The notes: generated by a model from the sequence alone, not told the origin. Positions 1 through 64,000 are shown, numbered from the stretch's first letter. The stretch: 64,000 bases of DNA from Candidatus Omnitrophota bacterium (GCA_018812925.1 JAHJCU010000005.1:70957-134956), one strand, 5' to 3'. Numbers and translations: made by a program.

Positions 1-36
1 ATTCGCATTAATATTGATAATAAGAAGAACTTTCAT

Positions 37-474
37 TTGGGTAAATCCGATTTCCTGAATCATGTGCTTTTCCCGACGGATTTCTCGAAGAACGCAGACA
101 ATGCTTTTGCGTATTTGCAAAAAATGGTTGAAAGCGAAGCAAAACGCGTAACGCTTTTACATGTTCAAAATAAAACCCGCATCACTCCTCATCTTGTCCA
201 TAGATTAGCGGAGTTTAATAAAATTGATATGGAGCGTCTTGAAAAAATGAAAGAAAAATTGACGAGTAAAAGCAAAGCATCCGTAAATATTCAAGTGGAC
301 AGCGGCTATCCGATGACGGAAATAATCCGACAATCAAAGAAAAACAAAGCGTCTCTTATACTCATGGGCAGCCAAGGGCACGGATTTGTTAGTGAAATAT
401 TCTTGGGTAGTGTAAGTCATAACGTAGCCAGAAATTCAAAGGTGCCGGTTTTACTTATCCCGATGACCCGTTAA
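37..474 (+). CDS. Universal stress protein (UspA family). The start is uncertain: no in-frame stop between position 1 and 37, so the gene may begin at a TTG at 37 or run off the window edge.
   Basis: Translation has UspA hallmarks: 'VTLLHV' early, then C-terminal 'LILMGSQGHGFVSEIFLGSVSHNVARNSKVPVLLIP' (ATP-binding G-x2-G-x9-G-S motif). Confidence 0.75.
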   Translation: MGKSDFLNHVLFPTDFSKNADNAFAYLQKMVESEAKRVTLLHVQNKTRITPHLVHRLAEFNKIDMERLEKMKEKLTSKSKASVNIQVDSGYPMTEIIRQSKKNKASLILMGSQGHGFVSEIFLGSVSHNVARNSKVPVLLIPMTR

Positions 475-623
475 TCGAAACGCAGTTCCGATTACCCCGT
501 AGAGTATCGGAAAAATATCCCTGCCCGCTGAAACAGTTTGTTGGCAGGCGGGGAAGAAATTTTTCCAATGTCTTACGTTGCGGGGTTCATCAAAGGAACA
601 AAATAAAAAAGAGGTTTCTCCCA

Positions 624-857
624 ATGAAAATTGAAATTTTAGGGACAGGATGTCCCAAGTGTAAAAAACTAACAGAACAAGTAGAAGAAGCAGTCAAGGA
701 GCTTGGCATTTCTGCGGAAATTGTTAAAGTGACGGATATACAAGACATTATAAATTATGGTGTTATGATGACGCCGGCTCTTGTTATTGACGGTGAGGTG
801 AAGTCAGCTGGCAGCGTTCCGTCTCCTGAGGAAATAATAAAACTATTAAAGGAGTGA
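624..857 (+). CDS. Small thioredoxin-fold protein ('redox-active disulfide protein 2' type).
   Basis: 77 aa. 'MKIEILGTGCPKCKKL' carries a CPKC redox motif at the N-terminus, typical of the TM0983-like thioredoxin family frequently linked to arsenic-resistance loci. A GAGG RBS lies upstream. Confidence 0.7.
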   Translation: MKIEILGTGCPKCKKLTEQVEEAVKELGISAEIVKVTDIQDIINYGVMMTPALVIDGEVKSAGSVPSPEEIIKLLKE

Positions 858-1294
858 ATGTGAATAGATTATTTTTAACAGGATTATTTATTTTTGCTTT
901 TGTTCTAAGTTTTTTAGATATGTCTTTTGCTGCAAATGAGGAGCAGGTTATTGCGTATTATTTCCATACAAATTTTCGCTGTGTTTCTTGTCACAAGATT
1001 GAGACGTATACAGAAGAATCAATAAAAAAATATTTCAGTAAACAAATAGAGTCTAATGAGCTTATTTATAAAGTGGTTAATGTCGAAGAAAAGGGAAATG
1101 AACATTTTATGCGGGATTATCAACTTTATACAAAATCAGTCGTTTTGTCTTTGGTGAAAGATGACAAAGAGATAAAATTTAAGAATTTAGATAAAGTGTG
1201 GAAACACCTGAATAATAAGGACGAGTTTTTTGAGTATATTAAAGAAGAAACACAAAAATTTCTTAACGAGATGAATTCAGAAGAAAAACAATGA
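854..1294 (+). CDS. Secreted thioredoxin-like protein (signal peptide plus CxxC).
   Basis: N-terminal hydrophobic signal 'LFLTGLFIFAFVLSFLDMSFA', then 'FRCVSCHKIE' (CxxC). It overlaps the upstream stop by 4 nt and the downstream start by 4 nt, indicating an operon. Confidence 0.5.
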   Translation: MNVNRLFLTGLFIFAFVLSFLDMSFAANEEQVIAYYFHTNFRCVSCHKIETYTEESIKKYFSKQIESNELIYKVVNVEEKGNEHFMRDYQLYTKSVVLSLVKDDKEIKFKNLDKVWKHLNNKDEFFEYIKEETQKFLNEMNSEEKQ

Positions 1295-1980
1295 TTGCAT
1301 TGCTTTCAGCATTATGGTTAGGCATTCTTACCTCAATAAGTCCTTGCCCTTTGGCGACAAATATTGCGGCTGTTTCGTTTCTTTCCAAAAAAATTAATCA
1401 TCCACGCACGGTTTTGTGGTCCGGATTGGCATATACGTTGGGAAGGATGACGGCATATGCTGTACTTGGTGTAATTATTATTTCTTCTTTAGCCGGAGTT
1501 CCGGTTGTTGCTAATTTTTTGCAAAAGTATATGAATAAAATTTTAGGTCCTGTTCTTATTATTGTTGGGCTTTTCCTTTTAGATGTCCTGAAATTAGATT
1601 TTTTAAACTTTTCAATATCAAGTGAAAAACATAATAAGCTGGCAGAAATGGGTATCTTCGGTTCATTTACCCTGGGTGCTGTTTTTGCGCTTTCTTTCTG
1701 TCCTATATCAGCAGCGCTGTTTTTCGGAAGTTTAATTCCTCTGGCATTGAATAATAATTTTGGCATAACATTTCCTTTTGTATACGGTATTGGGACAGGA
1801 TTACCTGTTGTTATTTTTGCAATAGGTATAACTTTTGGTGTTCATTCAATAGCGCACTGGTTTAAGCAGGTAACTAAACTTGAAAATTATATGCGAAAAG
1901 TTACCGGAGTTATATTTATCCTAGTGGGAATTTATTTCCTTTGGTCTCATATTATAGTTAATTTTATGTTAAGAGGGTGA
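1291..1980 (+). CDS. CcdA/DsbD-family transmembrane thiol:disulfide electron-transfer protein.
   Basis: Polytopic membrane protein with intramembrane Cys motifs 'ISPCPL' and 'SFCPIS', characteristic of the DsbD/CcdA cytochrome c biogenesis transmembrane region. Confidence 0.65.
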   Translation: MIALLSALWLGILTSISPCPLATNIAAVSFLSKKINHPRTVLWSGLAYTLGRMTAYAVLGVIIISSLAGVPVVANFLQKYMNKILGPVLIIVGLFLLDVLKLDFLNFSISSEKHNKLAEMGIFGSFTLGAVFALSFCPISAALFFGSLIPLALNNNFGITFPFVYGIGTGLPVVIFAIGITFGVHSIAHWFKQVTKLENYMRKVTGVIFILVGIYFLWSHIIVNFMLRG

Positions 1981-1986
1981 CCAAAA

Positions 1987-3069
1987 ATGGAACGAGTTAT
2001 TTATGAAAAAAAACTGAATATTTTCGAGAGATATCTTACTCTATGGGTATTTATCTGTATCGGGATAGGTATATTTCTTGGTAAATTTGCGCCCGGAATT
2101 GCCAGGACATTAGAAGGCATTGCAATAGCCAATGTTTCTATTCCCATTGCGATATGTCTTTTTTTCATGATGTATCCAATTATGGTGAAAATAGATTTTG
2201 CGGAAGTAATCAAGGCAGGGAAAACGCCGAAACCGGTTTTGCTGACTCTTTTTATTAACTGGATGATTAAACCTTTTACGATGTATTTTATAGCGACGTT
2301 TTTCTTGGGTTATTTATTTAAAAATATCCTGCCGGGAGTGGAAATACTTAAAGATGGAAATACCGTTGAGCTATATCGTTCGTATATATCTGGTGCGATA
2401 CTTTTAGGCATTGCCCCATGCACGGCTATGGTTTTGATGTGGAGTTACTTGGCAAAAGGCAATAGCGGGCTTACTTTGGTTATGGTTGCCGTTAATTCTT
2501 TAATGATGCTTTTTCTTTACGCCCCGTTGGGAGGATTTCTCCTTAGGATAAATCAAATGCCTATTCCTTGGATGACGATTGTTTTATCTGTGATATTTTA
2601 TGTCGCTATACCGCTTGCTGCAGGTTATTTTTCCCGAAAATGGATTATTAAATATAAAGGGAAAGAATGGTTTGAGAGAAAGTTTTTGCGGTTCTTAACT
2701 CCTGTTTCTATTGGAGCTTTGTTAGTAACGCTGGTTCTTTTGTTCTCTTTTAAGGGTGACGTTATTGTCGCTCAACCGCAAGTTATATTTTTGATTGCGA
2801 TTCCGTTGTTTATCCAAACTTGTCTTATTTTTGCGCTGGGATATATATTGGCTAGGGTTTTAAAATTGAAATATAAAGACGCTGCTCCGGCTGCAATGAT
2901 CGGGGCGAGCAATCATTTCGAAGTAGCGATTGCAACGGCTACAATGCTTTTCGGTCTTTCTTCGGGCGCGGCATTGGCGACAGTAGTTGGTGTTTTAATC
3001 GAAGTCCCGGTAATGCTTATGCTTGTCTCAATATGCAAAAACACCCGCCATTTCTTTTCTAATAAATAG
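1987..3069 (+). CDS. acr3: Arsenite efflux transporter, ACR3 family.
   Basis: 360-aa, 10-TM protein with ACR3/BART-superfamily sequence character ('[21 protein letters not shown]', '[10 protein letters not shown]', '[15 protein letters not shown]'). It immediately follows the thiol-redox trio. Confidence 0.8.
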
Positions 3070-3115
3070 TATAATATATCGGTTTTCATCCTAACATCTT
3101 TAAAATTTCAAAAAT

Positions 3116-4111
3116 ATGATTGTAGTAACCGGCGGGGCAGGATTTATCGGTAGCGCTATTGTATGGGCGCTTAATTTGAGAGGATACAATGAAATCCTGA
3201 TTGTTGACTTACTTGATAAGAGTAAAAAATGGGAAAATCTTGCTTGCTTAAAATTTTCCGATTCTATTGACAAGGATGAATTTATTGAAAAATTATATCA
3301 AGGAAAATTCTGTGACAAGATAGATGCAGTCATCCATATGGGCGCTGAAAGTTCTACGACTGTATATGAAACTGATTATCTTATGAAGAACAACTATGAA
3401 TATACAAAAAAATTGGCGATGTGGTGCATTAAAAATGACAAGAGATTTGTGTATGCTTCATCTGCCGCCACATACGGAAATGGTGACGAAGGGTTTTGCG
3501 ATGAACATTTGCAACTTGAAAAATTAAGGCCTCTAAATCCTTATGCCGATTCAAAACATCTTTTTGATTTATGGGCATATAGGCAGGGTTTGTTGGAAAA
3601 AATAGCAGGATTAAAATTCTTCAATTGTTTTGGTCCCAACGAATATCATAAAGAAAGTATGAAAAGCATGGTGCTTCAGGCTTTTGAGCAGATTAAAAAA
3701 AACGGAAAAGTTAAACTTTTTAAATCGTTTAATACACAATACAAAGACGGAGAACAATTGCGCGATTTTATATATGTTAAAGATGCGGCGGATATGACGT
3801 TATTTATATTTGAAAATAAAAAAGTAAATGGTATTTTTAATATCGGCACGGGAAAAGCACAAAGCTTCAACGAACTTGTGAATTCAGTCTTTGGAGCCAT
3901 GGGAAAAGACAGCAACATAGCATACATAGACATGCTGGAGTCAATAAAAGATAAATACCAATATTTTACCCAAGCCGATATGGGGAAATTAAAGGATGCA
4001 GGATATATAAAGAAAACTCATACACTTAAAGAAGCAGTCTATGATTATGTTAAGAATTATCTGTTAAAAGATAATTCTTATCTTAAAATAAACAACATTT
4101 CTTTTAGTTGA
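3116..4111 (+). CDS. hldD: ADP-L-glycero-D-manno-heptose 6-epimerase.
   Basis: 'MIVVTGGAGFIGSAIVWALN' Rossmann NAD motif, a YxxxK-type SDR-like core, length 331 aa, typical HldD/RfaD layout. Confidence 0.85.
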   Translation: MIVVTGGAGFIGSAIVWALNLRGYNEILIVDLLDKSKKWENLACLKFSDSIDKDEFIEKLYQGKFCDKIDAVIHMGAESSTTVYETDYLMKNNYEYTKKLAMWCIKNDKRFVYASSAATYGNGDEGFCDEHLQLEKLRPLNPYADSKHLFDLWAYRQGLLEKIAGLKFFNCFGPNEYHKESMKSMVLQAFEQIKKNGKVKLFKSFNTQYKDGEQLRDFIYVKDAADMTLFIFENKKVNGIFNIGTGKAQSFNELVNSVFGAMGKDSNIAYIDMLESIKDKYQYFTQADMGKLKDAGYIKKTHTLKEAVYDYVKNYLLKDNSYLKINNISFS

Positions 4112-4120
4112 AACTAAGCC

Positions 4121-5722
4121 ATGAAACAGATGAAGTGGATTAATAGTTTAGGAATATTTTTAGCAATTTTTTTTCTTACAGGATGCGGCGCCGCGCGCAT
4201 AAGAACTTCCGCTGACCGTGAAGTTTATAAAATATTAGAAAAGAAAACAAAAGAAGTTACCTCCGAAAAAATCCCATGGGATATCCGGTTCCAATCAATA
4301 CAAGAAACACCTTCCGAAGATACTCCTTTAACGCTTAAAGATGTTTTGATTATAGCTACAAAAAATAACCGAGATTATCAATCGGCAAAAGAAGACGTTT
4401 ATCTGCAAACATTAGCTTTAATTTCCCAAAGATATAATTATAGCTTGCGGTATGGAATAGACGGGACAGTAACATGGGAAAAAGATAGTTTAGGGACAGA
4501 AAATGTAAATGCAGATTTAAATTTGAATCTTGTAAAATGGTTGGCTCAAGGGGCTCAAATAACATTTAACATTGCCCAGGAGTATCTCAAGTATCTAATC
4601 GGGGATACTGACGGAATTTTTCAGACAGTTGTCGGTTTGGATATTCTGCAACCATTATTTAGAGGTGCCGGCAGGAGTGTTGCTCAAGCAGGTTTAATTC
4701 AGGCAGAAAGAGACGTAATATATCAAATAAGGTCTTTTTTAAGATATCAGCGAGGTTTTTCTGTAACTGTTGCAGATAAATATTTCACTCTACTGGAAGT
4801 AGAGAATAATCTTGAAAACTATTCTAAGAATTATATTTATTTAAAACAGACGAGAGGAAGGATAGAGATGCTTTCTGAAGCCGGTAGAGCTACTCCTATT
4901 GAGGTGGATCAGACAAGGCAGGATGAATATAGAGCGTATCAAAGTTGGCTTTCTGCTAATAATAATTATCAGAAGTTATTAGACGAATTTAAAATATTTT
5001 TAGGTCTTTCTCCTGAAATAAAAATTTCTCTTGAAGCTGAGGGGTTGGAAACATTTTTAGAAGAGGGTATATCCGAAATTAAAGTTGAGCCGCAAGAATC
5101 TGTAAAATTAGCTCTTGAGAAAAGGCTTGATTTAATGACAGCATATGACCAATTGGAAGACAGCAAAAGAGATGTGCACGTTGCCTTAAATGCATTAAGA
5201 ACAAGACTTGACTTAAATCTTGGCGTTGAAAGTAGAACTCCTACAGGAGATAAACCCAGTTGGGAATTTGAGGAGCCAACTTATACCGCAGGATTTAATT
5301 TGGAACTTCCATTAAACAAAGTTCCTGAAAGAAATGCTTATATACAAGCTTTAATTAGTTTTGAAAGAGAAAAAAGGAGTGTTACTCAAACAAGAGATGA
5401 GCTCAAACTTGATATCTTAAATCTCTGTCGAGATTTAGAAGAGTTATATCAGACATATATTATTCAAGACAAAAGCCTTAAACTTGCAAGTAAAAGAGTT
5501 GAAGGAACTGATTTGTTGCTTCAAGCAGGAAGAGCAACTACACGAGATTTGTTGGAAGCTCAAGAATCGTATCTTAACGCAAAGAATTCCTTATCAACGG
5601 CAATTGTAAACTATTTAGTTTCTTATCTGGAATTTTTAAGAGATACTGAAACTTTAGAAATTGATGAGGGTGGAGTATGGAAAGGAGACCTCTATGAAAA
5701 AATCAGTGGGGAAAGAGACTAA
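4121..5722 (+). CDS. TolC-family outer-membrane efflux protein (lipoprotein).
   Basis: Signal plus lipobox 'FLTGCGA'. 533 aa with the two repeated alpha-helical/beta-barrel halves typical of outer-membrane factor proteins. It is the first gene of the efflux operon. Confidence 0.75.
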   Translation: MKQMKWINSLGIFLAIFFLTGCGAARIRTSADREVYKILEKKTKEVTSEKIPWDIRFQSIQETPSEDTPLTLKDVLIIATKNNRDYQSAKEDVYLQTLALISQRYNYSLRYGIDGTVTWEKDSLGTENVNADLNLNLVKWLAQGAQITFNIAQEYLKYLIGDTDGIFQTVVGLDILQPLFRGAGRSVAQAGLIQAERDVIYQIRSFLRYQRGFSVTVADKYFTLLEVENNLENYSKNYIYLKQTRGRIEMLSEAGRATPIEVDQTRQDEYRAYQSWLSANNNYQKLLDEFKIFLGLSPEIKISLEAEGLETFLEEGISEIKVEPQESVKLALEKRLDLMTAYDQLEDSKRDVHVALNALRTRLDLNLGVESRTPTGDKPSWEFEEPTYTAGFNLELPLNKVPERNAYIQALISFEREKRSVTQTRDELKLDILNLCRDLEELYQTYIIQDKSLKLASKRVEGTDLLLQAGRATTRDLLEAQESYLNAKNSLSTAIVNYLVSYLEFLRDTETLEIDEGGVWKGDLYEKISGERD

Positions 5723-7436
5723 ATCTCATATCCGTTCGTTTATTAAGACAGCGCTACAGGGTAAAAATAAATTCTTCTTGGCGGGCGGAATTGTTTTTAT
5801 ATTTCTCTTGCTATTTCTTAACGGTTTTATTCACGGGAAAAAAAGGATAGAAGGACTAATTAGCTATGAAGTAAAAAGACAAGGTCTAGTTATATCTGTT
5901 GTAGAAGGAGGAAATCTCAAGGCACTGCGTTCTCAGAAAATTATTAATGAAGTCCCTGGTCAGCGGAATATTCTAGAGGTAATTGACGAAGGAATACTAA
6001 TCACTGAAAAGGATGTTCAGGACAGCAAAATCCTTATGAAACTTGATTCCAAGGATTTAGATGACCGCGCAGAGGAGTTAAGGATAACTGTAGAGAACAG
6101 TTTGTCGTCTTATACGCAGGCACAGCAAAATCTTGAAATACAGAAAAAACAGAATGACAGCGATATTATACAGGCAGAATTGAACGTCAAGTTTGCGAAG
6201 ATAGATTTAGAAAAATATTTAGGAGAGAAATTAGCTGGTGAGCTTATTATAAATGAGAGTGAGAATATAAACTTTTCAAAGTTGATAGCAAATCCGCAGT
6301 TGGAAGGAGAGGCTCTTAATAAGAAAAGGGAACTTGAGAATAGTATAGACCTTTCAAAAGAAGAAGTCGCTCGGGCGAAAGACAGAGTCCAGTGGAGCGA
6401 AAAATTATCCGAAAAAGAATATATAACAAAAAGTGAATTGGATGCAGACAGATTTTCTTTGCAACAACAAGAGGCCTCTTCAGAGAATTCTAAGTTAGGA
6501 TATCAACTTTTCCTGGATTACGACTTTCCCAAACAAGTGGCGTTACTTCTTTCTAATTATCAGGAATCTCTAAGAGAACTTGATAAAACAAAAGCCAAAT
6601 GTGGATCTGAAATTATTAAAGCAGAATCATATGTTAGAAGTAGCGAAGCAGCTTATTTAGGAATTAAGAATAATCTTAGTGAAGCGGAACAAAATATTGT
6701 CAAATGCACAATCAGGGCAACACAACCAGGGCTCGTTGTCTATGCAACAAGCAGTAACCCTTGGCGTTCACAGAATCCAATTCAACCAGGTACTACCGTG
6801 TACGACAGGCAAGATTTATTGAATCTTCCAGATTTCAGCAGTATGGGAGTTGAAGTAAAGATTCATGAATCTTCAATAGAAAAAATAAAGGTTGGGCAAA
6901 AAGTCCTTATAAAAGTAGATGCTTGTAGTGGGAACCAATTTACTGGAGAAGTGAAAAAAGTTGCACCTTTGCCAGACGCTACTTTCAAATGGATGAACCC
7001 TGATTTGAATGTTTATCTCGTTGAAATTTCGCTTGATAAAAATGGGCAGAATTTTGATTGCCTAAAACCGGGGCTGTCTGCAGAAGTAGAAATCATGATT
7101 GAGAAATTAGAAAATGTTTTGGTGGTTCCTTTAGCAGTCATATCACAAAGAGAAGGAAAATCCACCTGTGCTGTTCTTAGAGGAAGTAGGATTGACATTA
7201 GAAAAATCGAACTTGGTAGTAGTAGTGAAGATATGGTAGAAGTAAAAAGTGGATTAAAAGAAAGGGAAATCGTAGTAATATTGTCCGGTGAAATGGGAGA
7301 ACAAGTTAAAAAAACGCCCATGGCTGAAACAGGAAAATTTAAGAGCGAAGAGACAGAGAATATGCCGACAGAACAACCCCCAACGACGAATACAACAAGA
7401 CCTGAAAATAGCGGAACAGGTAGACCTAATCGATAA
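5694..7436 (+). CDS. HlyD/MacA-type periplasmic adaptor (membrane fusion protein).
   Basis: N-terminal TM anchor 'FFLAGGIVFIFLLLFL', a long coiled-coil, and a C-terminal beta-barrel region ('VPLAVISQREGKSTCAVL'). A low-complexity Pro/Thr tail is present. The likely start is ATG at 5694 with an AAAGGAG RBS; the ORF caller extends it to 5661. Confidence 0.75.
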   Translation: MKKSVGKETKSHIRSFIKTALQGKNKFFLAGGIVFIFLLLFLNGFIHGKKRIEGLISYEVKRQGLVISVVEGGNLKALRSQKIINEVPGQRNILEVIDEGILITEKDVQDSKILMKLDSKDLDDRAEELRITVENSLSSYTQAQQNLEIQKKQNDSDIIQAELNVKFAKIDLEKYLGEKLAGELIINESENINFSKLIANPQLEGEALNKKRELENSIDLSKEEVARAKDRVQWSEKLSEKEYITKSELDADRFSLQQQEASSENSKLGYQLFLDYDFPKQVALLLSNYQESLRELDKTKAKCGSEIIKAESYVRSSEAAYLGIKNNLSEAEQNIVKCTIRATQPGLVVYATSSNPWRSQNPIQPGTTVYDRQDLLNLPDFSSMGVEVKIHESSIEKIKVGQKVLIKVDACSGNQFTGEVKKVAPLPDATFKWMNPDLNVYLVEISLDKNGQNFDCLKPGLSAEVEIMIEKLENVLVVPLAVISQREGKSTCAVLRGSRIDIRKIELGSSSEDMVEVKSGLKEREIVVILSGEMGEQVKKTPMAETGKFKSEETENMPTEQPPTTNTTRPENSGTGRPNR

Positions 7437-7441
7437 AGACA

Positions 7442-8122
7442 ATGAAGAAGGAAATAATAAACCTTGTCGATATTTGGAAAGTTTACAGACTTGGACCAGT
7501 AGATGTTCCCGTGCTTAAAGGAATTAACCTCTCCATAGAAACAGGCGAACATTTATCAATTATGGGTCCCTCCGGAAGCGGCAAGACAACTATTTTGAAT
7601 ATTCTCGGATGTCTTGATAAACCCACAGAAGGACAATATCTTATGGAAGAAAGAAAGATTTCCACTTTATCAGATGATGAACTCTCTGAAATTCGCAGTC
7701 GGAAAGTTGGTTTCGTTTTCCAGACATTCAACCTCATTCCTCAATTAACCGTATTAGAAAATATAGGCATTCCACTTTTTTATCAGGGAGTTGATGAAAT
7801 TACCATTAAAGAGAAAGCTTTTAAATTAGCAGATATTGTAGGTTTGGGAGAGCGTATTAAACATAGGCCTTCGGAACTTTCAGGAGGTGAGCGCCAAAGA
7901 GTTGCGATTGCCAGAGCTTTAATAAACCAACCCATTTTGATTTTAGCCGATGAACCGACGGGTAATCTCGACAGTGAAACCGGTAAGGAAATCATGGACC
8001 TGCTTATTCAGTTAAATAAAGAAGGCAAAACGCTCGTCGTAATAACTCACGACCCGAAAATAGCAGGTTACTCTCAAAAAGTAGTGCGGCTATTTGATGG
8101 GGAAATCGTAGATGAAAATTAA
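7442..8122 (+). CDS. ABC transporter ATP-binding protein, MacB/LolD type.
   Basis: Walker A 'GPSGSGKTT', signature 'LSGGERQRVAIARAL', Walker B 'ILILADEPT'. 226 aa. Confidence 0.85.
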   Translation: MKKEIINLVDIWKVYRLGPVDVPVLKGINLSIETGEHLSIMGPSGSGKTTILNILGCLDKPTEGQYLMEERKISTLSDDELSEIRSRKVGFVFQTFNLIPQLTVLENIGIPLFYQGVDEITIKEKAFKLADIVGLGERIKHRPSELSGGERQRVAIARALINQPILILADEPTGNLDSETGKEIMDLLIQLNKEGKTLVVITHDPKIAGYSQKVVRLFDGEIVDEN

Positions 8123-9383
8123 TATTCTTCATATTATAAGAATAGTAAAATTTGGGGGGAAGAATCTGTGGCTTCACAAACTTCGTTCTCTCCTTACTAT
8201 GCTGGGAATTGTTTTTGGAGTTGCTTCTGTGATAGCAATGCTTGCAATTGGAGAAGGCGCAAGTTTTGAAGCAAGGGAAAAAATTAAAGAACTTGGAAGC
8301 AATAATATAATTATCCGAAGCGTAAAACCACCAAGCGAAGCTGCAACTCAAATGACTTCTTGGCTTGATGTTTACGGTCTTGCTCCTTCAGATTTCAGAA
8401 AGATTTCGTCAATTCCTTCTATTGAAAATATTGTCCCTACATGGGAAATTAAAGAAGAAATTTGGCGTCTCGCCAAGAATACTCCGGGAAGAGTTGTGGG
8501 TACAACTCCCGATTATGCGGAAACCACCAATATGAAAGTTGAAAATGGTGGAAGATTCATTAATGAAGTCGATATGGATACGAGTAAATCGGTAGTTGTA
8601 ATAGGTTATTCAATAAAGAATATCCTTTTCCTTGGAGTAAATCCTATTGGTGAGAAAATAAAAATAAAGAGTAATTATTTCACCGTTATCGGTGTGGTGA
8701 AGGCGAAAGTATTTTCAAAAGGGACAGGAAGTTTCGAAGCCGAAGATATTAACTTTGATGTTTATCTTCCCTTGAGTACAGCAAGAGCTTATTTTGGAGA
8801 ATTCGACGTTAAAATGCGGACCAGACAGATGAGCTGGGTAAAGTTTCATCGCTTCATAGCGAAAGTTAAGGATACTAATAAAATCATGTCAACTTCAGCA
8901 TTGATAAACCAGATTTTAGAATCAACTCACAAAAATCCGGATTACGAAATCCTTGTCCCCTTAGAATTATTAAGACAGGCGGAACACACAAAAAGAATTT
9001 TTAGTATTGTTCTTGGTTCTATAGCAGCGATTTCATTACTTGTTGGCGGGATTGGAATTATGAATATTATGCTGGCAACGGTTACAGAACGAACCAGGGA
9101 AATTGGCATAAGAAGGGCGCTTGGAGCCAAAAGAAGAGATATTATCTATCAATTTGTTACAGAAGCCGTAATCCTTTCGGCTACGGGAGGATTTATTGGT
9201 GTGGTTATCGGTGTTGTAATTCCAGCAATAGTTTCCAAATTCGCAGACATGGTAACAATAATTACTCTATGGTCGGTATTGTTAGCTTTCCTTATTTCGG
9301 TTGCGGTAGGACTTACTTTTGGTATATATCCCGCTAGAAAAGCTGCGCTCTTAGATCCAATTGAAGCGTTGAGATATGAATAG
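8112..9383 (+). CDS. ABC transporter permease, FtsX/MacB-permease family.
   Basis: 423 aa with an N-terminal TM, a large periplasmic domain and a C-terminal FtsX-like 3-TM bundle ('IGIMNIMLATVTERTREIGIRRALGA'). Its start overlaps the ATPase stop. Confidence 0.8.
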   Translation: MKINILHIIRIVKFGGKNLWLHKLRSLLTMLGIVFGVASVIAMLAIGEGASFEAREKIKELGSNNIIIRSVKPPSEAATQMTSWLDVYGLAPSDFRKISSIPSIENIVPTWEIKEEIWRLAKNTPGRVVGTTPDYAETTNMKVENGGRFINEVDMDTSKSVVVIGYSIKNILFLGVNPIGEKIKIKSNYFTVIGVVKAKVFSKGTGSFEAEDINFDVYLPLSTARAYFGEFDVKMRTRQMSWVKFHRFIAKVKDTNKIMSTSALINQILESTHKNPDYEILVPLELLRQAEHTKRIFSIVLGSIAAISLLVGGIGIMNIMLATVTERTREIGIRRALGAKRRDIIYQFVTEAVILSATGGFIGVVIGVVIPAIVSKFADMVTIITLWSVLLAFLISVAVGLTFGIYPARKAALLDPIEALRYE

Positions 9384-9441
9384 CAAAATAAAAAATTTAA
9401 AACAAAAATTAAAATCAAAAATAAGAAAGTTAAGGAGATAA

Positions 9442-9792
9442 AGACCTGCTCGTCCACTCACGCGTGGCAAAATCGTTCTTATTCTTGCCGGCGGCGGAGC
9501 TAAATCTTTATCCCAGATAGGCGTTTTAAAAGTCCTTGAAAGAGAAAAAATTCCTATCGATATGCTCGTGGGATGTAGTATGGGCGCAATTGTGGGAGCT
9601 CTTTTTTCCATAGGAGTTCCCGTGGGAAAAATAGAAAGTATAATCCTGAATTTTTGCCAATTCAAACAGATAAAAGAAATAGAAAGAACATTTACCTCGG
9701 AAGCAGAAGGTATACAGAAAATTGGAGAATTTGTGAGGGATTTAAAAAGAAGTTATAGCCCAACTTCCTTTTCTAAAAAAAGCTCTTATTAA
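9442..9792 (+). pseudogene. Patatin-like phospholipase N-terminal fragment. It lacks a start codon and is truncated before the catalytic Asp region.
   Basis: The frame from 9442 encodes 'KIVLILAGGGAKSLSQIGVLKVLEREKIPIDMLVGCSMGAIVGALF', which carries the GGGxK oxyanion motif and the GxSxG nucleophile motif. There is no ATG/GTG/TTG before the first internal Met at 9562, and the ORF stops after ~110 aa, whereas full patatins are ~250-300 aa. Confidence 0.5.
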
Positions 9793-9868
9793 AAGCAACA
9801 CTGAGAAAAAGAAACTTAGAAAATTAGTTTTGCCCCTTTTTTATTGAAATAAGACTTACTGCGTAGAT

Positions 9869-10135
9869 TTATTTTTTGCAGGTAGAGCAGCCTTTTGGCT
9901 CGCAGGATGAAGAACAGGAAGAACTTTTTGGAGGGCTTTCAGTTTTATTTTCTTTCTTCTTATAATCCGTAGCGTAAAACCCGGAACCTTTGAATATCAG
10001 CCCCGCTCCCGCTCCTATCAATCTTTTTACTTTACCGTTGCATTTCGGACACTTCTTTAAAGATTCTGCTGTCATGCTGTGGAACGCTTCAAATTTGTGT
10101 CCGCATTTTTTACATTCGTAGTCGTAAGTAGGCAT
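9869..10135 (-). CDS. FmdB-family zinc-ribbon protein.
   Basis: 'MPTYDYECKKCGHKFEAF...CPKCNGKVKRL' is the canonical FmdB CxxC...CxxC N-terminus. The likely start is the internal Met; the ORF caller extends it to 10168. Confidence 0.7.
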   Translation of the reverse strand: MPTYDYECKKCGHKFEAFHSMTAESLKKCPKCNGKVKRLIGAGAGLIFKGSGFYATDYKKKENKTESPPKSSSCSSSCEPKGCSTCKK

Positions 10136-10243
10136 TTTTTCTCCTAAAACAGCAGGGCAATATACCATTTCAACTTCATTTTAGTCAAATTCTGCCACGA
10201 AATTGACTCATTTTAAAAAACCGCTTATAATGCCAAGTCATTC

Positions 10244-10317
10244 GGGCCATTAGCTCAATTTGGCAGAGCAGTGGACTCTTAATCCATTTGTTGCAGGTTC
10301 AAGTCCTGCATGGCCCA
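10244..10317 (+). tRNA. tRNA-Lys (anticodon CTT).
   Basis: Cloverleaf folded by hand. Acceptor GGGCCAT/ATGGCCC, D-stem GCTC/GAGC, anticodon stem GTGGA/TCCAT with loop CTCTTAA (anticodon CTT), T-arm GCAGG-TTCAAGT-CCTGC, discriminator A. Confidence 0.85.
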
Positions 10318-10532
10318 CTAAACTAAGAAAATGATACTTGATGCTAGATTCTTGATACTAGTGGAAACAAGTAATCAGACTAAAACCCAATAAAAGCGGA
10401 GAAAAACTAATTCTATAAAGATTAAAAGTATCTAGACAAAACAAGTTTTGTAGTTACCCAACACCTATTTCAGAGAGAAATCCTACCAATTTATTTGTGC
10501 ATAAATATTTTTAAAGTAAGACAAAAAAGCAC

Positions 10533-10561
10533 TTGACATACTTTTTATAGTATAGTATACT
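10533..10561 (+). promoter_or_regulatory. Sigma70-like promoter with an overlapping palindromic operator upstream of the antitoxin gene.
   Basis: TTGACA (10533-10538), a 17-nt spacer, then TATACT (10556-10561). The palindrome AGTATAG/TATACT overlaps the -10. An AAGGAGG RBS lies 8 nt before ATG 10586. Confidence 0.45.
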
Positions 10562-10585
10562 TTCTATCAAAAGGAGGAAATTTAG

Positions 10586-10822
10586 ATGACCACAACAGTT
10601 GTAACCACAAAAGGGCAGATAGTAATACCTTCAAAAATTCGCAATCGGCTAAAAATAAAAAGAGGGACAAAACTTTATATAGAAGAAAACGGCACGGAAC
10701 TAATTCTTAAACCTGTCACGCCCGAATACTTCGGAAGAATAGCCGGAGTTTTATCTACTAAGGGTAAATTGTCAAAAGCGTTATTGGAAGGACGCTCAAA
10801 AGACAAAGGAAGAGAGGGCTAA
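10586..10822 (+). CDS. AbrB/MazE/SpoVT-type antitoxin.
   Basis: 78 aa. 'TKGQIVIPSKIRNRLKIKRGTKLYIEENGTELILKP' is a swapped-hairpin AbrB-type DNA-binding fold. The stop lies 3 nt before the PIN gene start. Confidence 0.7.
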   Translation: MTTTVVTTKGQIVIPSKIRNRLKIKRGTKLYIEENGTELILKPVTPEYFGRIAGVLSTKGKLSKALLEGRSKDKGREG

Positions 10823-10825
10823 ACT

Positions 10826-11224
10826 ATGACGAGCATTCTTGATTCTCACGGACTTTTAGCATTCTTGGAAAAAGAACCCGGATTCGAAAAAGTGGAATCT
10901 CTTTTTGTAAATGCGGTTGCAAAAGACAAAGACCTGCTGATGACTTCGGTAAATTGGGGAGAAGTTTATTATATAGTTCTCCGTGAATGCGGAGCAGAAA
11001 AAGCGCAGGAAATAGAAAGAGTAATAAAAACCCTGCCTATAGAAATTATTGATGTTGACATAACCCTTGCCAAACAAGCCGCTTATTTCAAAGCCACAAA
11101 GAAGCTCTCCTATGCGGATTGTTTCGCCGCCGCTTTAGCAAAACAACATAAAGGAGAAGTCGTAACGGGTGATAAAGAATTTAAAGCAGTAGAGGATGAG
11201 GTAAGAATTGCATGGATAATTTAA
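10826..11224 (+). CDS. PIN-domain ribonuclease toxin (VapC-like).
   Basis: 132 aa. Begins 'ILDSHGLLAFL', with a PIN acidic residue pattern including a C-terminal 'VTGDKEF'. Paired with the upstream AbrB antitoxin. Confidence 0.7.
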   Translation: MTSILDSHGLLAFLEKEPGFEKVESLFVNAVAKDKDLLMTSVNWGEVYYIVLRECGAEKAQEIERVIKTLPIEIIDVDITLAKQAAYFKATKKLSYADCFAAALAKQHKGEVVTGDKEFKAVEDEVRIAWII

Positions 11225-13566
11225 ATTTATTATTAAAATTAGTAAAAGCACAAGATGAGGAAGAAGTTGGCAATATAATTACTTGCCATCCTGTATTGTC
11301 AAAAGAGGAGAATTGGAAACCACTTGCTGGGGAGCGCTCAAATATCGGTTTTGCTCATGCTCAACAAGCAAGTCCGATTCCCGCTTTAATAGAAAAACCA
11401 GTCAACTCGATAGATGCTCTTTTAACAAAGGAATGTATTCTAAGGGATATCGATCCTGAAGAACAGAAAGCCCCCTCTAGTATTCAAGAAGCTGCTGAAA
11501 AATTTTTCGGTATAGAAAGAGGGGATTTTACTGAAATTACAGACAAGCGATTACGTGAGGTTGCAGAAAATATTCAGATAATCGCTGACGGCACCAGACG
11601 AAACCCAAATATAATAATTTATGATAATGGAGAAGGACAGCATCCATCTAATTTTGAAAAAACTTTTCTGTATCGTTCAAGAGAGAACAAAATCAAAATA
11701 AAATTTGTTCAAGGGAAATTTAATATGGGCGGGACTGGAGCATTACGTTTCTGCGGAGCAAATAAATATCAACTTATATTATCACGCAGACATACTTCGT
11801 TATTAAATGAAAATCTAGGCCTTTATGGATTTACTTTAGTAAGATTTCATAGAGTAACTACTGTGGGTGAATATAAAAGCCAGTGGTATGAATATTGTGT
11901 CGATAAAACTGGGGATGTCTTTTCTTTTTCATCTGAAGAACTAAATTTGGGTCTATTCAGAAGGAAATTCCAATATGGGACTTACATAAAACTTTTCAAT
12001 TACGATTTACCAGATCGTTCCGATATAAGATTGGGACTATGGAGAGCATTCAATCGCTACTTATATTATCCAGCTTTACCGATTCTTTTATATGAAAAGA
12101 GAGATTATAAAGGAGGACATGGGGACCCAACAAAACTGATGCTTGGAAATAAAATGAGAATTATGAAAGACGGAAGGGAGCAAAAAGAGACATCCTTCCC
12201 TTTAGAGATAAATTTTAAGAATTTTAAGTTCCATGGAGAGGTTACAGTTTTTAAAGATGAGGTTGATAAGAATGAATTCGTAGAAAAACTTGCTGTGATA
12301 TTTACAATAAATGGACAAGTACATGATTATTTGGGTAGTTCTTTTATTGCTTCCAAGAACGGCGCTAATTTACCATATTTAAGTAACTCCCTTTTAGTTA
12401 ATATCGATTGCAGTAATATATCGCCATATATTCGCGATGAGTTATTTATGTCTTCTCGAGATAGAAGGGCTGAAACAGAGACGAAACGCGAATTAGACTA
12501 TGAGATAGCAAGGGAATTAAGAGACCTCGATATTTTACGGCAACTTAATGAGAAAAGAAGAGATGAAAAAATTTTCAAAAATCCTAAAGACGAGGACTTT
12601 CTAAAAAGAGTAATGAGCAGGTTAATTAGTAAGAATGAAGAAATTAGTAAACTGTTAGGACTTAATGGAGACATTGCTAGTAATATTATAAAGAAAACGC
12701 TACAAAAGAGAATTGAGAAGCAAGGCGAAATATTTAAACCAAAACGTTATCCTTCTTTTGTAAGATTTAAAAAGATAGCCCCCGGTAATATTAAAATGCT
12801 ACCTCAAAATGGCGAGTGCAAATTGTTCTTAGAAACAGACGTAGAGAACGAATACCTTATAAGACCACGAGACAAAGGAGACTTTAAAATTACCTTTGAA
12901 AAACCCCATTTAGGTGTTGGAGGAGAAGGAAGAGAAAAAGGTTCAGAAGAAGAAGTTTTTGATGTCAATATTGTTGGACCTACTCAAGGAGAAATAAAAC
13001 TAAGAATAAAAACAAAAAAAGAGTTACCAGTAGGCACAACTGTTAATATGAAAATAGAATTGTCTTCACCCGATGGACCTCATGTGTTAACAGCTTTTAT
13101 TAAAATTGATAATCCAATCAAAGAAGCACATGAAAAAGAAATTGAAATTAGAAAAACTTATCAATTGCCAGAAATTATAGATGTATATCGAGAGAAAAAA
13201 CAAGATATTGATACTCCAATTTGGAATAGTAATGATTATAATTGGACTGGAGAAGACATATGTAAAATTTGGCAATCAAGTGGAGAAAATAGTCTTGTTG
13301 ACGCAGTAGCAATAAATATGGATGCTAATTCCCTTCATGACTATATAAGAAAAAGAAAATTAACGGACAAACAAATAGAGAGCACTTCAAGATTATATCG
13401 GGTAGGGATTTATTTAATCTCTTTAATAACATACTTCCAACTTTCTCAACGAGAAGGTATTGAAGACAAAGAAGAATTGGCTTCTTATCTGATGAAGGGT
13501 GTAGGTAAGATTATAATTCATGTCATAATTAATGACGAAATAATTAAAGAGATAGATAAGGAATAA
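11212..13566 (+). CDS. Large GHKL (Bergerat-fold, MutL/MORC/HATPase_c_3-like) ATPase with an uncharacterised ~330-aa C-terminal region.
   Basis: N-box 'IEKPVNSIDALL' (E-x3-N-x2-DA), G1 box 'IIIYDNGEGQ' (DxGxG), G2 box 'GKFNMGGTGALRF', then a MutL-transducer-like 'VIFTINGQVHDY' segment. The start ATG overlaps the PIN stop by 13 nt (ATGGATAATTTAA), indicating translational coupling. Confidence 0.6.
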   Translation: MDNLNLLLKLVKAQDEEEVGNIITCHPVLSKEENWKPLAGERSNIGFAHAQQASPIPALIEKPVNSIDALLTKECILRDIDPEEQKAPSSIQEAAEKFFGIERGDFTEITDKRLREVAENIQIIADGTRRNPNIIIYDNGEGQHPSNFEKTFLYRSRENKIKIKFVQGKFNMGGTGALRFCGANKYQLILSRRHTSLLNENLGLYGFTLVRFHRVTTVGEYKSQWYEYCVDKTGDVFSFSSEELNLGLFRRKFQYGTYIKLFNYDLPDRSDIRLGLWRAFNRYLYYPALPILLYEKRDYKGGHGDPTKLMLGNKMRIMKDGREQKETSFPLEINFKNFKFHGEVTVFKDEVDKNEFVEKLAVIFTINGQVHDYLGSSFIASKNGANLPYLSNSLLVNIDCSNISPYIRDELFMSSRDRRAETETKRELDYEIARELRDLDILRQLNEKRRDEKIFKNPKDEDFLKRVMSRLISKNEEISKLLGLNGDIASNIIKKTLQKRIEKQGEIFKPKRYPSFVRFKKIAPGNIKMLPQNGECKLFLETDVENEYLIRPRDKGDFKITFEKPHLGVGGEGREKGSEEEVFDVNIVGPTQGEIKLRIKTKKELPVGTTVNMKIELSSPDGPHVLTAFIKIDNPIKEAHEKEIEIRKTYQLPEIIDVYREKKQDIDTPIWNSNDYNWTGEDICKIWQSSGENSLVDAVAINMDANSLHDYIRKRKLTDKQIESTSRLYRVGIYLISLITYFQLSQREGIEDKEELASYLMKGVGKIIIHVIINDEIIKEIDKE

Positions 13567-13587
13567 AAGGAGTTGTATCTTGTATTG

Positions 13588-13605
13588 AGCAGGGCAGGCT
13601 GATAC
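13588..13605. repeat. Left arm of a 300-bp-spaced inverted repeat (AGCAGGGCAG-G-CTGATAC).
   Basis: Reverse complement of 13910-13927 with one mismatch. Located 22 nt after the GHKL gene stop. Confidence 0.6.
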
Positions 13606-13682
13606 TTCCTTTTTGCAACTTTCAAGTCTGGTATTTGGGGAAGACAGATAACTGAAGGTTTGTCAGAAAGGAGGTGAAAGCC

Positions 13683-13895
13683 ATGGTTAATTGTAAGAAC
13701 GATGCTCCTGGAATGAGGGGGTATCGTTCTAGGAACCAAAATGGCCTACTGCGTGACAAACGTGATGATACTCATATGGGCACCATTGAAGCGCAGTATG
13801 GTCATGATTTCGGGGTTCGTTCTGATATGCTTTTGGGAAATTACCTAAAGCAAAGAAGAATTGCTTCTCTGAATGATTTAGTTAATGGTAAATAA
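13683..13895 (+). CDS. Small basic hypothetical protein (70 aa) lying between the inverted-repeat arms.
   Basis: AGGAGGTG RBS 7 nt upstream of ATG 13683. The ORF is visibly GC-richer than the flanking DNA. No recognisable motif. Confidence 0.4.
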   Translation: MVNCKNDAPGMRGYRSRNQNGLLRDKRDDTHMGTIEAQYGHDFGVRSDMLLGNYLKQRRIASLNDLVNGK

Positions 13896-13909
13896 CCATA
13901 ACTAAAGGT

Positions 13910-13927
13910 GTATCAGACTGCCCTGCT
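13910..13927. repeat. Right arm of the inverted repeat (GTATCAG-A-CTGCCCTGCT).
   Basis: Pairs with 13588-13605. Confidence 0.6.
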
Positions 13928-14023
13928 GTACAAAACAGCGACTAATCACACAAAAATGTATTTATAAAATAGCGCTCTCTTCCCCTTTTTACATTCTCTA
14001 TTATGTGGTAAAATTTAACACTT

Positions 14024-14107
14024 GCCGAGGTGGCGGAACTGGTAGACGCGCATGGTTGAGGGCCATGTCCCTTTATTGGGATGGGGGTTCAAGTCCCCCC
14101 TTCGGCA
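14024..14107 (+). tRNA. tRNA-Leu (anticodon GAG).
   Basis: Acceptor GCCGAGG/CTTCGGC, anticodon stem CATGG/CCATG with loop TTGAGGG, long variable arm, T-arm GGGGG-TTCAAGT-CCCCC, discriminator A. Confidence 0.85.
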
Positions 14108-14118
14108 CTAATTTTTTT

Positions 14119-14260
14119 GTCATTGCGAGCGACTGAAAAGAGCGCGGCGATCTCATGAGATTGCTTCACTTCGTTCGTCTCTAGAAATCTGCCCTCTGCA
14201 ATTTGAAAAATTGCGAGGACTAAGTCCCTGAAATTCCTGCGAATTTCTCAGGGCAATGAC
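14119..14260 (+). repeat. MITE-like element (family A, full-length copy). It has terminal inverted repeats GTCATTGCGAGCG...GGGCAATGAC and an internal ~66-bp triple-hairpin core.
   Basis: Core GCAATTTGAAAAATTGC-GAGGACTAAGTCCCT-GAAATTCCTGCGAATTTC-TCAGGGC. A homologous full-length copy is at 39241-39393, and core copies are at 35557, 44644, 44800 and 62221. Confidence 0.6.
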
Positions 14261-14294
14261 ATTTCTCCGTAATCAATCTTTTATACAAAAAATA

Positions 14295-15350
14295 ATGAAA
14301 CTTTCCGATTTTAATTACGAACTTCCAAAAGAATTTATTGCGCAAGAACCTGTAACGCCAAGAGACAGTTCCAAGTTAATGGTTGTTGACAGAAAAAACA
14401 AAACCATCCAGCATAAAGTCTTTAGTGATATAGGTGATTTTCTTAATAAAGGCGACCTCTTAGTAATAAACGATGCGAAAGTATTTCCTGCTCGATTGTT
14501 AGGTAAAAAAGAATCTACCGGAGGCAAAGTAAATGTCCTGCTTATTGAAAAAGAAGAAGGCAAGAGGTGGAAGTGTCTTGTTCAAGGTTCCGGCAGGATA
14601 AAAATAGGACTACGGATGGTATTTGGAGACGGAAAGTTGAAAGGTGAAATAGAGAATTATAACAGGGGAATATATACTGTAAACTTTGCCCTGAACCAGA
14701 ACGAGTTCGATTCAGGGTCTAAATATGAAGATAATTTCAGACAGATTTTAGGAGAGATAGGAGAAGCACCCATACCCCCGTATATTACAAAGAGAACTGA
14801 TACTTCGGAAGAGAGATATCAGACTGTTTATGCAAAAAAAGATGGAGCTATCGCGGCGCCTACAGCAGGTTTTCATTTTACGAAAGAATTACTTGAAAGG
14901 CTGAAAGCCAAAGGAATATCAATTGCGACGATAACACTCATAGTAGGCAGAGGTACTTTTAATCCCATAAAAACAGAAATCTTAGAAGAACATGTAATGG
15001 ACGAGGAATATTTCGAGTTAAGAAACGAGGAGATAGAGAAAATAAACAAACAAATTGAAAGAAAAGGCAGGATAATTGCTGTGGGGACTACAAGTGTAAG
15101 AACTCTCGAAAGCGCATTTAAGAATGGCAAAATAAGCAAAAATATGGGAAAAACTTCGCTCTTTATTTATCCGGGTTATAAATTCGAAACCATAGATACA
15201 CTTATTACTAATTTCCATCTTCCCAAATCAACTTTACTATTGTTAACTTGCGCTTTTGGCGGAAGAGAACTGATATTAAGAGCTTATCAAGAAGCTATCA
15301 AAAAAAATTATCGTTTTTATAGTTTTGGAGATGCAATGCTTATATTATAA
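14295..15350 (+). CDS. queA: S-adenosylmethionine:tRNA ribosyltransferase-isomerase.
   Basis: 'MKLSDFNYELPKEFIAQEPVTPRDSSKLMVV' is the canonical QueA N-terminus, and the ~350-aa length fits. The ORF caller extends it to 14256. Confidence 0.85.
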   Translation: MKLSDFNYELPKEFIAQEPVTPRDSSKLMVVDRKNKTIQHKVFSDIGDFLNKGDLLVINDAKVFPARLLGKKESTGGKVNVLLIEKEEGKRWKCLVQGSGRIKIGLRMVFGDGKLKGEIENYNRGIYTVNFALNQNEFDSGSKYEDNFRQILGEIGEAPIPPYITKRTDTSEERYQTVYAKKDGAIAAPTAGFHFTKELLERLKAKGISIATITLIVGRGTFNPIKTEILEEHVMDEEYFELRNEEIEKINKQIERKGRIIAVGTTSVRTLESAFKNGKISKNMGKTSLFIYPGYKFETIDTLITNFHLPKSTLLLLTCAFGGRELILRAYQEAIKKNYRFYSFGDAMLIL

Positions 15351-15490
15351 AAATTCGAATTTCGAATATCGAAGCACGAAACAAGCGCGAATGACAGAAA
15401 TTCAAATAACCAAAACAATAAGTTTAGAAAATTAGGACATTAGAATTTTGAATTTGTTTCGGATTTCGTGCTTAAGATTTAGGATTTGCT
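15351..15490. repeat. Palindromic ~140-bp dispersed element (family B, copy 1).
   Basis: Internal inverted repeat CGAAGCACGAAAC...GTTTCG-GTGCTT. About 85% identical over ~100 bp to 20606-20745. Confidence 0.6.
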
Positions 15491-15568
15491 TTAACGGGTC
15501 AGATTGACGAGGAGCACGTATTTTAGTAAATTACTAACTTACAAAAACAAAATCAGGAGATTTAACAA

Positions 15569-17266
15569 ATGTTATCTGATTTGGATATTGCTCAACAAGC
15601 AAAAATGCAGCCTATTAGCGAGATTGCCGACAAGTTAGGAGTGCAACAAGACGAGTTAGAATCTCACGGCAATTATATGGCGAAAATAGACCTTAATATA
15701 CTCAAGCGATTAGAAGATAAACCTAATGGTAAATTTATAACTGTTACAGCTATAACCCCTACACCTTTAGGAGAAGGTAAAACAGTTACTAATCTGGGCT
15801 TAGGGATGGCTCTTTCTAAAATTGGCAAGAAAACCTGCAATGTTATTCGCGAGCCTTCAAAAGGTCCGACTTTTGGGATAAAAGGCGGTGCCTGCGGAGG
15901 AGGATATTCGCAAGTTGTCCCAATGGAGAATATAAATCTTCATTTTACAGGAGACATTCATGCAGTAGATACGGCTCATAATCTATTAAACGCCGCACTT
16001 GATTCCCATCTTGCCCATGGCAACAAGCTCAATATTGATACTAATTTCATAACAATAAACAGATGTGTCGATGTAAGTGACAGGGCTTTAAGAGATATAG
16101 TAATTGGTTTGGGAGGAACAGCTAACGGTTATCCGCGTCAGGCAGGTTATGATATTACCGTAGCAACGGAAACCGCAGCCATACATTCCCTAACTAATTC
16201 ATTAAAGGATTTGAGGCAAAGATTGGGAAGAATGGTGGTGGGATATACTTATGATGGAAAACCCGTAACCGCGGAAGACTTAAAAGTAGCCGGCGCAATG
16301 ACTGTGTTGATGAAAGACGCTATAAAACCAAACTTGGTGCAGACGCTTGAAAATACTCCCGCCATAGTTCACGGATTCCCTTTTGCCAATGTAGCTCACG
16401 GTAATAATTCCGTTATAGCTAATCTTGCAGCGCTTAAGTTGGCTGATTATGTTGTTACTGAAAGCGGGTTTGGCGCTGACTGCGGAGCGGAAAAATTAAT
16501 TGATGTAGTTTGCAGGCAGGCAAATTTGAAACTTGACTGTGTGGTAATTACTTTGTCCATAAGAGCTTTGAAGATGCACGGCGGTGCTTTTGAATTAAAG
16601 CCGGGACAGAAATTAAACAGAGAACTCGTAGCAAAAGATAATATGCCTGCCTTGGAAAAGGGCTGCGAGAATTTAAAAGTGCATATAGAAAATATGCGTA
16701 GTTTCGGTATACCTGTTGTAGTTACTATCAACAAATTTACAGACGATAAACCTCAGGAAACGGATTTTGTTAAGAAGTATGCTGTTGATAACGGCGCAAG
16801 TTTCGCTGTTCCTATAGACCCGTGGGCTAAAGGAGGGGAAGGATGCTTAGAGGCGGCAGAAGCTATAGTCAAAGCCTGCAGTATGCCTAACAATTTCCAT
16901 TTCCTTTATCCAGATGATTTATCAATAGAGGAAAAGATAGAAACTATTGCCAAGAAAATATACCGCGCGGATGGCGTCGATTATTCTCCGCAAGCAAAAA
17001 AGAGAATAAAACTTTATACAAAATTAGGTTACAGCAAGTTACCGATAAATATGGCTAAGACACATCTTTCTATTTCGCATGACCCTAATTTAAAAGGCGC
17101 GCCTAAAGATTTCCGTGTGCCGGTAAGAGATATAAGAGCTTCGATAGGAGCGGGTTTTCTATATCCGTTACTTGGCCAGATGCGGACAATGCCGGGACTT
17201 CCTTCTCGCGCTGCGTATATGGATGTGGATATCGACAGTGAAGGAAAAACATTAGGACTGTTCTAA
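15569..17266 (+). CDS. fhs: Formate--tetrahydrofolate ligase.
   Basis: 'LSDLDIAQQAKMQPISEIA', 'TPTPLGEGKTVT' and a length of 565 aa fit FTHFS. Confidence 0.9.
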   Translation: MLSDLDIAQQAKMQPISEIADKLGVQQDELESHGNYMAKIDLNILKRLEDKPNGKFITVTAITPTPLGEGKTVTNLGLGMALSKIGKKTCNVIREPSKGPTFGIKGGACGGGYSQVVPMENINLHFTGDIHAVDTAHNLLNAALDSHLAHGNKLNIDTNFITINRCVDVSDRALRDIVIGLGGTANGYPRQAGYDITVATETAAIHSLTNSLKDLRQRLGRMVVGYTYDGKPVTAEDLKVAGAMTVLMKDAIKPNLVQTLENTPAIVHGFPFANVAHGNNSVIANLAALKLADYVVTESGFGADCGAEKLIDVVCRQANLKLDCVVITLSIRALKMHGGAFELKPGQKLNRELVAKDNMPALEKGCENLKVHIENMRSFGIPVVVTINKFTDDKPQETDFVKKYAVDNGASFAVPIDPWAKGGEGCLEAAEAIVKACSMPNNFHFLYPDDLSIEEKIETIAKKIYRADGVDYSPQAKKRIKLYTKLGYSKLPINMAKTHLSISHDPNLKGAPKDFRVPVRDIRASIGAGFLYPLLGQMRTMPGLPSRAAYMDVDIDSEGKTLGLF

Positions 17267-17400
17267 GAAAGTAAGAAGTTCAATGAAGAAGACTTTAGAC
17301 ATTAGACTTTGGACTCTGGATTTAAAAATCTTTTTTTGGGTAGTCTTAAGTCTAAGGTCTTTGGTCTATAGTCTATTCGCCAAAGGCGAATATTAAAATT

Positions 17401-20034
17401 ATGAAATCAAGCGAAATTAGAACGGAATTTCTTAGATTTTTTGAAAAGAAAGGGCATATTATTAAACCTCCTTCTTCTTTAGTACCGCAAGATGACCCTA
17501 CGCTGTTATTTACCGGCGCGGGAATGAATCAATTCAAAAAAGAATTTTTAGGGGTAGGTGATAAGAAATTAAAAAGGGTTACGACTTGCCAAAAATGTTT
17601 CAGAACTTCGGATATAGAGATTATAGGCAAAAGCCCCTTGCATCATACATTTTTTGAAATGCTTGGCAATTTTTCCTTCGGTGATTATTTTAAGGAAGAA
17701 GCGATCCAGTGGGCTTGGCAGTTTGTAACAGAAACCTTTAAGCTGTCGGAAGAAAGCATCTGGATTTCTGTCTACGAAGATGATGAAGAGGCTTACAGAA
17801 TATGGAGCAAAGAAATAGGTGTTAAAAAAGAACGGATAGTGCCTTTGGGGAAAAACACCAACTGGTGGGATGCAGGAGAAACGGGTCCTTGCGGTCCATG
17901 TTCAGAAATAATTATTGACAGAGGGAAAGCGTTCGGGTGTGGTAAAAAAAGTTGCGATATAAACTGTGATTGTGGACGCCATCTTGAACTCTGGAATCTT
18001 GTATTTACCCAATTCAATAGAAAAGCAGACGGAAGTTTGGAACCATTGCCACAAAAAAATATCGATACGGGAATGGGGTTGGAAAGAGCATCGGCTATTA
18101 TGCAAAAAATGGAAGATAATTTTTTAACCGATGTTTTTTCTCCTCTTGTTCAGTCTATATGCGAAAAATCGAAAACAAAATACAATAAAGAAAACGTAAG
18201 ACCCATAAGGATTATTTCGGATCATATAAGAGCGATTGTCTTTTTGATTTCCGACGGGGTTTTCCCGTCCAACGACGGAAAAGGTTATGTGCTAAGAAGA
18301 CTTATCAGAAATGCCGCAAGGCAGGGAGAAAAAATAAAGCTCAAACTTCCTTTCCTATATGAATTCATTCCTACCGTAATAAAAACAACGGCAGAGGCAT
18401 ATCCTGATTTAAAAGACAGGAAGGAGCATGTCGCCAAAGTTTTAAAAAGCGAGGAAGATTCCTATAAACGCACTCTTAGGGAAGGTTCTAAAATTTTGGG
18501 AGAAATTTTTCAAAAACATAAAGAGAAAAAACAAAAGGGCATATCAGGAAAAGAATTATTTAAACTTTATGATACATACGGTTTGCCTTCGGATTTAGTT
18601 GAAGAAATTGCACGCGAGGAAGGTTTTGAAGTAGATAAAAAGGGATTTCAGAAGGAAATGGACTCTCAAAAAATAAAGGGACGGCTTGCATGGACAGGAG
18701 ACACGAAAACTTCCGACAAAGCAACGCTATATGAACACCTGTCGGAAAAATTCGGCTCTACAAAATTCGTAGGTTACGAAAAATTACAATGCGATACTGA
18801 AATTCTTTCTATTGTTCAAGACAGTATTGATTATAAGGGAAAAATCGGTAATGCAGAAGTGGGATTAATTGTCGCTACGACTCCTTTTTATGCGGAAATG
18901 GGTGGACAGGTTTTTGATATGGGCAGTTTTCAGACGAAAAAAGCAAAGGGAAGCATAGACAATGTGTATTATGGCAAAGAAGGATTAATAGTCCATAGCG
19001 CGAAAATAGAAGAAGGAGAGATAGAAAAAGGAGAAAAAATACATTTAACGGTAAACAAACAAAGAAGACAAAATATCGCCTGCCATCATACCGCAACGCA
19101 TTTACTTCAATATGCTCTGCGAACCGTATTGGGAAGTCACATTCAGCAGTCAGGTTCGCTTGTTGAGGAAAATTACTTAAGGTTTGACTTTTCACATTTT
19201 TCCCAGATTACAAAAGAGGAACTTGCAAGAATAGAAGAAATTGTTAACGAAAAAATAAGAGAAATTATACCTGTAAAAATAGAAAATTTATCGCTTGTAG
19301 AAGCCAAAAAGAAAGGCGCTTTAAGTTTCTTCGGTGAAAAATACGGCGAGCTTGTACGGGTGGTTTCGGTTGGTGATACAAGCAAGGAATTCTGCGGAGG
19401 AATTCACGTAAATAATACCGGCCAAATAGGCATGTTCCACATATTAAGTGAAAGTTCCATAGGCAAAGGATTAAGAAGAATTGAAGCTGTTGCCGGACAG
19501 CCGGCATATGTATCAATCAGAAATAAACTGCATTCTGTTGAAAAAATATCTTATCTTTTAAAAACTTCCCCGGAAATTATAGAAAAAAGAGTTCAAGAAT
19601 TGCTTGACCAGCAAAAACTTCTTTCAAAACAGATAGAGGTATTATCGGAACAAACTTTACTTGAAAAGATAAACAATGCGTCGGATAAAGCTAAAACTAT
19701 AAACGGAATAAGCGTTGTTAATTTAAGAATAGATGGAGTAAGAGCAGATGCTTTAAGAAGAGCCGTTGATATCTTGAAAGACAAAATAAAAAACTCCGCT
19801 GTTGTTGTTTTTGGGTCAGTAAAAGATAAAAATGTAATATTTGTCGGGGGTATTACTACTGACTTGGTGGAAAAAGGGTTTAACGCAGGAACAATAATAA
19901 GCGAAATTTCCAAGATTGCGGGCGGAAGCGGCGGAGGTAGAACCGAGATGGCAACAGGCGGAGGCAAAGATATAAGTAAATTGGATAAGGCCCTGCAGGA
20001 AGTCGAGAATATCATAAAGAAATTCAAAGTTTAA
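17401..20034 (+). CDS. alaS: Alanine--tRNA ligase.
   Basis: 877 aa. The N-terminal catalytic core ('FTGAGMNQFK', 'FEMLGNFSFGDYFK'), editing-domain 'HHTATHLL' and a C-terminal DHHA1-like tail match AlaS. Confidence 0.9.
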   Translation: MKSSEIRTEFLRFFEKKGHIIKPPSSLVPQDDPTLLFTGAGMNQFKKEFLGVGDKKLKRVTTCQKCFRTSDIEIIGKSPLHHTFFEMLGNFSFGDYFKEEAIQWAWQFVTETFKLSEESIWISVYEDDEEAYRIWSKEIGVKKERIVPLGKNTNWWDAGETGPCGPCSEIIIDRGKAFGCGKKSCDINCDCGRHLELWNLVFTQFNRKADGSLEPLPQKNIDTGMGLERASAIMQKMEDNFLTDVFSPLVQSICEKSKTKYNKENVRPIRIISDHIRAIVFLISDGVFPSNDGKGYVLRRLIRNAARQGEKIKLKLPFLYEFIPTVIKTTAEAYPDLKDRKEHVAKVLKSEEDSYKRTLREGSKILGEIFQKHKEKKQKGISGKELFKLYDTYGLPSDLVEEIAREEGFEVDKKGFQKEMDSQKIKGRLAWTGDTKTSDKATLYEHLSEKFGSTKFVGYEKLQCDTEILSIVQDSIDYKGKIGNAEVGLIVATTPFYAEMGGQVFDMGSFQTKKAKGSIDNVYYGKEGLIVHSAKIEEGEIEKGEKIHLTVNKQRRQNIACHHTATHLLQYALRTVLGSHIQQSGSLVEENYLRFDFSHFSQITKEELARIEEIVNEKIREIIPVKIENLSLVEAKKKGALSFFGEKYGELVRVVSVGDTSKEFCGGIHVNNTGQIGMFHILSESSIGKGLRRIEAVAGQPAYVSIRNKLHSVEKISYLLKTSPEIIEKRVQELLDQQKLLSKQIEVLSEQTLLEKINNASDKAKTINGISVVNLRIDGVRADALRRAVDILKDKIKNSAVVVFGSVKDKNVIFVGGITTDLVEKGFNAGTIISEISKIAGGSGGGRTEMATGGGKDISKLDKALQEVENIIKKFKV

Positions 20035-20066
20035 GATTCTCAATTCCTTAATAATACAATAATAAC

Positions 20067-20537
20067 ATGCTAATCGTTGACGGATATAATGTGCTTATGC
20101 AAATGGGGTTAAGAGACAAGACTTTAGAAGTAAGAAGAGACCATTTCATTAGAATATTAAACATTAGGAACAAGATGTTCGGTGGGATAACGGTAGTCTT
20201 TGACGGGAAAGAAGAAATTGAAGGGTCTTACATAAAAGCAAGAACACCCGTAAAAGTTATTTATACCAGAGGTGAATCTGCAGACGACTGTATCAAATCA
20301 ATGATAGAAAAATCCCAGAATCCACAGGCAATAACAATAGCAACGGATGACAGGGAAATCAAAGATTTTGCAAAAATGCATTTTTGTAAACTTATATCTT
20401 CGCTTGACTTAATAAGCAAAGTTTCCCCCGTTAAAAAAGAACTTCCTGAAGAACCCGAAGAAAACAAAGACGATTTTGTGAATAGCGTCAAAGCAAGGGC
20501 AATTACCGACGAACTGAAAAAAAAGTGGCAAATGTAA
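20067..20537 (+). CDS. NYN-domain protein (YacP/Rae1-like predicted RNase).
   Basis: 'MLIVDGYNVLMQMG' is the YacP-type NYN N-terminus. 156 aa. Confidence 0.65.
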   Translation: MLIVDGYNVLMQMGLRDKTLEVRRDHFIRILNIRNKMFGGITVVFDGKEEIEGSYIKARTPVKVIYTRGESADDCIKSMIEKSQNPQAITIATDDREIKDFAKMHFCKLISSLDLISKVSPVKKELPEEPEENKDDFVNSVKARAITDELKKKWQM

Positions 20538-20605
20538 ATTCCAAATCACAAATAAATTATTTTAAAATAGGGATAGGTGACGGTTAGGGTTTACGTAAAG
20601 CTTTT

Positions 20606-20745
20606 TAAATTCGAAGCACGAAATTCAAAATACGAAACAATATCGAATGACTAAAACTCAAATGACAAAAACATTAAGTTTGGGAAATTTGGACATTAGG
20701 ATTTTGAATTTGTTTCGTGCTTCGATATTAGGATTTCGGATTTTA
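20606..20745. repeat. Palindromic ~140-bp dispersed element (family B, copy 2).
   Basis: TCGAAGCACGAAA...TTTCGTGCTTCGA inverted termini. It shares 'ATGACA-AAA...AAGTTT-GGAAA-TT-GGACATTAGGATTTTGAATTTGTTTCG' with copy 1. Confidence 0.6.
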
Positions 20746-20751
20746 TAATAT

Positions 20752-21462
20752 TTATCTATATTTAAATTCTACATACCTTATAAAACGGAATAATCCGTGC
20801 GTATCTTTAATCCCTATTCTATTAAGCGCGTAAAGGTTGTCGTTCTGCTTTACTATGCCTCTTTTTGTAGTTAAAGCGCATTTATAGCCGACTTCTTTTA
20901 GAATCTGTTGCACCCCAGAATTGAAGTGTCCGTATGGATAACATAAAAAATCCGCTTTCTTACCCAGTTGTTTTTCGATTATCTCTCTTGAAATAACGAG
21001 TTCTTTTTTTATCTTTTCTTTATCCAGTTTAGGTAGGGATGGATGTGTATGAGTATGCGGCTGAAAATCTATACCGTAATTCGCCATTTCTTTTATCTTA
21101 TCCCACGAGAGTAGCGGCTCTTTTATAGTTTCCTCACTATTTATCCACCCGGACAAACCACCGATATCTTTTGTTATCAGAAAAATAGTCGCGCTAAATC
21201 TGAACTCTTTTAGAATAGGGAATGCGTAAGTATAATTGTCCTCATATCCGTCATCAAATGTGAGAATAATAGATTTTGAGGGAAGTTTTTTTGTACCGTC
21301 AAGCCAATTGAGCAATTCATATAAGCTGATGGTCTTATAACCGCGCCACTTAAGATACCTCATCTGACGGCGAAAATTATATGGTGTAACATATAGGGCT
21401 GATACTTTTGCCTTAGGATTTGGCTGGCTAATTTTGTGATAGAACAGAATCGGGACTTTCAT
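20752..21462 (-). CDS. Polysaccharide deacetylase (NodB-homology) family protein.
   Basis: 'LTFDDGYEDNYTYAFPILKEF' and 'HTHTHPSL' are NodB-domain motifs. Confidence 0.75.
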   Translation of the reverse strand: MKVPILFYHKISQPNPKAKVSALYVTPYNFRRQMRYLKWRGYKTISLYELLNWLDGTKKLPSKSIILTFDDGYEDNYTYAFPILKEFRFSATIFLITKDIGGLSGWINSEETIKEPLLSWDKIKEMANYGIDFQPHTHTHPSLPKLDKEKIKKELVISREIIEKQLGKKADFLCYPYGHFNSGVQQILKEVGYKCALTTKRGIVKQNDNLYALNRIGIKDTHGLFRFIRYVEFKYR

Positions 21463-22669
21463 TTTTTATTTTTTTATGCGTAATATTGTGAGAACCTGCC
21501 AAATTTTCAAAGAGAGGAAGTCTTCCAAAACGCGCAGGAAGGGGGACATTATCTCTTTTCAAAGGAAGGATTACGGTAATTTCGGTACCTTCATCTAATT
21601 TACTTTTGAATTTTATATCTCCGCCGTGAGCTTTGATTATGCGATATGTTATCATCAGACCCAACCCCGAACCTTCCGTTTTTGTCGTGAAATACGGTTC
21701 GAATATTCTATAAAGATTATTTTCAGCAATACCGATCCCCTCATCTTTGATTACTACTTCAATTATGTCGCCTCTTAAAAAAGTGGATATATAAATATTT
21801 CCGCCTTTAGGCATTGCTTCTAAGGAATTTTTAAAGATGTTCAGTAACGCTTGTTTTATCTGAATACGGTCAAGAAGAAAGGAAGGAATATATGGAGAAA
21901 AGCTTTCTTTTATTTTTATATTATTTTTTTTAAACTCGGGTGAAAAGAAAGTGACAAGCTCTTTTATTATACTTTCTATTGCTACTTCTTCCAATTTGAG
22001 AAGTGAAGGGCGAGATGCTTCAAGAAATTGTTCGACTATTTTATCCAGTCGGTCTATTTCTTCTCTTATAGTTTCCACAAAACCGACAAGTTTTTCCTGG
22101 GAATTAGCAGATAATTTTTTGATTTCCTTCTTTAAAAGTTCAAGATGAATCTGAAGAGAATTTAAAGGGTTGCCGACTTCGTGTGCAACACCAGCTGCAA
22201 GTTGTGATAAAGTCGCAAACCTTTCTCCGCTTGCCCTTTCTTCTTGAGTTTTTCTTTCTTGAGTAATGTCATCTATTATTATAATCCCTCCCAAGGGTTT
22301 CCCTTTTTTCGATAAAAGGGCTAATTTGCTCATTTTAAGCAAACGGTGGCGGGGTTCTGAGACCTCTACTATTTCGTCTTTGAATTCCTTTTTGCTTTCC
22401 AATATCAAATGCGCTAAACGTTTGTCATAGAACGAAAAAGAACCAAACAAGTCGTTTATATCAATAGACATTATCTCGTTAAGACGTTTATTTATATATA
22501 CAGCGTTATTGTCAAAATCTAAAACGAGTATTCCTTCTGTAAGAGAATTGAAAATATTTTCTAAAAGACCTCTTTCCCAAAGAAGTTCGCCTATATACTG
22601 GCGAATTTCCCCTTTGTCTATATTCTCTATCTTGTCTATTAATTTTTCCCAAAATCTTTCCAGAATCAT
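21428..22669 (-). CDS. Sensor histidine kinase (PAS, HisKA and HATPase_c domains).
   Basis: H-box 'HEVGNPLNSLQ', N-box 'IFKNSLEAM', G-boxes 'IKDEGIGI' and 'GSGLGLMI'. Confidence 0.8.
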   Translation of the reverse strand: MILERFWEKLIDKIENIDKGEIRQYIGELLWERGLLENIFNSLTEGILVLDFDNNAVYINKRLNEIMSIDINDLFGSFSFYDKRLAHLILESKKEFKDEIVEVSEPRHRLLKMSKLALLSKKGKPLGGIIIIDDITQERKTQEERASGERFATLSQLAAGVAHEVGNPLNSLQIHLELLKKEIKKLSANSQEKLVGFVETIREEIDRLDKIVEQFLEASRPSLLKLEEVAIESIIKELVTFFSPEFKKNNIKIKESFSPYIPSFLLDRIQIKQALLNIFKNSLEAMPKGGNIYISTFLRGDIIEVVIKDEGIGIAENNLYRIFEPYFTTKTEGSGLGLMITYRIIKAHGGDIKFKSKLDEGTEITVILPLKRDNVPLPARFGRLPLFENLAGSHNITHKKIKNESPDSVLSQN

Positions 22670-22686
22670 ATTTTTTAAAAACTCAC

Positions 22687-22723
22687 GAAATACATAGAAA
22701 TATGTTGAAATACAGTGGAAATA
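22687..22723 (+). promoter_or_regulatory. Four helically phased GAAATA direct repeats (10/10/11-bp spacing) in the promoter region of the histidine-kinase gene.
   Basis: ACGAAATAcataGAAATAtgttGAAATAcagtgGAAATAat. An inverse pair of TATTTC repeats lies at 22770-22786. Confidence 0.45.
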
Positions 22724-22801
22724 ATATTGTCATTTTAAAAATCTAAATTTTTAACAACGTATCTCTATGTATTTCTATTCTATTTCCATGTATATTCACA
22801 T

Positions 22802-23560
22802 TCATTCAAGTAATTCTTCTCTGTTATCCAACAAAACTGTTATGGGACCTACTGCAGTGTTGGCTTTCATCAAAATGGGTAATTTTCTCTCATCATCGGT
22901 CAACCATATTTTAATGTCACTTATTTTGGTCGAGGAAATACCCAATGTAACATCTTGTGTCGCAACATCAATCACAATAGTATCGAAAGTCTTGCCGTAA
23001 ATTTTCAAAGGTTCTTTTGAAACTGCCTGCACTTTTATGGGATAGATTTTCTTTTGAACTAACACAGGCACAATAACGCTCTCACTCACTTCCCATTTTT
23101 TCAAACGAATTAAGAATAAAGCCGAGAGAGGATTTTGTAAGCCGGGTTCTTTTGCTAAAAGTTCCACAAAATCCGTTTTCTCTTCGTATTTATAATTTTT
23201 CTCCTGCTGTTTTACTTCCCACCATATCGGCAAGATTTCTTTCGAGTCTAGAATTGCAAGCGTGGAATATTCATTCCTAATTCTAAAAAATATATCCGCT
23301 AAACCTACAGTTTTTAATTGGGACTGAAAAAAATAAGATTTTTGTTCCAAATCCGGTAAAGGAATTTTTTCGAAATCTATTGTTGATTTGCCGCCTATTA
23401 TGCCATTCCATCTAAGGGAAAATTCCAATTTTTCAGTGTCTTTTGAAAAAATCTCTTCCCCGCCTGATGCGAAGCTGGCAGGGGATTTTAGTTCAAAGTT
23501 CCCATAAAGAAAAAAGAGCATGCAGACAATAAGGGCAAAAAATATTTTCTTTTTTTTCAT
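22802..23560 (-). CDS. Secreted/lipoprotein-like hypothetical protein.
   Basis: 'MKKKKIFFALIVCMLFFLYGNF' is a signal peptide. No catalytic motif recognised. Confidence 0.4.
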   Translation of the reverse strand: MKKKKIFFALIVCMLFFLYGNFELKSPASFASGGEEIFSKDTEKLEFSLRWNGIIGGKSTIDFEKIPLPDLEQKSYFFQSQLKTVGLADIFFRIRNEYSTLAILDSKEILPIWWEVKQQEKNYKYEEKTDFVELLAKEPGLQNPLSALFLIRLKKWEVSESVIVPVLVQKKIYPIKVQAVSKEPLKIYGKTFDTIVIDVATQDVTLGISSTKISDIKIWLTDDERKLPILMKANTAVGPITVLLDNREELLE

Positions 23561-23655
23561 ATGTTTATATCTCCTTTCTTGTTGTAGTTTTCCCATCTGT
23601 CGCTTGCTTTTCCTTTTTAAAGTAATTTAAGAGAAGGTTGATATCAAGCAACGGG

Positions 23656-25260
23656 TTATTTCTCATATTTAACTTTTTCTTTTTGTAAGATAATATGTTT
23701 TTGCCAAATTTTATCATTTCTTTTTGGGTAGTCCAACCTATAATGACCGCCGCGGGATTCCTTCCTTATAAGAGCGGATTTTACTATCAAAGAAGATACT
23801 GTAAGCATGTTTTGAAGTTCCCACCCTTTTGGGGAAGAAAATTCTTTTGCAAGAACATAATCCATCCAAAATTTTATTTTATCTTTTACTTCCTTTAGCT
23901 TGTCTTCTTTTCTTTCAATTCCTACATCTCTGGTCATATAACTCCTTAAAGAATTTTTAATATCTTCCAGGTCAAGATTGAATGGCAACTGAGAAGGATG
24001 GTTCTTGATATAGATTGATTCTTTAATTTTTCTTTTCTTCCCAAGAGTTTGTCCTGCTTCTTTGCCCGTCCTATAACCAAAAACTAATCCTTCTAATAAT
24101 GAATTTGAAGCCAGGCGATTTGCTCCGTGAACGCCGGAAGAAGCAACTTCTCCGCATGCAAAGAGATTGTTTATAGATGTCCTGCCTTTTAAATCTACTT
24201 TTACGCCTCCAATGGTATAGTGAGCAGAGGGGCGAACAGGAACAAGATTTTTACCTACGTTTAATCCTACTTTTTCGCATATGTTTACCAAGTTGGGAAA
24301 TCTTTTTCTCACCTTGTGATAAGGGATACTTTTGACATCAAGATATACATTTGGTGAATCCGTTAATTTCATTTCCTTTATAATTGCTCTGGATACAATA
24401 TCTCGGGGAGCCAAATCGCCGGAAGGATGATATTTAAGCATAAATTTTTTCCCGTATTTATTTCTTAAAACGCCGCCTTCGCCTCTAACAGATTCGGAAA
24501 TCAACAATCTTGAAGTCCCTGCAACATATAAAGCAGTAGGATGGAATTGGATAAATTCCATGTCTTGCAATTGTCCTCCTGCTCTATAAACCATAGCAAT
24601 ACCATCGCCTGTAGCAACGGCATGATTTGTAGTTTCCCTGTAAACTTGACATACGCCGCCTGTGGTAAGGATTACTTTATCTGCCAAAACAGAAAATAAC
24701 CCTTCTTTAGCGGTAAACATGTACGCCCCCAAACAATGATTATCTTTGACAATCAAATCAATGCAAAAAGTATTTTCCAAAACTTTAATATTTTTTAAAT
24801 TATGGACACAGGAAATAAGAGTCTTTTCTATTTCTCTTCCTGTTGCATCGCCCTGAGCATGAATTATTCTTTTTAAACTATGACCGCCTTCTTGAGTAAA
24901 AAGAATTTTTCCGTTTTTATTATCAAAATTGGCGCCGCCGTCTATTAATTCTTTTACTCTTTTGGGACCTTCTTTTACCAAAACTTCCACAGCTTTTCTT
25001 TTACATAATCCGTTACCAACGTTTAATGTGTCTTCTATATGTTTTGCGTATGTATCGCTCTCTGAAAGCACAACGGCAACTCCTCCCTGAGCTTCACTAG
25101 TATTGCAGTCGGGAAGTTTCTTCTTGGTTGCTATAACTACTTTTCCGTATTTGGATGCAACAAGTGCCGACTCAAGGCCGGCAACGCCGCTACCTATTAT
25201 GAGAATATCGGTAGTGATATGATATGTTTTTAATTTTTCGGGATTCATTAGAGATTCCAA
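23656..25260 (-). CDS. nadB: L-aspartate oxidase.
   Basis: FAD motif 'DILIIGSGVAGLESA', fumarate-reductase/succinate-dehydrogenase flavoprotein family motifs ('RLASNSLLEGLVFG'). 534 aa. Confidence 0.85.
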   Translation of the reverse strand: MESLMNPEKLKTYHITTDILIIGSGVAGLESALVASKYGKVVIATKKKLPDCNTSEAQGGVAVVLSESDTYAKHIEDTLNVGNGLCKRKAVEVLVKEGPKRVKELIDGGANFDNKNGKILFTQEGGHSLKRIIHAQGDATGREIEKTLISCVHNLKNIKVLENTFCIDLIVKDNHCLGAYMFTAKEGLFSVLADKVILTTGGVCQVYRETTNHAVATGDGIAMVYRAGGQLQDMEFIQFHPTALYVAGTSRLLISESVRGEGGVLRNKYGKKFMLKYHPSGDLAPRDIVSRAIIKEMKLTDSPNVYLDVKSIPYHKVRKRFPNLVNICEKVGLNVGKNLVPVRPSAHYTIGGVKVDLKGRTSINNLFACGEVASSGVHGANRLASNSLLEGLVFGYRTGKEAGQTLGKKRKIKESIYIKNHPSQLPFNLDLEDIKNSLRSYMTRDVGIERKEDKLKEVKDKIKFWMDYVLAKEFSSPKGWELQNMLTVSSLIVKSALIRKESRGGHYRLDYPKRNDKIWQKHIILQKEKVKYEK

Positions 25261-25345
25261 TTTAACCTCATTTCATTCGGTTAGACTTAAGAAGACAGAA
25301 ATCAGATGTCAGACTTTTGTTTTCTGCCCTCCACATACTTTATAA

Positions 25346-26980
25346 CTAGATAATGGCTTTTTTAATACAAGAAGGGAGCTTTGGGAAACCTTTTAGATAT
25401 TTTTGCCTTTCTAAACGCAGCGCTGAGACAGCTTTTTTAATATCATCTGCGCCGTAGAAATTTTCAAGTTCATATTTATCTAAATTGACATTTTCTATCA
25501 CCTTGGGCACAAGAATTTGCCAATATCGGCTTTTCACCCATTTAATATCTCCTTTAAAGATAGCTTTTCCTACACGGGAAAGATCCTGGTTTTCTATTTT
25601 TTTGGGCCTTGATTTTCTCTTCTTTTTGACTTCTTTACTAAACGATTCTCCAACGCTACCTGTATTGATTAAATAAGTTTCAACCTTTTGTTTGTTATTT
25701 TCTGCAAAACTTAAAAATCCTTCCGCTTCTTCTTCGGCGTTTCCTATCAAATAGGGATTGCTTGCCGGGTTTCTAATAATCTTGCCGTCGTAAACGGATT
25801 CACCCAACATAAAAAGAGCGGATGCTTGTTCGAGTTCGAGTTTGCAAATCGGCGGAACAACTGTATTGAATTTTGTCATAATAAATATTTTCAACCCGTC
25901 CAGTTTTTCTATTGAAGACAAATTAAAATTTTCTTCGCTCAAAGATTTTTTTTCGGATAAAGAAGCAGGATTTGACCGCCCTACATCTTGTATTTGAATT
26001 AATGCTTGACCATTATCCGTAACAGTGCTGTCCTGAAAATCTAATCTGCCTTGATGGTCAATAATGACATTTTCAAAATTTGTTTTTCTGTTAAGCGCAG
26101 CTCTGTAAAGAAGAGGATTTAAATGAGATTCCAATCCTTGAGCTTTTACCAAAAAAGTTTTTTCAGCGCCAAGAACCTGATTGTGTTTTCTTATAAATAA
26201 GATTCCATCTTGCAATGGTCTTGCATCTTCGCCTTTGGCGTTTAAAGAAAAATTGTCGTTCAAATAAGCTGTTTTACCGGTTTGAGACGGACCAACAAAA
26301 ATCACCGCATAATTTTTGAACTTTTTTTCTTTGCTATAGTAATGCGTAACGAGTTTACTTGCGCCATAAAGAACCTGAAGCCCGTTTGCTTTGGCAAACC
26401 ATGTAGCCATCCGCAAAAAGCTAGTTCTTATCTCGTCAAAATAATCACTCCCAAGCACATATGTTACGCCCATTTCCGGAAAAACGATTGTTTGTCTCTG
26501 AGGCCATTCTGGAATGCAGATAAGGTGAAGTTTTAACGCCCGTTTTTTTTGCGGATTGAATAAAGACTGGCTCCACAAAAAAGGCAATTTTACGCTTTCT
26601 TTTTTGTGAAGCGATGTGAATAATGTACAGTGCAAATTAAAATCTTCGTTATTGCATATTTTCTTTTCGACACATGTAAAAGGCACTTTCTTTGCGTAAT
26701 GGTGAATTTTTGCCAGAGTTGAGGGAAGTTCTCGAAGAATACGGATCTGGGAAGGATTTAGATTTTTCTGCGCAACATCCTTACCTCCGACATAAACGGT
26801 TAACGGTAAAGAGGAGCATTGCGTATTTGAGGTGAAAGCCAAACTGCCATGTTGAGTTCTAATCCCATAGTTGGCTGCAAACTCTTCCAACTCATAGTCA
26901 TCTACATGCCTTAAGTTGGGCTGATAATAAAAATCTTTTATTTCATTTGCTACGATATGTAGAATCTTTTCTACTTCCAT
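25346..26980 (-). CDS. Divergent phosphoenolpyruvate carboxykinase (ATP)-like protein.
   Basis: Kinase-1a-like 'VIFVGPSQTGKTAYL', 'ENVIIDHQGRLDFQDSTVTDNGQ' (compare PckA 'ENV..DG.IDFDDGS.TEN') and 'YLINTGSVGE' (compare 'YLVNTGWNG'). The metal-binding 'LIGDDEHGW' segment is poorly conserved. Confidence 0.5.
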   Translation of the reverse strand: MEVEKILHIVANEIKDFYYQPNLRHVDDYELEEFAANYGIRTQHGSLAFTSNTQCSSLPLTVYVGGKDVAQKNLNPSQIRILRELPSTLAKIHHYAKKVPFTCVEKKICNNEDFNLHCTLFTSLHKKESVKLPFLWSQSLFNPQKKRALKLHLICIPEWPQRQTIVFPEMGVTYVLGSDYFDEIRTSFLRMATWFAKANGLQVLYGASKLVTHYYSKEKKFKNYAVIFVGPSQTGKTAYLNDNFSLNAKGEDARPLQDGILFIRKHNQVLGAEKTFLVKAQGLESHLNPLLYRAALNRKTNFENVIIDHQGRLDFQDSTVTDNGQALIQIQDVGRSNPASLSEKKSLSEENFNLSSIEKLDGLKIFIMTKFNTVVPPICKLELEQASALFMLGESVYDGKIIRNPASNPYLIGNAEEEAEGFLSFAENNKQKVETYLINTGSVGESFSKEVKKKRKSRPKKIENQDLSRVGKAIFKGDIKWVKSRYWQILVPKVIENVNLDKYELENFYGADDIKKAVSALRLERQKYLKGFPKLPSCIKKAII

Positions 26981-27020
26981 CGAATTGGACTATAGTGTAT
27001 CATTCTTAAGCGTCGATTGT

Positions 27021-27150
27021 CAACCCCGTTAGAGATAAGAAATGCCTTTAGGCGTTTCTATATCTACGAGATTTCCTGCCTTAATTATATTACTTTTATA
27101 GCTCTACATTAACTAAGTTTTTGACAGATTAACATCTCTAACGGGGGTTG
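27021..27150. repeat. Long-range inverted repeat CAACCCCGTTAGAGAT ... ATCTCTAACGGGGGTTG (16/17 bp, ~97-nt loop) in a divergent intergenic region.
   Basis: Arms at 27021-27036 and 27134-27150, read directly from the sequence. Confidence 0.6.
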
Positions 27151-27312
27151 AATTATTCGTTATTTTAGGTTAAAATTCTATCCAAATAAACAAAATAAGC
27201 GCAAAAATTTCCTAAAACAAGAGGTGGGAAGATCATTAATTTCAAGAAAATTGCTCTTATAGGAGCTTTAGCGGCAGAGGAAAAAAAAGCAGAAGATATA
27301 GTTATCCTAAAC

Positions 27313-27576
27313 TTGCAACCCCTTACTGTTCTAACCGATTATTTCGTAATTCTTTCCTGCGAAAGTCAGGTCCAAATTAAAACTGTTGCCGGTGCAATAA
27401 CCGACAAGCTGTCCCAAAAAGGTATCAAAGCAAACCATATTGAAGGTACGCCTGAAAGCAAATGGATACTTTTGGATTACAACGGAGTAATTATACACAT
27501 CTTTCATAGAGAATTAAGGAATTACTATCAGTTGGAAAAAGTGTGGGGTGATGCAAAGAACATAAACTATAAATGA
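27313..27576 (+). CDS. rsfS: Ribosomal silencing factor RsfS (Iojap). The conserved N-terminus continues upstream of the only canonical start, a TTG at 27313.
   Basis: 'DYNGVIIHIFHRELRNYYQLEKVWGDA' is the RsfS C-terminal signature. The upstream in-frame sequence 'KKIALIGALAAEEKKAEDIVILNL' (27244-27312) is the conserved RsfS N-terminal helix, but no ATG/GTG/TTG precedes it. Only ATT/ATC codons follow the AGAGGTGGG RBS. Confidence 0.75.
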   Translation: MQPLTVLTDYFVILSCESQVQIKTVAGAITDKLSQKGIKANHIEGTPESKWILLDYNGVIIHIFHRELRNYYQLEKVWGDAKNINYK

Positions 27577-27636
27577 AATACATAGAAATATGCCCGCTTG
27601 CTTGCGAAGCGGGCAGGATAGATATACATAGAAATA
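27575..27636 (+). promoter_or_regulatory. Phased GAAATA repeats upstream of argS.
   Basis: GAAATAcataGAAATA at 27575-27590 and GATATAcataGAAATA at 27621-27636, flanking the GC-rich hairpin. Confidence 0.4.
27592..27615 (+). terminator. GC-rich hairpin GCCCGCTT-gcttgcg-AAGCGGGC after rsfS. Terminator-like, without a U-tract.
   Basis: 8-bp perfect stem with a 7-nt loop. Similar GCCCGC/GCGGGC hairpins follow other genes (for example around 39291 and 37181). Confidence 0.35.
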
Positions 27637-27682
27637 CATGGCATACAGACAATTTATTTCTATTTATGTTTGATATTTAATT

Positions 27683-29332
27683 ATGAATCCTCGAGAAGAA
27701 ATAATAAAACAGTTAAAGAAAATCACAAATCTAAAAGAAATCAATTTAGAAATTCCTCCCGAAGGTTTGGGGGATTACGCTTTTCCTTGTTTTGTTTTGG
27801 CTAAAACCTTTAAAAAAAGCCCTATTCAGATCGCTCAAGATTTAGCAGGTAAAATCAAACCTACCAAACTTATCGAAAAAGCGGAAGCCAAGGGTCCATA
27901 TCTGAACTTTTTCGTCAATAAAACAATTATCGCAGAAGATATCCTGAGGAAAATCATAAAAGAGAAAAATAAATTCGGTTCAAGAAAGCATAAGAAAGAG
28001 AAGATACTCGTTGAGCATACAAGCATAAATCCAAATGCTTCACCTCATATAGGAAGAGCGCGAAACGCTTTGCTTGGTGATTTTATCGTGCGTCTTTTAA
28101 GATTTCAAGGGTATGATATCGAAACACATTATTTTGTAAACGATATCGGTAAACAAATAGCAATGCTTGTTTTGGGCGCGGAAGACAAACAAAAAATAAC
28201 GTTTAATGATTTATTAAATCTCTATATCAAAATAAACGAAAAAATTGAAAAAACTCCGGAATTGGAACAAAAGGTCTTTGAATTATTAAAGAAACTTGAA
28301 GAAGGTGATGAGAAAACAAAGAAACGATTTAGAGATATTGTAGATATTTGTGTTAAAGGCCAGGTAAAGATTTTTCGGGAACTGGATATCAAGTATGATA
28401 AATTTGATTACGAGTCAGACTATCTTTGGACAAAAAAAACAGTTCAAGTTTTAAAAGAATTAGAAAAAACGGGAAAACTGTTTATGGACGAGGAAGAAAG
28501 ATATGTGCTTGACCAGAAAGATTCCAACCTTCCTATGGAAAGTCCTTTCTTAGTCCTAACCAGAGCGGATAAAACAAGCTTATATCCATTAAGAGACCTT
28601 GCGTACCATATTGATAAGAAAAAATCCAAAAGCATTATTGTTCTTGGAGAAGACCAGAAGCTTTATTTCCAACAGCTAAAGGCGGCTTTAACATTGCTGG
28701 GGAAACCTTCTCCTCAACCTGTTTTTTATTCTTTTGTCCTCTTGGAAACCGGGAAAATGTCAACAAGAAAAGGCAACCTTGTTTTGTTGGAAGATTTTAT
28801 GAAAGAGGCATTGCAAAAAGCAAGGGAAGAAATAAAGCAGCGACATAACAACATTGACGATAAAGACGCAAAAAAAATCGCTTACGGAGCAATAAAGTAT
28901 TCAATCTTAAAAGTTACTCCGGAGAGAAATGTAACTTTCAGCTGGAAAGCGTTACAGTTTGAAGGAGATACGGGCCCATATATTCAATATGCCTGCGCGA
29001 GAATAAATTCAATCTTGAGAAAATACGAGAAAGAAATAGACGAAAAAATTGATTTTTCTTTATTAAAAACAGATGAAGAAAACAATTTAATAAAACTGTT
29101 ATCTAATTTTAGTGAGATAATAAAAGAATCGCAGAGAACGCTCAAACCAACAATAATCATAAATTATATCTACAATTTGGCACAGGGCTTTTCCAATTTT
29201 TATATAAAGTGTCCGATATTAAAGGCTGATGAAGGGCTCCAAAAAGCCCGTATGCTATTGGCAAGTTGTGTTAAACAGGTTTTGGAGAATGGATTAAGCA
29301 TTTTGGGTATAGAAACGCTTGAGAAGATGTGA
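27683..29332 (+). CDS. argS: Arginine--tRNA ligase.
   Basis: Class I 'HTSINPNASPHIGRARN' (HIGH region), a 'KMSTRKG' KMSKS-like motif, and a DALR anticodon-binding C-terminus. 549 aa. Confidence 0.9.
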   Translation: MNPREEIIKQLKKITNLKEINLEIPPEGLGDYAFPCFVLAKTFKKSPIQIAQDLAGKIKPTKLIEKAEAKGPYLNFFVNKTIIAEDILRKIIKEKNKFGSRKHKKEKILVEHTSINPNASPHIGRARNALLGDFIVRLLRFQGYDIETHYFVNDIGKQIAMLVLGAEDKQKITFNDLLNLYIKINEKIEKTPELEQKVFELLKKLEEGDEKTKKRFRDIVDICVKGQVKIFRELDIKYDKFDYESDYLWTKKTVQVLKELEKTGKLFMDEEERYVLDQKDSNLPMESPFLVLTRADKTSLYPLRDLAYHIDKKKSKSIIVLGEDQKLYFQQLKAALTLLGKPSPQPVFYSFVLLETGKMSTRKGNLVLLEDFMKEALQKAREEIKQRHNNIDDKDAKKIAYGAIKYSILKVTPERNVTFSWKALQFEGDTGPYIQYACARINSILRKYEKEIDEKIDFSLLKTDEENNLIKLLSNFSEIIKESQRTLKPTIIINYIYNLAQGFSNFYIKCPILKADEGLQKARMLLASCVKQVLENGLSILGIETLEKM

Positions 29333-29483
29333 AGCTCCACGACTCCAATCCATGCTTTATGCTATAAGATTTCGTGGAGCGGAACCCCGCATCGTTTCGA
29401 ACCATTATTGGTTCGGAACTGGTGTGCGGGTAGATTCAAATAATAATTGTATCTATAAGTCTTCTTGGTTTTAAGATGGAAAT

Positions 29484-30215
29484 ATGAATAAAACCCTCAA
29501 TATTCTGTCCCTCGGATTAAAAGATTATCAAGAAACATACAAAATCCAAAAAGAGCTTGTCAAACAAAGGGCTGCAGGACAAATCCCAGATACGCTGCTC
29601 TTGGTAGAACATACGCCCGTTTTTACAATCGGCAGAAATGGTGGTAGGGAAAATATATTGGTCTCCTCTATAAAACTAGAAAAAGAAGGGATAAATGTCC
29701 ATGAAACTGATAGAGGCGGAGACATTACTTATCACGGTCCGGGTCAAATAGTGGGATATCCGATAATCGATTTGAAAAACTACGGGAAAGATATTCATCT
29801 TTATTTGCGAATGCTTGAAGAAGTGATTATAAAATTACTGGAAAAATTTAATATAAAAGCCAAAAGAATAAAAGGGATGACAGGTGTCTGGGTTCGCCCC
29901 GTTAGAGATAGGTCGCCATTTGGCGACCGTACGGAAGTGCCAGAGGCACTTCTTAGCTCTAATGGGGTTGATGACAAGAAGATTGCTTCAATCGGCATAG
30001 GAGTAAGCAGGTGGGTTACTTATCACGGATTTGCACTCAATATAGACCCGAATATAAAACACTTTGCTATGATTAATCCCTGCGGGCTTGGTAAATCCGT
30101 TACTTGCATGAAAGAACAATTAAACGACAGATGTCCTGAAAGAAAGAAAATAGAGAGTAAATTATTTGAAAGTTTTTCGGAAGTTTTTTCCAAAAGAAAT
30201 CTTAGTATAGTATAA
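29484..30215 (+). CDS. lipB: Octanoyltransferase (lipoyl(octanoyl) transferase).
   Basis: 'LLLVEHTPVFTIGRNG', 'RGGDITYHGPGQIVGYPII' and a catalytic C/K region 'CGLGKSVTCM'. Confidence 0.85.
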   Translation: MNKTLNILSLGLKDYQETYKIQKELVKQRAAGQIPDTLLLVEHTPVFTIGRNGGRENILVSSIKLEKEGINVHETDRGGDITYHGPGQIVGYPIIDLKNYGKDIHLYLRMLEEVIIKLLEKFNIKAKRIKGMTGVWVRPVRDRSPFGDRTEVPEALLSSNGVDDKKIASIGIGVSRWVTYHGFALNIDPNIKHFAMINPCGLGKSVTCMKEQLNDRCPERKKIESKLFESFSEVFSKRNLSIV

Positions 30216-30224
30216 TTAAACATT

Positions 30225-31325
30225 ATGAACGAGAAAAAAATAGACTTAGATGATTTTCTTGGCATAATGCTCAAAGAAAATGCTTCCGACCTTTATTTCA
30301 AAGTCGGAAGCGTACCCTACATAAGAACAGGTAAAGGCGTTCAGCCAATTTCAGTTCAAAATATTTCTTCTGCGGATATGGAATTAATATCCCGGAGGAT
30401 AATGAATGATGGGCATAAAGAAGCTTTTAACAAACACAAAGAATTGGATTTGGCTTATAGTTCTCCAAAATGGGGACGCTTCAGAGTCAATATGTTTTTG
30501 CAACGGGGAGAGATTGGGATAGTTTTGAGAGAAGTTAAGAGAAAAATATCTACATTCCAAGAGCTTAATCTGCCAAGTGAAGTGCTGAAAAAACTTTCTT
30601 TGGAGCCAAGAGGTTTGGTGTTGATTACAGGACCCGCAGGATGCGGGAAATCCACAACACTTGCTTCAATTATAGAGTTTATAAATCAGAACAAGGAATC
30701 ACATATAGTTACAATAGAAGACCCTATAGAATTTTTGCACGAAGACAAGAAATCACTCATAAATCAGCGGGAAATAGGAACAGACACTAATTCGTTTGCG
30801 ATGGCTTTAAAACACGTTATAAGACAAAGCCCCGATGTTATACTTATCGGCGAGACGAGAGACACTCCAACAGCGGAGGCGGCAATAATGGCAGCAGAAA
30901 CGGGACATTTGGTTTTTTCAACTTTGCATACTATTGATGCGCCGTCGACTCTAGAAAGAATTTTGAATTTTTTCCCTCCACATATACAGCCGCAAATGAG
31001 AGTTCAACTTGCTTATGTATTAAAAGGAGTCATTTCTCTAAGACTATTGACTACTTTAAAAGGCGAAAGAATTCCGGCAGTTTCGGTTATGATTCCGACC
31101 CCGACAATCCAAAAATTGATATTAGAAAACAGACTTTTAGAAATACGGGAAGTGATGGAACAAGGAGAACTTTTCGGAATGCAAACTTTCACTCAGGCGC
31201 TTTTAAAACTTTATAAAGAAAGACAAATTTCACACGAATATGCAATGCAAATGAGTGATGCTCCAACCGAATTTGCCCTTAAAACTAAAGGTATTTTTAG
31301 AGGAACTAAAGAAGAAATACTGTAA
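30225..31325 (+). CDS. pilT: Type IV pilus retraction ATPase PilT.
   Basis: Walker A 'GPAGCGKST', 'DPIEF' Asp box, 'LIGETRD' Walker B and a His-box 'GHLVFSTLHT'. Confidence 0.85.
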   Translation: MNEKKIDLDDFLGIMLKENASDLYFKVGSVPYIRTGKGVQPISVQNISSADMELISRRIMNDGHKEAFNKHKELDLAYSSPKWGRFRVNMFLQRGEIGIVLREVKRKISTFQELNLPSEVLKKLSLEPRGLVLITGPAGCGKSTTLASIIEFINQNKESHIVTIEDPIEFLHEDKKSLINQREIGTDTNSFAMALKHVIRQSPDVILIGETRDTPTAEAAIMAAETGHLVFSTLHTIDAPSTLERILNFFPPHIQPQMRVQLAYVLKGVISLRLLTTLKGERIPAVSVMIPTPTIQKLILENRLLEIREVMEQGELFGMQTFTQALLKLYKERQISHEYAMQMSDAPTEFALKTKGIFRGTKEEIL

Positions 31326-31345
31326 AAAAGAGAAGGAGAAATCAA

Positions 31346-32395
31346 ATGGACATATCGGAACTTTTAAAAGAAGCCGTCCAAAGAACCGCTTCGGATTTGC
31401 ATATTATCGCCAACGCTCCGCCCGTTTTTAGAATAAACGGTGAACTTATTTTATCGCAAGATTATCCGATTTTGAAATCCGAAGATACCAAAAAACTTAT
31501 CTACGGGTTCCTTTCTGATTCACAAAAAGTCGTATTTGAAGAGAAGAAAGAATTAGATTTTTCAATAAACATTCCAAAAGTTACACGATTCAGAGTAAAT
31601 GTCCATATGCAAAGAGGAAATGTGGAAGCCGCTTTAAGAATAGTGCCTTTGGCCATTCCTGTAATAGAAGAACTTAATTTACCTGAAATTGTAAAAACAT
31701 TAATTAATAAACCCAATGGCATAATTATAGTCACGGGGCCTACGGGTATGGGGAAAACCACAACTTTGGCAGCTTTAGTCGATAGGATAAACGAAGAAAA
31801 TAAATATCTTATCATAACCGTAGAAGACCCTATAGAATATATCCACACAAACAAGCAGGGGGTAATCAAACAAAGAGAGGTTGGTTCCGATACCTTGAGT
31901 TTTGCGAATGCTTTGAAATATACGCTTCGCCAAGACCCCGATGTGATAAGTGTCGGCGAGATGCGGGATTTAGAAACGATATCCACGGCGCTGACTGCGG
32001 CGGAAACAGGACATTTGGTTTTGACAACGCTTCATACACCTGATGCTTCGCAAACTATAGATCGTATAATCGATGTATTTCCTCCTTATCAACAACAGCA
32101 GATAAAAATACAGCTCTCGGGATGTCTTCAAGCAATAATATCTCAGGTATTGCTTCCCCGTGCGGACAAAGAAGGCAGAATTCTTGCAACAGAAATACTC
32201 GTTGCCACATCGGCAATACGCGCATTGATACGGGAACAAAGAACCGAACAGATTCCTTCAAGCATTCAAACCGGCGCGCAATTTGGGATGCAAAGCATGG
32301 ATAAATCATTAAAAGAACTTTATCAAAAAGGGTTGATTACTTATGAAATAGCATTATCTCATGCCAAAAACCCTTTGGATTTTAAAAAAATGTGA
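31346..32395 (+). CDS. pilU: PilT/PilU-family twitching ATPase paralog.
   Basis: 'GPTGMGKTTT', 'DPIEYIH', 'SVGEMRD' and 'GHLVLTTLHT'. Confidence 0.8.
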   Translation: MDISELLKEAVQRTASDLHIIANAPPVFRINGELILSQDYPILKSEDTKKLIYGFLSDSQKVVFEEKKELDFSINIPKVTRFRVNVHMQRGNVEAALRIVPLAIPVIEELNLPEIVKTLINKPNGIIIVTGPTGMGKTTTLAALVDRINEENKYLIITVEDPIEYIHTNKQGVIKQREVGSDTLSFANALKYTLRQDPDVISVGEMRDLETISTALTAAETGHLVLTTLHTPDASQTIDRIIDVFPPYQQQQIKIQLSGCLQAIISQVLLPRADKEGRILATEILVATSAIRALIREQRTEQIPSSIQTGAQFGMQSMDKSLKELYQKGLITYEIALSHAKNPLDFKKM

Positions 32396-32492
32396 TAGAT
32401 AAACAGATGACAGAAAACAGACGACAGAAGGCAGAAAAAATTCAACTATTATCTGATTTCTGTACTCTGACATCTGACTTCTGAATTTAAAC

Positions 32493-33665
32493 ATGATTGA
32501 ATCTAAAAGAATTTCAAAACTGCCTACTTATATATTTGCAAGATTAAATAAACTTAAGAGTGAGGCAAGAAAAGAAGGTAAAGATATTATCGATTTAGGT
32601 ATGGGTAATCCCGACCAGCCACCTTCTCCCAAAATAATTGCCAAACTAATCGAGACGGCTCAAAAAAGCAAAGTCCATGGTTATTCTACATCAAAAGGTA
32701 TTCCCCATTTAAGGGAAGCTATTACAAAAAGATATGAAGAAAAATACGGTGTAAAATTAAACCCTGAAACAGAAGCTGTTGTTTGCATAGGGGTAAAAGA
32801 AGGATTTTCTCATCTTGCGTTAGCTATATTAGATGAGGGTGACACTGTAATAGTCCCTACGCCTACCTATCCTTCCCATATTTATCATATTGCTATTGCC
32901 GGGGGCAATCTTGTAACAACGCCACTGTTAGATGAGAATTCTTTTATCCCCGAATTAGAGCGTACTGTCAAAAAAAGAGCCCCGAAAGCAAAAGTTTTAG
33001 TTATATCTTTTCCTCATAATCCAACGACAAGAACTGCTTCGATAGAATTTTTCGAAGAGATAGTCAAATTTGCAAAAAAACATAAATTGATCGTAATACA
33101 CGATTTTGCTTATGCAGATATATGTTTTGACGGTTATAAAGCTCCTTCATTTATGCAGGCAAAAGACGCGAAAAAAATAGGAGTGGAATTCTATTCTATT
33201 TCCAAGACATACAACATGGCTGGATGGAGAGTAGGATTTTTGGTTGGCAATAAAGATATTGTTGGCGCTCTTATAAAAATTAAAAGTTATTATGATTATG
33301 GAATATTTACTCCGATTCAGGTTGCCACTATTCAGGCATTAAATGGTCCGCAGGATTATGTGGAAAAAACTTTAGAGAATTATAAAATAAGAAGAGACGT
33401 CTTAGTTAACGGCTTTAATAATATGGGTTGGCATGTAGAATTACCCGAAGCAACAATGTATGTGTGGGCTCCGCTTCCCGAAAAATTCAAAAAAGAAGGT
33501 TCTTTGAATTTTTCAATTCGCCTTTTAAAAGAAGCCGATGTAGTATGTTCTCCGGGTATCGGATTCGGCGATAACGGCGAAGGATTCGTAAGATTCGCGC
33601 TGGTAGAAAACGAACACAGAATAAAACAGGCAGTAAGAGGAATAAAGAAAGTGATACAAAAATAA
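32493..33665 (+). CDS. Class I/II pyridoxal-phosphate aminotransferase (AlaA/DapL-like).
   Basis: 'ISKLPTYIFARLNKLK' N-terminus, and a PLP lysine region 'FYSISKTYNMAGWRVGF'. 390 aa. Confidence 0.75.
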   Translation: MIESKRISKLPTYIFARLNKLKSEARKEGKDIIDLGMGNPDQPPSPKIIAKLIETAQKSKVHGYSTSKGIPHLREAITKRYEEKYGVKLNPETEAVVCIGVKEGFSHLALAILDEGDTVIVPTPTYPSHIYHIAIAGGNLVTTPLLDENSFIPELERTVKKRAPKAKVLVISFPHNPTTRTASIEFFEEIVKFAKKHKLIVIHDFAYADICFDGYKAPSFMQAKDAKKIGVEFYSISKTYNMAGWRVGFLVGNKDIVGALIKIKSYYDYGIFTPIQVATIQALNGPQDYVEKTLENYKIRRDVLVNGFNNMGWHVELPEATMYVWAPLPEKFKKEGSLNFSIRLLKEADVVCSPGIGFGDNGEGFVRFALVENEHRIKQAVRGIKKVIQK

Positions 33666-33711
33666 TATTCAAGATTAAAAATTTAACATTCCAGCTTCTC
33701 TAAATCAGAAC

Positions 33712-34005
33712 ATGAAAAATATTATAAGTAAAAAAGATGTAGAGTATGTAGCGAAACTATCTCGGCTCAAATTGAGAGAAGACGAGATACCAAAATTTAC
33801 ACATCAGTTAAACACTATACTTGAATACATAAAAAAATTAAACGAAGTTGATACATCTAAAACGGAACCGACTTTGCAGGTTGTACCCCTTGTGAATGTT
33901 AGAAGAAAAGATGTTCAAGTGCTGTCTTCCACGGTAGAAGACGTGCTCAAAAACGCGCCTGATAAAGAAAGAGGATATTTTAAAGTACCGCCAATCATAG
34001 AATAA
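33712..34005 (+). CDS. gatC: Glu/Asp-tRNA amidotransferase subunit C.
   Basis: 97 aa. 'VAKLSRLKLREDE' is a GatC signature. It sits directly upstream of gatA. Confidence 0.85.
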   Translation: MKNIISKKDVEYVAKLSRLKLREDEIPKFTHQLNTILEYIKKLNEVDTSKTEPTLQVVPLVNVRRKDVQVLSSTVEDVLKNAPDKERGYFKVPPIIE

Positions 34006-34011
34006 CGATAT

Positions 34012-35523
34012 ATGGAATTATACAAACTAACTGCTCACGAGCTTAATAATTTGCTTGTAGAGAAAAAAGCTTCTTCCTTTGAGATTACCACGAGTATTTA
34101 TGAACGCATAGAAAAATTAAACAAAAAAATAAATTCCTATATTACACTTACTAAAGAATTAGCTCTACAAAAAGCCGAAAAAGTAGACAAAAAAATCAGT
34201 AAGGGTGAGAAAATAAGCTCTATCTCCGGTATTCCCATCGCAATAAAAGATGTTATCTCGACAAGAGATATCAGAACTACCTGTGGTTCAAAAATACTTT
34301 CGAATTATATCCCTATCTATGACGCAACAGTGATAGAAAAATTCAAAAAAGAGGATGTCATAATTTTGGGTAAAACGAATATGGACGAATTCGCTATGGG
34401 TTCTTCAACCGAAAATTCTGCATACGGGGTCTGCAGGAATCCTTGGAATACTTCTACTATACCGGGCGGTTCTTCAGGCGGTTCGGCGGCTTGCGTGGCG
34501 GCCGATTTTGCAATTATGTCATTGGGGTCGGATACAGGCGGTTCTATTCGTCAGCCTGCAAGTATGTGCGGGGTTGTTGGATTAAAACCCACTTATGGCA
34601 GAGTGTCGCGATATGGACTTGTGGCATTCGCGTCTTCCCTAGACCAGATTGGCACATTTACGAAAGATATAGAGGACTGTGCAATTCTTCTGAATATGAT
34701 AGCAGGACATGACCCGATGGATTCAACTTCTGTTGTAAAAGAAGTCCCAAATTATACTCAGTACCTAAAAAATGACGCCCAAAAAGTAAAGGTCGGAATT
34801 CCTAAGGAATATTTTGTCAAAGGGACGGATAAAGAAGTTGAGAAAGCGATTTTAAACAGTATAGAAACTTTTAAAAAACTGGGAGCCGAAATCGTTGAGG
34901 TTTCATTGCCTCATACAGAATACGCAGTTGCTGCATATTATATTATTGCGCCCGCAGAAGCCAGTTCCAACCTTGCCCGATATGACGGAGTGCACTATGG
35001 GTTCAGGACAGAAAACAGAGGACACCTGCCCGCTTCGCAGCAGGCGGGGAAAACAGAGGACAGAAAAATTAGCAGTATTGTCGATATGTATGAGAAGACG
35101 CGTGATGAAGGTTTCGGCGAAGAGGTAAAAAGAAGAATAATGCTCGGAACATACGCTTTATCTTCAGGTTATTATGAAGCTTATTACCTAAAAGCATTAA
35201 AAGTGAGAACACTGATAAAAAACGATTTTGATAAGGCATTTAAAAAATGTGATGTAATTGTTACGCCAGTTTCTCCGACACCTGCATTTAAAATAGGAGA
35301 AAAAATTTCCGACCCGTTGCAGATGTATCTTTCGGATATATTTACAATTCCCGTAAACTTAGCCGGACTTCCCGCTATTTCTATCCCTTGCGGATTTTCT
35401 AAAGGCGGATTGCCGATAGGTCTTCAAATTATAGGTAAACCTTTTGATGAAGGACAAATTTTACGGACTGCTTATACATTTGAGCAGAATACGGAATACC
35501 ATAATAAGAAACCGAAAATATAA
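34012..35523 (+). CDS. gatA: Glu/Asp-tRNA amidotransferase subunit A.
   Basis: Amidase signature '[33 protein letters not shown]'. Confidence 0.9.
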
Positions 35524-35556
35524 TAATAATTCAAGATTCCAGATTTAAGATTCCCC

Positions 35557-35616
35557 TAGAAATTGCGAAGCAATTTCAGGGACTGAGTCCCGGAAATCCT
35601 CCGGATTTCTCGGGGC
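35557..35616 (+). repeat. Family A triple-hairpin core copy.
   Basis: GAAATTGCGAAGCAATTTC-AGGGACTGAGTCCC-GGAAATCCTCCGGATTTC-TCGGGGC. Confidence 0.6.
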
Positions 35617-35639
35617 AAAATTCGCAAGAATCTTTAATC

Positions 35640-37118
35640 TTGAATTTTCAATCTTTAATGGAGATTATGACATACGAACCTGTAATCGGTCTTGAAATAC
35701 ACGCTGAACTTGCTACCGAAACGAAACTATTTTGCGGATGCTCAACAAAATTTGGTTCTCCGCCGAACTCGCAAGTTTGCCCCGTGTGTATGGGGCTTCC
35801 AGGTGTGCTTCCCGTAGTAAACGAAAAAGCGGTTGAATATATGATTAGGACTGCTTTAGCGCTCAATTGTATAATAACACACCTAACAAAATTCGACAGG
35901 AAGAATTATTATTATCCCGACCTTCCCAAAAATTATCAGATTTCACAACAATATCTGCCTTTTGCCAAAGACGGATTTCTTGAAATTAAACTTGGCGATA
36001 AAATTAAACGAATCGGCGTGGACAATATTCATCTTGAAGAAGATGCGGGTAAGAATATCCATCTTGAAAATGGGCAAGCATCTTTGGTGGACTTAAACCG
36101 CACGGGTATACCTTTAATAGAAATCGTAACGAAACCGGATATGAGGAGCCTGGAAGAAGTTGAAGTGTTTATGAATAACTTAAGAGACATATTACTTTAT
36201 ATCGGGATTTCTGACTGTAAAATGGAAGAGGGTTCTTTAAGATTTGAAGCAAATATATCAGTAAGAGAAAAAGGCGAAGATATTTTGTCGCCAAGAGTTG
36301 AAATAAAAAATCTGAATTCTTTCAAAATTGTTCTTGCGGCTATCAAATACGAAGTAGAAAGACAAAAAGAAACACTTGAAAAAGGGGAAAAGGTTTCTCA
36401 AGAAACCAGATTATGGGATGAAGAAGGGCAAAAAACACACCCGATGCGCAGTAAAGAAGAAGCGCACGATTACCGATATTTCCCCGAACCGGACCTTCCC
36501 CCGCTTTTTATTTCGGATGAAGAAATAGAAAGAATAAAAAAGGAACTGCCTGAACTTCCAAATGCGCGCAAAGAAAGATTCGCAGTTGAATATGGCTTGA
36601 CAGAATACGATTCAAACATACTCATATCAAACAAAGAAACGGCAGACTTTTTCGAAGAATGCTTAAAAGAATTCAATCAGTCCCGCTCCGACAACATCGG
36701 AGCAAAGGAAATTGCCAACTGGCTTATAGGACCTGTTGCGGGATATTTAAACGAGCATAACATTACTATTACTGAAAGCAAACTCACTTCTGAACATCTC
36801 ATTTCACTGCTTACACTTGTTAAAGAAGGGAAAATCAACCAAAATACTGCCAAAAATATACTCACGAAGATTTTTGAAAAAGGCAAACATCCGCAGGAGA
36901 TAGTTAAAGAGAACGGTCTTGCTCAAGTAACAGACGAGGAAGAGCTCTCCCAAGCAGTAGATAAAGTCCTTAAAGAAAACCAACAAGTAATAGACGATTT
37001 CAAGAAGGGTAAAACAAATGCATTCGGTTTCTTAGTCGGGCAGGTAATGAAATCAACCAAAGGCAAAGCAAATCCAAAAATAGTTAATGAATTACTTAAC
37101 CAAAAACTGAAGAAGTAA
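35640..37118 (+). CDS. gatB: Glu/Asp-tRNA amidotransferase subunit B.
   Basis: 'YEPVIGLEIHAEL', 'CPVCMGLPGVLP' and a C-terminal YqeY-like tail. The true start is possibly the Met at 35661. Confidence 0.9.
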   Translation: MNFQSLMEIMTYEPVIGLEIHAELATETKLFCGCSTKFGSPPNSQVCPVCMGLPGVLPVVNEKAVEYMIRTALALNCIITHLTKFDRKNYYYPDLPKNYQISQQYLPFAKDGFLEIKLGDKIKRIGVDNIHLEEDAGKNIHLENGQASLVDLNRTGIPLIEIVTKPDMRSLEEVEVFMNNLRDILLYIGISDCKMEEGSLRFEANISVREKGEDILSPRVEIKNLNSFKIVLAAIKYEVERQKETLEKGEKVSQETRLWDEEGQKTHPMRSKEEAHDYRYFPEPDLPPLFISDEEIERIKKELPELPNARKERFAVEYGLTEYDSNILISNKETADFFEECLKEFNQSRSDNIGAKEIANWLIGPVAGYLNEHNITITESKLTSEHLISLLTLVKEGKINQNTAKNILTKIFEKGKHPQEIVKENGLAQVTDEEELSQAVDKVLKENQQVIDDFKKGKTNAFGFLVGQVMKSTKGKANPKIVNELLNQKLKK

Positions 37119-37349
37119 TAAATCCTGAAATGATTAATAACTAAACACCAATTATTAGGAACGGTAACTGTAACACCCGCCTGTTTGCGAAGCGGGCAGA
37201 AAGCTCGTGTCGGTAAATTTCGTAATTCGTAACCCTTACCAACTAACGATATTCAATTATCTTGGTTATTGATTTGTACAGGGTCTTGACAAAGAGGGAA
37301 TGATATGATAAAAACAATTTGATTTCTAAAAAAGAAAAGGAGGTTAAAT

Positions 37350-38075
37350 ATGAATTTGTTGAATAAAAAGTTTGCTGGCTTTACATTGATAGAATTGTTG
37401 GTTGTTATTGCGATTATCGGAATCTTGGCTGCATTGATACTGCCGGCATTGAATAGAGCAAGAGAGAATGCCAGACACGCTGTCTGCTCAAGCAATCTAA
37501 AGCAGATTGGTCTTGGAATGCACCTGTTTGCGGGTGACCATAATGAGAGTTTTCCGATGGGTGACGTGACTGGTGCTTCTACTACTGTTTTCACCAGTGC
37601 CACAACAAAGGGTAGTTTTGCGCGCTTATGGCCTGATTATATTAAGCCTTTTAGGACATATATCTGCCCGAGTAATATTTTAGCTCAACCAGCTACTATT
37701 GTTGGTAATGCGACTACAGGATTTCTAAATACAAGTGCTGCAACCTGCCACTATGCTTATAATATCGGGTTTAATGAATCAGTCCGGTCCGATACTGTCC
37801 TGGCTATGGACCAGACATACAACGATGGTAATGCTATAAATACATCACCCTATTGGATTACCACTCCGGTGGTTGGAGTAAACCTTACGACTACAAAGGG
37901 AGCTGGCTCCCAATTTCTTAACCATACTACCGATGGTGTCAATGTGCTGTTTGTCGCTGGTCATGTAAAGTGGATTAAACCTGTAAAATCAGGCATTAAT
38001 AAGGTGCTTTCTACAACTGATCTACCCGGATTGAGTGGCACCTCAAATGACACCTTAAATCCTGATAATGATTGA
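37350..38075 (+). CDS. Prepilin-type N-terminal cleavage/methylation domain protein, DUF1559-like.
   Basis: '[51 protein letters not shown]' is a class III signal followed by the DUF1559 consensus. The C-terminus has '[12 protein letters not shown]' (a degenerate H-X9-DG motif). Confidence 0.7.
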
Positions 38076-38299
38076 TGATATTTAATGAATAAAATGGATA
38101 ACTTTTTTCGTGTTGGAGGTCTGACTTCTTATAAACACGGTAAAGGTAATGAAGCCCGTATCGGTTAATTTACGTAACTCGTAATTGGTAATTAGTAATT
38201 TTTAAAATTACGGATTACGATTTACAGATTACCGATTACAAAAAAATGGGCATCGTAACCCTAACCAGGATAACGTTTCTTAAAGAAAGGAGATGAAAA

Positions 38300-39169
38300 A
38301 TGATGATGAGTAGATTAAAGGTTAAAGATACAAGATTCCGCAATCTGCAATCTGAAGTCGGTTTTACCCTCATCGAGCTTTTGGTTGTGATAGCGATTAT
38401 CGGGATTCTTGCCGCACTCATACTTCCGGCATTGATCCGAGCAAGAGAATTGGCCCAAAGGGTTTCCTGCGTTAGTAACCTAAAAGATATCGGTCTTGCG
38501 ATGAATTTATACGCCATGGATAATCAGGAACACTTTCCGCATCGCCTATATATGGACGTAGTCTACCTTGGAAGCTTTTCTATGGCACAGTTATATCCTG
38601 ATTATGAAAGCGATTGGGCCATCTTCGTTTGCCCTTCTTCCGATCAAGTAATAAATCCAGTAGTAGGAACTGTTGAGGAGCAAAGATACGAATTTTTCTC
38701 CAGTAATTCGCCTTCTAACCCTAATAAGTTACCACATTGCTCCTATGCTGTGCAGGCTCATCCTGAAATCCTCACTGAGCCACTCACACAAATGCATTTT
38801 AATTTGACAGAAGGAAGGTCTGTTGTATGGTTTATTGACAGAGCTCAACCAAATGGTTATGGTATAAGCCCAATAAACAATCACTTTGGTCACAATTTGG
38901 TAACTGTTGGCACAACAAATTACATTGTGCTGGGTTACAATGTGAAGCCTGCTCCCAATAATCAGTTCGCCAGCCCTACCCACGGAGCTGAAGGAACGAA
39001 TATCTTGTTTTCAGATGGCGGTGCAGGATGGGTTAAAACTAAGCCCATTATGGTTGGTGCTGTCCAGCGCTGGGGTATATCTAATAATGATGTCTCTACT
39101 TTAGCCCAGTATTGGAAGGCAGGTTGGGAAAATCTCTTTTTCCAATATGTCTGTCAGCCCAATGGATAA
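38300..39169 (+). CDS. Prepilin-type N-terminal domain protein, DUF1559-like (paralog of the upstream gene).
   Basis: '[61 protein letters not shown]' and '[20 protein letters not shown]'. Confidence 0.7.
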
Positions 39170-39240
39170 TTAGAAAAGAAAGGTAGGGAAAATGGGACGG
39201 TTCTTTTAAAATAGAGTTGTCCCCTTTTCTATTAGTTCTT

Positions 39241-39393
39241 GTCATTGAGAGAGAGCGAAAGCAACCGAAGTAATCTAAAAAGCGAGATTGCCTGCCCGCA
39301 AAGATTTGGCAGGCGGGCTTTGCCTTTGGCTCGCCCCTAGGAATCTGGAAGATTTCAGGGACTTTAGTCCTGGAAATTCGTACGAATTTCTCA
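39241..39393 (+). repeat. MITE-like element (family A, full-length copy 2).
   Basis: GTCATTGAGAGAGAGCGAAAGC ... GATTTC-AGGGACTTTAGTCCT-GGAAATTCGTACGAATTTC-TCAGGGCAATGAC. It contains an inner CTGCCCGC/GCGGGC hairpin. Confidence 0.6.
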
Positions 39394-39607
39394 GGGCAAT
39401 GACACTTATTTTATTTGTATTAAACATTGGACATTTCATTAAGAACTAGAAATTGGTAATTAGAAATTTAAGTAGAGCAGAACCAAAAGTTCATAAATAG
39501 GCAACTACAAAGCAAGACAGTTTAGAGAGAGCCGCTTTTCTTTTCATATTACATTTCCGCAATTGTAAATCCTATTAAAATTGTTATATAATTCAATTTC
39601 TAAAGCC

Positions 39608-39693
39608 GCCGGGATGGCGGAATTGGTAGACGCCTGGGATTTAAAATCCCATGGACCTTAAAGTCCGTGCCGGTTCAAGTCCGGCTTCCGGCA
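39608..39693 (+). tRNA. tRNA-Leu (anticodon TAA).
   Basis: Acceptor GCCGGGA/TTCCGGC, anticodon stem TGGGA/TCCCA with loop TTTAAAA, long variable arm, T-arm GCCGG-TTCAAGT-CCGGC. Confidence 0.8.
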
Positions 39694-39779
39694 CTGTATG
39701 ATTTTGGATTTCAGAATTCGGATTGCGGATTACAAATTTTCTATTCCGAAATCTGAAATCATAAATCCGCAATGGAATG

Positions 39780-39853
39780 GGGCGATTAGCTCAGTTGGTT
39801 AGAGTGCCACGTTGACATCGTGGAGGTCAGAGGTTCAAATCCTCTATCGCCCA
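39780..39853 (+). tRNA. tRNA-Val (anticodon GAC).
   Basis: Acceptor GGGCGAT/ATCGCCC, anticodon stem CCACG/CGTGG with loop TTGACAT, T-arm AGAGG-TTCAAAT-CCTCT. Confidence 0.85.
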
Positions 39854-39919
39854 CTAACTAAAAAGGATAAAAGAATTAGCCAATACGATAGAAATAGTGA
39901 TATTGGCTGTTAGGTATTT

Positions 39920-41659
39920 ATGAAACAGAAGCCACAAGATTCCTCACTTGAAACATATAGGCATAGTACTTCTCATATTCTTGCCTATGCTGTAAAAGAA
40001 CTCTATCCTGGGGTAAAATTAGGCATAGGTCCTGCTATTGAAGATGGTTTTTATTACGATTTCGACCTTTCCCACAGGTTTGTTCCCGAAGACCTCGCCA
40101 ATATTGAAAAGAAAATGCAGGAGATTATAAATTGTGCTTATGAATTTGTAAGAGAAGAATATTCCAAAGAAGAAGCCATTGAAATCTTTAAAGCGAAAGG
40201 TGAGAAATATAAAGTAGAGCTTTTACAAGAAATAAAAGATAAGCAAGTTTTCTTCTTTACCTCAGGCGATTTTGTTGACCTATGCAGAGGACCGCACGTT
40301 GAATCAACAGGTAAGATTAAATCTTTCAAGTTACTTCGAATCTCGGGGGCTTACTGGAGAGGCAGCGAAAAAAATCCTATGCTTCAGAGGATATACGGCA
40401 CGGCATTTTACAAAGATAATGAATTAAAAGATTATTTGAATAAATTGGAGGAAGCTAAGAAGCGAGACCACAGAAAAATCGGCAAAGAATTAGACCTGTT
40501 TTCTATTCAAGAGGAATCTGGTTTAGGGCTGGTTTTGTGGCATCCCAAAGGCGCTGTTATAAGAAGAACTATAGAAGATTTCTGGTACAAAGAACACGAG
40601 AAACGCGGTTATGACATTGTATATACTCCGCATATTTTAAAGAGTAAATTATGGCAGAAGAGCGGACATACCGAATTTTACAAAGAGAATATGTTTCCCA
40701 CGTTGAAGTTTGAAGATAGCGAAGAAGAATATACGCTTAAACCGATGAATTGCCCTGGGCATATTCTCATATATAAATCTTCCAAAAGAAGCTATCGTGA
40801 GTTACCGATAAGGTATGCAGAACTTGGAACAGTTTACAGATACGAAAAAAGCGGCGTGTTGCACGGATTGTTGAGGGTGAGAGGTTTTACTCAGGATGAC
40901 GCCCATATTTTTTGCACGCTGGAACAGTTAAAAGATGAAATATCAGGCGTCGTTGATTTTGTTCAGTTTATGCTGAAAAGTTTTGGACTAGATTATTTCG
41001 CATTTCTTGCAACCCGTCCTGAAAAATTTTCAGGAAGCTCTCAAGATTGGGACAAAGCGGAGAATACTCTAAAAGAAGTTCTGGAAGAGAAAAAGATTGA
41101 TTATGAAGTGGATGAAGGCGCTGCGGTATTTTACGGTCCCAAGATAGATGTAAAGATAAAAGACGCTTTAGGGCATTTTGAACAAGGTCCTACTATTCAA
41201 TTTGATTTTAATCTACCGAAGAAGTTTGATGTCACTTATGTTGGAGAAGATGGACAGGAACATAATGTTGTGATGGTCCACAGAGTTGTTTTGGGTAGTA
41301 TGGAGCGTTTTTTTGGAACTTTGATTGAATACTACGGCGGGGCATTCCCTATATGGCTGTCACCTGTCCAGGTTAAAGTTCTTCCCATATCTGAAGATAT
41401 TCTGCCTTATGCTAAGGAAGTATATTCCCAGATTAAATCAGCCGGGATAAGAGTTGAAGTTGATTCAAAAAATGCGACCTTAGGTTATAAAATCAGGGAA
41501 GCTGAAAAGGAGAAAACCCCATACATAGTAGTGTTGGGTAAAAACGAAGAAAAGGAGAAAACGCTTTCCGTAAGGAAAAGAAAAGAAGGGGACAAGGGGA
41601 AAATCAATATAGAACAGTTTATTAATAATATTAAAAAAGAAATAGAAGATTATACATAA
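39920..41659 (+). CDS. thrS: Threonine--tRNA ligase (lacks the N-terminal TGS extension).
   Basis: Editing-domain 'HSTSHILAYA', class II motifs 'FRELPIRYAELGTVYRYE' and 'GFTQDDAHIF', and a C-terminal anticodon-binding domain. 579 aa. Confidence 0.9.
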   Translation: MKQKPQDSSLETYRHSTSHILAYAVKELYPGVKLGIGPAIEDGFYYDFDLSHRFVPEDLANIEKKMQEIINCAYEFVREEYSKEEAIEIFKAKGEKYKVELLQEIKDKQVFFFTSGDFVDLCRGPHVESTGKIKSFKLLRISGAYWRGSEKNPMLQRIYGTAFYKDNELKDYLNKLEEAKKRDHRKIGKELDLFSIQEESGLGLVLWHPKGAVIRRTIEDFWYKEHEKRGYDIVYTPHILKSKLWQKSGHTEFYKENMFPTLKFEDSEEEYTLKPMNCPGHILIYKSSKRSYRELPIRYAELGTVYRYEKSGVLHGLLRVRGFTQDDAHIFCTLEQLKDEISGVVDFVQFMLKSFGLDYFAFLATRPEKFSGSSQDWDKAENTLKEVLEEKKIDYEVDEGAAVFYGPKIDVKIKDALGHFEQGPTIQFDFNLPKKFDVTYVGEDGQEHNVVMVHRVVLGSMERFFGTLIEYYGGAFPIWLSPVQVKVLPISEDILPYAKEVYSQIKSAGIRVEVDSKNATLGYKIREAEKEKTPYIVVLGKNEEKEKTLSVRKRKEGDKGKINIEQFINNIKKEIEDYT

Positions 41660-41691
41660 CTAATAATGTTATATTAAAAAAGGAGTGAAAA

Positions 41692-43812
41692 ATGAGTGTA
41701 GTTGTAGAAACAAAAATCGGAGAAAAGAATCTTATTATTGAAACGGGGAAATTAGCCAAGCAGGCAGACGGCGCTGTAGTTGTCAGTTATGGCGACACTG
41801 TAGTTCTTACCACCGTTGTAGCGCGTGAACTGCAGGATATACCTCCATACTTTCCTTTATTTGTCGATTATAGAGAAATGACATATGCTTCGGGTAAAAT
41901 ACCCGGCGGGTTTTTCAAAAGAGAAGGCAGGCCTTCAGAAAAAGAAATCGTGACATCAAGAATGATAGACCGTCCCCTAAGACCTCTTTTTGCTGACGGT
42001 TATCTGGAAGAGATTCAGATCGTTTCTAATGCTCTTTCTGCGGACGGAGAAATTGACCCTGATATACTAGGAATTATTGGTGCTTCAGCGGCCCTGGCAA
42101 TTTCCGACATACCCTTTCCTGCTCCTGTAGGGGCGGTTAGGATAGGTAAAATCGGAGATAAATTTATTGTTAATCCTACCTATAAACAAGTGGATGAAGG
42201 TGGATTAGATTTAGTAGTTTGCGGTTGGGGTGATGGCGTGTCTATGGTGGAAGGCGATGCAAAAGAGATATCCGAAGAGGTTATTCTTGAAGCGTTGAAG
42301 TTGGGACAGGAAGTTTGCGGAGAAATTTCATCTCTTATCCAACAGTTGGTTAAAAAAGTAGGAGTTTCTAAAAAAGAAATTAAAGTTGTTTCTATTCCCG
42401 AAGAACTGGAAAAAGAAATAGAAGATTTTGCTTCAAAAAGAATTGATGAAACAAAAAAGATTGAAGTTAAGAAAAAAAGAGTAATGCAGGCGAAGCTGTT
42501 GAAAAAAGAATGCGTAGAAAAATTTGGCGAGACGTATTCCGAAAAAATTGTGGAAATGGCTTTGGGAAAATTAGAGCAGAAGAAATTCAGAGAGAAAATA
42601 ATTAATGAAGCTGTAAGGTCAGACGGCAGAAAGAGAGATGAAGTAAGACCCATAACATGTGAAGTTGGTATATTGCCAAGAACGCACGGCTCGGCTGTTT
42701 TTACCCGAGGCGAAACGCAGAGTTTGGTAACTGCAACGCTGGGGACTTCGGAAGATGAGAAAAGAATGGATGAACTAAGAGGTGAATCTAAGAAGACATT
42801 TATGCTTCATTATAATTTTCCGCCGTTTTCGGTTGGAGAAGTCAAACCCATGAGGGGTCCATCCAGAAGAGACATAGGTCATGGCAATTTAGCCGAAAGA
42901 GCTTTGAAACCTATGATGCCGGATTGGGAAGACTTTCCTTACACCATAAGATTGGTATCCGATATACTTGAGTCCAATGGCTCTTCTTCTATGGCTAGCG
43001 TATGCGGAGCGTCGCTTTCCTGTTTTGACGCGGGTATTCCTCTTAAAAAAGCGGTGGCAGGTGTGGCATTAGGCGTTATAAAAGAAGGTAAGAAATATGT
43101 TCTTCTTTCAGACATTGCAGGAGCCGAAGATAAATACGGCGATATGGACTTAAAAATAGCCGGAACCAATGAAGGAGTTACCGCTATTCAAATGGACGTT
43201 AAAATAAAAGGTATAGAATTCGATATTTTGAAAGAAGCATTTTTGCAGTCCAAGCAAGCCCGAAAACACATATTAGACATAATGAATAAGACAATTAGCT
43301 CTGCTCGTGAATCGGTTTCTGTCTATGCTCCGCTTATAACCATTATCGATATTAATCCTGAAAAAATCGGGGCTTTTATTGGTCCAGGTGGTAAGAATAT
43401 ACGCAAGATTATTGCGGAAACAGGAGCAAAAATAGATATTGATGATGAGAAAAATAAAGTGATTGTAGCCGGAGTAGATCAGGAAAGCACAAAGAAAGCT
43501 GTAGCATATGTTGAGGCATATACGCATGAAGTCAAGGCAGGAGAGATATATGACGCAACAGTGACTAAGGTTATGCAATTCGGTGCTTTTGTTGAAATTC
43601 TTCCCGGACAAGAAGGTCTTGTCCATGTTTCTGAATTGGATTCAAATTTTGTTAAAAACGTTGAAGATGCAGTCAAGGAAGGCGATAAATTCAAGGTGAA
43701 AGTTTTAAAAATAGATGAGAAAGGGAGAATAAATCTTTCTCGAAAAGCAATGCAGGGGAAGGAAACGAAGGACGAGAAAAACAAAAAACGAAAAAAGCGT
43801 CCATCGTCCTAG
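41692..43812 (+). CDS. pnp: Polyribonucleotide nucleotidyltransferase.
   Basis: Two RNase PH domains, a KH domain ('IGPGGKNIRKI') and an S1 domain ('GEIYDATVTKVMQFGAFVEI'). 706 aa. Confidence 0.9.
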   Translation: MSVVVETKIGEKNLIIETGKLAKQADGAVVVSYGDTVVLTTVVARELQDIPPYFPLFVDYREMTYASGKIPGGFFKREGRPSEKEIVTSRMIDRPLRPLFADGYLEEIQIVSNALSADGEIDPDILGIIGASAALAISDIPFPAPVGAVRIGKIGDKFIVNPTYKQVDEGGLDLVVCGWGDGVSMVEGDAKEISEEVILEALKLGQEVCGEISSLIQQLVKKVGVSKKEIKVVSIPEELEKEIEDFASKRIDETKKIEVKKKRVMQAKLLKKECVEKFGETYSEKIVEMALGKLEQKKFREKIINEAVRSDGRKRDEVRPITCEVGILPRTHGSAVFTRGETQSLVTATLGTSEDEKRMDELRGESKKTFMLHYNFPPFSVGEVKPMRGPSRRDIGHGNLAERALKPMMPDWEDFPYTIRLVSDILESNGSSSMASVCGASLSCFDAGIPLKKAVAGVALGVIKEGKKYVLLSDIAGAEDKYGDMDLKIAGTNEGVTAIQMDVKIKGIEFDILKEAFLQSKQARKHILDIMNKTISSARESVSVYAPLITIIDINPEKIGAFIGPGGKNIRKIIAETGAKIDIDDEKNKVIVAGVDQESTKKAVAYVEAYTHEVKAGEIYDATVTKVMQFGAFVEILPGQEGLVHVSELDSNFVKNVEDAVKEGDKFKVKVLKIDEKGRINLSRKAMQGKETKDEKNKKRKKRPSS

Positions 43813-43851
43813 CGAAGCGGTCGTCTGTCGTGTGTCATTTCACTTTTTACT

Positions 43852-44289
43852 ATGATGGAACTGAAAATAGAGAGAACAGAAGAAGCTAAAAGGATTAATC
43901 TTCCTTTGCCGTTATATCAGCACGAAGGCGATGCCGGGTTTGATTTAAGGTCGGCAAAACAGTGTGTAATCCAAAAAGGGACAAGACAAACAATTCCCAC
44001 CGGTATAAAAATAGCAATTCCCTCGGGCTATTTTGGTCTTGTAAAAGACCGCAGCGGTTTAGCTTCCAAACACGGAATTCATACGCTTGCGGGAGTCATT
44101 GATTCCGGCTATCGGGGCGAAGTTGCGGTTGTTCTCCACAATTTCGCAGAAGAAGATTTTACTATTGATGTGGGAATGAGAATTGCTCAGCTTTTAATTG
44201 TCCCGGTTGTTTGTGTGAAAATAAAGGAAACTTCTCTTGACGAAACTTCCCGAGGTGCAGACGGCTGGGGAAGCACAGGACATAAATAA
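43852..44289 (+). CDS. dut: dUTP diphosphatase.
   Basis: 'HEGDAGFDLRS', 'GLVKDRSGLASKHGI' and 'GVIDSGYRGEV' dUTPase motifs. Confidence 0.85.
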   Translation: MMELKIERTEEAKRINLPLPLYQHEGDAGFDLRSAKQCVIQKGTRQTIPTGIKIAIPSGYFGLVKDRSGLASKHGIHTLAGVIDSGYRGEVAVVLHNFAEEDFTIDVGMRIAQLLIVPVVCVKIKETSLDETSRGADGWGSTGHK

Positions 44290-44328
44290 AAGTTTAACAG
44301 TTATTCATGTTAAAATTGCGAATAGAAT

Positions 44329-45261
44329 ATGTTCCATAAGCAAATTGTAATAATTGACAATAAGGAAATTGCCGCCGGTTATTTTGTTATGGAACTTATA
44401 TCTTCCCAAATAGCCCAAAATTCATTCCCCGGACAATTCCTCCATATAAAATGTTCTTCCGATTCCCAACCCTTACTACGCAGGCCTTTAAGTATACACA
44501 GAGTAATAGACAAAAAAACAATAGAAATCTTATACAAAGTGGTAGGCAAGGGCACTCATTATCTTTCCGAAAGAAAAAAGGGGGGGGAAATAGATTGTTT
44601 GGGTCCCTTGGGAAACGGATTTGAACTACCGAAAACCGAAAACCCCCTTAGAAATTCTATGGAATTTCAAGGACCAAAGTCCCGGAAATCTTTCAGATTT
44701 CTCGGGGGGAAACCGAAAACCGAAATTTTACTTGTTGCTGGCGGAATAGGGATAGCGCCTTTATTTTTTCTTATAGAAAGGATAACGAAAACCGATAACC
44801 TCCTTAGAAATTCTATGGAATTTCAAGGACCAAAGTCCCGGAAATCTTTCAGATTTCTCGGGGGGAAACCGATAACTGTATTTATTGGAGCAAAGACAAA
44901 AGATGAAATTTTATGCGCTAACGAACTTAAAAGTTTGGGAGTAGAATTACACATCGCCACTGAAGACGGTAGTATGGGATACAAAGGATTAGTAAGCGAC
45001 CTCTTGAAAAATAATCTGTCATCTGTCATCTGTCATCTGTCATCTGTTGTTTACGCCTGCGGACCGAAAGCAATGTTGAAAGAAATCGCTCTTATATCTA
45101 AAAAACACCAAATTCCCTGTCAGGTATCTTTCGAACAATTTATGGGATGTGGGATAGGTATATGCAATGCTTGTGTTATTAAAACCAAACATGGATATAG
45201 GCGGGTTTGTAAAGACGGTCCCGTCTTTAAGTCGGAAGAAATTGATTGGAATAAAATATAA
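44329..45261 (+). CDS. pyrK: Dihydroorotate dehydrogenase electron-transfer subunit. It carries three in-frame repeat insertions.
   Basis: FAD/NAD-binding 'RRPLSIHRV' and 'LLVAGGIGIAPL', plus a C-terminal 2Fe-2S 'CGIGICNAC...C'. At 310 aa it is ~50-60 aa longer than typical PyrK, owing to the duplicated 'LRNSMEFQGPKSRKSFRFLGGKP' peptide and 'SSVICHLSSV'. Confidence 0.8.
   Translation: MFHKQIVIIDNKEIAAGYFVMELISSQIAQNSFPGQFLHIKCSSDSQPLLRRPLSIHRVIDKKTIEILYKVVGKGTHYLSERKKGGEIDCLGPLGNGFELPKTENPLRNSMEFQGPKSRKSFRFLGGKPKTEILLVAGGIGIAPLFFLIERITKTDNLLRNSMEFQGPKSRKSFRFLGGKPITVFIGAKTKDEILCANELKSLGVELHIATEDGSMGYKGLVSDLLKNNLSSVICHLSSVVYACGPKAMLKEIALISKKHQIPCQVSFEQFMGCGIGICNACVIKTKHGYRRVCKDGPVFKSEEIDWNKI
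44644..44709 (+). repeat. Family A triple-hairpin core, in-frame within pyrK (copy 1).
   Basis: CCTTAGAAATTCTATGGAATTTC-AAGGACCAAAGTCCCGG-AAATCTTTCAGATTTC-TCGGGGGG, flanked by direct repeats GAAAACCGAAAACC / AAACCGAAAACC. Confidence 0.7.
44800..44865 (+). repeat. Family A triple-hairpin core, in-frame within pyrK (copy 2). It is 100% identical to copy 1 over 66 bp.
   Basis: Flanked by GAAAACCGATAACC / AAACCGATAAC direct repeats. Confidence 0.7.
45016..45043 (+). repeat. (CTGTCAT)x4 perfect tandem heptamer inside the pyrK coding region.
   Basis: ctgtcatctgtcatctgtcatctgtcat read directly. 28 bp is not a multiple of 3, but the frame is preserved downstream. Confidence 0.8.
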
Positions 45262-45287
45262 CGAGATTTCGGATTGCAGAGTGCGGA

Positions 45288-46244
45288 TTGCGGAATGAAA
45301 AAAGTCCGAAAGAAAATATCAAAATGAAAAATAAACAAAATCTTTCAGTTAAACTCGGGAATATAAAACTTCAAAATCCTGTTATCTTAGCTTCGGGAAC
45401 CTGTGGATTTGGTGAAGAGATATCGGAGTTTCTAGATTTAGGAAAAATCGGAGCGTTAATTACCAAGACAATCACGCTCAAACCTAAGGAAGGCAATCCT
45501 CCACCCAGAATTGCAGAAATCGAAGGCGGTATTATAAATTCAATCGGACTGGAAAATCCTGGAGTAGAAGTATTCATAAAAGAAAAACTGCCATTTTTGA
45601 AAAAAATAAAGATTCCATTTTTTGTAAGCATATCAGGCGAAACAGACGAAGAATTTGTAGAACTTGCAAGAATTTTAGACGGGCAAAAGCAAATAAGCGC
45701 AATAGAGCTTAATCTATCTTGCCCGAATTTGAAAAGAGGTAGGAATCTATTCGGGCAAGATCCAAAAATAACTTATAACATTATCAAAAAAGTTAAAAAA
45801 ATAACATCTATACCGATTATTGCCAAACTTACTCCGCAGGTAAAAAACATAACTGAAATAGCACTTGCCTGCCAAAAAGCGGACTGCGATATCATATCTT
45901 TAATAAACACAATTCCTGCAATGGTAATAGATTTAGCAACAGGAAAACCCTTCTTAGGCGGGATTACGGGTGGACTTTCAGGCCCCGCAATAAAACCTAT
46001 CGCATTAAAAATGGTTTATGATGTAGCAAAAACGGTAGATATTCCGATAATCGGATGCGGCGGAATAACAAGCGGCAAAGATGCGATTGAATTCATGCTC
46101 GCAGGCGCGTCAGCCGTATCTATCGGCACCGCAAGCTTAGTGTCTCCTGATTCTTCAATAGAAATAATAAAAGAAATAGAAGACTATCTCGTCCGGCACA
46201 AAATTGATTCTTTAAAAGAACTTGTGGGCAGCATTCACAAGTAA
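45288..46244 (+). CDS. pyrD: Dihydroorotate dehydrogenase catalytic subunit (class 1B).
   Basis: 'LSVKLGNIKLQNPVILASGTCGFG', 'NLSCPN' and 'IGCGGITSGKDAIEFMLAGASAV'. Confidence 0.85.
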   Translation: MRNEKSPKENIKMKNKQNLSVKLGNIKLQNPVILASGTCGFGEEISEFLDLGKIGALITKTITLKPKEGNPPPRIAEIEGGIINSIGLENPGVEVFIKEKLPFLKKIKIPFFVSISGETDEEFVELARILDGQKQISAIELNLSCPNLKRGRNLFGQDPKITYNIIKKVKKITSIPIIAKLTPQVKNITEIALACQKADCDIISLINTIPAMVIDLATGKPFLGGITGGLSGPAIKPIALKMVYDVAKTVDIPIIGCGGITSGKDAIEFMLAGASAVSIGTASLVSPDSSIEIIKEIEDYLVRHKIDSLKELVGSIHK

Positions 46245-46342
46245 GCCTCCCAAAATTTTCTCCGTTTCTTTCCCCCTAACCCCTTGACTAACAATATTTA
46301 GTAGTGTATTATTACATTAGTACACTGATGGAGAGATAAGCA

Positions 46343-46738
46343 ATGTATATCAAAATAAATTCTGAAAGCGGAGTGCCTTTATATCTGCAGATTACCAAGC
46401 AAGTGAGATACCTCGTGGCATGCGGCGCTTTAAAATCAGGCGATAAATTGCCTACGGTTAGAGAGTTAGCTATTCAACTGCGAATAAATCCTAATACGGT
46501 TGCAAAAGCATACCGCGAGTTGCAGCACGAAAAAATAATCGACAGCAAATGGGGAGAAGGTAATTTTATCTCGGAAGAAGTAAAAAAGGTAACCGAATCT
46601 CAGAAGGGAAAAATCATCTCCGAAATTCTGGATAACGCAATCCGGCAAGCAGTGGATATCGGTCTTTCAAAAGAAGAACTAACCAAACTTTTTTCTCAAC
46701 AACTTAAAATAACAAAACCGAAAGGAGCGGAAAAATGA
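46343..46738 (+). CDS. GntR-family (YtrA-like, short) transcriptional regulator.
   Basis: 'GDKLPTVRELAIQLRINPNTVAKAYRELQHEKII' is a GntR winged HTH. 131 aa with no effector domain. Confidence 0.8.
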   Translation: MYIKINSESGVPLYLQITKQVRYLVACGALKSGDKLPTVRELAIQLRINPNTVAKAYRELQHEKIIDSKWGEGNFISEEVKKVTESQKGKIISEILDNAIRQAVDIGLSKEELTKLFSQQLKITKPKGAEK

Positions 46739-48915
46739 AAGCTCTAATCTGGAAAGAATGGCGGGAACAGCGGATTTTTCTACTTATGGCTGTAGGACTT
46801 CTTTTGTGTATTGCTATTATAAATATTGTATATCTTAATATTCCTTCTCAAGTTGCTACACAATCTTTACATGAAGAACTTTTGCGTAGATTAGACAATA
46901 TTAATTATTCTAATCTTTTTTTAGGCTGGGTAATTCTGCCAGCGCTTTTTGCTTTTATTTTAGGAGCAGTCTCCTTTGTAAAAGAATTTTCAAACAACAC
47001 GCAGGATTTTCTAATTCAAAAACCGATTACTACGGCAAAAATATTCTGGGTAAAATTCTTCTTTGGTATTTTTCTTCTTTTATTTATTATTCAACTATGC
47101 CATATAGTTCTATGTGTCCCTTATTCTTCTTTCAAGATGCAAATGTCACTTCCTGATTTTCAATATCCTACTCCCCTCATTATGTTTTATTTACTATCTC
47201 TTTTAATATACTCTTCTACATTCTTTTCTTCTCTGTTATTAAAAAAAGAATTACCTGCAATACTTTTATCGCCACTTATAATAGTGTTTGGGCTATTATG
47301 TTTATTACCCCTTTATCTAATTTCATTTATTATTCTACCTTCGGAACAATTGCAATTTCTATTCTCAGGAATAGGGGACGACATTACGTTTTATTATTTC
47401 CCGACTGCCATTTTGTTAACAAGTTTTGCGCTATTTGGCTCTCTGCTATGGCAGAAGGCAATTTCGAAAGGAATTAAAGCAACTAAGATATTTTTTACCG
47501 TTACAGGAATAATTTTCGGAATTTATTTTGTGACGTATACGATTTTAAATATTTCTGCGGGATTGGAATTATCCAAAACACTTAAGCAAGTAAAAGCACA
47601 GGGGATAAAAATGACACTGGAAGACATAATCCCGCCGCCTGTTCCTGATGAAGAAAACGCCGCTTTGGTTTATCAAAAAGCTTTTGATTTAGTGGAAGAA
47701 TTAAATAAGGAATATAAGGATAAATGGGAATACTTGCCTTGGGTTTATAATACTAGATATTCTTTTGATAGGGAAGGAATCTATTATTATAACAATGATG
47801 GTAAATTGGAAGAGTTAACTCCAGAACAAAAGAAAGCTTTTAGTCAATTGTTATTTGAAGATACCGATTCTATTAACATTTTTTCTTTAATAGAAAAATC
47901 TGTTGATTTTCCTGCCTGCCGTTTTGATATAAAGTATGAAGACGGCCCGGCAATGTTATTACCTCATATCCAGAAGATGCGGCAATTGTCAAGATTTGTA
48001 GCGTTTCGCACATATCTATTAACCGATGAAAAGAAATACCAAGAAGCTTTCAATTCGGCTTTTGTCGGGCTTAAATTAGGAGAATCCCTAAAAGATGAAC
48101 CTTTTCTTACACATCAACTTGTTAGAATAGCTTTGAATGGAATTGCTGCAGCATCCTTTCAGCCAATTATCAGCATCTCCCCCGAAGAGATTTCGATTAA
48201 AGATTATCAGAATTTAATTGCGGAAATAGACAAAAAAGAAAATAAATTAACAAAAGGATTGGAAGCAGAATTGGCATTTATAAATACCTTTATATTTAAA
48301 AAACTACTAACAGGTAATCTAGAAGAATTATATGAGGGGGGTATTTTTGGAGAACCGGGGTCAACAACATCAAAGTTGTTCTTAATATTCTATAGTTATC
48401 TTGGAAGGCCCCTGCTAAAGCAGGATTGTGCTTTCTATGTACATTATTTAATTGAATCAATGAGTTTATCTCGTCTACCTTATTACCAAACGAAAGATAG
48501 ACTTTTAGAATGGGATAAGAAATTTTGGAGAGATAGATGGCAATATAAATATTCAATCAGCGCAATGGTTATGCCTGCATTGAATCGCTGTCAACTTAAC
48601 CAAGCTCGGGATAATGCCCAGCTTGACGGGTTAAAAATTGCTCTAGCTTTAAAAATTTATAAGAAAAAGAATGGTTCTTATCCTAATAACCTTACGGCTA
48701 TTGTTCCAGATATTATTTCAGAATTACCACTTGACCCATTTACTGGTGAAAACTTTATCTACAGAAAAGAAGGGGAAGGTTTTATTGTATATAGTGTTGG
48801 AGAAAATGAGACGGATAATAACGGCGTATACGAGCCAAAATATCGGCTACAACGTCGGCTACCGTTCTTAAAGGGAGAAGAATATGATGATATTGTCTGG
48901 AAGTGCAAAGAATGA
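46735..48915 (+). CDS. Polytopic membrane protein (ABC-2-type permease-like N-terminal ~270 aa) with a large extracytoplasmic C-terminal domain ending in a pseudopilin/GspG-like motif.
   Basis: Six to seven hydrophobic helices in residues 10-270. The C-terminus 'LPLDPFTGENFIYRKEGEGFIVYSVGENETDNNG' resembles the GspG pseudopilin C-terminal 'DPWG..Y.Y...G..DL.SLG.DG' signature. The start overlaps the GntR stop. Confidence 0.45.
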   Translation: MKALIWKEWREQRIFLLMAVGLLLCIAIINIVYLNIPSQVATQSLHEELLRRLDNINYSNLFLGWVILPALFAFILGAVSFVKEFSNNTQDFLIQKPITTAKIFWVKFFFGIFLLLFIIQLCHIVLCVPYSSFKMQMSLPDFQYPTPLIMFYLLSLLIYSSTFFSSLLLKKELPAILLSPLIIVFGLLCLLPLYLISFIILPSEQLQFLFSGIGDDITFYYFPTAILLTSFALFGSLLWQKAISKGIKATKIFFTVTGIIFGIYFVTYTILNISAGLELSKTLKQVKAQGIKMTLEDIIPPPVPDEENAALVYQKAFDLVEELNKEYKDKWEYLPWVYNTRYSFDREGIYYYNNDGKLEELTPEQKKAFSQLLFEDTDSINIFSLIEKSVDFPACRFDIKYEDGPAMLLPHIQKMRQLSRFVAFRTYLLTDEKKYQEAFNSAFVGLKLGESLKDEPFLTHQLVRIALNGIAAASFQPIISISPEEISIKDYQNLIAEIDKKENKLTKGLEAELAFINTFIFKKLLTGNLEELYEGGIFGEPGSTTSKLFLIFYSYLGRPLLKQDCAFYVHYLIESMSLSRLPYYQTKDRLLEWDKKFWRDRWQYKYSISAMVMPALNRCQLNQARDNAQLDGLKIALALKIYKKKNGSYPNNLTAIVPDIISELPLDPFTGENFIYRKEGEGFIVYSVGENETDNNGVYEPKYRLQRRLPFLKGEEYDDIVWKCKE

Positions 48916-48932
48916 TTGCCAGGAGGTGAAAA

Positions 48933-49826
48933 ATGACAGAATTTGCGATTGAGACAAAAAATCTAACGAAAAAATATACTCTCCACAAAGAAGCAGTTAA
49001 GAATATTTCTTTAAAAGTCCCCAAGGGTTCCGTGTATGTATTTTTAGGAAGGAACGGCGCCGGGAAAACTACTACTATCAGAATGCTTTTGGGATTACTG
49101 CAAAAAACATCTGGCGAAATTGAAGTGTTAGGATATGACCCCGATAAGGAACCAGTTGCTATTAAGAGAAAAGTTGGCTACGTTGCGGATAACCAAAAGA
49201 TGTATGATTGGATGAGTATCGGGGAAATTATTAACTTCACTCGTTCTTTTTATCCTGATTGGGATGACGAACTTGAGAGAAACCTTCTTGAGCAATTTGA
49301 ATTATATCCAAAGATGAAATTAAAAGACCTTTCAAGAGGGATGTACAGCAAAGTTGCGCTTCTGCTTGCTCTTTCACATCAACCGGAACTTTTAATTCTT
49401 GATGACCCAACATCAGGTTTAGACCCGGTTGTAAGAAGACAATTCCTGCAGGGAATAATTGAAGTAATACATCAGCAGGAACGCACCGTATTTTTCTCCA
49501 CGCATATCGTTACCGAAGTAGAACAAGTTGCCGATTGGGTGGGAATTATTAACGATGGGGAACTTATTCTTTCTCAACCTATGGAAGAATTGAAGAATTC
49601 GGTTAAGAAGATTCGACTTATATTTGAAGATAAAGTACCGAAATCTGTCGTATTTCCCAACATCTTAAAGAAAGAAACAAGCGGGCACGAAATGATTTTT
49701 ACAGTCAAGGATTTTGGTCCTGAAACGCTAAAGTCATTTACGAAATTTAATCCCAAAAACACTGAAGTTCTTGATTTAAACTTAGAAGAAATTTTTATTG
49801 CATTGGTCGGGAAGAACAAAAATTAA
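48933..49826 (+). CDS. ABC transporter ATP-binding protein.
   Basis: Walker A 'GRNGAGKTTT', signature 'LSRGMYSKVALLLAL', Walker B 'LLILDDPTSGLD'. Confidence 0.8.
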   Translation: MTEFAIETKNLTKKYTLHKEAVKNISLKVPKGSVYVFLGRNGAGKTTTIRMLLGLLQKTSGEIEVLGYDPDKEPVAIKRKVGYVADNQKMYDWMSIGEIINFTRSFYPDWDDELERNLLEQFELYPKMKLKDLSRGMYSKVALLLALSHQPELLILDDPTSGLDPVVRRQFLQGIIEVIHQQERTVFFSTHIVTEVEQVADWVGIINDGELILSQPMEELKNSVKKIRLIFEDKVPKSVVFPNILKKETSGHEMIFTVKDFGPETLKSFTKFNPKNTEVLDLNLEEIFIALVGKNKN

Positions 49827-49847
49827 TTTCCTGTCTTTTTCTATCTA

Positions 49848-50369
49848 TTATCTGCTTTCTGTCTTCCCCGCCTGCCAGTCTTTGGCGGGCAGGTGTTCTC
49901 TGTCGACAAGGCTTACAATAGAAATGCAGGCAATACCTTCGCCGTTACCTAAAGCGCCTAAGCCTTCGGGCGAAGTGGCTTTTATGTTGATTTTGTTTCC
50001 GGGAATTTTAATGATTGAGTTGAGGCTTTCTTTTATTTGTTCTCTGTAAGGGGAGACTTTGGGCTCTTGAACTATAATTGTCACATCTAAATTATTCACC
50101 GCAAGATTTTTCTTTTTCATTATTTCCAATACTTTCTCCAACAGTTTTAAAGAAAAGATATCTTTATATTCGGGGTCAGTGTCGGGAAAGTGTTCTCCTA
50201 TATCTTTCTCGCCCATAGCGCCTAAAATGGCATCGCAGATGCAGTGAGTAACCACATCGGCGTCGGAATGCCCCAACAATCCTTTTGAATTCGGTATTTG
50301 AATACCGCCGAGGATAAGTTTGCGTCCTTTTTGCAACTTATGAATATCGTAACCTAGCCCTATTAACAT
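49848..50369 (-). CDS. ispF: 2-C-methyl-D-erythritol 2,4-cyclodiphosphate synthase.
   Basis: 'IGLGYDIHKL', 'GGIQIPNSKGLLGHSDADV' and 'GDAILGA'. The ORF caller extends it to 50393. Confidence 0.85.
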   Translation of the reverse strand: MLIGLGYDIHKLQKGRKLILGGIQIPNSKGLLGHSDADVVTHCICDAILGAMGEKDIGEHFPDTDPEYKDIFSLKLLEKVLEIMKKKNLAVNNLDVTIIVQEPKVSPYREQIKESLNSIIKIPGNKINIKATSPEGLGALGNGEGIACISIVSLVDREHLPAKDWQAGKTESR

Positions 50370-50561
50370 AGTCATAATAAAATTAAATATCAAAAATCAA
50401 ATATTAAATATACATATAGAAATTTAAAAAGATAAAGCAAGCCAAATAAAATTTTATTAGTTGTCTTTTTTAATATTAAGCATCCCGTATCAAGAATCTT
50501 GTTTTTTATTTTGAATTTTAATATGTCATTTTGCATTTTACATTTTGATTTTTGCATTTGT

Positions 50562-51368
50562 TCACCAGTTCCCTATTTCAAAGATAGCTTCGGCAAGAAT
50601 TAAATCTTCCGGAGTTGTTATTTTTACATTGAAGGAGCTTCCTTCCACTATTTTTACAGGATGAGGCAGTCTTTCAACAACGCCCGCATCGTCCGTGGCT
50701 TGGAACCCCTCTTCTGCTGCCTTTTTATATGCTTTCATTATCAAAGAATATCGAAAAATCTGAGGTGTTTGCACAAGCCATAACCCTTTTCGGTCCTGTG
50801 TAGATTTAACCTCGTTTTTTTCGTTTACATTTTTCAATGTATCTCTAACGGGTATAGCGCATATAACCGCACCGAATTTTCCTATATGTTTGATTATATT
50901 ATTAAAGACAGAAGCCGTTATAAAGGGCCTAACTCCGTCATGGATTGCAACTATTTGTGTTTTTTTATCCAAACTTTGCAGTCCGTTTACAACCGATTCG
51001 CTGCGTGTTTCGCCTCCGGCTATTATTTTCTCTACTTTTTTTATATTGAACTTATCAATTATTTTCTCCTTGCACCAGTCAATTCTGTCTTCACTAACTA
51101 CTAAAGTTATGGAATCAACTGCTGGAATTTTGGATAAATTGATTAATGTGTGAGCCAAAATTGGCTTGCCTTCTAGGGGCAAATATTGCTTGGGCAGGGA
51201 ATGGTTCATTCTTGTGCCTTTTCCGGCTGCCGCGATAATCACCGAGATTTTGTCTTTATCCCGTAAGAATTTCTCGTTTGATGACGGCGGGGAACTCATA
51301 ACTTCCGAATCTTTTAACTTTTTCACCCCTCTGTTATTGGAGGGAAAATTCCAACGGGATTTATCCAT
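50562..51368 (-). CDS. ispD: 2-C-methyl-D-erythritol 4-phosphate cytidylyltransferase. The start is uncertain; an internal Met at ~51299 is more typical.
   Basis: 'ISVIIAAAGKGTRM', 'KQYLPLEGKPIL' and 'VAIHDGVRPF'. Confidence 0.8.
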   Translation of the reverse strand: MDKSRWNFPSNNRGVKKLKDSEVMSSPPSSNEKFLRDKDKISVIIAAAGKGTRMNHSLPKQYLPLEGKPILAHTLINLSKIPAVDSITLVVSEDRIDWCKEKIIDKFNIKKVEKIIAGGETRSESVVNGLQSLDKKTQIVAIHDGVRPFITASVFNNIIKHIGKFGAVICAIPVRDTLKNVNEKNEVKSTQDRKGLWLVQTPQIFRYSLIMKAYKKAAEEGFQATDDAGVVERLPHPVKIVEGSSFNVKITTPEDLILAEAIFEIGNW

Positions 51369-51993
51369 TTTCCATTCTTTCCTTTACTTTCATAAGACGA
51401 ATAAAATTTTCTCTTTCTATTTCGGATAACCTGAAAGAAATATAAGAAATAGTTTCTTTTATATCGGGTATCATTTTATATTCCAAAGCGTTAACTTTCC
51501 TTCGCGTTTTTTTTATTTCTTCACCGATTAATAGAATCGCCTTTTCTACTGAAGCCAATTCCAGCATTTTAGGAGTTATGTCCTCTAAGATTCTCAAACA
51601 CGAATCAAGTTCTCCCGTAGTGTTGCTTACACCGTATTGCATTAAATTCAATTTAGAGTGAGCCCCTTTTTTGATACGCAAAAAAGGCAGTCGCAGATTA
51701 AATATCGCTTGTTCTTCTTTTTCAATTTCTAAAATATCGGTGCGATTAATTAGAGCTTCACCTATATCGTTTAATTGGACTTGTCCTCTTGCCAATATAT
51801 AGAAAGAGAGTAGCTTAAGCCAATTTTCTTCAACTTCATCTCTTAATGTATCTCCATTTTTTGCAAAACTCAAGAATTTGCCGACAAGTTCATCTAATTT
51901 ATCTCTAAGAAGTTTGCAACCGCGTCGAGCCAAATCCAATCTTTTGCGCAGCAGCAAAAGCTCCATTCTTGTGGCGGAAACATTAAGTTTCAT
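51361..51993 (-). CDS. V/A-type ATP synthase subunit D homolog (orphan).
   Basis: 'MKLNVSATRMELLLLRKRLDLARRGCKLLRDKLDEL' and C-terminal 'IGEEIKKTRRKVNALEYKMIPDIKETISYI' match the V-ATPase D-subunit N- and C-terminal consensus. No other V-ATPase subunits are adjacent. Confidence 0.7.
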   Translation of the reverse strand: MKLNVSATRMELLLLRKRLDLARRGCKLLRDKLDELVGKFLSFAKNGDTLRDEVEENWLKLLSFYILARGQVQLNDIGEALINRTDILEIEKEEQAIFNLRLPFLRIKKGAHSKLNLMQYGVSNTTGELDSCLRILEDITPKMLELASVEKAILLIGEEIKKTRRKVNALEYKMIPDIKETISYISFRLSEIERENFIRLMKVKERMENG

Positions 51994-52059
51994 ATTTTTA
52001 TTTGAGATTCCAGATTTAAAATTAAAAATTCGAGAATCTTTAATCTTCAATATAGTATT

Positions 52060-53385
52060 TTATTTTTCAAAAACATTAACAAAAAATCCCGTAGGAACTT
52101 TTGGATAAAAATATGTGGCTTTACCGGGCATCCTTTCTTGCCGATTTGCTACGAGTTTTACTTCTTCCACCTTTGTAGGATTTAGGAGAAATGCTATCTG
52201 ATAAGTGCCGTTTTTAACTAAATCTATGGCCTTATATCTATCAACTTCATAGGCAAGACGCAAAGTATCTTGAAGTTCCTTTTCTTCATATCCCAAGATG
52301 TGGGAAAATATTAAAGAATGTAATACTGACACGTCTAAATGCTTCCACGCAGGAGAATGCTGCTGCATTTTGCCTAATAGTTTCTTTTCATTTTTGGATA
52401 CGAAGAGCAATGTTTTGATTGCGCCGTTATCGTTATGTACTACGCCGAAAGCGTGTCGGCTATGCCCTTCTTCTCGGATAAGTTTAAAGCTTTTATCTAT
52501 ATCGTTTAGGGGAAGTTCTTTTATAAAGAAAAAGTCACAAGCTTTATTGTTAAGTTTTTTCCAATCATCTAGGCTAAAATCTTTTAATAGTCGATGGGCA
52601 GGAAAAATCTTTAAACTATCATCCTCCATAGGAGAAATATAGGCCAAAATCCATCTATTGTAATCCTTCTTATTTTCTTTCCAAAATTTCAGAGCCGTTT
52701 CATATCTATGGTGACCGTCTGCGATGTATAATGTTTTTTGCTTTATTATTTCCTTAATTTTATCATTGGTTTGAAGATTGGAAATTCTCCATAGGGTATG
52801 TTTTTTGCCCAAAGGATGAGGGAATCCTTTGGGAATATATTTAGAGTTTTTTCTTTCCAACGGAACAAAATCGGCAAAAGTAGACTCTTCTTTGTTTTGT
52901 TCAAGCGATTTCATTACTTCATTGTTTTCATCCGAATAGATTAAGAATATCGGCGAAAGGTTGGTGCGTGTGGCGTTTAAAAGCTTGAATCTATCTTCTT
53001 TTGGAGAAGAAAGTGTATTTTCATGCGGCAGAATTTTCCCGTCCGCGAAATCCTCAAGTCGTACAAGAGCAAAAAATCCTTTTCTTAATAAATTCTCATT
53101 ATTAGCCAGAAAATGCTGGTGATACAGGTAGAAAGAAGATTTATCTCCTTTCATAAAAATCCCATCTCTTAACCATTCATTTAGCATAGAAGCAGAGTGT
53201 TGGTATTTATCCTGATTTGTGGTTTCTTTTGGAAGAATGAGGTTGATAATATTATGCTTTCTTGCATAATATTCCTCTCTTTCCTCAATAGGAATAACAT
53301 CGTACGGAGGCGCAATAACTTGCGAAAGACTTTTTATCTTATTGGGATTATAAAAATATCCGTTAAAAGGTTTTATTTCAGCCAT
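52060..53385 (-). CDS. Conserved hypothetical protein (possibly DUF1015-like).
   Basis: 441 aa. 'MAEIKPFNGYFYNPNKIKSLSQVIAPPYDVI' is my recollection of the DUF1015 N-terminus, with low certainty. Confidence 0.4.
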   Translation of the reverse strand: MAEIKPFNGYFYNPNKIKSLSQVIAPPYDVIPIEEREEYYARKHNIINLILPKETTNQDKYQHSASMLNEWLRDGIFMKGDKSSFYLYHQHFLANNENLLRKGFFALVRLEDFADGKILPHENTLSSPKEDRFKLLNATRTNLSPIFLIYSDENNEVMKSLEQNKEESTFADFVPLERKNSKYIPKGFPHPLGKKHTLWRISNLQTNDKIKEIIKQKTLYIADGHHRYETALKFWKENKKDYNRWILAYISPMEDDSLKIFPAHRLLKDFSLDDWKKLNNKACDFFFIKELPLNDIDKSFKLIREEGHSRHAFGVVHNDNGAIKTLLFVSKNEKKLLGKMQQHSPAWKHLDVSVLHSLIFSHILGYEEKELQDTLRLAYEVDRYKAIDLVKNGTYQIAFLLNPTKVEEVKLVANRQERMPGKATYFYPKVPTGFFVNVFEK

Positions 53386-53411
53386 TTTTAAAAGTGATAA
53401 ATCTGAAAAGG

Positions 53412-54689
53412 TTATGTTTTTTCAATTTTCGTTTTTCCGTTCATATAAGGACGCAGGACTTCAGGAATAAGAATTGAGCCGTCCTCTTGCTGGTAGTTTT
53501 CTAATATTGCGATAACTGTTCTTGCCAAGGCCACGCCTGAGCCGTTTAATGTATGTAAATATATCGGCTTTCCGCCGCCTTTAGGTTTATACTTTGCGCT
53601 TATTCTCTGCGCCTGAAAATTCGTGCAGTTTGAGCATGAAGATACTTCTAAATATCTTTCTAATCCGCTTGCCCAAAGTTCGATATCGTAACATTTTGAG
53701 GCGGAAAATCCCATGTCGCCGGTGCAGAGTAAAATTATGCGATAAGGCAATTTTAATTTTTGAAGAATATCCTCGGCGTTTTTCAACATTGATTCAAGTT
53801 CGTCAAAAGAATTTTCCGGTTTTACAAATTTTACCATCTCTACTTTATCGAATTGATGAACCCTGATAAGTCCTTTCGTGTCCTTACCGTAAGAACCCGC
53901 TTCTCTCCTGAAACAGGGAGTGTAGCCGGTATAATATATCGGCAAATCTTCTTCTGGGAATGTCTCGCCCGCATGCAGATTAGTTAATGGAACTTCTGCC
54001 GTGGGAATGAGAAAATAATCCTCTTTCTCAATATGATACATATCTTCTTCCAATTTCGGCAGTTGTCCCGTGCCTGTCATGGTAGCGCGGTTAGCCAGAA
54101 ACGGCGGCGATATTTCGGTATATTTATGTTCTTTTGTATGAACATCCAGCATAAAGTTGATTAAAGCTCGTTCCAATAAAGCACCCATACCTTTGTATAA
54201 AGGGAAATTGCTGCCGACAATTTTCAGAGCTCTCTCAAAATCGATAATATCCAAATCTTTTGCCAACTGCAGATGGTCTTTGGGCGAAAAATTAAACTTA
54301 GGAATTGTTCCCCACTGGCGAATCACTTTGTTGTCTTTAGCGTCTTTGCCGACTGGAACCGAAGAATGAGGGATATTAGGAATAGTTAGTAAAACGGGAT
54401 TAACCTTATCTTCTATCTCTTTGACTTGTTTATCAAGTCCTTTTATTTGTTCCGAGACATCTCTCATCTCATCTTTTAATTTTTCGGCGTCTTTGCCCTC
54501 TTTAATCAACTTGCCGATATCATCCGATTGAGTATTTCGTTGATGTTTAAGAGTTTCTACTTCGCTAAGCAGTTTTCTTCTTTCTTCGTCGGATTTAAGC
54601 AATTCATCTATATTTACTTTCATGCCTCTATCCCTCATCGCTTTTTTTACTACTTCAGCGTTACTTCTTATATATTCCAGTTTTAACAT
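53412..54689 (-). CDS. serS: Serine--tRNA ligase.
   Basis: N-terminal coiled-coil arm, and class II motifs '[25 protein letters not shown]' and '[10 protein letters not shown]'. Confidence 0.9.
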
Positions 54690-54720
54690 AATTTACCTCA
54701 TCGGCACTTTTTAAAAAAGT

Positions 54721-56166
54721 TCAGCCCTTTATCACACCCAAAGGTTTCATTTTTGCTACTTTTTGCGATATCCCTGCCTTATGAACTATATCCACAACCA
54801 TATTTATATCTTTATACGCTTCAGACATTTCTTCTGCAAGTGTGTTTTTGTTCCTAGCCCTTACTGTAATGCCTTTTTCTTCCATTTCCCTAAAAATCGA
54901 CCTGCCTTCGGCAATCTTTATAGCCTTATGCCTGCTCATAGTTCTTCCAGCTCCGTGACAAGTACTGCCCCATGTTTCTTCAAAGGCTTTTTGTGTACCG
55001 GCAAGTAAATAAGACGCTCTTCCCATATCACCCGGAATTATAACAGGTTGGCCTATACTTTTATATTTTAATGGGATATCAGGATGATTCGGCGGAAAAG
55101 CTCTTGTTGCGCCTTTGCGATGGACGCAAAGAAGAGTTTCTTTCCCATTGACCTTATGTTTTTCTAACTTGGCAATATTATGCGCTACATCGTATATCAG
55201 TTCCATACCCAAATCCTGCCACTTCTTGCCGAAAAATTTTCCAAAGGTTTCTCTTACAAGATGCATAAGTATCTGCCTATTGCACCACGCATAATTAGCC
55301 GCAGATGCCATAGCTGAAAAATAATCTTTTCCCTCGGGTGAATCTATGGGCACGCTTACGAGTTGTCTGTCGGGGAGTTTAATTCCGTATTTAGATACTA
55401 CTTTTTGCATAATTCTCAAACTATCGTCGCATATCTGATGACCCAGTCCTCTTGAGCCGGAATGGATCATAATCGTAATTTGGTCTTTTTCTATCCCGAA
55501 AACTTTTGCTTTTTGTTCATCATATATTTCATCAATCTTTTGTATTTCCAGAAAATGATTGCCTGAACCTAACGTGCCGCTTTGATTTTTGCCTCTTTCA
55601 TAAGCCCTGGGGCTCACTTTATCCGGATTAGCGCTCTGCAAACATCCACCTTCCTCTGTATTTATTATGTCATCTTCTACGCCATAACCTTGTTTTACTG
55701 CCCATTTTGAACCATCTTTTAGAAGTTCTTTTTCCTGTTGAGGCGAAACTTTTATTTTGCCGCCTATGCCTACGCCGCAGGGAATATTAGTAAAAAGAGC
55801 ATCCATTAAGGCAGGAATTTTATTTTTTATATCTTCTGTTTTTAGATTGGTCTTGAGTAAACGAATCCCACAGTTAATGTCGTAGCCTACACCGCCGGGC
55901 GAAATAACTCCGCCTTGTTCTGGGTCTGTTGCCGCAACACCGCCGATAGCAAAACCATAACCCCAATGTGCATCAGGCATAGCGAACGAATGCTTAACGA
56001 TTCCCGGAAGACATGCTACATTTGCAACTTGTTTCATTACTTGTTCTTTTTCAAGAGACTGCATCATTTTTTCATTGGAATAGATAATTCCCGAAACGCG
56101 CATTCCTTCGACATATCCTTTGGGTATTTCCCATCTATAATCGTCAATTTTCTTAAGATTTGCCAT
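54721..56166 (-). CDS. rtcB: RNA 3'-phosphate/RNA-splicing ligase RtcB.
   Basis: 'MPDAHWGYGFAIGGV', 'NHFLEIQ', 'HSGSRGLGHQ' and 'HNIA' metal/GTP motifs. 481 aa. Confidence 0.9.
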   Translation of the reverse strand: MANLKKIDDYRWEIPKGYVEGMRVSGIIYSNEKMMQSLEKEQVMKQVANVACLPGIVKHSFAMPDAHWGYGFAIGGVAATDPEQGGVISPGGVGYDINCGIRLLKTNLKTEDIKNKIPALMDALFTNIPCGVGIGGKIKVSPQQEKELLKDGSKWAVKQGYGVEDDIINTEEGGCLQSANPDKVSPRAYERGKNQSGTLGSGNHFLEIQKIDEIYDEQKAKVFGIEKDQITIMIHSGSRGLGHQICDDSLRIMQKVVSKYGIKLPDRQLVSVPIDSPEGKDYFSAMASAANYAWCNRQILMHLVRETFGKFFGKKWQDLGMELIYDVAHNIAKLEKHKVNGKETLLCVHRKGATRAFPPNHPDIPLKYKSIGQPVIIPGDMGRASYLLAGTQKAFEETWGSTCHGAGRTMSRHKAIKIAEGRSIFREMEEKGITVRARNKNTLAEEMSEAYKDINMVVDIVHKAGISQKVAKMKPLGVIKG

Positions 56167-56301
56167 ATTTTTATTGAGATTTTAGGGATATTATATCAGA
56201 CCCACCTGTTCACGAAAAGAAGAGGGGAATTGAGAAATGCCTTGATATCTATCTATTAAACTTTCTTATCTTGTTTTAAAACTCTGTAAAAACAATTTTT
56301 A

Positions 56302-56853
56302 TTATTTCAAAAAATTATTGAATTTTTTTAATAATCCTTTTTGATCGTCCATCTTACTAAACTCTAAAAGCCATTTCCCAATATATTTAAAATCGATTTT
56401 ATTTTTGTTCTTGGTTAATATATTTTTCACATCTTCTTCGTCAATGGCTCTGCCCGCAAACATTTTGTGAATAATAACATCTTCGCAAGAAGCGAATTTT
56501 ACCGGATAGCCATCAATTAAAACTTTCTTTGCTTTTTCTATGGCCTGTTTCTCATACGGCATAAAAGAGAAAATAAAATCTATTCTTATTTTTAGTTTGC
56601 TTTCTTCAACGGGCAAGACATTAGTGCTTTTTGCAAAACCTTCGGGATTTTTAGGGAGAAGCTCGAAGTTTAATTTCTTGCACAGGTTTTTAATTGAAAG
56701 AAATTTATCTACATCAATACCTAAAGTTATATCTATATCCCGTGTTAAGCGAGGTGTTCCGTATAGTAAAACGGCTTGACCGCCGATAATCATATAAGGG
56801 ATTTTTTCTTTATCTAACTGCTGTGCCGTTTTTCTTATTAATTTTTCAAACAT
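56302..56853 (-). CDS. Pol-beta-superfamily nucleotidyltransferase-like protein (possible TA/abortive-infection-type nucleotidyltransferase).
   Basis: 'IGGQAVLLYGTPRLTRDIDI' fits the hG[GS]-x9-13-DhD minimal nucleotidyltransferase motif and is reminiscent of the AbiEii 'GGTAL...R.S.DID' pattern. 183 aa. Confidence 0.4.
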   Translation of the reverse strand: MFEKLIRKTAQQLDKEKIPYMIIGGQAVLLYGTPRLTRDIDITLGIDVDKFLSIKNLCKKLNFELLPKNPEGFAKSTNVLPVEESKLKIRIDFIFSFMPYEKQAIEKAKKVLIDGYPVKFASCEDVIIHKMFAGRAIDEEDVKNILTKNKNKIDFKYIGKWLLEFSKMDDQKGLLKKFNNFLK

Positions 56854-56860
56854 TTAACTT

Positions 56861-57082
56861 TTATTTGGAAATCTTAGAGGTATTTCTGCGGGGGTTTAAT
56901 GCTCTGGCAATTCTCAAATCAGTTTCTATACCATCTAATATATTCTTGGAATTGATAATGTTTAAAGAAACCGCTTCTTTGTGAAGGGCTTCATATATAG
57001 ACAAAGCTTTTTTGTAGGAAAGATTTTCGTTTTTGATGAGTTGTTTGTTGAATTTGTTTAATTTAATTGTATTTTTTATCAT
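56861..57082 (-). CDS. Small hypothetical protein (73 aa) immediately upstream of, and co-oriented with, the nucleotidyltransferase-like gene.
   Basis: An 8-nt gap to the downstream gene. No recognisable motif. Confidence 0.3.
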   Translation of the reverse strand: MIKNTIKLNKFNKQLIKNENLSYKKALSIYEALHKEAVSLNIINSKNILDGIETDLRIARALNPRRNTSKISK

Positions 57083-57338
57083 CTTTTTTGTTTAATACAT
57101 CTTATATAAACCTCTTGTTTGTGTCAAACGGCATATGTTAAAAAGATGCTTTAAAAACCGCTTGAATTTTGATATAATTTATCAAAAGAATCAATGACCA
57201 AGATACAAGAAACAATAACCAAACAATATCCAAATTCCAAATTCAAATAACCAAACTATTTGTTTCTCTGAGTACTTGCTTTTGTTTAGTTATTTGGTGA
57301 TTAATATTTTTAATTTTAAATAGGAGGACTAAAAGAAA

Positions 57339-59759
57339 ATGCCGGAAATTATCAAGCAGGTAAACATCGAAGAAGAGATGAAAACGTCCTATTTGGACTA
57401 TGCTATGAGCGTCATAGTAGCGCGCGCTTTGCCTGATGTAAGAGACGGCTTAAAACCTGTTCATAGAAGAATTTTATTCGCTATGCGTGACTTGAGCCTC
57501 TTCCCTAATCGTCCTTTCAGGAAATGCGCTAAAATCACGGGCGATGTATCCGGAAATTACCATCCTCACGGCGCAGATATCGTATATCCTTCGCTTGTTA
57601 GGTTGGCCCAAGATTTTTCTATGAGATATCCGCTTGTAACAGGACAGGGAAATTTTGGCTCAATTGATGGCGACCCACCTGCAGCTATGCGTTATACTGA
57701 AGCGAAAATGTCGCATTTAGCCGTAGAAATGTTGGAAGATATAGAACAGGAAACAGTAGATTTTGCTTCCAATTATGACGGAACTTGTCTTGAGCCGGTA
57801 GTTCTTCCTTCTAAAATTCCAAATTTGCTTCTAAACGGTTCATCAGGAATTGCCGTTGGAATGGCAACTTCTATTCCGCCTCATAATCTAACGGAAATCA
57901 CTAAGGGTTTAGTGTTGCTTTTGGAAAATCCCAAAGTAACTACTGAAGAAATTATGAAACTTGTCACAGGTCCCGACTTTCCCACAGGCGGAATCATTCA
58001 AGGGAGAAACGGTATAAATGACGCTTATTCGACAGGCAGGGGATTAGTAAGAGTTCGAGGTAAAGCTTTCATAGAAGGAGAAGAAGACGAAAAGCGAAAG
58101 ATAGTTATTTCCGAAATTCCTTACATGACAAATAAGGCGCGGCTTGTAACATCAATTTCCGAATTGGTAAGAGAGAAAAAAATTGAAGGAATATCAGATC
58201 TCAGAGACGAATCCGATAAAGACGGAATGAGAATCGTTCTGGAGATAAAAAGAGGTAAAGAACCGCAAGTCGTTTTGAATAAACTTTATCAGCATACTGC
58301 TCTTCAAACGACTTTTGGAATTATTCTTTTGGCATTGGTCGACAGAAGACCCAGAATCCTGCCGCTTAAGGATGTGATGGCGGATTTTCTATCTCACAGA
58401 GAAGAAGTGGTAAAACGGCGAACCGCCTTTCAATTAAGAAAAGCAAAAGAAAGAGCGCACATATTAGAAGGGTTAAAAATAGCGTTAAAAAATTTGGACG
58501 AAATAATTAAACTCATCAAGGGTTCTCAAAACGCAGAAATCGCAAGAGAGAACTTAATCAAATCTTTTGACCTTTCTCAAATCCAAGCCCAATCGATTCT
58601 GGATATGAGATTGCAGCGGCTTACAGGTCTTGAGAGAAAGAAAATAGAGGAAGATTATTTGGCTGTTATAAAAGAAATCGTCCGACTTGAATCGCTGCTT
58701 GCTTCGTCTGTTCAAATAAGAAGTGTAATCAAGGAAGAATTAATCTACCTTCAGGAAAAATACGGTGATGAAAGAAGAACTAAGATTGTGGATGCACAGC
58801 CGATGTTAAACGATGAAGATTTTATTGAAGAAGAAGACATGGTTGTTACGATTTCTAAACAGGGTTATATAAAACGTCTTCCTCTTAACACTTATAGGAC
58901 GCAGGGAAGAGGCGGAAAGGGAATTATCGGCGCCGGCACCAAAGAAGAAGATTTCATAGAGGATATATTCATTGCGTCAACTCATGATTATATACTCTGC
59001 TTTTCTAATTTGGGGAAAGTTTATTGGATAAAAGTATACGAAATCCCGCAGGCGGGAAGATTATCAAAAGGACAAGCAGTAGTAAACTTTTTGAAACTTC
59101 CAGATGAAGAGAGAATAACCGCGTTTTTATCGGTTAAAAATTTTTCCCAAGAGGGATATGTTTTCATGGTAACAAGACGTGGCAAAGTTAAAAAGACACC
59201 TTTGTCAAATTTCTCCCATCCGCGCACCACGGGAATAATAGCATTGGGATTGGAAAAAGATGACGAGCTTATAGGCGTTGACCTTATAAAAGGCGACGAG
59301 GATATATTAATCGCGACCAAAAACGGCAGAGCGATTCGATTCTCCGGCAAACAAGTCCGTTCTATGGGAAGAACAGCAAAAGGAGTTCGAGGTATAAGAC
59401 TAAAACCCAAAGACGAAGTTGTGGGCAGAGAAATAGTAAAAGAAGACGAATCGCTTCTTGTAGTCACCAGCAAAGGTTTCGGTAAAAAATCTACATATGA
59501 GCTATATCCAAAAAGGGGTAGAGGCGGAAGTGGTGTAATTAACATAAGACAATGCAAGAGAAATGGTGAAGTCATAAGCATTGCCGGAATAAAAAAGACC
59601 GACCATATGCTGATAGTGACACAAAACGGCAAGATTATCCGAATGGATAGCGCTTCGATGAGAAATATCAGCCGCAACACAATGGGTGTGCGTTTGGTGT
59701 CTCTTGGCGAGGGCGATTGTATCTCATCCTTTACGATTGTTAAGGAAGAAGAAGTATGA
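57339..59759 (+). CDS. gyrA: DNA gyrase subunit A.
   Basis: 'ALPDVRDGLKPVHRRILFAM', active-site 'RYTEAKM' (Tyr) and C-terminal beta-pinwheel repeats including the GyrA-box-like 'QGRGGKG'. 806 aa. Confidence 0.9.
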   Translation: MPEIIKQVNIEEEMKTSYLDYAMSVIVARALPDVRDGLKPVHRRILFAMRDLSLFPNRPFRKCAKITGDVSGNYHPHGADIVYPSLVRLAQDFSMRYPLVTGQGNFGSIDGDPPAAMRYTEAKMSHLAVEMLEDIEQETVDFASNYDGTCLEPVVLPSKIPNLLLNGSSGIAVGMATSIPPHNLTEITKGLVLLLENPKVTTEEIMKLVTGPDFPTGGIIQGRNGINDAYSTGRGLVRVRGKAFIEGEEDEKRKIVISEIPYMTNKARLVTSISELVREKKIEGISDLRDESDKDGMRIVLEIKRGKEPQVVLNKLYQHTALQTTFGIILLALVDRRPRILPLKDVMADFLSHREEVVKRRTAFQLRKAKERAHILEGLKIALKNLDEIIKLIKGSQNAEIARENLIKSFDLSQIQAQSILDMRLQRLTGLERKKIEEDYLAVIKEIVRLESLLASSVQIRSVIKEELIYLQEKYGDERRTKIVDAQPMLNDEDFIEEEDMVVTISKQGYIKRLPLNTYRTQGRGGKGIIGAGTKEEDFIEDIFIASTHDYILCFSNLGKVYWIKVYEIPQAGRLSKGQAVVNFLKLPDEERITAFLSVKNFSQEGYVFMVTRRGKVKKTPLSNFSHPRTTGIIALGLEKDDELIGVDLIKGDEDILIATKNGRAIRFSGKQVRSMGRTAKGVRGIRLKPKDEVVGREIVKEDESLLVVTSKGFGKKSTYELYPKRGRGGSGVINIRQCKRNGEVISIAGIKKTDHMLIVTQNGKIIRMDSASMRNISRNTMGVRLVSLGEGDCISSFTIVKEEEV

Positions 59760-59769
59760 TTTTTAACAA

Positions 59770-59850
59770 CGGTTATCGGAAAAGAGAAAGACGGTGTTCG
59801 GTTTTCGCAGTAACGATAACCGAAAACCTATAACCGTTTTCTTTTTTTTG
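59770..59850 (+). terminator. Rho-independent terminator-like structure after gyrA.
   Basis: CGGTTATCG ... CGATAACCG inverted repeat plus CGGTTTTCG/CGAAAACCG, followed by TTTTCTTTTTTTT. It contains the GAAAACC...ATAACC motif also seen flanking the pyrK inserts. Confidence 0.45.
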
Positions 59851-59852
59851 AA

Positions 59853-60269
59853 ATGGGTACCTACCACCTAATCGACCACACTGCTGACATCGGCATTTTT
59901 ATTGAAGGGAAAGATTTAAAAGACCTGTTTTCAACTGCTGCTTATGCGATGTTTTCGCAGATGTTTGATTTGGATAAGCTCGAAGAGAAAGAAAAAAAGA
60001 AAATAGAACTTGAAGGCGCGAATTTAGAAGACTTGCTCATTAGATGGCTAAATGAGTTATTATTTCTTTCGGATAGTGGTTATATATTCAAACAATTTAA
60101 TATAGAAATACTGCAACAAAACTCTCTTTCCGCAACTGTAAAAGGCGAAAAAATAGATTTTCAAAAAACATCTCTAAAACAACAAATCAAAGCCGCAACT
60201 TATCATCAGTTGGAAATCAAAAAAGCGGATTCAGGAAACTTGCAGGCAACAATTATCTTCGATGTGTAA
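59853..60269 (+). CDS. Archease (RtcB activator).
   Basis: 'YHLIDHTADIGIFIEGKDLKDLF' is the archease N-terminal signature. 138 aa. Confidence 0.7.
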   Translation: MGTYHLIDHTADIGIFIEGKDLKDLFSTAAYAMFSQMFDLDKLEEKEKKKIELEGANLEDLLIRWLNELLFLSDSGYIFKQFNIEILQQNSLSATVKGEKIDFQKTSLKQQIKAATYHQLEIKKADSGNLQATIIFDV

Positions 60270-60297
60270 TCTTCAAACTTACAACTTATAACTTTTT

Positions 60298-61557
60298 TTA
60301 CGTTCCCATATCCCAAGAAGCAAGATATTCCTCTTGCTCTGGAGTGAGAACATCTATGGCGGTATTCATAGATTCCAATTTAAGCCGGGCTATTTCGTCG
60401 TCAATTTCTTTGGGAACGGGATAAACCTTGTTTTTAAAAGTCCCCGCCTTGTTCTTTATATACTCGCAGGAAAGTGCCTGATTTGCAAAACTCATATCCA
60501 TAACCTCGGAAGGATGGCCTTCGGCACAAGCTAAATTGACAAGCCTTCCTTCACCTAAAAGATGGATTTTATTGCCATTTTCTAAAGTATATTCATCAAT
60601 AAAACCTCTGATTCTTCTTTTTCCCTTCGAAATTTTTTCCAATTTTTCGATATCTATTTCAACATTGAAATGACCTGAGTTTGATAAGATAGCACCATCT
60701 TTCATCGCCATAAAATGTTCTTCTCGGACAACATGTAAATCCCCCGTAGCAGTTACTATGACATCTGCAGTTGGGCAAGCTTCAATAAGAGTTTTCACTT
60801 CAAATCCATCCATAATTGCTTCCAACGCTTTTAGGGGGGAAACTTCGGTAACAGTAACTCTTGCACCCAATCCTTTAGCGCGAGAGGCAATTCCTCTGCC
60901 GCACCATCCATACCCACATACGACAAACCTACTTCCTGCTAAAAGTTTATTCGTAGCTCTCAAGATTCCATCAATTGTACTCTGTCCTGTACCGTAACGG
61001 TTATCAAACAGATACTTGGTATTAGCATCATTGACTGAAACGAGAGGATAGGGGAGTTTTCCGTCTTTTTCCATTGCCTTCATCCTAATAACACCTGTCG
61101 TTGTCTCTTCACTTCCTCCAATCATATTAGGAAGAAGTTCTTTGCGGGATGAATGCAAGGTTGAAACTAAATCAGCACCGTCATCCATAGTATATTGAAG
61201 CCCGCTATCCAAAACTTTTTGTATATGCTGATAGTAGGAATCTCTGTCTTCACCCTTAATAGCGAATACGGGAATCTGGTAATCTTTCACTAAAGATGCA
61301 GCAACCTCATCTTGCGTGGAAAGCGGATTTGAAGCGCAAAGTTCAACAGATGCGCCGCCCTCTTTTAACGTAATCATTAAATTTGCAGTTTCACTTGTTA
61401 CATGAAGACACGCCCCGATTTTCAAATCTTTAAGTGGCTTTTCTTTTTTGAATCGTTCTCTTATCAATGCAAGAACAGGCATTCTTTTATTAGCCCATTC
61501 TATTTTTAACTTACCTTCCTCGGCAAGACTGATATCTTTTATATCATAATCCATCAT
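60298..61557 (-). CDS. ahcY: Adenosylhomocysteinase.
   Basis: '[21 protein letters not shown]', NAD motif '[12 protein letters not shown]'. 419 aa. Confidence 0.9.
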
Positions 61558-61692
61558 TTACTCCTTTTATTGATTAAACAATAATTTTGAATTTGATTTT
61601 TAACACAAAAGATTGATGTCTGTCAAAAGGACATCTGATTATTATTTCCTGTAAAATTTTTTCCATAATTCACAAATACCTTAGCCATAATT

Positions 61693-62193
61693 TTAAAATT
61701 GTAATTTCTGAATTAATCCTATCCCTGCAATTGAAAGAACGGTTACGGTTATACCCGCAAGTAGTATACCTATAAGAATTGCTATAACCGAATATTTGAA
61801 TCTGATTTTGAAAAGCATTGCTGCTACGCAACCTGTCCAAGCTCCTGTTAAAGGAAATGGGATTGCAACAAAAAGCGCCAATCCTATTGCTTCGTATTTT
61901 TCAACTATTTTCGCTTTTCTCTTTGTCCTTTCAAAAAACCAGTCGAAAAATTTCTTGAATGGTCTCCATTTGCTTAAGAATTCGCTGGCGGGTTTCAAGA
62001 AAAGAAGAAGAGGTATTACCGAAATGAAATTTCCCAAAACCGCCAAGAAAAAACTTTTTAGAACCGAAAAATTATAAAGGGCAAGCCCTACGGGTATTCC
62101 TCCTCTTAATTCTGATATCGGCAATGCAGAAATAATCATTACGATTAATTCTTCCGGCAGTCCTTGTAACACTTGAATTATCTTCTCTATCAT
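61693..62193 (-). CDS. Small membrane protein (COG2426 / 'small multidrug export'-like).
   Basis: Four TM helices with a 'SELRGGIPVGLAL' motif. Confidence 0.5.
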   Translation of the reverse strand: MIEKIIQVLQGLPEELIVMIISALPISELRGGIPVGLALYNFSVLKSFFLAVLGNFISVIPLLLFLKPASEFLSKWRPFKKFFDWFFERTKRKAKIVEKYEAIGLALFVAIPFPLTGAWTGCVAAMLFKIRFKYSVIAILIGILLAGITVTVLSIAGIGLIQKLQF

Positions 62194-62220
62194 AAAAATT
62201 ACTTTTATTAAAGATTACCC

Positions 62221-62280
62221 CTAGAAACGCATAGCATTTCAGGGACTAAGTCCTCGGAATCTTGCTAAGATTCCAGAGGG
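62221..62280 (+). repeat. Family A triple-hairpin core copy.
   Basis: CATTTC-AGGGACTAAGTCCT-CGGAATCTTGCTAAGATTC-CAGAGGG, followed by AAGATTC/GAATCTT low-complexity repeats. Confidence 0.55.
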
Positions 62281-62338
62281 AAAATTTAAGATTCGAGATT
62301 TTAAGAATCTTTAATCTTCAATCTTGAATTTTGAATGT

Positions 62339-62992
62339 TTATTTATCCCATCCGTGTTTTCCTATTAAGGGCACAAATGTGCATCCACAAATTGTTTTTG
62401 TTATTAATTCTCCTTTTATTTTTTCCCCGAGGATTAAATCTTGAGAAAAGGGCCCCCCTATTGGAATGACGATTCGGCCGTTTTCAGAGAGTTGTTTAAT
62501 CAAAGGTTCTGGAATTTTGGGCGAACCTGCCGTTACTATAATGCCGTTATAAGGAGCATATTCGCTCCAACCTTCACTTCCGTCGCCCACTTTCACTTTT
62601 ATATTCTGGTATCCCAATTCTTTAAACATTTCTTCAGCTTTTAAAGCAAGAGATTCTATTTTTTCCACAGTATAAACTTCTTTTGCGGTTTTGCTTAAAA
62701 CGGCCGTCTGATATCCCGAACCTGTTCCAATCTCCAAAACTTTTTCGTGTTCTTTAAGCCGAAGCAATTCTGTCATTAAAGCTACCATATAGGGTTGAGA
62801 AATAGTTTGTCCTTCTCCTATGGGAAGAGGAAAATCTTCATATGCGCACGACCTTTGTTGTTCTGAAACGAAAAGATGTCTTGGTATTTGCCCCATAACT
62901 TCCAGGAGTTTTTCGTCTTTTATTCCCCTTGTTTTTAGCTGAACTTCCACCATATTTTCTCGTAATATTTTGTAATCTTCTTTATTAAACAT
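62339..62992 (-). CDS. pcm: Protein-L-isoaspartate O-methyltransferase.
   Basis: SAM motif 'VLEIGTGSGYQTAVL' and 'RIVIPIG'. The ORF caller extends it to 63016. Confidence 0.8.
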   Translation of the reverse strand: MFNKEDYKILRENMVEVQLKTRGIKDEKLLEVMGQIPRHLFVSEQQRSCAYEDFPLPIGEGQTISQPYMVALMTELLRLKEHEKVLEIGTGSGYQTAVLSKTAKEVYTVEKIESLALKAEEMFKELGYQNIKVKVGDGSEGWSEYAPYNGIIVTAGSPKIPEPLIKQLSENGRIVIPIGGPFSQDLILGEKIKGELITKTICGCTFVPLIGKHGWDK

Positions 62993-63045
62993 AATATAGT
63001 CAATAAAGAATAGCAAGTAAAAATAAAAAACTATCTTTATCTTTT

Positions 63046-63771
63046 TTATAGATTTTTCAGGACAAATCTAAAAAATCTTAAAGTATCAATAAACGGATTG
63101 ATTTTGCTTCTTTTTGTAGATTCTGCCAAATAAACTGTGGAAATGGGAATTTCTTTGATTTTGAAACCCTTACGCGCGGCTTTTATTATTACTTCGGATT
63201 CTATTTCGAAATTGGAAGTGGAGAGCTCTATTTTTTTAAGCGCATCGGTTGATATGAGCCTAAAACCTGACTGGCTATCAGAAACACTAGATCTGCTCAA
63301 GACAGAAGTAATAAAAGAAGTGAAATGATTTGTAGCATATCGTATAAAGGGCATACCCGCCTGCTTTTTGGAAGATGGCAGGTCTTTGCATTGCATCCCA
63401 CCACTAATACGATGGCGGGCAAGCATCCTTGAACCGACCACAATATCAGCGTCGCCTTTTTTATATGCTTCTATAAAATTGGGGATTTCACTATATTTAT
63501 GTTGTCCGTCACCGTCTAGGGTTATAACGGCGCCGTAATCTTTGCTTTTTATATAAGAAAAACCTGTTCTTAATGCAGCGCCTTTGCCTTTGTTTTTTTC
63601 ATGCCTTAGGACAATTGCGCCTGCTTTTTTGGCTTCTTCATATGTATTATCAACTGATCCGTCATCAACCACAATTACGTCGGAAATTCCTTCTACTTCG
63701 CGAATTTGTAAAATTAGCTGCCCTATTCTTTCTTTCTCGTTATAAGCTGCAATTAACGCGCATATCTTCAT
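63046..63771 (-). CDS. Family 2 glycosyltransferase (dolichyl-phosphate mannosyltransferase-like).
   Basis: 'ICALIAAYNEKERI', 'VIVVDDGSVD' and 'LDGDGQH' (DxD) motifs. Confidence 0.8.
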   Translation of the reverse strand: MKICALIAAYNEKERIGQLILQIREVEGISDVIVVDDGSVDNTYEEAKKAGAIVLRHEKNKGKGAALRTGFSYIKSKDYGAVITLDGDGQHKYSEIPNFIEAYKKGDADIVVGSRMLARHRISGGMQCKDLPSSKKQAGMPFIRYATNHFTSFITSVLSRSSVSDSQSGFRLISTDALKKIELSTSNFEIESEVIIKAARKGFKIKEIPISTVYLAESTKRSKINPFIDTLRFFRFVLKNL

Positions 63772-63836
63772 AATATTTTTCCGCCTACTTGTTTTGCATC
63801 AAAGCGGGCAAGGAAATAAATTGCCTTTCTACTATG

Positions 63837-63862
63837 TATTTCCAAGTATTTCCACATATTTC
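63837..63862 (-). promoter_or_regulatory. Three GAAATA direct repeats with exact 10-bp phasing, on the gene strand, upstream of the glycosyltransferase gene.
   Basis: The + strand reads TATTTCcaagTATTTCcacaTATTTC, with an additional GAAATA at 63813 on the + strand. Confidence 0.45.
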
Positions 63863-64000
63863 TACCGTATATCTATTTTATTTTTTGTCTACCAGACCTC
63901 TTCAAAAACACACCATTGTTCGGGATAAAGACGGACATATTTTTCTATTACCGTAGCTATTTTCTGCGTGTTAATTCTGATAAATTCCTCTTTATCTTTA

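Follow-up and report, generated by a model that had tools for sequence, protein, structure and literature searches.

The pyrK gene of the window, as we call the whole 64-kb stretch of DNA that was analyzed, carries two in-frame copies of a small hairpin repeat (Table 1). We favor, at a probability of roughly 80%, derived, target-duplication-free, in-frame insertion of a non-autonomous 63-nt double-hairpin repeat into heptamer arrays. Judged from sequence comparison, both segments are derived insertions of a dispersed palindromic repeat and not ancestral PyrK sequence. The inserts resemble the RPEs of Rickettsia and REP doublets but are smaller than RPEs and distinct.

The pyrK ORF and its Fe-S motif are intact, as a first reading made from the sequence alone (the sequence-only reading) had stated. 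Pfam matches the product to an NAD-binding domain (PF00175) and to DHODB_Fe-S_bind (PF10418; residues 269-305, 2.8e-16), and the four cluster cysteines, C274, C279, C282, and C294, are all invariant. The best solved relatives are the Lactococcus chains 1EP1_B and 5KSW_B (1e-33); the HMMER alignment to solved PyrK runs in three blocks and leaves query residues 103-131 and 156-180 unmatched. An FAD/NAD-binding ferredoxin-reductase fold, a C-terminal four-Cys 2Fe-2S domain, and an adjoining pyrD, annotated as a DHO_dh gene downstream of pyrK, identify the protein as PyrK. An AF2 model built with 120 homologs (mean pLDDT 87, core >90) superposes on PyrK structures with target-normalized TM scores of 0.84-0.85 (0.85 for 5ksw_B). 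In this model, both inserts have pLDDT values of 54-61 and are without secondary structure. Insert 1 is placed between strand 87-94 and strand 133-138; insert 2 lies in the NAD domain, at a site that runs from the first helix to the second strand, and is modeled between that helix and strand 182-188. The inserts are best read as loop decorations on an intact predicted PyrK fold, in keeping with the earlier expectation that they would map to loops.

Table 1. Positions of pyrK, the repeat copies, and the heptamer arrays, counted from the first nucleotide of the window.
Feature	Position	Strand	Support
pyrK ORF (310 aa; DHOD B electron-transfer subunit, intact 2Fe-2S motif)	44329..45261	+	Pfam, PDB, AF2
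Double-hairpin element copy 1 (63 nt, residues 106-127, FAD/NAD-domain linker)	44645..44707	+	CM 74.3 bits, E 3.5e-18
Double-hairpin element copy 2 (63 nt, residues 158-179)	44801..44863	+	CM 70.7 bits
Left part of (ACCGAAA) array split by copy 1	44628..44644	+	TRF period 7, 2.4 copies, 100%
Right part of (ACCGAAA) array, phase continuing across copy 1	44708..44727	+	TRF 44710-44725
Heptamer-like left flank of copy 2, ACGAAAACCGATAAC	44786..44800	+	
Heptamer-like right flank of copy 2, GGAAACCGATAACTG	44864..44878	+	
Perfect (CTGTCAT/ATCTGTC) array, 4.9 units, encoding LSSVICHLSSV, third array-bearing loop	45014..45047	+	
Intergenic family copy downstream of a tRNA	14192..14253	-	CM 70.9 bits
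Intergenic family copy upstream of gatB, inverted heptamer arrays on flanks	35553..35615	+	CM 87.3 bits
Intergenic family copy adjoining GC-rich hairpin	39334..39396	-	CM 67.6 bits
Intergenic family copy, then heptamer arrays	62218..62280	-	CM 68.8 bits

The sequence-only reading had described the two copies in pyrK as in-frame palindromic elements of 66 bp that are 100% identical. Their nature and frame stand; the identity is 65 of 66 positions, with exact agreement extending over 64 nt (44646-44709 and 44802-44865; 0 chance matches expected). The canonical 63-nt units differ by 1 nt, and a looser similarity between the copies spans 101 nt at 93%. Copy 1 is in frame at codon phase 1, which copy 2 shares, and the pyrK element copy is open in three of its six frames. 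The duplicated peptide noticed at the outset is present as well, with LRNSMEFQGPKSRKSFRFLGGKP starting at PyrK residues 107 and 159. The 92 nt separating the copies are unique, conserved PyrK sequence.

Comparison with orthologs gives the direction of the change. The 21 closest PyrK homologs are 64-84% identical over aligned columns, and 20 of them are without the insert peptide; the remaining one, P0002 (on contig L004), has it at site 2 only. The nearest ortholog, P0001 (262 aa, 84% amino acid identity), lacks both inserts. It is encoded on three contigs (L001-L003) in which the gene order pnp-dut-pyrK-pyrD is as in the window and the blocks in common are 90-96% identical at the nucleotide level. 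Because these nearest orthologs, with gene order kept, lack both inserts, the inserts are taken to be derived, as had been claimed; the unit also occurs between genes and in unrelated genes. In DNA alignments, site 1 of the window exceeds both L001 and L004 by 63 nt, and site 2 exceeds L001 by 75 nt. Together with 2 C-terminal residues, these make PyrK 48 aa longer than P0001, short of the ~55 aa first estimated. A covariance model search finds no element copies in L001-L003, and the syntenic 20 kb of the nearest relative is without all three window copies of 39-45 kb. For this reason, it is plausible that the element has been active since the lineage of the window parted from the nearest relative sampled, which is how far the earlier suggestion of recent activity can be followed. 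Presence/absence polymorphism of the inserts, proposed as a check, was not seen between two independent assemblies, both of which have the identical gene, and a metagenome scan returned no near-identical pyrK.

The two pyrK copies belong to a dispersed family. When searched with a covariance model trained on 72 distinct copies, the 64-kb window yields exactly six, two in pyrK and four intergenic, the latter at all four places where such copies had been reported (14.2, 35.6, 39.3, and 62.2 kb); a sequence pattern made from the window copies gives five matches within the window. The modal unit is 63 nt (51 of 79 copies). In a species-representative genome collection, the pattern occurs at more than 115 loci, often with many copies per MAG; matches in L013, L017, L081, L088, L103, and L105 were judged to be chance and left out. 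By record title, the hosts among the matches listed are Omnitrophota, Ratteibacteria, Sedimentisphaerales/Planctomycetia, Syntrophaceae, and UBP3, together with one Aenigmatarchaeota MAG. A copy is also found on a phage contig. Rfam returns tRNAs only over the window at the gathering threshold and, when one intergenic copy (35.4-35.8 kb) is searched in E-value mode, only matches with E >1.

Insertion into coding sequence is not peculiar to pyrK. Seventeen of ~100 family copies fall inside long ORFs, some of them spurious, and the coding share is ~5-10%. Pfam-confirmed in-frame copies are present in a MiaB-type methylthiotransferase gene (at an identical site in L025, L187, and L188), in the HypF gene of L192, in the CobT gene of L023 (a copy of another subfamily), and in the RlmN gene of L061 (on the opposite strand). 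The same-strand coding copies all use the LRNSMEFQG frame, in counts too small to interpret. Taken together with its flanks, the L025 copy reaches 97.8% identity over 89 nt. In the orthologous miaB copy, 62 of 63 positions agree, against 79-83% identity in the miaB flanks. A further candidate, L004:8085-8147 in a prepilin-like gene, was rejected as a coding insertion: it is probably 5' leader, with an in-frame TTG start after the element. The PyrK loops of other relatives carry unrelated small inserts, including a GC-rich hairpin. On the alignments at hand, the PyrK loops are general insertion hot spots.

The fold of the element differs from that first proposed. The consensus, 5'-CCCyn-A-GAAATTnn-loop-nnAATTTC-n'y'GGG-AC-NNN-GT-CCyn-G-stem-loop-stem-n'y'GGG, contains two hairpins, of which the right is the inverted image of the left. 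Over the 72 distinct copies, 96.6% of cells are paired in the two-hairpin model, compared with at most 63% in all slid controls, and pairs 4-27, 5-26, 40-63, and 41-62 switch among CG, UA, and GC with only 0-3 unpaired cells out of 72. The ends of the element (CCC.. and ..GGG) pair inside their own halves. By this pattern, the unit is a pair of REP-like hairpins in inverted orientation, separated by a short, variable spacer. The triple hairpin of the sequence-only reading, a cloverleaf with a closing stem, fails the covariation test: of the pairs that would distinguish it, 4-63 is unpaired in 31/72 copies and 5-62 in 46/72, and no double changes are seen in its central stem. Two adjacent inverted hairpins are supported instead. 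No orientation bias relative to neighboring genes is found (26 vs 18; 18 vs 13), which argues for a DNA-level element and not a strand-specific RNA.

Heptanucleotide arrays, the most abundant long SSR class (reviewed in PMC4679880), are plentiful in the window. Period-7 arrays give 23 TRF rows compared with 1.9 in shuffles, and period-14 arrays 8 compared with 0.55. All three variable loops of PyrK orthologs are encoded by period-7 arrays, and hence the loops contain 7-residue periodic peptides. At site 1, the array is (ACCAAAG)x5 in L001 and (NCAGAAN)x5 in L004; at site 3, the units among orthologs are of the CTGTCAT, CTCATCA, or CTCTACT type, and array units change in concert among orthologs. 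The microsatellite that had been described at site 3 as (CTGTCAT)4 is real and perfect, with 4.9 units, but does not lengthen PyrK relative to the nearest ortholog: the region is equal in length to the degenerate array in L001. When 63 nt are taken out of site 1, five heptamers (35 nt) are left, equal to L001 and L004, with 6/7 phase agreement at the junction. The same holds for the family, since in 19 copies with arrays on both sides, period-7 continuity is 92/133 at exact 63-nt removal and 22-62 at other offsets. Flanks of the family are ~11-fold enriched for period 7. The arrays at copy 1 are perfect, and therefore young, whereas the units of orthologs have diverged. At copy 2, the right flank is partly homologous to the empty-site sequence of L001. 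The subfamily to which the pyrK copies belong adjoins CCGAnA-type heptamers at 7/15 loci, compared with 3/62 for other subfamilies.

Each insert is best taken as one copy of the 63-nt non-autonomous repeat, composed of two similar inverted hairpins, that has entered, cleanly, heptamer arrays which already coded for variable loops at the surface of PyrK. The element could spread as single-stranded hairpin DNA by means of a trans-acting enzyme, for which a Y1/HUH-type transposase is the obvious candidate; alternatively, similar arrays may exchange it by template switching or gene conversion. Heptamer arrays might be preferred because slippage exposes single strands and because arrays mark places where extra sequence is tolerated. 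The ORF survives because 63 nt is 21 codons, and also 9 heptamers, because the frame used (..LRNSMEFQGPKSRKSFRFLG..) has no stop codon, and because both loops separate core secondary-structure elements. No Y1_Tnp gene is found in the 64-kb window or in ~0.8 Mb around the 115 element loci listed, and no gene family that recurs near these 115 copies is transposase-like. RAYT-like proteins are encoded by relatives (NCBIfam REP_Tyr_transpos, cutoff 80; 82.3 bits in L001 and 75.6 bits in L004). On both sides of the Y1 genes of L004, L201, L203, L206, and L208 lies a 16-nt inverted repeat, GGGGACGGTTCTATTT, in place of the element, whose nearest copy is 600-1000 nt off or absent. An empty joint of these inverted repeats is present in the window at 39193-39224.

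Two rival accounts concern whether the inserts and their flanking repeats are what they seem. The material is metagenome-assembled, and the identity of L004 and L122 drops from 100% to ~88% exactly at site 2, so that an assembly artifact or a chimera at a repeat, a concern that the sequence-only reading had itself voiced, has to be considered. However, the identical 310-aa PyrK is recorded on five contigs, and the separate assemblies GCA_018823485.1 and GCA_018822305.1 match the window at 100% and 99.98% DNA identity over 4.8 kb. Because the gene and its context recur in independent assemblies, and with unique PyrK sequence between the copies, the reading frame kept, and comparable in-frame copies in other assemblies, we regard an artifact as extremely improbable. 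Classical MITE-type transposition would instead accept the insertions and treat the direct repeats AAACCGA(A/T)AAC that flank both pyrK copies as 11-bp target-site duplications, as first suggested; the excess at site 2 over L001 would then be 64 + 11. Yet the empty orthologous sites already carry heptamer arrays and 63-nt removal restores the phase, from which it follows that the flanking repeats are split array units and not duplications. Site 1 has gained exactly 63 nt, phase is continuous in the 19 array-embedded copies, and the two supposed duplications are nearly one sequence at two sites. Among 108 family copies, flank repeats of ≥7 nt are direct in 14% and inverted in 20%, and the element is not accompanied by a transposase with terminal inverted repeats. 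We therefore hold this route to be highly unlikely.

The other accounts concern what moves or maintains the element. Spread without a transposase, in which the element and adjacent heptamer units are copied by template switching or gene conversion with the units as homology arms, is a possibility that deserves attention, if a minority one. The association of subfamily with array unit (7/15 vs 3/62) and the ~95-100 nt over which the two pyrK copies are similar fit copying with the array, or gene conversion, better than target-blind transposition and count against our main reading. The 101-nt similarity of the pyrK copies, the L025 match that includes flanks, the perfect young arrays at copy 1 beside diverged ortholog units, the concerted change of units, and the conservation of the miaB element far above its flanks point the same way. 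Against it, most family copies are without arrays or common flanks, arms of 7-20 nt offer very little homology, and the strong selection that preserves covariation in the hairpins suggests that their structure is recognized, which would be unnecessary for recombination by itself. Mobilization of a REP/REPIN system by the lineage's own RAYT is somewhat less credible, and we consider it unlikely. The layout, with REP-like hairpins facing in opposite directions about a short variable spacer, matches the definition of REPINs (PMC8049555), copies are multiple and mostly extragenic, relatives encode the REP_Tyr_transpos matches noted above, and the L004 gene lies between two element copies and the L201 gene 850 nt from one. 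In five contexts, however, the repeat on either side of the Y1 gene is GGGGACGGTTCTATTT instead of the element, the surroundings of the 115 listed copies are without such a gene, and the window has near-identical element copies with only an empty joint in place of a Y1 gene; the GTAG or CGTC tag is missing, and neither hairpin pairs with the other. That the element is a host-functional DNA or RNA module under selection, with coding copies as by-products, appears improbable. The conservation of structure across phyla with compensatory changes would favor such a role, and so would the orthologous miaB copy, 98% identical between flanks of 79-83%, which should not be so well conserved if it were a decaying selfish insert and which thereby also speaks against our main reading. 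A module of this kind is hard to reconcile with the lack of orientation bias and of an Rfam match and with presence/absence at syntenic sites of close relatives, and a regulatory role is hard to picture inside enzyme loops.

Among known systems, RPEs are the parallel drawn from the start, and it holds, with in-frame copies twice in pyrK and also in miaB, hypF, cobT, and rlmN. As PMC10969869 and PMC3184786 summarize the work of Ogata et al. (2000, 2002), RPEs are palindromic repeats found in frame in unrelated housekeeping genes at fold-compatible positions; likewise, the element is in frame in unrelated housekeeping genes, adds a conserved peptide, and is also intergenic. By its size, 63 nt compared with the ~105-146 bp given for RPEs in a table of PMC3184786, and by its hosts, the unit falls outside the RPE families as described. 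Its hosts are Omnitrophota, Ratteibacteria, Planctomycetota, and a phage, not Rickettsia, ~5-10% of its copies are coding, and its insertion is tied to heptamer arrays. With REPs and REPINs, the element shares two inverted units, a short variable spacer, multiple, mostly extragenic copies (6 in 64 kb), non-autonomy, and a RAYT-type gene in close relatives. REPs, however, have a GTAG or CGTC tetranucleotide at one end (PMC3733652), whereas the units here lack such a head and begin GTCC/GGAC at the doublet center. Unlike in REPINs, each half folds alone, no long hairpin being formed (see 4-63 and 5-62 above), and the RAYT-like genes of relatives are not flanked by the 63-nt element. REPIN-RAYT pairs are described as vertically inherited (PMC8049555; PMC3733652), whereas the 63-nt family spans several phyla and a phage.

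For array targeting, the closest analogy would be the SDRs of Nostocaceae, which Elhai et al. in 2008 reportedly described as very small, free of target duplication, and often placed within tandem heptameric repeats. The likeness lies in very small repeats without target duplication and in genomes rich in heptamer arrays, which in Nostocaceae are the STRR arrays. SDRs are 21-27-nt single units confined to Nostocaceae (PMC5861425), in contrast to a 63-nt double hairpin in unrelated phyla. MITEs have IS-related terminal inverted repeats and flanking target duplications (PMC3184786), and bacterial examples (ERIC/RU, Correia, Anabaena) are sometimes fused in frame with ORFs (PMC3184786, PMC2759123). 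The element is similarly small, non-autonomous, stably folding, and sometimes in frame in host ORFs, but it has neither target-site duplications nor terminal inverted repeats that match a transposase.

Overall, the inserts in pyrK extend the reach of selfish DNA within protein-coding genes, for which Rickettsia is the main known example, to candidate phyla that are free-living. A length of 63 nt (21 codons, 9 heptamers) makes in-frame survival the default. Heptanucleotide arrays and small hairpin repeats, both poorly understood parts of bacterial genomes, become linked, the arrays probably serving as landing sites and marking loops of the protein that tolerate insertion. For annotation, the element explains odd lengths and low-complexity peptides in PyrK, MiaB, HypF, CobT, and RlmN of Omnitrophota-like MAGs, and it carries a warning: recombination or chimeric assembly is likely to have its breakpoints at repeats of this kind. 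The activity that mobilizes the element is a concrete target for biochemistry. A bolder proposal, which we think doubtful, is that the 63-nt double hairpin represents an undescribed class of mobile DNA, with movement across phyla (possibly by phage), scarless array-specific integration, and constraint above that of host coding sequence. If this were true, its mechanism would be hairpin- or array-dependent, neither terminal-inverted-repeat transposition nor known RAYT-REP pairing, and the double hairpin would quite generally give rise to loop insertions of 21 residues in the housekeeping enzymes of uncultured bacteria.

In miaB, an orthologous in-frame copy of the element is shared by three other genomes (L025, L187 and L188) and is 61–62/63 identical between them, and the coding DNA that flanks it is just 78–84% identical in the two comparisons with L025. 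The heptamer units to its right show concerted change among the three genomes, the units being AAAACCG, AAACCCG and AACCGAT. Heptanucleotide tandem arrays are also ~12-fold over-represented across the window (23 versus 1.9 in shuffles). Their unit sequences are many and different and most of the arrays are intergenic, pyrK being the only long ORF of the window that has them internally.

In the window copies, the element's right-hairpin loop reads TTC; in the copy on L004, a relative's contig, it reads GAA. Loops that are complementary in this way (GAA/TTC, AAA/TTT) turn up repeatedly in the element family, which suggests that loops have been inverted. The pyrK genes of L004 and L122, another such contig, are identical for ~430 nt, after which identity falls to ~88%. 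The switch coincides precisely with insertion site 2, the variable PyrK loop that holds the second element copy in the window. Either the genes recombined at the repeat or the metagenome assembly is chimeric here.

GC-rich hairpins form a second small family, also found in frame in PyrK loops of relatives, and one of them adjoins the 39.3-kb element copy of the window. A widespread repeat type is found next to two of the window's element copies, those at 14.2 and 39.3 kb, and on contig L114 29-nt direct repeats of this type lie on both sides of one element copy.

Coordinates of repeats and associated features
Feature	Location	Remark
Element copy (63 nt), viral	L214:1073-1135	L214 is IMGVR_UViG_3300009311_000038
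Heptanucleotide arrays, examples	window 9385-9422, 17290-17376, 32401-32484, 38181-38239, 45265-45294, 50374-50559, 62305-62336	
Right-hairpin loop	window 44692-44694; L004:10484-10486	
GC-rich hairpins, CCTGCCCGC...GCGGGCAGG type	L004:10380-10436, L004:10640-10720; L122 pyrK third loop; window 39290-39330	last adjoins element
Widespread repeat, GTCATTGC...GAAGCAATCTC type	window 14140-14200; window 39240-39275	by 14.2-kb and 39.3-kb element copies
Joint of 16-nt inverted repeats	window 39193-39224	GGGACGGTTCTTTTA then AAATAGAGTTGTCCCC

Two 16-nt inverted repeats meet back to back at a joint in the window. The same repeats bracket a REP-associated tyrosine transposase-like (RAYT-like) Y1_Tnp gene on five contigs (L004, L201, L203, L206 and L208). 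As this gene is present at the syntenic position in L001, the nearest relative, and in L004, the joint looks like its emptied site.

Full-length copies of the element are also carried by five IMG/VR viral contigs (L211–L215). At least one of these is a real phage, since the genes of L214 include those for terminase, portal, protease and major head protein. Phage are a possible vehicle behind the occurrence of the 63-nt element in several phyla.
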